Shown here: positions 1-35,605 of the stretch, piece after piece | Layout: each line of letters begins with the position of its first letter | Position numbering within the stretch: position 1 is the stretch's first letter | Origin: Ministeria vibrans ATCC 50519 | Taxonomy: Eukaryota > Protista > Filasterea | DNA: 35,605 bases | Assembly: GCA_943704425.1 (NCBI GenBank) | Contig: CALSCP010000519.1 | Span: 1-35,605, forward strand | Reading direction: 5' to 3' | Made by a program: the position numbers and the translations under genes | The notes under the pieces: generated by a model | Seen by the model: only the letters and a program-made list of their open reading frames with translations | Told to the model about the DNA's origin: nothing | Databases searched by the model: none

Positions 1-331
1 GGGGGGGGCGAAAGAACGACGAACACACAAGCACAGGCGTCGATTTCCTGCCGATTGGTATCACAGACGGGGGAAGCTAGTCTGAAGGAAGCAAGCCGGC
101 GGGCACATATCGCGCCCGTTGGGGCAAAGGAGGGGGCGCATATGCGATTGGGGTGAACGTGAAGAGTGTTCGTTTTTGACAGGTCAAAGTGCCAATCACT
201 CCAATCGCGCGGAGCTTCGGGAGAAAGCATCAGACACAGACGATTGGACGCAGTGCTAAGGGTTGAGGTGGACAGGCGAGAAGGGCCGGCGGCGGACACG
301 GAAGACGAAGCGAAAGGACGAATGATTATAC

Positions 332-594
332 CTCAAACACAATGTAGGTTGCCAGCTTGTATCTTTCAAAGAGCGGTACTGCCTGCAACACAATCGCGTC
401 AACACCCCGGCAAAATAGGCATACAGAGAGGGGGAGGGGGCGTGAAAGCAAGCGTTAGCAACACTTCACAACCTGTCATAAGTATAAATTGTTACCCGAA
501 ACACAATCCGTTTCAGAAACTCGAAGGCTTCATCGGCGTTGGCGCGGGACTCGTCCACGCTCAAGACGCGCACGTGATGCGAGGAAGTACGCAT
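332..594 (-). CDS. 5' exons of a putative gene, weakly resembling the N-terminus of WLM (Wss1-like) metalloprotease domains; continuation not resolved
   Basis: ATG at 594. Exon 594-496, GT-AG intron 495-383, exon 382-332, then donor GTATAA. Spliced product: MRTSSHHVRVLSVDESRANADEAFEFLKRIVFR/AVPLFERYKLATYIVFE, similar to the WLM N-terminal 'A..LL.RIA..V.P.M' segment. No HExxH motif seen. Confidence 0.35.
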
Positions 595-936
595 AAACAA
601 GAGTAGACTGAAATTTCCTGACTCTTATCTGTTTTTCATTTTTGGTTTAGAAATTTGATCAATCTTGTAACTATCCTGCGTGGCCCGTCGCTTTCTTGCC
701 CTGCGAACCAAATTCTTGTTCCCTTCTTGAATCTTGAGCATCACTCTGAATCGCGTAGGAAAAGCATTCCGCCCTTCTCTCTCTCCTCTTGCGCTCTCTC
801 TTCCTCCGTCCTTCCTCTCCTCCCTGGAATTGGATCATCCCGCGTTGGCCCCCTGCTGCCTCGTGCTAACCAGCCTCCGTGCGCTCGCAGGCATTCTCCG
901 CTGGCGTCCTGAGACACGGGCGCGCACTTGCCGACG

Positions 937-3900
937 ATGAATGCTGACAGTCTGCGCGAATTTGAATGTTTCTGTTCCCACTTGTACGAAACACCGGACC
1001 CTGCGGAGCGCCAGCAGGCCGAACAGGCATTGGTCATGTTTGGAGACTCGCCCAATTGCCTGAACGATTGCGAGTACATCGTCTCAAACACACAGGTGAA
1101 GAAAAAAAAAAAAGAAGAAAAAAGAAGAAACAGAAACATCCGTTTTTTAATATTATTATTGTCTGAAACATCTGCAATGTCTAGGTTGCGTACGCACAGA
1201 TGCTTGCCGCCAACGCCATCACGCGGCACCTCCGGAAACACTACGGGTCGCTGACAGCCGAGCGTCTGCTGCACTTGCGTGATTTCGGGCTGCGATTCCT
1301 TGCTGTGCACCCCCAAAGCGAGTCGTATGTGCTCTCAGCCTTTGTCAACGTACGCCAAGGGACCAACACACACACACAACCCGCAAACTCCACACTGACA
1401 CACACTAAGCACACATACATACACTAATCACACATACATACACTAAGCACACTTTACACACAAAGGACACACACTCTCATCACACGCACGCATGAAGCTT
1501 TTACACACACACACACACACACACACATTTACGTATTAACCACACACACGACCCCCATGGGCCTTCATGACTCTGTCTTACTTCCGCTCTCGCCTTTGTT
1601 TTTCCTTCTATTAACAGATGGTCTCACGCTCGGTCAAGCTGGGCTGGTACGCAAGCGCACGCGACGCACAGTCTCTTGAGACTAATATATTCCTGGACAC
1701 TCCGACACGCGGTCGCGAGTTTCTCAGCGAATCTCCCAGCCATCAACTTATTGGAGCGCGTCTTCTTGCCGAAATCGTTCTCGGTACGTGAGAGTCAATC
1801 ATATTAAAGAATAACAACGCTTTTGACATTGTCATTTTTTGTTTTTTTTTTTCGTAGAGATGAATACGCCTGAGACACCACTGACACGCCACCGCAAAGT
1901 CTCTGCGGTGTTTCGCGAGAAGAACCTGCGAGATATTTTTGAGTGTGTCCTTACACATCTGGGCAATTTGTACCGTACTGGCCAGTGCGTCTCGAACAAA
2001 CTGGTTCCCGAGCTGCTGCGCGCCGCCTTTGAGTGCCTCCACTTCGATTTTATCGGCACCTCCACCGACGACACCGCCGACGACGTCGGCTCAGTGCACA
2101 TTCCCAATTCGTGGCTGTCCATGTTCAATGTGCCCACCACTCTCGAGCTCTTCTTTGGTCTATACGCCTCGCTGCCCCCGCCTGCCTCCGTGTCTGCCAT
2201 GGAGTGCCTAGTCTTCCTTTCCGCTGTGCGTCGCTCTCTCTTCCAGGCCGAGGAGCGCACCAACCACCTCGAGTGGCTCATGCTAGGCATCCGCAACATT
2301 CTCGAGACCGAGCCGGGTCTCGACGATCAAGCCAATTACCATCAGGTATAGACAAGGAAAATGAGTTGAATTCTCAAACTTTCTTTTTCTTCTTCTTTTC
2401 CTTTTAATTGTGTAGTTTTGTCGACTGGTTGCGCGCGTGAAAACAAACTACCAGCTGTCTGAAATCTGTGCCGTGAACAACTACCCACGCATCATCGAGC
2501 TTCTCACTGCTTTCACTTGCAAGTCTCTGTCGTCGTGGCACTGGTCGCCGCGCAGCATCCATTACCTGTTGAGCCTGTGGCAAAAGCTTGTCAACAGCAT
2601 GCCCTATGCCAAAGCCACGAACCCACATCTACTTGAAGAGTACTCGCCGCGCATCGCTGAGGCATACATACGCTGTCACCTGGACGCTATCCCGGCCATT
2701 GTTCAGGAAGGTCTCATTGACGATCCCCTCGACGACCTCGACGCCTTTTATGTCCAGCTCGATCAGTTTGCTATCATTGCGCGCTGTCAGTACGAATCCA
2801 CCTGTCGCTATCTTGTCGATCTCTTTGAGCAACATGGTCAAGAGTATCAAAACAGGTATAATTATCGATATTATTACTATCACATTTCTTTTGCCTGACA
2901 TTTCTGTCTTTTTTTTTTTCTTTTTTTTCTTGCATCTTAAGTGTCATGGCAGGCTACGGTGTTGACCTCACGCTGATGGAGACGACTCTTGCCTGGCTAG
3001 TTTACTTTGCCTCGGCGGTCATTGGCGCGCGTCATAACATGCCCAGTTCGGCAGCGGACACGTCGGACCTCATGGACGGCGAGCTGTCCGTGCGCATTCT
3101 GCGCATCATGGACATTGTCAATAACCGTGACCCGACGCTAGGCTCCGAACGTATCGAAACTGCCATCATCTACTTCTTTGTGCAGTTTCGTCGCATCTAC
3201 GTCGGCGACTCCGTCCAAAAGGCCACCAAAGTCTACCAGCCACTGACCGAGGCACTCGGCATCAAAGATCAGCCTCAAGTACCAACTCGCGTTCTCGCAT
3301 GATCGCGCTGATTGTGCGTCTTGTCTTTATTAGGTACTGGAAGTGATGATACAAAAGATCATTTTGAACCTCAAGTGCTGGCTTAACAACTCTGTTGTCA
3401 TTGAGAAGACACTCGAGGTACAACGATACTCCGTATACATCATCTGGTCACTTAAATTTTTTGTGTAGTTTTTCACACAGCTGACACACGGGTATGGAAG
3501 CGTACGGCAGATGGCAAAGCTGAACGTGTGTCAGATGCTGATGTACAATCACACGTCGCCCGAGTTTCGCTTCCTCGACACCGTCTCGAGCACACGACTG
3601 CGCACCAGCTTTTACGCGTCCATTTCGCGACTGTACGTTGTAGTGGACGAGTCCATGGACGAGTTTGATCAATTTCTCGTGCCGTTTGATGGTGTCTTCA
3701 ATGAGCTTCAGGTGGCGCTGCAGTCGCCGTCGTGTGACCAGCGCTGTCGTATGGCCATTGTGGGACTGGCACGCGACTTGCGTGGTGTTGCCTCGTCGCT
3801 CAACAAGAAGAGCACCTTCATGCCCATGTTCAAGTGGCTCTACCCCGAGCGCATGTCTGTCCTGCTGCGCAGCCTGCAAATCTCGCAGGGCGATGCCGAA

Positions 3901-4787
3901 ATGACCAATGTGCTACTCAAACTCTGGTGTGAAATTGTGCAAAATCGCTCAAAACGTCTCGAGTTTGACCTGTCTTCAGCCGATGGTATTCTGCTCTTCC
4001 GCGAGACGAGCAAGGTGGTTGTGACATACGGCCAGCTGGTGTCACAAATGGGTGTGATTCCTCCCGGCGACGTTTACCGCGTCAAGTACAAGGGCATTGC
4101 TACGTGCTTCAACATCCTGCGGCACTCCGTCAACGGTGGGTATGTCAACTTTGGCGTTTTCCGCCTCTACAACGACCCTGCCCTTGATGATGCCCTCGCC
4201 ACCTTCTTGGCCCTTGTTAACTCTGTGCCACTTGAAGACATCATGGTAATGAGAGTAGATGACGGCACACGATGATGCCAGCCTCATTGTTTGTTTGTTT
4301 GTTTGTTTGTTTTTTTAAACAAAATCTGTTCTGCTTGTATGTCCCTTTAGAACTACCCTAAACTGGCTTCGGCGTACTTTTCATTCCTTGAAGTGTTTAC
4401 ACAGTCGCATATGCAGCATCTGACGTCTCTGGACCGTCTGTCGTTCCAGGCGTTGCTGCGGTCCATGACGGAAGGGGTCAAGTCAACGAATGTCGCACTG
4501 CGCAGTCAGGCGTGTGCCTCACTCGACCACGTCCTCAAGTTCCACTGTGAAATAATGCTGAAGCCAAGTAAGGAAAAAAAAAAAATAGTGGGGACACACT
4601 GACGCGATGGGAATTGGCGTTTTCAGCTGGCAAGGTGCCGCAATTTTCGGCGCTTCTGCAAGAATGTGGGCAGCCCATCTTGCAGGATCTGCTGTCGTCC
4701 ATGCTGCACACCATCATCTTTGAAGACTGTCAGAACACCTGGTCCATGTCACGTCCCATGCTCTCACTCGTGCTCATTAACGAAGAG
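937..4787 (+). CDS. XPO7: Exportin-7 / RanBP16-17 family importin-beta-like nuclear transport receptor, multi-exon, 3' end missing
   Basis: About 10 exons linked by GT-AG introns (e.g. 1096-1184, 1350-1617). Diagnostic segments: [136 protein letters not shown]. The last seen exon ends at 4787 and is followed by a donor; the terminal exon is not found. Confidence 0.93.
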
Positions 4788-4804
4788 GTATTCAGCAAAC
4801 CAAC

Positions 4805-5000
<196 letters not shown>

Positions 5001-5012
5001 CTCGCTACTTAC

Positions 5013-5534
5013 CAGTGCCTCCCGCACATCAAGCATGTGTATGTCGGAGCGACCGGCCGACGCCGCAAAGCGCTTGGCTGTAATGCATATTTCAAGGAGA
5101 TACCGTTCTGAGACGTCAGTGAACTAGGAAGACCAGAGGAGCGCGTTAGAGCCAGAAGGTGGTAGCGCGCCCAATACAACCCAACTCCAGGACGGCGGTG
5201 GGGCAGGGCGCGTGGCGGGAAGGCTACAGTGCGAGTGCAAAGCCCCGTACCATTTCCAGTGCGCCTTCGCCGACGCCCGAGAAGCCTTTTCTTAAGCATT
5301 CGCCCACCACGGCTCGACGCATCGCATCGTGGATCTGTCTGGTTGGAAGGGATGCGGGTGGCATCATCCGCAGCTCTTTGGATGTCGGAGGAGGAGGAGA
5401 CGACAAAGCGAGCTCGATTCTGAAACAACACACAACGTATTACAGACGACAGAGCAACCAACGGAAGCGACCGCGCGGAACCTATACCTCGGTGCGGGTG
5501 CCCTTGGCATATCGTCGACCATCTGTTCAACCAT
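5013..5534 (-). CDS. Bromodomain-associated (BTP) histone-fold protein, TAF8/TAF3/SUPT7L-like; first three exons, 3' end missing
   Basis: Exons 5534-5488, 5419-5251 and 5123-5013 have phase-consistent GT-AG introns, and donor GTAAGT follows at 5012. Spliced product includes [64 protein letters not shown], which matches the Bromo_TP pattern (RRAV...GF.....ALE.LTD....Y..EI...AK..A..AGR......DV..AL). Confidence 0.82.
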
Positions 5535-6157
5535 CTTTTTCACAATGAAAAAAAATGAGTGTGAAATGAGTAAATCAGTAAAATATATTCTAATCAAAAA
5601 TCTTGTTATTATGGCATTCTTCTTTTTGTTGTTATTATGGCGATTACCTCACTGGAAAGCGATTGTACTTGTGCTAGTTTTGTAGATCTGGTGACTGTAT
5701 CATGATTAAATGGGTTGTACTCTTCTTCTTCTTGTTATTATTACGTATTGATTCTGAGTCGAGCATATATACTGCCTGTAGAATGTAGCAATATGCAGGT
5801 TTCAAGTTGGAACGAATTCATTTCTATAAATTGGAAATGTCTTCTTCTTCTACATTTCTTTCACGAAAATGGACCCAAAATATTTAATATTTGGAGAAAC
5901 AAACTAAAACTGTGAACTGCGAATAGGAAGAAGAAAGTGAAAAGTTTCAGGAGATGAAAATTATTAATACACGTTACAATGAAGAGTAAGACAATGTCAC
6001 AATGCTTTTGCCATAGGCTACTAAGGATAGCCCCAAGATTCAAGAAGAATGCCGAACGTTTTTCCAATATTAAATAGGAATAATTAATAAAGTTTACATT
6101 AGTGTGCACAATAATACAATTTTTTATCATTGTTATGATACAAATTTACAAAACAAA

Positions 6158-7774
6158 TCAACAAAGAGTAGCATAGGCGTCAAGGGCATCCTCGGCATTG
6201 CGAGCGCGCGCCTCGGCAGCCTCAAGACGGGCCTGAAGCACCGCCTGAGGCAATATGCAGTGATCGTGCTGGTGGACGTGAGCCAGCTGCTCGAGAAGGT
6301 ACTCGGCGACGAGCACACGGTACTCGATGGTGGTCCAAAAAAGCGCCGAGGCAGCGACACTCACGTCGTCACTCTCTTCAATGCGCGCTGGAAGCAACTC
6401 GCGGATTTCGACGGAGATGGAAATGACAATGAGTGAGACGTTGAATGCGACGAGAATGTGAAGCATAAAGGGAAAAGCATAGCGTGTGTGAAAGCAACTG
6501 AGATCCATAGTGACAAGCAACACAGACTGGAGCACGACAAAGACCATGATAGGCACGGCAAGGAGCAGGGCAGCCGTCTGCTTTCTCGGATACTCATGTT
6601 CACGGTGCAGTGTCTCCTGCAGGGACAGCGCGTCTGCCACAACCGAGATGGCACCCAGGATGCCCACGAGCGAGCGGGTGAGCAGTTGACTGGGCGCACG
6701 CGAGGACGAAGGACGGAGCCAAAAAAACACGTCGGGAGCCTGGCGATTGCGCCAGGAAATGGTGCACATGACGACGCTCATGCACGTTGTGATGGCCAAC
6801 ACCAGTGAACTGGCCGTCGTGTCCGTATCAAAGATATTGGCGTCGGCCCACGCAATCGTCACCATGACAGCAATAATCATGAGCGACGTGTACATGGGCA
6901 TCCAGCGCAGTCGGTGGTGGCGATCGCGTCGCTCTCGAGGAGGAGGGGAGGCGGCGGACGAATGCACCACATTGCCCGACTTATCCATGTCGCTTAGGAC
7001 TATTTTCAATTTGGAGGGACGCGGCTGAAGCAACAAAGACATGTCCTTGACGGTGAGTCCTCGACGGTGCGCAACAAACATGGTGAAGACGGTTGTTCCA
7101 GCGGTGATGGCCACATTGAAATGGTACATCACCGACGCGGGTATGACAATCGCCGCTATGACAAGCTCAAGGTCCTCGCCCTGTCGCTGAATCAGGGCAT
7201 GCAGACTGCAGCGGTCAATTACGGGCCAGATGACAAGCACGAAGACGTTGCCCGTCGCATAGATGAGCGACGAGAGTGCGTAAGCAAAGGTCGGACATTT
7301 CAGTCCGTCGTAGAACACCAAAGTCTGCAGAGCGACAAATAGCATTTGGATGGCGGTCGAAGTCATCACAGTGATGCTGACTGCCCATTGGGTGGAGCTG
7401 AGCGGACTTCGTTCGGCGTGCGTCGCGTACGAGATGTCGCTGCTCAGGCTGATCCCCAGCGCAGTGAGTGCCAGCACGCCCAGCACAATATTCTTCTTTT
7501 CGCTCGCTTCGTCTTCTTCGGGAGGCGACAGCGTCAACGTGGCCAGGCCCAGAATGACAATGACGCAGATCTGTGCGACGGCAGACGTGATTTGGTATCG
7601 CCCAGCAAGCGGATCAAAGTGTGCTGTGGTGTTGAATGGAGAGATCACTGCACACTCTCCATCACTCCCTTCGCTCCCACCACCACCAGCACCCAGGCCA
7701 AAGAAGATACACATGATCAGGGTGCCAACAAAGACCAGCACCGGTTGGGCCACATTGCGCAGCATCACACACAC
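6158..7774 (-). CDS. Otopetrin-like 12-TM membrane protein (putative proton channel), intronless
   Basis: 538-aa ORF (ATG probably at 7765) with 12 hydrophobic helices in two 6-TM halves. Each half has a Gln-Asn-Tyr triad in its 4th-6th helices (ALQTL/TGNV/MYH and VLQSV/AFNV/IEYR), as in otopetrins. Confidence 0.65.
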   Translation of the reverse strand: MCVMLRNVAQPVLVFVGTLIMCIFFGLGAGGGGSEGSDGECAVISPFNTTAHFDPLAGRYQITSAVAQICVIVILGLATLTLSPPEEDEASEKKNIVLGVLALTALGISLSSDISYATHAERSPLSSTQWAVSITVMTSTAIQMLFVALQTLVFYDGLKCPTFAYALSSLIYATGNVFVLVIWPVIDRCSLHALIQRQGEDLELVIAAIVIPASVMYHFNVAITAGTTVFTMFVAHRRGLTVKDMSLLLQPRPSKLKIVLSDMDKSGNVVHSSAASPPPRERRDRHHRLRWMPMYTSLMIIAVMVTIAWADANIFDTDTTASSLVLAITTCMSVVMCTISWRNRQAPDVFFWLRPSSSRAPSQLLTRSLVGILGAISVVADALSLQETLHREHEYPRKQTAALLLAVPIMVFVVLQSVLLVTMDLSCFHTRYAFPFMLHILVAFNVSLIVISISVEIRELLPARIEESDDVSVAASALFWTTIEYRVLVAEYLLEQLAHVHQHDHCILPQAVLQARLEAAEARARNAEDALDAYATLC

Positions 7775-8212
7775 AAAAACTGTGTAAATTTGATTATTTG
7801 ATTGCTGGAAAGTGTGTGCACAAATAATGTGGTGGTGCCATAATAAATATTAGAGTGGGACAAGCTGAAGGGAACTTCGCTTGGGCGCAGAACTAACTTG
7901 CCTGGCACCCCCCATCCATATCCACATACCGGCTCCCATCACCACGATCAAAGGTCATCCTGGTCACGCTGACGCTGGAGCGCGACACAACAGCGATGCA
8001 CTGCCCTTATACGTATATAGTATCCGCGATCGCAGAGAACACAGATGGCGCCACCGACGCCGTTACCGCGCGGCTCCTCGGCCAGAAACTTTTTCAAGGC
8101 CTGCCCCTAGCCTTTATTCTCAACAATCCTGAGTGTGAAGATGCGTCTATGGCCTATTCGAGGTTCATTTTGCCTGGGGAGAAGTTTGATTTAGTTTCAT
8201 TGCACAATTGAG

Positions 8213-9944
<1,732 letters not shown>

Positions 9945-10003
9945 GCTTAGTGTAGATCAAGTAGTAGGAGGTTTGTGTCGGCAAACTTTGGCGATAGAAA
10001 ATG

Positions 10004-10070
10004 GTGTGAAATGTGAAATGTGAATTGTGAAATGTCAAATGTGGATTGTGAAATGTGATTATGTGAATTG
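10004..10070. repeat. Degenerate 7-bp tandem repeat (TGTGAAA/TGTGAAT), about 9 copies, just upstream of HPD
   Basis: gtgtgaaatgtgaaatgtgaattgtgaaatgtcaaatgtggattgtgaaatgtgattatgtgaattg is directly visible. Confidence 0.85.
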
Positions 10071-10267
10071 AAGTCAACAAATGAAAAGACACTTTTAGGA
10101 AGAAGAATTTAATTCTACAATGAAGTCTACTACAATGCTGAACGCTTTCGCCATAGTTCAATAAAGTTTATAGACTATTGACTAATCCCAAAAAGATGGA
10201 AAGCAATAAAATTATTCTCTATTATGTCTTAGAAGCAACCCCTTTATTTATTATTATTAAATTTTTA

Positions 10268-12022
10268 TTACTCTGACATATACATCGCCTCGGCAGCCAC
10301 CACAGCCTGTACAGCCGCCTCAATCGTTGACGGCGGCGCATCAGCGTTCATAGTGGGTGCATTACAGTCACTCGAAGGCACGACAACCATTGGCGCGACT
10401 GCCGTTGTTGTCGTTGCTGCTGTTGTTGATGGTGTTGGTGCTGCTGTTGTTGACGGTGATGCCGCTTCAGTTGCAGCTTGAGTGTGATCCGATTCCTGAG
10501 CACGAGGGGCACGCGTCGTGGGATGCACAGGGACACTGGCAGCGTCGCGTAGTCGATCCGCCAGCGGCGCTCCCAGCGACTCACGCACACGATCTGCGTC
10601 AATGGGAGGCTTTGTCGAGGCAGCGCTCCCACGCTTTCGGCGGTCGTCGACTGTCTTCTGCACACTCACCACAAGCGCCACGGTCTTGGCCAACTCGCCA
10701 CACACCGCACGACGATTCTCCGCCAGCACACTCCCTCGCTTGCGCATCTCGTCCACACTCCGCACCATAGCCCGAATCTGCTTCTGTGTCTCAATCTCGC
10801 GGAGGCGCAGCTGCTTCAGCTCACGGTCAATTGACTCCAGCTCACGCGACGCCTGAAGTGCGCGCGGCACAGCATCACGCGATGTTTCACTCGGAAGTAC
10901 CACATCACCGCCAGGCGCAAGTACCACTTGAGTTGCGTCGAAATCGTCTCGAGACGTCGCGGACACAACCTTGGGCGCCTCCGCCTTGATTCCCTCCTCG
11001 GCCTTCTTCGTCGGCGCTGCTGTTACCGACCCCACAGATGCAACAGCAACCTCCGCGGCAGCAACAGCAGCAGCAGCAACAGCAGCAGTAGTAGTAGTAA
11101 CATCATTGCGATGTACCGTAATGGCACCCGACGGCAGAGTGCCCAGCACCGACTGCGCCATCATGTCGCCCGTCAACTTCATTCGCTTGTTCGTCTGGTC
11201 CGTCAACATCTGCCCACTCTCCGTATACGCTGATCGCTTTTCACCCTTTTTGCGCTCAAACCCTCGTCCTCGTGCACACACCTCATCCTCTGGCGGTGTC
11301 TCGACCTCCGCCGGTGCCATCGCTTGCGTTGTGGCTGCTTCGCTTGTCCCTTCTCCTTGAACCTCCTCCTCCTCCTTTTTTTCCTCCTTCTCCTTCTCCT
11401 TCTCCGGCAGCGCCGATCCTCTACCCCCTCGCTCTGGCTCCATTGTTGCGTCTGTGCGAATGCTGCTCACCACTTTCCTTGGCCTACCCACCCCACGCTT
11501 ACGCACAACAGCGCCATTTTGCACGCCCGTGTTGGACGCTGTTGCGTTGTTGCCCTTCCCTTCGTTCACGCCTCCCGCTTGCTGTTCGACTGCCTCTGTC
11601 GACGCCTGTTTCGTTGGTGACGGCGATTCACCTGGTACACGTCTTCTTGTGGTACGGACATTATCATCTACAAACCCAAGCACACAAATAAATAAACGAG
11701 TAAAACTGAAACACAATGCATGTACCGGCCACTGACGAGGACACATCGGTCGCCAGCGATATCCGCGGAATCGGTTTGGTGACCACATTCCAACTACAAG
11801 TACACTCGTCGAGGTGTGCCGCAAGCAACGATGCGAGCGGGGTGGAAAACTTGGAGTCCCATTCGCCAACAGTGCACGTCTCAGTGGTGTGCGGAAACAA
11901 ATGAAGTGTAATCGTCGTTGAGTCCTTGTTGCGCGGTCCATCGTACTCCAAATGTGTTACAAACCGCTCAAGCTACGCATCAAGTCAAACACGTCGTTAA
12001 AAAAAACAAAAAAAAAACAACA

Positions 12023-12057
<35 letters not shown>

Positions 12058-12527
12058 TGAGGAGAGAGGAGAGAGGAGAAGAAAAAAAAAAAAGTGCATA
12101 CCAGACCATGAGAGTGGGAGAGGTCGCGAAAGGCACAGGGGAATTTGTTGGAGGACCAGAGGCGTCTGAGCGGGTAAGGAAGGCCCGGGGTGAGAAAGAA
12201 GTCGAGAGTTGAGAGTGCGACAAAACGTTCGAGGTTGCGACGCGCAAAGGCAATGGAGCAGGCAATGGGACACAGGCGCGGCTGGTCGTCCTTCTTGCGC
12301 CGCTTGGCGTCGCTCAGAGCCCTCCGCGCCAGGCTTTTGGCGTCTTCGTCGTCAAGGGCAGACACGGCATCGCGCAGCAGCGACGCGCGCGTTTCCCGCG
12401 CCAATACAAACGGCGTGTGTTGCGGACAGAGCGGCTGTGGCTTCACGGCGCTCTCTGCGACTCGGAGGCATGCCTCACGACACGACTCGTGGTCACACCA
12501 GAACTCTGACTGCGGTGGTGAGGACAT
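10268..12527 (-). CDS. Uncharacterised protein A (about 690 aa): N-terminal Cys/His-rich domain, AT-hook-like motif, disordered linker, coiled coil
   Basis: Exons 12527-12102, 11972-11726 and 11667-10268 total 2073 nt, in frame, with GT-AG introns. Motifs: CDHESCRE, LCPQHTPF, RLCPIAC, RFVTHLEYDGP, STTITLHLF, CTVGEW, CTC; RKRGVGRPRK; coiled coil LESIDRELKQLRLREIETQKQIRAMV. Confidence 0.8.
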
Positions 12528-12632
12528 ACGAAAGAAAGAATGTGTGTCAGTGTGTGAGAAAGTATCTCTTTTCTTTTGGGGACACGATCGAGTCAAGTTT
12601 CGCACTCAGTTCTATTCACAGCTTCTCTAAAA
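12528..12632. promoter_or_regulatory. Putative compact bidirectional promoter between paralogues A and B
   Basis: Only 105 bp separate the two divergent ATGs (12527 on minus, 12633 on plus). Promoter function is inferred from geometry only. Confidence 0.55.
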
Positions 12633-14183
12633 ATGGAGCATTTCCCTCCCTTTTACTTCCCTCCCGCCACGTGTACCCACGATGTCTGTCGCGAAGGGCT
12701 TTTGCGCGCCGGCCCTCACGCCTTTGATGTTTGCGTACGAGCCGGGCATCAGAGGCGCGTTGATTGTCGCCCTTCTCACACTTGCCGTCTGGCGCCTGGG
12801 CTGTCCTCTCTGTAGGTGTTGTGCCCCATGCACCAGCCGTTTATGCGCCGTCCCGACGGCCGTCTGTGTGCGTTTGCGTGTGCTTTGGGCTTTCACACCA
12901 CTACCGTTCCCATCTTCTTTTCCGTGCTCGCCGGGCAGCAGTCTCAGCGTCTCAGGAAGGGCGCCGGCATGCCCTTGGTCCGGCTCTTGAAGCGCCACGA
13001 CTGGAACTCGCCGACGATGCGCCCCACGGCGCCGCCAGTGTGTGCCGTGAACGAGGCCAAATCGCCGGACACAAAGTTCCTTATGAGTCGTTTCGTCACG
13101 GCCGCTCATCTCTCGGGGCCGCTCGCCCACAACTCCACCATTATTACTCTGTATCTCTTTAACGACGGCCTGCAGGATTCCGTCGAGCGCTGTACCGTCG
13201 CCCAATGGCACACCAAATACCACTACCCGCCAAGTGATCTGCTAGCCGTACAGTATGCCCAAGGCAACTGCATGTGTCGCATGGTCTTGCAGCTTACCAC
13301 ACACTTCCAAGGCACCGGCGTGTCCGAGTACCGTTCAGTACGCATCGGCGATTCCCAGGTGGCGTCGCTCGTTAGCAACCCCTCGTCTGGGGTTCTCCCC
13401 CCACTCAGCGCCACACCCCAACCAGTGTCCATTACCAAGAAGCGCGTCGACACACCCCGTAGCGGCATCCTCGCCTCCTTTTCCACGTCGGCCGTCGACA
13501 CATCGGGTATTCAAATCGGCTCTCCCGTTCCTTCACAGGCGTTCTCTTCCCAGGCCACCCGTCGAGCAGCACCTGCAGACGGCGCGCCACTACCCCCGCT
13601 CAAGAAATCACGACGCTCACGCAAAGACATTGACTACTCCGATTACGGTGATGGGGGCGAGGACGATGAAGACGATGAGGACGAGCGTGCTCGCATCCAA
13701 ATTGCCATTGCAGCCTCACTAGGTCGTCGCTCGCGTGGCACTCCACCCGTCGACCCTCCCAACCCCAAATTGTCTCGCCCTCGCTCCGCCAGTGCTTCCC
13801 GTGTCTCCTCCGTTCCTTCCTCTCCCCCTTCCGCTGCTAGCAGCATCAACACTACTACCACCACCGCCACCATTACCACCACCACTCCTCACCACCAAGC
13901 GCCTTCCTCTATACCTGCGCCGCACAGCGCTCCTCCGACCGTCTCTACTCCTCCTCACTTTCCCAGCGAGAGCGCTCCCTCCCGCATCACACACATGCTC
14001 TCGTCCATTGCGAACATTGATGCAGAGCTCTGCGATACTCAACTCCGCTTGCGCAACGCGGAGTCGTCGCTTGACACGTTTCTTACCAAGCTCGAGCGAA
14101 TCCGCGATAAAATCTGGCGGAAGCAGGGAATGCGCGATCTCATCGTCGAAGAGCATCTGGATGCAGTCCCAGCGCGCTCATAA
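12633..14183 (+). CDS. Uncharacterised protein B (about 489 aa), paralogue of A: Cys/His-rich domain, NLS-like and UIM-like motifs, coiled coil
   Basis: Exon 12633-12734 (alternative donor at 12729), intron to 12815 (TGTAG), exon 12816-14183. Motifs: CTHDVCRE, LCPMHQPF, RLCAFAC, RFVTAAHLSGP, STIITLYLF, CTVAQW, CMC; PPLKKSRRSRK; EDDEDERARIQIAIAASLG; IANIDAELCDTQLRLRNAE. Confidence 0.8.
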
Positions 14184-14312
14184 TGAGAAAGAGGGAAAAT
14201 ACGTGCACTTAGAGCAAGGGAGAGCGATAAACCCTTGTGGTTTGTTCTATATACTTATACACCATCAATCATGATCCAATTGTAAACTGAAACCACTCTA
14301 CTTTCTTTTTAC

Positions 14313-14398
14313 GTCGTGTTTATCCGTTGGTTGCAATTCATACTTAAAATGAAACCTTGTTTATGTCGTGTTTATCCGTTGGTTGTAATTCATACTTA
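14313..14398. repeat. Near-perfect 34-bp direct repeat (52-bp period) in the convergent 3' region
   Basis: gtcgtgtttatccgttggttg(c/t)aattcatactta at 14313 and 14365. Confidence 0.9.
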
Positions 14399-14420
14399 TA
14401 GTACACTATCCATACAATTA

Positions 14421-17400
14421 TTATTGAAAGTCGGCGTCGACCGCGGTTGCGTCGGCCGACAGGGTCACCTTAAGCTGCACGACCGAGTGCTGTTGATAGC
14501 ACTTCTCAATGTAGGGCAGAAACAGGGAGATGGCGCCGCGCGCAGGCAGCAGCGTGAGGAATTGCTGTGGGGGCATGCGCGTCGAGAGAAAGTCGATGAT
14601 GGCAAGATAGGCGTGGGTGCAGACAACGAGACGCTCGGGCGAGGGCGGCGCACGCTTCTTGTCCTGCGCTTCGGGGGTCACCGCTAGCTCCGCTTCCGTC
14701 TCGAGTGCCATTTCGTTGGCGTGGATCTCGTCACCGAGCGTGTCCAAACACAGTGCCCAGTCGTCGCGCGTGCCGCAGACTGTGCGTGAAAAACTCAACA
14801 GAATGTGTGGCGAGTGCTTTATGAGCAGCTCAAAGGCGTTGCGGAGACGACCGACGCGCGAGAGGCAAAGCAGAAGGAGCGCAAGACGCCCCGCAAAGTC
14901 ACACTCGTCGTCGACTGTATCGCCAGCACTGTCTGTGACACACGCAAGAATGTCGGCAAACGTGTCGGGCGTGAGCAGTGCAGAGGTATCGCAGAGAAGT
15001 GCCAGCAAACGGACAATGGGCGCGTGATCAATGGAAATCTTGGACGAGGGCGTGCCGGAGGTGGCGAGTACGCCAATGGACGAACGTGCTCGAGACGACG
15101 ACGCCGCCGACGATGATGATGATGATGATGACGACGACGGAGGAGGTGCACCCGTGCGGCTTCTGCTGCTGCCGGTGGTCTCGTGGAGGGCACGAAAGGG
15201 CGGCAGTTCAAAGATCCAGTCGTGCAAGAGAGACGCACGCGGACTCAGCAGAGAGGCAACGGTGACACGTGCCGGACGCGACGATGCCGACGAGGTCGAT
15301 GTGGCACTGCCATGAAGACCAAGATAGACACGTGCAAGCTCACGCGAGACGTGGTTTGCGGCGGAGACGTCCGAAGGGTCGACACACGGAAAAAGTGAGT
15401 CGAGCACACCTTCAAGGTAGCGTTGTTGCAACGCCAGCGACCGATGGGGCTCGGAGAAGGCGGTACGCAATGAGGTAAGAGCAACGGTGAGGGGCAGACG
15501 AGGTCCATGTAGCGCAACGAAGGTGCACAAGAGCGCCTCGGGCCATGTCTCGAGGACCATTGCGGTGAAGATGCGCACACGGTTGGGCCAGCGCGAGTCC
15601 TCTTCGACGGAACGTTCGACGGGCAGGTACAACAGGTGGGGCAGACTTAGGAGACGCTCCATGACAAGCTCCTTGGTGAGCGACCTGAGACGTTCGCGAG
15701 CCTCGTCAAGACGCTCCGAGTCAATGAGGAGCAGGACAGCCGCGAGTGTGTCGAGGACACAGTCGTCAAAGGGCCCCCCAGCGTTGCCATTGCTGGTTGA
15801 CGGGAGAGTGATGTGCGCCGACGACGCCAATGGCGCTGACAACCTTCCATCGGCGGGCGTTTGGTAGTGATGGAAGCTTGTGTCGTAGGTGTGTTCGGCG
15901 AGACGCGTTTCGAGGAAGCGTAGAGCCGTAGAGGGCGAATAGCAGATGATGCGGGCGTCGAGGACGACGTGTGCGACGTTGACGGGGCGATGGTGAATGC
16001 ACAGACGCAGAATGCTGTCGATGAGGGGACCTGTGTCAAGGCCGAGCAAGAGCGACGACGCGGATAGCACTGGGTGGTCCTGGTAGAGCAGGTGCTTGAG
16101 AAAGTCAAGGACGGCAACCGACACGGCCACACTCGCTGTGTCCAACAGCGCCACAATGGTATCGGCGCTTTCCTCCTTGGCGCGTTCCAAACTGAGTCCG
16201 TGTAGTAGACCAATGGCACACAGCTGAGACACATTGGACTCGGCGAGGTAGCGTGCAGCTCGCGAGAGATCGCGCAGATCAGGCTCGAGGCAGTGCATAG
16301 CCAAGAGAGAGGCAGTGGAGTGCAGCAGCGAGAGGTGGACATCGCGGCGACATACGCTCTTGGTGGTGGTAGTGGTGGTGCTAGAGAGTGCACCGGCCAG
16401 GATTGCGCCGTTCTCGTCGACTTGTACTGTGATCATCGCTTTGTTGTAGGCGACGTCGGGGGTCGCCAGCGCGTTCACGAGCAGTGTATACGCCTCGAGT
16501 AGAAGCTGCTCGTAGACTAGGCGATTGCTTTCGCGATGACTTTCAGCCGTGCTCAGCATCTCGGCGTGTAGTTCGTGCAAGGGTGTCGGCACGAGTACAT
16601 AGATGTTCCAGCAGGCAGAAGGAACACCAAAGCCAAGTGCGCGCTTGCGACGTTGCTTCGGCGTGCTACCCGCGAGTGGAGCCACCGACGCATTGGTTGT
16701 GTTGAGGGCACTGGACAAATCGCTGCCGCCCGTGAAGTCGTCGGGGAGCATTGTAAAGGCACGCGAGCGGGGTGTCTTGACGACCAGCGGCGACTCGACG
16801 TGAACATAGTCGTCGTCATAGAGACGACTGTCGTCGTCGTCATCTGCGCTGGCGTCATTGTCGACGTCGACGTCGTCGTCGTCGTTGTAGGGGGCGGTAA
16901 AGCCACCGAGAGAAGATACGTCACTACGAGCAGTGATGGTGGAGAGGTCGAGGGCAGAGATGGAAGTAGCGGCGCGAGGGCGGGATGACGAGAGAGCCGA
17001 ACGACGCGGAGTGCTGCTCGGGTTGCGACGGCGCGGCGGGGAGGACATGTTATGCTGAGGCGCTGGCTGAACACTGAGCAGGGCAACGATGCTATCGGTG
17101 ACGGAAATGCGGGTAAGGTTGAAAAAGGGCTGCTTGCCCATGAGACAGACGTCGGGCAAATTGATGGGTTTGGTGACGGAGGAGGAGGCGGAGGCGTGGA
17201 CGAGGTCGCTCAGGGAGCGCATGGTGTACGCCTCGAGACCGCCCGTGCTGATGCCGTGGGCGGCAAGCAGGCCCGCCGTGGCCGCGAAAAAAAAATAGCG
17301 GTTGGCGACGGCGTGCACGGCGGACGCCATAAAGAGATAGGAGCCAAGACGCACGGCGGCTGAGACGTCGTACGCAAAGGCCTCGTTGGCCCGGGTGAAG

Positions 17401-18423
17401 TGCAGGCGAACGCCCTCGTGGCCAATGCCGTGGCGCGTGAGCGGGTTGGCTGCGTCGGCATTGCTGGTGCGGAAGCGCGTTGTAGAGCGCGACGGCAGAC
17501 ACGGCGTGAACTGCAGTGAATGGATGGAGTCGTCGGTGGCAAAGGAGCGCGAGAGCATTGCGTCGCAAGCACCCACACGCACTCCTGTCGAGCAGTTGAC
17601 AGTGAATTCGGAAGCCGGAATGGGGCCTAGCCGCTCGCCCGCGAGCAGTTTCTGACCCGTGTGCGAGTGGCGCGCGCCATGTTGATTCTGAGCGGACGGG
17701 TCGCGGTCGGGATACCATTCACTGGTGGAGCGCGTTGAGGGGTCGCCGTGCAGACCCGGAATGGTTACAAACTCACTGGTGGCATTGAGTTCGTGAGCAC
17801 CCGTCTCAAAATTGAGTGCGACAAAGAGCGGGTCGCGACCCGCTTCGGTGGGTCGATCGGAGTAACACGACTCGTCAATTTCCATGGGCGCATCCTCAAA
17901 CATGTCGCAAAGGTCGACAGCGGCGCCTGCCGTGCCCCCTCCTCCCGCCGCGCCGCCACTGTCGGGTGCCTTGGTGGACAGCGACGACGCCGACATTGAC
18001 ACATTGTTTGACGACGAAGCAGTGAGGGTGTAGGGAGAGAAGCGAGCGGCGAGAACCGCCTGTCGACTATGGCCACCACGGCTGTTGTGATTGCCGGTGT
18101 TGCTTGCGTAGGGTGTGGAGGTGGACGCACTGCGCGCCGTGGTCGACGCGGCGATGCGGAGCACGCGAACGTCACTTTCGGCGAGCACCAGTGCGACATA
18201 GCAACCGCAAATGGCAACGTCTGTAATGGCACGCGGCGCACCAATGTCAAAGGCACGCGCCAGACCAAAGAGACCCGTTCGACGACTGCGTCGCACCACA
18301 AAGACCACAATGCCCTTGCCGGCTGCCAGCGCCACATGACCATGCAAGGGGCACACATTCATGGCAACGACAGAGCCGCCAGCAGGCAACTCAGCCACAC
18401 CGAGTTGCTCGTCGGGAACGCAG

Positions 18424-18454
<31 letters not shown>

Positions 18455-19097
18455 TGCGGTGGTCATCAGCATGCTCAGGTTCCTTCCTTCCATTGACCAA
18501 AGGTACGCCGTCGTGCGACTCCGTTGCGCCGACTTGAGCGTCGCCAGCGTTGCCGTGCATGTCATTGTCGGAGCGGTTGTGCGAGAAGGAGGGGCGCTTG
18601 ACAAGGGAGAAGCCATCGTCGTGGATGTCGTGGATTTCCGACGCATTGAAGTGGTACTTTTCGTCAAGCGCCGAATCGCTGCGCCCCTCACGATTCCCGC
18701 CCGGTATCGAGACACTGGAGGAGGTAGCAACACCCCCTGGGCGACTGTGAGAGGCGCTGGCCCGGCAGAGCGGGCGCCAGTTTGTGTAGAGACGAGCGGC
18801 GCCGTCTTGGAGCGTCAGAATGGCGTCCAGTTGTGCGACGTAGAGCACTTTGGTGGCGACCGTGCCGACACGGGGGGCAAGGGGCAAGACGCGAAAGCGT
18901 GAGATGAGCTCGGGGGCGGGGCCGTGCGGGGCGCTGGGCGCGTCTACGACGGCGTACACGGCAACATGGCCGTCGTTGGTCGCGACAAAAAGCATTCCCG
19001 AATGCGCATGGATGTCCGTCGGAATCGTCCCGGGATCGCCCGGTAACGACACCAGTCGTTCGCCTGAGAACAGCGAGTGCGGTAGTACGCGAACCAT
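14421..19097 (-). CDS. HPS3: BLOC-2 complex subunit HPS3 homologue, intronless, expanded by low-complexity inserts
   Basis: 1558-aa ORF. N-terminus MVRVLPHSLFSGERLVSLPGDP resembles the HPS3 start (MVQLY..H.F..Q.VV). Contains GLEAYTMR and P(D)VCLMG. C-terminal FLTLLPARGAISLFLPYI matches the HPS3 C-terminal FL.LLP.DG...FFLPYL pattern. Confidence 0.8.
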
Positions 19098-19446
19098 GCG
19101 AATATTTTTGGCTAAAATTTCAATTTTGTATTCAAAGTATTCCGCTGTTATTCATTCGGCAAGAGCTACACACACACACACACACACACGCACACACACA
19201 CACGCACGCACGCACGCACGGCTCGTACATACAATCGCCTCACTACTACTTTGCCCTTCCACTGACCCTTTTTTGATACTATTCGTCATAATTTTTCATT
19301 TTGTTGAAACAACAAAAGTCAAAACAAAATTAATAAACAAATTCAGAGTGAGCGCGACTGTGCGAGAGAGCAACAAAAGGTATGATGTATTGATAAATAG
19401 TATAGTGTAATGATGTCGAAATGTATAGATAAGGTACACACTCAAG

Positions 19447-22400
19447 TCAGACGTAGTAGGAGGGAGAAATGAGAAGGTCCGTGATGACCCCCAGCTGGTC
19501 GTCGGTGAAGAGCAGCTTGTGCTTGTAGTGCCACTCATCTTGGTGCGTGCGCCAGAACTCGGCGTGTGCCTTCTTGGCCGTCGAACGAATTGGCTCCGGG
19601 TCGGACAGGTAGTCACCAAGGTCCACAAGCATTTGGGGCATCCATTCGGGTACGGAGTAAGGGTACGCTTGAACGAGGCAGGCCATGCCGAGCACACCAG
19701 CGAGACGCGTGCGCTTTGCCGTAACCATTTGTGCCTGTTTCTCTTCGCTGAGCGGTGGAGGGACCGCAGCCAACGTCGCATTCTGTGATTGCTGTTGGGT
19801 GCGTCGTCGACGAGGCAACTTGAATAGCGGTGTGGCGGCCAGTTGGCGAAAGCGCTCTTCGATGTGGTAGTCGCAGACAGGCAATGCACCGCAGCGCACA
19901 AGCCCCGAGAAGGTGGCGGCGGCGAGTTGCTGAACCTCAAGCTGCGGGTCGAGAAGAGCCTGGTAGAGCACGGCGACGAGGGTGTCAAGGTGTGCGCGGG
20001 TGAGGCGGAACAGGTTGCGGAAGACAAACCCTTGAAGGAAGTGCAATATGGCAACTTTGGTGCGCCAGGCATCGCCCGCAACAACCGTCTCAATGACGCC
20101 GACAAAGTAGTCGAGGTAGGTGACGGGCAGACGCATGTGCGAGATGAGGGAGAGCGTGTAGCGCAGCAGCGCTTGTAGGTCTTCGTCGCGCGCAAACTCG
20201 TACATACGGAAGAAAAGAGGCAGAATCTTGCTGATGTAGGGAAGACAAGTGAGACCCGCTCCGCCATGGAACGAATTAATGAGCCAATTGAGGACCGTCT
20301 TGGCCACACGTACGCTCGGCTGGTCCACCGACGTGCCTAGCACAACCGCATTGGGTGCTGTGGCGGGTGCATCGGAGCTGTCGTTATCGTCGTCGTCCGC
20401 CCTCGTGTCCATGGAGTCATCACCACCATCTGCTGTTGTTGTTGTTGTTGCGGCGGCGGCGGCGGCGGTGGTGGTGGTGGCGGTGGTTGGCTGACGGAGA
20501 CGTTCAAGGTCTTGCTCGAGCAGAGTAGCCCATTGAGCGACCACGGCGTCAACAAAGGCGTGCAAGGGTGCGAGGCCCTCCGGCTGGTCAGGATCCCAGA
20601 GCGAACGAAACACGGTGAAGATGGTGACACCGACAGACTCGCGCACAAGCTTGTACGGATGATCGAGTGCAGCGAGCATTTCGTTGAGAGTGTGAAGGGA
20701 CGGCTCGAGGCCGCGCCACGAGAGCTCGCCTAAGATGGTCTGAATGAAGTTGAGACGCGTGCAGATGGTGAAGGAGGGCAGTTGCCAGTCAAGTGGTTGG
20801 TGGACAAGGAAGCGAATGAGCCAGGTGAGACGCTTGGGGTCACGGTCGTACACACAGTTGCGTACAAGGGTGCTCCAGCTTGCGAGTGTCTCGTTGCTGG
20901 CACTCTCAAAGGCATTCTGCAGCAATGGCGTGAGGAAGGTCCAAAGACGCTGTTGTGCGCCGAAAGGCCAGTGTTTGCTGCCACGCACCAGTCCCGAGAC
21001 GACTTCGGAGGCAAGGCGTTGGCTCCAGCGGTCGGTGCGTGGCGCACATAGACGCACAATGGAGGGACGGAAGGCGTCGAAAGCTGCTTCGCCAAAGCTC
21101 GCAAAGACCCCCTTGAACATTTGTACAATGTCCGTGTCCGCGTCGTCCTGCGACGCGTCCTTCTCCTGATCCATGTATGCCAGAACGCGCTCCACATACG
21201 CCTGCGAGGTCCACGCCTCGCGCAACACTTCGCGAATCTCGTCGTAGTTGCGCGAGTCCTTGGAAGAAAAGCCACCAGGCAGATCGCCGTCAGCCATGTT
21301 GGCGTACGAGTAAGCAACGGCGCGCGGCAACACACGGTGCTTCCACCCGGCGTAGTTCTTGTCAAAGAACAGCGCTGTATTCCACTCGTCTTCACTCTGC
21401 GGAGCGGGCACAGCGTCCGCCACGTTCCACAAGCGTCGCTCACCGGTGGTGTCGTCAAGGCGCGCGGTCATGGTGTCGATGGTGACCGTGCCCGATGGCA
21501 ACTTGGGCGAGCGGGTCTTTTGCAGAAGAAGCAAGGTGGAAACGGTGCTGAGAGCAAGCTGGCGCATGGGGCGCGAGTCGTCGTAGAAAGCGTTCAGGCC
21601 AAGGCGGGCGATGCTCGGATGAATTGAGTGATCGTTACGAATGAGCTGAATGATGTGCGCAAAACAGATCATTTCGTAGCGCCAATGGAGTTTTTCGCTG
21701 CGCAAAAAGGCAAGCGTCGAGTCGACGGCGCGCGTGTATGTGGCATCGTTGGCGGCAACGAGGCTGCGGACGCGCTCTTGAACTTGCTCGGGCGTGTCAC
21801 TTAGCGCGCCAATGGGCGGGGGGTAGGCACAGGGGTTTGCAGCGAGCCAAGCGCTGACGGTGGCGCAGAAGGTGGCGCCGCGCTGCATGACGGCCTCGGA
21901 GATGTCGGCACGAATGGGCACGTACGTCACATTGCTGATGACCGAACTGACCTTTTGCACAAGGTCCTGTACCGACAGCTTGTCGATTCGCTGCAAGGCA
22001 ATAAGACGGGGCAGCACGCCGTCGCACGACGCCCACATGACTCCAATGTAGTAGAGGGGCAGTATGTCGCGCAGCACAAAAAGAGCGCCTTTCACCGTGT
22101 TGTGTGTCTCCTCGTCGATGGCCACGAGTGATTGAGCTTGTTCGGGCGCCGCACTGTCCTGTAACGTGTCCATCTCCATTGCAGTCGTGTCCGATCCACC
22201 GACGGCGGCAATACCGTCGTCCGCGAGTTTCACGGCACTTGTGGGCTGGTTGATTTTGTCGATGACACGATCGAGTACGTTGAGTGTGCTTGTAACGGTC
22301 ACCTGACGCGACTCCGAGTTGATACTATTCACCTTTTGGAGAGTTTTTTGGGCGCGCGAGCGGACGCGCGCATAGTTGCTGGTGGAGAGACCAATGAGAA

Positions 22401-25400
22401 GAGCGACCGTGCGGTGCATGAGGGGCGTGTAGGAGCCAGTGATGAGGTTCTTGCCGAGGCGCATGTTGTGCTGGGCGTAGGTGCGAATGACAAGAACGGG
22501 ACGCGGCAGATTCTTGTCGGGATCGGTGGTGACACGCAGCGTTGCCTTGTCGCTCTGATACGCACTGGCAAGGGTCGAATCGGACACACGCACACCATTG
22601 TACGTAATGAGGTTCTGGAGGGTTTTCACGGCGAGACGCATTGTGCGCGTCTCGTCCTCGTGGTGACGCAACAGCCAGTCGGTGAAGTCGATGAGCGCCT
22701 CGTGCATGCGTGCCTTGACGCCCAACAAGTAGGCGGACGCAAACACGGGGTTTTCGGCGTCGGGAACGGTGACAAAGCGGGGTGGAACAAGAGAATCGAC
22801 AGACGAGGTGGGGCTCAAGACGGCGTCTACACCCGGGGCAGTGTGTGGGAGACTGGCCGCAACACCACGAATGCAGTTGAACATGATGAGAAGCTGATGC
22901 GACATGCCGACCACATCGGCGGCTGCGTCGCTGCTCGTGTCCCTTGGGGAGTTGTCTGATGATGTGGTCGTGTGATAGTGAGCGAGTGATGTAAGTGCGG
23001 GTTCGAGGAATGTGTGCAAGAGAGACTCGGCAGCGGCAACGTCGGCGACGGAAGGAACGTGCCAGCGGATGTGGAGGTTGTCGCGGTCGCCGGGGGACGA
23101 CCAGGAGGCAAAGAGACGCGCGGGATCCGACCAGATGTCATCCACTTGGTTGTCGGGCACGGTGCGCGACTCGAGAGGGTATATGTTGAGCAGGGCACGC
23201 AAGAGGTTGCGAACAATTTTGCCAGCAAGTTTGACAAGAGCACGGCTCTTGGGTTCGTAGCGGACGCACAGCGCAACGACCTCGGTAATGCGCGGCACGT
23301 ACTCGAGCACTGCATCGCCGGCGTTCTTGATGCACTGGCCAATCATGCGAAGGGGCCAGACGAGGTCGTTGTCGGGAAGTCCGTCGGCGGCGACGCCCTC
23401 GTGGTTGGCCAGCAGGTTGACGACGGCATCGAGGTGGGGTGGCAGCATGAGTGCCATGGCCTGAGCGGGACGGGCGCGCGCCACGGCCGCACACAGTTGA
23501 CCACACAGTTTGAGTGAGTTGACACGGAGCGACGAAAAGAACTTTTGGTGGACGTGCCGCAGCGCTTCGGTGTAGAGCGTGGGAGAGAGCTGCATGAAGA
23601 GCTGCTCGAAGAAGACGGTGAGGCGACGCGCTACATTGGACTCGACAGACCAGACGGCAATGCGTTTTCCGGCGGCATTAAAACGCACGCCCACGCTGCC
23701 ACTACCGGCCCCGGCGCCGTGTGCATCGGTAAGGGCGCCCAGAGGACGCGAGCGGTTTTCGCTTGGCTGAAACTCAATGAGGGTGAAGATACGCTGGAGC
23801 AAGAGGGCGAGCCAATCGTCAAAGTGGGCGGTGGAGCGGCATGTTTCGCGAGCCGCCTCGGTGGGCTGCTGTGAGGCGGCCGCCGAGCAATCTGCAATGG
23901 GAATGCATTGGACAAGGGTGTGGAGGAGGCGTAGCGTCGTTGTCGTCTTGCTGGGGTCGTTGGCATCGATGCCCGGCAGAATGAGATGGAGGAGGGGCAG
24001 GAGATGAGGCGACGGGGCGGCGGTGAGCGGTCGCATGAGCATGGTGAGGGCGGCAATCGCCGAGCCTGTCGTGTTCGTGTCGGTGAGCGTTTCAAGGGCC
24101 GGGTAGACGCGGTCGAGGACAAGGGGGAGCAGCGAGGAAGGGTCAATGTCGACGAGGACTTTGAGGGCGGAGAGGGCGGACATGACGAGCACTTGGCTCT
24201 TGCCAAAGAGCGACAGTAGGGTCGCCGGCTGGAGGATGTGAACAAAGGCAACGCCGTCGTCGTGAGTGAGACGCTGATCGAGAGGCGCGACTGGATAAGG
24301 TACGGTGTCGCCACGCGTAGCGCGCTTTTCGTTGCAGAGTCGCTTGGCAAAGGCGACGGCCAGACAATGAATGAGGGCGGCGAGTTTGCTTTGCCACTGA
24401 CCCATGTTGCTTGGATGATAGAAGGACTCGATGGACTGGAACATGCGGCGAAGGGGCGCGTCGGGTTGTGCACAGTCACCGGGACGCAACGTGGTGACCA
24501 TGAAGTTGGCCATGTCGCGAATGGGGCGAAAGGCGTTTCGATCGCGCTTGACGAAGACGTCGCAGGTAGGCGGCAAGTGTGTGGAGTGAGGAAGGCCACC
24601 GTTGGAGCCGACGGGCAGACGAAGGACGCCGAGGAAGCGTGAGTAGAGGTCGGGCAAGAGGGGTTGCCAGTCGACGAGTTGGTCGTCGGCGACGGAGGCG
24701 AACGCGAGACGACGGAAGAGTCCCGTGAAGAGCTGGTCCCAGCCGGAGACGTTTTGGATTTCGTTCCAAGTGGTGTACATGGTGCTGAGCCAGAGATGGT
24801 GCGGCTGTTCGGTGCCAGTGGGTAGAAAAGTGCAGAGACAGGCGGCAGCAAAGAAGAAGGAGGTGTCGTGGGGACAGAGCATGGGAAGGAGCTCGTCGAG
24901 CATCTCCTGGGTGGCGGCAGGGCGAAAGAAACGACGGGCGGCGGCCGTGAGGTTGAGGATGAGCGGAATGAAGCTTGGCGGTAGGGTTGATCCATCGCGA
25001 TTCTTCGCCAAGTGATATTCACGAATGAATGAGTAGAGCGGCCGCCAGTCGAGGTAGAATGCGCCTGTGTGCAATATGGATCGTTTTCTAATGCAGCAAG
25101 GGATCATCAGTGGGTGGGCGTGGTGCATGAGGTCAGGGCCGATGCGCTATGTTCTATTTTTTTTTTTTTTTTTTTTTTTATGATTGATTGTACCTCAGAA
25201 ATGAACAGAGGACGGAAGCGGCGGTTGCAGCGGCGCCCACATCGTGGCTTTCCTCTGTGTCGATGACGACCTGGTATAGCAGTGGCACAAGCTCGACGGC
25301 GAGGTCGAGGGGCACCCGATTGACTTTGTGCACTTGCAGGAAGTCGTTGATGCGCCGCAAGTAGAACGACGTGCCCGGCGTGATCTCGCTGAGGGCCAGG

Positions 25401-25492
25401 CACCGCCCAAGACCATGCAAAATGTACGCTAGCCGAGCATTGGCATCCGTTGTGTCGTCGTACGGCAGCGACTGGTCGTGGCGGCGAGACAT
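19447..25492 (-). CDS. PSME4: Proteasome activator PA200/Blm10 (about 1979 aa)
   Basis: Exon 25492-25194, phase-2 intron 25193-25088, exon 25087-19447. Motifs: SLPY, LDWRPLY, IESFYHPSNMGQW, LPGIDANDPSKT, FFDKNYAGW, GLVRGSKHW, AYPYSVPEWMP, EFWRTHQDEW, and C-terminal HbYX tail SPSYYV. Confidence 0.96.
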
Positions 25493-25615
25493 GCCAACAA
25501 AATGAATGAGTTATGACTGATGAGTGATGAGACATTGAGACTTGAGAGATTGATTGAGACTTACTTGATTAATATTTTTATCATTGTTATCTGATCATCA
25601 CATAAACTTTTTAAA

Positions 25616-26822
25616 ATGGCGTGTGTGACTCTTCGTAATGGATCAAAGATGCCCATTGTGGGTCTGGGGACGTGGAAAATGGAGAAGGACGCGTGTCCGG
25701 ACAGCGTTTTCAAGGCCATTCAGGTAGGCATGCTGTCTGCCGCGATGCATGATGATCACACTGTGTCTCCCTGTCGGTCTGTCGCAGCTGGGATACCGCC
25801 ACATTGACTGCGCCATGGACTACGGCAACGAGAAGGAGGTCGGTCTGGGCATTCGACGCGCAATCGATGAAGGTGTGTGTGTGTGTGTAACGGAGAAAGT
25901 TGGGTTCGGTGGATTGAGGGGCGTCGCATAGGCATCGTCACACGCAACGAACTGTGGGTGACGAGCAAGCTGTGGAACACGGATCACCACAAAGAGCATG
26001 TGAAGCCTGCGATTCAGCGGTAACCGAGCCGGAGGAGGGCGGGGGAGGGCGCCAGGGGCGACGGCGACTGATTGTGCTTTTGTAGGACGCTTTCCGATCT
26101 TGGACTCGATTACCTCGATCTGTACCTCATCCACTTCCCGCTGTCGTTCAAGCATGTCGAGTACGACCAAAAGTACCCGCCCATGTGGGAGTACGACGAC
26201 AACGAGGCTGCCATTATGGACTTTGTTCCGATTCGCGAGACGTGGGAAGCGATGGAGGCGCTCATGGACAGCGGTCTGGCTCGCAACATTGGCGTGAGCA
26301 ACATGAATGTGCAGTCGCTGTACGATGTCATGTCGTACGCACGCATTCGTCCGCTTGTCAACCAGGTCGAGCTGCACCCACAGCTGACGCAGGAGAAGCT
26401 GTGCGAATTTTGCAAGCGATACGACATTACGCTGACGGCCTACTCTCCCTTCGGAGGGCGCAGCTACGAGGCTTTTGGGGTAAGGAAAACAATGGAAGAT
26501 GATAACAGTGGATGTGGTTGATCTAAGGGTGATCCGGTAGTTGCCACAACTGAAGATGGCGGTGCCGTTGCTCGAGAACGAGACGGTGGGAGCGATTGCA
26601 GCGGCGCACAAGGTCACTGCAGCGCAGGTGCTGGTGCGCTTTGCGGTCGAGCGGGGCCACACAGTGGTCCCCAAGGGCACAGGGGAGGCGCATCTGCGCG
26701 CCAATCTGGATGTGCAAGGGTTTACATTGAGCGAGGAGGACATGAAAGCGCTGCTGGGACTCAACATGTCGCTGCGCTTCAACGATGTCAGTGGTGTGTG
26801 GAAGTGTCCCATTGCCTACTAA
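25616..26822 (+). CDS. Aldo-keto reductase, xylose reductase/AKR2-like, 5 exons
   Basis: Exons 25616-25723, 25788-25872, 25932-26019, 26086-26479 and 26541-26822. Motifs: [47 protein letters not shown] (D-Y-K-H tetrad), IGVSN, NQVELHP, AYSPFG, VVPKG, LRFND. Confidence 0.95.
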
Positions 26823-26862
26823 CTACTAATGAAGAACGAGTTGATTTGATTTCTCTGGGTGT

Positions 26863-30046
<3,184 letters not shown>

Positions 30047-30239
30047 AGTATGAAGATGATACGTAACATTAATAATAATCAACAATTTCGACATTCGACA
30101 TTTATTTTGACGAATTTAATTTAATATAAGCACTTGTTGACGTCATTGTTTTTCTTTTTTCAGATTATTACTACTATTATTTCGCATTCGTAGGTACCGA
30201 AGCTCAAGTAATATATCAGTTTGCTCGAATATCTGTGAA

Positions 30240-33200
30240 ATGCCGCGTATTCAGCCTTGGGTGGGTCACAAATACGCGCTAATTCTCGGACGATGCTCGT
30301 ACGACTCCAAAACGCTTGGTCTGGGACCGCTCGTAGGCGTCGCCCCGACCGTGCGAAACGTTGCCGTCGACCTACATCGCAACGGATTCATGGTCGTCGT
30401 GGTCGCCGACAAGCCCATGACGTTGCCACGGCCCTCCTTCGACAATCAGGCGATGGAGCAAACATACGTCGACGACGCCATCCAAGCTACGCAGGCCGGC
30501 AACCTCGTGTGGAGCTCTCCCGATGTCACACGGGTCAATGTCCGTGCTGGGTTTGACAAGCTGGCCGCCATGGTTGCTGGTCACCGACCCTCAACCCATG
30601 ACCAACTTATCATTTACATTGCCGCCCACGGTATCGAAAACGCTTCTGACAGCTCGTACGGCGCCGCGTTGGGCGAGATCAAAGCGACCACGGACGCGGA
30701 TGGTAACTTGACGGGGGTCTACGAGGGCGCGTACACGATGGAGCAACTTCACCACGATTTGGGCGTCAAAACAGAACAACGGTGGCGCAACACGCTTGTC
30801 GTGCTAGACACCTGCCACTCGGGCGCTGCATTTGACACAGCGCAACAACAGCGTATCTGCACGCGTACACGTGGTGTCGGCGACACCGACGATTTCCAAC
30901 GCTCCCATCTCTCCGTGTCATTTCACTGTCTTGCTGCCGCGGCTAGCTCGTCTAATGCCTTTTGCGACGATTCTGGCACAGTGTTGCACAAAGCGCTGCG
31001 ACGAGTATGGATGTCACTTAATGGCGCAGCCGGTGCATTTGAGCGCGCTTGTGGCGTTGGCGTGGCGGAGTGGGCGACGGTGCAATGTGTTGCGGATTAT
31101 GTCAACGTGGAGCTAGCTGATCTGATGGCTTCTGGCTCGAGCGATTTCTATCTTCACAGGCAGACGTGTCTGCTAGGAAGACTTCCCTGGCTTATCGACG
31201 CCAATGTGGGCGAGTTTATCGCTTTCAACAAGGACTACATACACAGTGAGCGCCGCAAGCTCGCAATGGTTCCACCCCTACCTTTCTGCTTTATGGCACG
31301 CGAAGCTCACCTGGCGGAACTTCACTCACGACTGATGAGTGACGGGCAGGCGGCGATTGGCAACAGTATTGCTATAAGTGCGACTGGTGGGGTGGGAAAG
31401 AGTGCCCTGGCGATCGTGTACGCGACGGAACATGTGGATGACTTCACCTGGCTGCTCTGGGTGCGAGGCACCAATGCGGGAACGATGGTTGCATCGTTTC
31501 GTGAGGCCGCAGCGTACATTCCGCTGAGTGAAGTAACGAGAGAGAGCAACGATGATGAGGTGGTGGCGGCGATGCGGCAGTGGTTGGGTTTTCAAAATAG
31601 ATGGTTGATGGTGGTGGATGGGTGGGATCGTGTGACAAAGGAGATGTTGGAAATGATGCCAGCAGGACAGATGGGTGGGAAGATGATTGTTACGACACGA
31701 CTGCAGGATTTGAGTGAGTTTGGTGCGTTGTTTGGAACAGGGAGTGTCTCCAGAGCATTGTTGCTGGATGTACTGAAAGAGGAAGAAGCTTTGGAATACT
31801 TACTCGTGCGGCTGCCTTTGAGGAAGAAGAAGGAAGATATGGAGGCGTTGCGGGAGGTTGCTGTGCAGTTGGGAGGGATGCCACTTGCGCTTGAGCTTGC
31901 GGGCGGGTATCTGGCGGAGATGACTTACAAGAGTGTAAGTGAATATCAAGAAGTATTGAAAAAGGACCGACTGGGGATGTTGCAAAAGCGAACGTGTGAT
32001 TCCGATGTGCCCCTGGTTGCACCAGTGTTGGCGACGTATCGTCCAAGCATTGAGCAAGCGATGGAGATTGGGGGAGAGGAGATGGTAAAGAAGATTGTGG
32101 CGGTGATGGGTATCGTGGAAGGGAGTGGGATTGACGTAAACCTGTTGCATCTTTTGGCGACGGGGAGGAAGAGGGAGGTGGCGCGACTAGAAGATGAATT
32201 TGATGTGGCGCTTTTGTATTTGTGCCGCTTCTCGATACTGAAGATTAACGAAACGCGTGTGAGCGTTCACGAGTTGGTGCAGGACGTATGTCGAGCGATG
32301 GCATTTGTTGACGAGAGTGGAATGTGGGAGGCGATGGTCTCAATGGCAGAAATAATGCGTTTAGAGATTAACGATATTGAAACAGTCTATCGCAATCGCG
32401 AATGGAGTCAGCATGTTGGATTGCATGGGATGAAGTGCGTGAAAGTGATGTTGCGCTCGAATAATAAGTCCGACTCGGGGGGCTGGAACCATAAATGGGA
32501 GCATAATGTGATCGCTTTCATGGTCTCTCTTGCATGGATGTGGCGCGACGTTGGATATTACGACGAAGCTCTTTATGCAGCGGAGGCTGCCAACTCATGT
32601 GTACCTGAACACGAAACATTGCTAGCTGCCACTGCGTTTTGTGCCCTTGGTGGTGTTCACATTGTGAAAGCGAACTACGATGAAGCTTTGAGATTATTGG
32701 AAAAGGCTCGCATCGCACAGGAAGCTGCTCTGAATATTTCCGAATTTCCACTTGATATGGCACACACGTACAGAAGGCTGGGTGATGCTTTAGCTGCGAA
32801 TCGTGACTATCCAGCAGCAGAGAAATACTATTCCAAGGCTCTTAAACTCTACGAAGACCCTTTACTCGATGCGCATTCCTTCATTGCCCATACTCTCAGC
32901 AGTCTCGGCAACGTTTTTGAGGAGCGAAAAAAATTTAAACTCGCCTTGGAGCGCTACAACCAAGCGTTTCAAATTTGCACCGAGAGGCTGTTTCCTGAAC
33001 ACCCCCTGTTGGGGGAAACCATAAATCGTCTGGCTTCCATTTACTACAAACAGAGAAAGTTCGACCGGGCTTTAAAGAAATATCAAGACGCCCTTGTTAT
33101 CAAAGAAGCATCACTTGGCGAAGACCATCCCTCGATCGCTGCGACGTGCCATAATATCGGTCTCGTGTACCGCAAGCTTAAAAAAAATTCTCAGGCTGAG

Positions 33201-33749
33201 GAGTTTTTTAAACGTGCCGATAAAATCTATAACAAGAAGCTTGGTGATAAACACCCCCTCTCAAAGGATACTGCTGAAACCTTAACTGCAGTGGTCGATT
33301 CCAACCGCAACAAGTCGACCTCGATACTAATCGAAACAACGAGTCAAGACGGCAGCCAAGCCGTGGTTTCGCGTTCTTTGCGATCATTGCGGTATGTCAA
33401 GGCCAAGGCCAAGTCACTTTGTTTCATGCTCTGGAAACTGATCTTGAAACTATTGCTTTGCATTTTGTGCATTGTATTCTTCCCAATATCTCTATATGCT
33501 TTTTACCGATCCCTTCAAAACACCCATCGCCCCATGCTCGGAACCACCCATCGCCCCATGCTCGGAACCCATTGTCCTGAGATTGAAAGAATAGAGTTAG
33601 ATATTCTATGCGGTATAGAACGCAGTTGTGGTCGCTACCGGTGCCAGTTTAATCGCAACCCGTGCCAGTGTTATCCCAACCCGTGCCAGTGTTATCCCAA
33701 CCCGTGCGAGTGTTATTGCAACCCGATTTTTCATGAAACAGACGTATGA
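30240..33749 (+). CDS. NLR-like STAND protein: caspase-like (peptidase C14) domain, NB-ARC, TPR repeats, TM helix and Cys-rich tail; intronless
   Basis: 1169-aa ORF. C14 motifs: KYALILG..SY, DQLIIYIAAHG (catalytic His), LVVLDTCHSG (catalytic Cys). NB-ARC motifs: FMARE..L, Walker A ATGGVGKS, Walker B WLMVVDGWD, sensor MIVTTR, GGMPLAL (GLPL), VHELVQ (MHD-equivalent). About 6 TPRs with a roughly 42-aa period (HP..A.T..N.G.VY). TM LILKLLLCILCIVFFPISLYAFY; tail (NPCQCYP)x3. Confidence 0.9.
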   Translation: MPRIQPWVGHKYALILGRCSYDSKTLGLGPLVGVAPTVRNVAVDLHRNGFMVVVVADKPMTLPRPSFDNQAMEQTYVDDAIQATQAGNLVWSSPDVTRVNVRAGFDKLAAMVAGHRPSTHDQLIIYIAAHGIENASDSSYGAALGEIKATTDADGNLTGVYEGAYTMEQLHHDLGVKTEQRWRNTLVVLDTCHSGAAFDTAQQQRICTRTRGVGDTDDFQRSHLSVSFHCLAAAASSSNAFCDDSGTVLHKALRRVWMSLNGAAGAFERACGVGVAEWATVQCVADYVNVELADLMASGSSDFYLHRQTCLLGRLPWLIDANVGEFIAFNKDYIHSERRKLAMVPPLPFCFMAREAHLAELHSRLMSDGQAAIGNSIAISATGGVGKSALAIVYATEHVDDFTWLLWVRGTNAGTMVASFREAAAYIPLSEVTRESNDDEVVAAMRQWLGFQNRWLMVVDGWDRVTKEMLEMMPAGQMGGKMIVTTRLQDLSEFGALFGTGSVSRALLLDVLKEEEALEYLLVRLPLRKKKEDMEALREVAVQLGGMPLALELAGGYLAEMTYKSVSEYQEVLKKDRLGMLQKRTCDSDVPLVAPVLATYRPSIEQAMEIGGEEMVKKIVAVMGIVEGSGIDVNLLHLLATGRKREVARLEDEFDVALLYLCRFSILKINETRVSVHELVQDVCRAMAFVDESGMWEAMVSMAEIMRLEINDIETVYRNREWSQHVGLHGMKCVKVMLRSNNKSDSGGWNHKWEHNVIAFMVSLAWMWRDVGYYDEALYAAEAANSCVPEHETLLAATAFCALGGVHIVKANYDEALRLLEKARIAQEAALNISEFPLDMAHTYRRLGDALAANRDYPAAEKYYSKALKLYEDPLLDAHSFIAHTLSSLGNVFEERKKFKLALERYNQAFQICTERLFPEHPLLGETINRLASIYYKQRKFDRALKKYQDALVIKEASLGEDHPSIAATCHNIGLVYRKLKKNSQAEEFFKRADKIYNKKLGDKHPLSKDTAETLTAVVDSNRNKSTSILIETTSQDGSQAVVSRSLRSLRYVKAKAKSLCFMLWKLILKLLLCILCIVFFPISLYAFYRSLQNTHRPMLGTTHRPMLGTHCPEIERIELDILCGIERSCGRYRCQFNRNPCQCYPNPCQCYPNPCECYCNPIFHETDV
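33520..33724 (+). repeat. In-frame coding tandem repeats: 24-bp x2 (THRPMLGT) and 21-bp x3 (NPCQCYP)
   Basis: acccatcgccccatgctcggaacc twice at about 33522-33569; aacccgtgccagtgttatccc about three times at 33657-33724. Confidence 0.9.
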
Positions 33750-34656
33750 AGGAATAATAGTTAAAAAATAATCATAAATAAAAATGAATAAGACAATAAT
33801 TTAATATTAATAGAGAATCGAGAGCTATGCTCAATGTCAAAATAAGACTATATAAATCAAAGAGCAGCAATACTTCCAAAATAAAGACATACAGGGAGAC
33901 AGTATTATATATTATTACTACTAATAAAACGTATGAAGTAAACAGAGTACATTTATCAGTACAACCCATTTATTAATGATACAGTCAGTCAGTCACCACG
34001 CGAAGACACAGCCAGACCGCTTTGCAATCTTAACCGAACCTCTAGAGGTAACATGGGAGAGTCAAGAGTGCTCATGCGTCGTCGATCCAGCGAGGCAATC
34101 GCAATGGTACGCCATACCCCCATTGGGGGCTTAGGGCTCTGACACCATGAAGGTGTCTGTCGGTAAGGAGTGTAAAGTCGAAGTCGTGGCAGACGTGGTT
34201 GAAGCAATCATCAACGCGACCCATTGACTCACCCTTCCGAACCCCTCGTCCCCCACCCACCCATCCATATATCTATCCTCATAATCTAACACACAGACCA
34301 CAGTCACGACAACAAGCACACCAGCCGCCCTACAGCCGACCCGCCGTCTGTCCCGCCCCGCCTGTGTACCACGGGAGTGCCCCGCAGCCACCTGGACTTG
34401 CCGCCGCCGACCACCGATCTCTTAGGTGACATTCGTCCTAAATTATGGAAAACGAGAGGTTCGGAAGGGTGAGTAAATGGGTCGCGTTGATAGGACGATG
34501 AAGCATCTGTACATCTCCCGCAGGGGACGAAATGCTTCATAGTATGTGTTGTTGGTCGCGCGCAGTGCCTCGACAAGGGTCTTGCCAACCAGTGAGTCGT
34601 GTCGGTGTCGGTAAAGTAAAAACAGAAAGCTTAATGATTGTCTGTTATTGATTAAA

Positions 34657-35482
34657 ATGGAATTACGAGGTAATGCTTCTTCTTGAGTTAAATGAGTACT
34701 TCTTCAAAGTTTTTCACATGCTCCACTCGGTCCGCGCCTTCGAGCAATGCATTGCTAGCGTTGTAGAAGACGATGACTTTGCGGCGCTGCCTGAGCTGCC
34801 GGTGGGCGGGGACGACGGCGCAGACGACGGCGAGCAGCGCCGACAGCAAATGTGGACGCGTCGACGCGAAACGCTTCGCTGCGAGCATGAACCACGCATT
34901 CCCGAGGACATTGACCTGGTGCATCTTCCCGACGATCTAAACCTCCACGTTTTGTCGCTGACGCTCGCGAAACGGCGCGTCGCCGAGCTCAATCACGCTC
35001 CACGTCAAGAGCTGAGTGTGGACAGCGATGCTGCCGACGCACAGCCGCTCACGCGCAAAGACGTCCTCCTTGAAGTGAGTGTGTACCATGCCCATGCCGA
35101 TCTGCCCACTTCGAAGCAGACACACCAGCGAATGGGCCGCTTTCAAGTGCTCTCAACACAGCCTTTGACGGCCCTTGTTGATCGCATCGAGTGCGTCGAG
35201 TCGTTGCGCCTTGACGGCCCCCAGCATCGCTACTCCAACTTTTTCTTCGTGGAAAACACGTTCTACGACGACACACGTGGTGATTCGGAGCCAAGCAAGT
35301 CAATTCGAGAGTAAGACTGGTACAAGTGAAACTCGCTACTAATTTTCCTTACTCAAGATGGGTCTTGGACGGACGCCTGGCCGACCCTAACCTGGGCCTG
35401 TACCACGCGACCTCGATGGAATCCGTGACCTTCTCCGATCTTTCCATTGTGCTTGGCTACCCCTACCTCTACGGCCACCAAG
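34657..35482 (+). CDS. SNAPC3: snRNA-activating protein complex subunit 3 (SNAP50), 5' part; continues beyond the window
   Basis: Likely exons 34657-34669 (uncertain, implies a 40-nt intron), 34710-35310 and 35359-35482. Motifs: FQVLSTQPLTALVDRIECVES, NFFFVENTFYDDTR, IREW, MESVTFSDLSIVLGYPYLYGHQG, matching the SNAP50 C-terminal domain. Confidence 0.88.
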
Positions 35483-35494
35483 GTAAAGCGAGCA

Positions 35495-35605
<111 letters not shown>

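Follow-up and report, generated by a model that had tools for sequence, protein, structure and literature searches.

A head-to-head pair of spliced, diverged genes with a common Cys/His-rich N-terminal domain in Ministeria vibrans

Two genes stand back to back between positions 10,268 and 14,183 of a 35,605-nucleotide stretch of the Ministeria vibrans ATCC 50519 genome (contig CALSCP010000519.1; the whole stretch is called the window below, and positions are counted from its first letter). Their open reading frames are interrupted, and the locus raises the questions of whether both are genuine transcribed genes, whether they are related to one another, and whether the proteins they encode belong to a known family and might act as partners. 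We call the gene on the minus strand A and the gene on the plus strand B.

Structure and transcription of the two divergent genes

Genes A (10268-12527, minus strand) and B (12633-14183, plus strand) are divergent, and the 105 bp between their ATG codons (12528-12632) are presumed to contain a shared promoter and 5' UTR region. Gene A begins with the ATG at 12527 and has three exons that encode a product of about 690 amino acids. Its exon 1 (12102..12527; 142 amino acids by translation), over which RNA contigs cover 12102-12509 or 12102-12514, specifies C11-x-H13-x2-C16, LCPQH (C34, H37), RLCPIAC (C86, C90), PLRRL and C131, as well as an insert of about 37 amino acids, charged and helical, that is absent from gene B. 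Intron 1 (11973..12101; 129 nt, GT..AG) consists mostly of GA/A microsatellite and is followed by exon 2 (11726..11972; 82 amino acids plus 1 nt), the best-conserved block of the gene, with the elements RFVT, GP, STxITLxLF, ExCTVxxW, LLA and CxC. A short intron 2 (11668..11725; 58 nt, CT..AC on the plus strand) leads to exon 3 (10268..11667; 465 amino acids plus stop), and the exon 2/3 boundary is spanned by a split codon, G/AT (Asp). The exon 3 product is largely low-complexity or disordered, then forms a heptad-periodic helix and ends in an Ala/Thr/Pro-rich tail of about 120 amino acids; RNA contigs span this exon, minus skipped simple repeats.

Gene B starts at the ATG at 12633 (not 12634) and has two exons encoding 489 amino acids. 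Exon 1 (12633..12734; 34 amino acids) carries C14-x-H16-x2-C19, with RNA contigs at 12639-12734 (run X3) and 12586-12734 (run X1), and is joined across an 81-nt GT..AG intron (12735..12815) to exon 2 (12816..14183; 455 amino acids plus stop). The latter encodes, in order, the remainder of the Cys/His domain (residues 1-190), a Pro/Ser/Thr-rich linker and a C-terminal helix.

The initial annotation had predicted three splice junctions (12101/11973, 11725/11668 and 12735/12815) from the DNA alone, and these were compared with transcript-like contigs from the public runs X1, X3 and X5, with the genomic run X10 as contrast. All three occur in spliced form in the public runs: contigs jump from 11972 to 12102 at gene A intron 1 in X1, X3 and X5, which represent two studies, and the joints 11667/11726 of gene A and 12734/12816 of gene B were each found in X1 and X3. 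In X10, which is genomic, the introns are retained. Transcripts of A and B occur in the same RNA samples. Both are real, spliced, transcribed genes.

The 5' ends of the transcripts are less simple. Neither gene's start codon is covered by any RNA contig, and positions 12515-12585 have no contig. An alternative gene A intron (12510..12585, minus strand; 76 nt, GT..AG) was seen in X1 only; in this form the 5' exon is antisense to gene B exon 1, the splice excises A's ATG, and the upstream exon is interrupted in frame by a stop 10 codons ahead of the joint. A contig of X3 departs from the locus at 12514 and continues into the 5' end, UTR and gene start included, of an unrelated gene that lies on another genome contig. 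Neither a spliced leader nor an overlooked 5' coding exon accounts for the sequence beyond 12514, which matches the 5' end of that unrelated gene; the join would moreover place an in-frame TAA directly ahead of the gene A frame, and we take the contig for a chimera in which two mRNA 5' ends are joined head to head. A promoter common to A and B is plausible.

Similarity between A and B

We compared A with B exon by exon rather than as joined spliced proteins, and the N-terminal motif of gene B, which its intron divides, was for that reason scored in pieces. Block-wise alignments were preferred, as a three-row MAFFT alignment misplaced the C-terminal half of gene A exon 1. The strongest similarity is between the two second exons, where 25 of 70 positions are identical (36%; BLASTP E 3e-12); none of 2000 shuffles reached the score (Gumbel p about 3e-11). 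The matching block of gene B lies at 13083..13292 on the plus strand (exon 2 residues 90-159). Shorter blocks agree as well: the CxHxxCRE block (E 3e-4; p about 5e-4 by shuffles), the LCPxHxPF block (p about 0.01), and the RLCxxxC...PLxRL block, with 19/60 identities and a score reached by 44 of 2000 shuffles. The coiled-coil block is similar at p about 0.007, with a BLASTP E of just 4.5 between the long pieces. All of these blocks have the same order in both genes, which bears out the proposal of a colinear similarity over about 200 amino acids. As the initial annotation had also said, the open reading frame track gives no hint of this similarity, because introns split it.

In the protein alignment, the intron of gene B coincides with neither intron of gene A. 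When the first 190 residues of B were compared with the whole 29.7-Mb genome, the sole match besides B itself was A exon 2 (E 5e-6), and the family in this genome comprises two copies only, A and B. The exon-wise similarity, together with the inverted head-to-head arrangement, supports the view that the two are old, diverged paralogues, and the suggestion that an old inverted duplication gave rise to them holds up well on these comparisons.

The Cys/His-rich N-terminal domain

Both proteins begin with a Cys/His-rich domain of about 200-220 residues. Ten of the 13 Cys of A and ten of the 11 of B lie within the first 224 or so residues, the A/B alignment contains eight Cys-Cys and two His-His columns, and the spacing C-x-H-x2-C-x17-C-P-x-H is identical in the two. 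The initial annotation did not recognise this domain as a named family, and sequence methods likewise assign it to none. Pfam searches with each of the five exons, at E-values up to 10, gave sub-threshold noise only (GAGA, PBP1_TM, BLOC1S3, CoV_M); the best NCBIfam match was CopL at E 0.17, also noise; and the best E-values among PDB sequences were 0.2 to 1.2. Among 1.84 billion representatives, phmmer found no match to B residues 1-190 at E up to 0.001, word-indexed sequence searches and metagenome scans found no relatives of A or B, and ESM Atlas searches gave no usable match. The novelty of the domain holds at the level of sequence only, as single-sequence AF2 models had pLDDT values (30.4 for B exon 2 residues 1-190 and 42.7 for A exon 1) too low for use. 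A and B are solidly a lineage-restricted orphan pair with respect to the databases searched, which exclude this genome and very close ones, so that the absence of relatives says little about sister species.

Several families with Cys/His ligands were considered individually. The GAGA-factor C2H2 zinc finger (PF09237) fell short of its 20.2-bit cut-off at 14.8 bits (E 0.031; PDB 1yui, E 0.2), and was rejected: A is without the two His of the C-x2-C...H-x4-H ligand set, and B has not conserved the region as such. Membership of the Mis18/Yippee-like group was set aside: its mark is two CxxC pairs within about 100 amino acids, neither N-domain has a CxxC pair, and Pfam gives no match. The domain resembles the RING and SP-RING fingers (PF00097 and PF02891), with which the first 40 residues of A and B share the ligand spacing of C3, H4, C5, C7 and C8; unlike these, A and B are without the first ligand pair and its hairpin, and a beta-rich block of about 80 amino acids and more conserved Cys follow. 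We rejected assignment to the RING finger (zf-C3HC4, PF00097), of whose eight-ligand cross-brace (C-x2-C ... C-x-H-x2-C-x2-C ... C-x2-C) only C3-H4-C5(-C6) and C7-x2-H are present, and to SP-RING (zf-MIZ, PF02891), which is marked by a CP...P-R hairpin before C-x-H-x2-C and whose profile has no match at this locus.

Could the domain nevertheless belong to a known zinc-finger superfamily from which it has strongly diverged, for example as a degenerate RING/SP-RING that has kept the second zinc site only and is followed by an accessory beta-rich domain, unrecognised because the lineage is isolated and its proteins evolve fast? SP-RINGs do retain only the second zinc site, and the C-x-H-x2-C-x17-C-P-x-H spacing of both A and B matches the C3-H4-C5...C7-P-x-C8 of RING/SP-RING. 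When 14 RING domains of this genome were made into an HMM, A residues 11-34 fell on model positions 16-38 at 6.3 bits, a score reached by 70 of 5000 shuffles (p about 0.014). Against this, an HMM of the second half of the RING gave a score that 988 of 5000 shuffles reached, which is not significant; Pfam shows no match to RING, zf-MIZ or U-box, at E-values as high as 10, for A exon 1 or either exon of B; and PF02891, run over the whole genome with the same E limit, matched two loci, both on other contigs. The first ligand pair is absent: ahead of the motif A has only 10 residues and B 13, none of them Cys, and the reading frames further upstream run into stops. We consider this origin unlikely. 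It is more improbable still, in our judgement, that the conserved Cys and His bind no metal at all and instead are redox-active or disulfide-forming Cys or buried residues of a non-metal fold. That idea fits with the failure of any metal-binding family to match (the CopL hit at E 0.17 being noise) and with the general occurrence of C-x3-C and C-x-C spacings in non-zinc contexts; the paired C-x-H-x2-C...C-P-x-H arrangement, however, is typical of zinc sites, and the translated N-termini of A and B have no evident signal peptide or transmembrane segment. A reducing nuclear compartment, where disulfides would be unlikely, is suggested by the AT-hook-like motif and basic clusters described below. 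Zinc binding, with two or three structural ions per domain, is the most likely role of the conserved Cys and His.

Linkers, helices and a possible partnership

Between the N-domain and the helix the two proteins have linkers that show no mutual similarity and carry different short motifs. In gene A, RKRGVGRPRKV (11468..11500, minus strand) resembles an AT-hook (PF02178): it has a GRP core with basic flanks in a single copy, and scored 15.7 bits (E 0.013), under the Pfam cut-off of 17.4. HMGA-type AT-hook proteins share the GRP core, from which A differs in having one copy that lies under that cut-off. Gene B has a basic NLS-like cluster, KKSRRSRK (13602..13625, plus strand), and, at 13668..13730 (plus strand; exon 2 residues about 285-305), a UIM-like motif preceded by an acidic run, both recognised by pattern only. 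The UIM-like I-Q-I-A-I-A-A-S fits hydrophobic-x-x-Ala-x-x-x-Ser; the acidic run and motif recall ubiquitin adaptors of the RAP80/S5a type, and the differences are the single copy and the lack of a Pfam match to UIM (PF02809) for a 30-amino-acid peptide of gene B at E up to 10. Such short linear motifs do not indicate family membership. Gene A also carries basic clusters, and the short NLS-like clusters of the two proteins suggest a nuclear location.

Outside the N-domain, the helix block is the sole conserved part of A and B. We took as a coiled coil a hydrophobic heptad periodicity over at least 28 residues without Pro, and in the heptad scan the only passing windows started at residues 273-314 of A exon 3 and 389-412 of B exon 2. 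The corresponding amphipathic helices are those of gene A at 10643..10849 on the minus strand (exon 3 residues about 273-341, including IDRELKQLRLR; pLDDT 84-85 in complex runs) and of gene B at 13980..14132 on the plus strand (exon 2 residues about 389-439, including IDAELCDTQLRLR; pLDDT 82 in complex runs). A similar C-terminal coiled coil had been claimed for both proteins; a helix is indeed present in each, but that of A is not C-terminal, as about 120 residues come after it.

Do these helices pair A with B? Complex prediction with the two coiled coils, modelled as a heterodimer, gave an ipSAE of 0.55, compared with 0.02 for the best of three controls; at least 91% of contacts agreed between runs, and partner pLDDT was at least 81. 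In calibration, values at or below 0.60 included 5 of 78 solved complexes and all 4 of the mismatches that passed; a value of 0.55 lies in a band that is more often wrong than right unless pairing is already likely; a pass cannot say which family member binds, and 7 of 44 blindly chosen neighbouring gene pairs pass. The modelling lends weak support to an A-B coiled-coil contact. The heterodimeric nuclear complex foreseen in the initial annotation would draw on this one prediction and on the NLS-like clusters.

The layout might, on the other hand, be a mere leftover of the inverted duplication, with each protein acting alone or as a homodimer and the linkers sub-functionalised, that of A to contact DNA and that of B to contact ubiquitin. 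The dissimilar linkers with their different motifs and the unlike intron positions would be at home in such a history, as would the weakness of the modelling support, its blindness to which family member binds and the rate at which blind neighbour pairs pass. Less easily accommodated are the conservation of the helix block alone outside the N-domain, the margin of the heterodimer over its three controls and the presence of both transcripts in the same RNA samples. We regard the absence of an A-B complex as possible, though doubtful.

The reading that we favour is an old inverted duplication that produced A and B, still head to head and 105 bp apart, each with a globular N-domain of about 200-220 residues, a long disordered linker and a heptad helix. 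The N-domain Cys and His would hold structural zinc; the linkers would have diverged fully, to an AT-hook-like minor-groove motif with basic clusters in A and to a basic cluster, acidic run and UIM-like motif in B; the amphipathic helix would most likely mediate pairing, with A-B favoured; and the shared upstream region would couple expression of the two genes. The likeliest role of the pair would then be that of a lineage-restricted, nuclear, chromatin-associated adaptor. This composite is tentative, and we hold it to be nearly, though not quite, as probable as its being wrong in some part. A bolder version we think improbable: that the domain founds a new zinc-binding family, restricted to a single protist lineage, about 200 residues long and built of a helical half (CxHxxC/CPxH/Cx3C) and a beta-rich half (CTVxxW/CxC), in a coiled-coil-paired chromatin adaptor that links AT-rich DNA, through the AT-hook of A, to ubiquitin signals, through the UIM of B. 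Should the N-terminal module turn out to have a new zinc-binding fold, a domain family would be gained, along with an example of a duplicated head-to-head pair making two partners; at present the locus is one of many instances of lineage-restricted orphan genes in isolated protist genomes, and its useful outcome is a set of verified, RNA-supported gene models for A and B.

Two known systems invite comparison. Mis18 alpha and beta each combine a Yippee-like zinc domain with a C-terminal helix that builds a hetero-oligomer. A and B exceed them two- to threefold in length and contain long disordered linkers; the likeness, which concerns the general layout only, is that of two paralogues that each have a Cys-containing globular domain at the N-terminus and an assembly helix. 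The head-to-head histone pairs H2A-H2B and H3-H4 have no sequence relation to A and B, whose partnership is weakly predicted and whose promoter sharing is presumed, but in them, too, related genes face away from each other across a very short common upstream stretch, a layout that can balance the doses of two partners.

Gene structure and transcripts

The window is eukaryotic in character, with microsatellites, GT..AG introns of short length and, near by, long ORFs that lack introns; it contains two head-to-head genes. Gene A, on the minus strand, begins with the ATG at 12527 and consists of exon 1 (12527-12102; 142 aa, phase 0), intron 1 (12101-11973; 129 nt, mostly GA/A repeats), exon 2 (11972-11726), intron 2 (11725-11668; 58 nt) and exon 3 (11667-10268); the frame is maintained through a split codon (G/AT), giving a protein of about 690 aa. 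Gene B, on the plus strand, has its ATG at 12633, one base further left than the start implied by the initial annotation, and consists of exon 1 (12633-12734; 34 aa, phase 0), an 81-nt intron (12735-12815) and exon 2 (12816-14183), which together encode 489 aa. The gap between the two ATGs (12528-12632) is exactly 105 bp.

Contigs from four public sequencing runs were compared with these models: X1 and X3 (same study, 2025), X5 (a separate study, 2011) and X10 (2022). Contigs of X1, X3 and X5 have the window sequence minus the introns and are otherwise identical to it, which shows that these runs derive from RNA, although their RNA label was a guess; X10 contigs continue through the introns, and X10 is thus genomic. 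All three splice junctions that had been proposed from the sequence are present in spliced contigs, namely 11667/11726 (X1 and X3) and 11972/12102 (X1, X3 and X5) in gene A and 12734/12816 (X1 and X3) in gene B. Thus, transcripts of both A and B occur together in the same samples and have the predicted splicing; the contigs permit no ranking of expression levels. The runs differ at one position only, 11637, where X5 and X10 ("organism B") have G for A on the plus strand, a change of codon 10 in gene A exon 3 from Val (GTA) to Ala (GCA); X1 and X3 ("organism A") lack it, and the window agrees with them.

The 5' ends are more complicated. X1 alone has an additional joint, 12509/12586, that removes 76 nt (12510-12585), a minus-strand intron with GT..AG ends, and places the upstream exon antisense to gene B exon 1. 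Since this exon lies inside gene B, some gene A transcripts begin within gene B, and in at least one form the two transcription units therefore have a head-to-head overlap. This alternative splice takes out the gene A ATG and leaves an in-frame stop in the upstream exon 10 codons before the joint, so the form is unable to encode the full A protein. In X3 the gene A contig departs from the genome at 12514 and runs on for 255 letters, whose unique genome match is an unrelated gene on another contig (C1725, from 16819 onward), namely its 5' UTR and its first codons (MGRKRQME...). Rather than a spliced leader, the joint is most likely a chimera in which two mRNA 5' ends are united head to head. 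None of the RNA contigs compared (X1, X3, X5) covers 12515-12585, and the X3 contig for gene B begins at 12639, past its ATG. Both ATGs are thus predicted starts that no RNA contig crosses; we retain them because they are the sole in-frame starts able to translate the conserved N-terminal blocks and because short 5' tips, which assembled contigs commonly lack, may have been lost here.

Homology between A and B

Alignments, searches and folds were performed with single exons of A and B rather than joined proteins. The strongest match is between A exon 2 and B exon 2 residues 90-159 (25 of 70 residues identical; BLASTP E 3e-12), a score reached by none of 2000 shuffles (Gumbel p ~3e-11). The C-x-H-x2-C-R-E block (E 3e-4; p ~5e-4) and the L-C-P-x-H-x-P-F block (p ~0.01) also align, as does R-L-C-x3-C ... 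P-L-x-R-L ... C (19/60 identical; score reached by 44 of 2000 shuffles), and the helix block ID-x-EL ... LRLR gives p ~0.007 for the helix regions alone and E 4.5 on long pieces. Block order is identical in the two proteins; in A, blocks 2 and 3 are separated by an insert, charged in character, of some 37 residues. Eight Cys-Cys and two His-His columns are aligned, and most cysteines fall within the first ~224 residues (10/13 in A, 10/11 in B). The linkers share no common sequence, and the intron positions are discordant, each gene being continuous where the other is interrupted. Searched with A, with B and with a two-row profile, the whole 29.7-Mb assembly yielded only these two copies. Ordered blocks, aligned Cys and His, differing introns and a copy number of two all point to an old inverted duplication. 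The diverged head-to-head paralogues seen in the initial annotation are thereby confirmed, and we regard their paralogy and expression as near certain. A NLERFVAL in A exon 1 (12102-12527), some 45 residues ahead of the LERFVT that opens exon 2 (11727-11972), misled MAFFT; this internal echo is probably chance.

Affinities of the N-terminal domain

The shared Cys/His-rich N-terminal domain (~200 residues) had not been recognised as a named family in the initial annotation, and the searches agree. Pfam at E up to 10 gave sub-threshold noise, NCBIfam and the ESM Atlas nothing useful, and PDB sequences a best E of 0.2 with single-sequence and profile queries. B residues 1-190 had no phmmer match at E up to 0.001 among 1.84 billion representative proteins, and neither three word-indexed searches (one with a profile of both paralogues) nor two metagenome scans returned relatives. 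These blanks speak against a relative at moderate distance, sister species lying outside their reach. Single-sequence AlphaFold models of the pieces were unusable (pLDDT 30.4 and 42.7). On sequence grounds the domain is unclassified.

One lead was a degenerate relationship to RING fingers. Both N-termini have C-x-H-x2-C, 17 residues and then C-P-x-H, spaced as in the second half of RING and SP-RING fingers, and A residues 11-34 align to the proper part of an HMM built from 14 RING domains of the same genome. However, that match scores only 6.3 bits, a level that 70 of 5000 composition-matched shuffles attain, an HMM of the second half alone is not significant, and the first ligand pair is missing, with neither room nor open frame for it upstream; we therefore did not file A and B as RING proteins. 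The genome's two matches to zf-MIZ, the SP-RING family, are also both at other loci, and we consider a degenerate RING origin unlikely.

Helices, linkers and neighbouring genes

Heptad periodicity is limited to one helix per protein (A exon 3 residues ~273-341, B exon 2 residues ~389-439), and in A this is not the C-terminal coiled coil initially described, since about 120 residues follow it. Complex prediction with the two helix segments scored 0.55 (three runs, 0.55-0.56; best of three controls 0.02), with at least 91% of contacts in agreement and partner pLDDT of at least 81, which the tool terms "weak support". Among 78 solved complexes 51 attained its pass mark, against 2 among 108 mismatched pairs, and a pass does not tell which family member binds; scores of 0.60 or less comprised only 5 of the 78 solved complexes and all 4 mismatches that passed. 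The prediction raises the odds of A-B pairing modestly and no further. In the linkers, A has basic clusters and an AT-hook-like RKRGVGRPRKV (15.7 bits in Pfam, where the cut-off is 17.4), and B has KKSRRSRK, an acidic run and then I-Q-I-A-I-A-A-S, which fits the core pattern of a ubiquitin-interacting motif and has no Pfam match.

We infer zinc binding, a nuclear location, dimerization and function for the pair, and the initial interpretation as a whole is partly supported. The best reading overall, which we hold tentatively and at slightly less than even confidence, is that the N-terminal domain would be a zinc-stabilized globular module, the diverged linkers would contact DNA (A) and possibly ubiquitin (B), the conserved helix would join A to B, and the short common upstream region would hold their doses in step. 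That they form a new zinc-binding domain family working as a heterodimeric chromatin adaptor seems to us improbable. A and B are most aptly seen as a variant both of zinc-finger-like coiled-coil nuclear proteins and of head-to-head paralogue pairs; for an isolated protist genome, an orphan Cys/His pair is no great surprise by itself, and none of the results indicates a mechanism.

Elsewhere in the window, a 538-aa ORF (6158-7774, minus) matches no Pfam family at E up to 0.001, and an array of TGTGAAA-like heptamers (10000-10070) separates the gene A 3' end from the next gene upstream. Beyond gene B, an intronless 1558-aa ORF (14421-19097, minus) matches Pfam HPS3_N weakly, though above the cut-off (27.6 bits, E 1.5e-6), and an intronless 1893-aa homologue of the proteasome activator PSME4/Blm10 (19447-25128, minus) has three Pfam domains (E 1e-29 to 1e-91). 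Finally, a 1169-aa ORF (30240-33749, plus) has NB-ARC (E 1.4e-13) and, after it, numerous TPR repeats, an NLR-like, STAND-type architecture in a protist.
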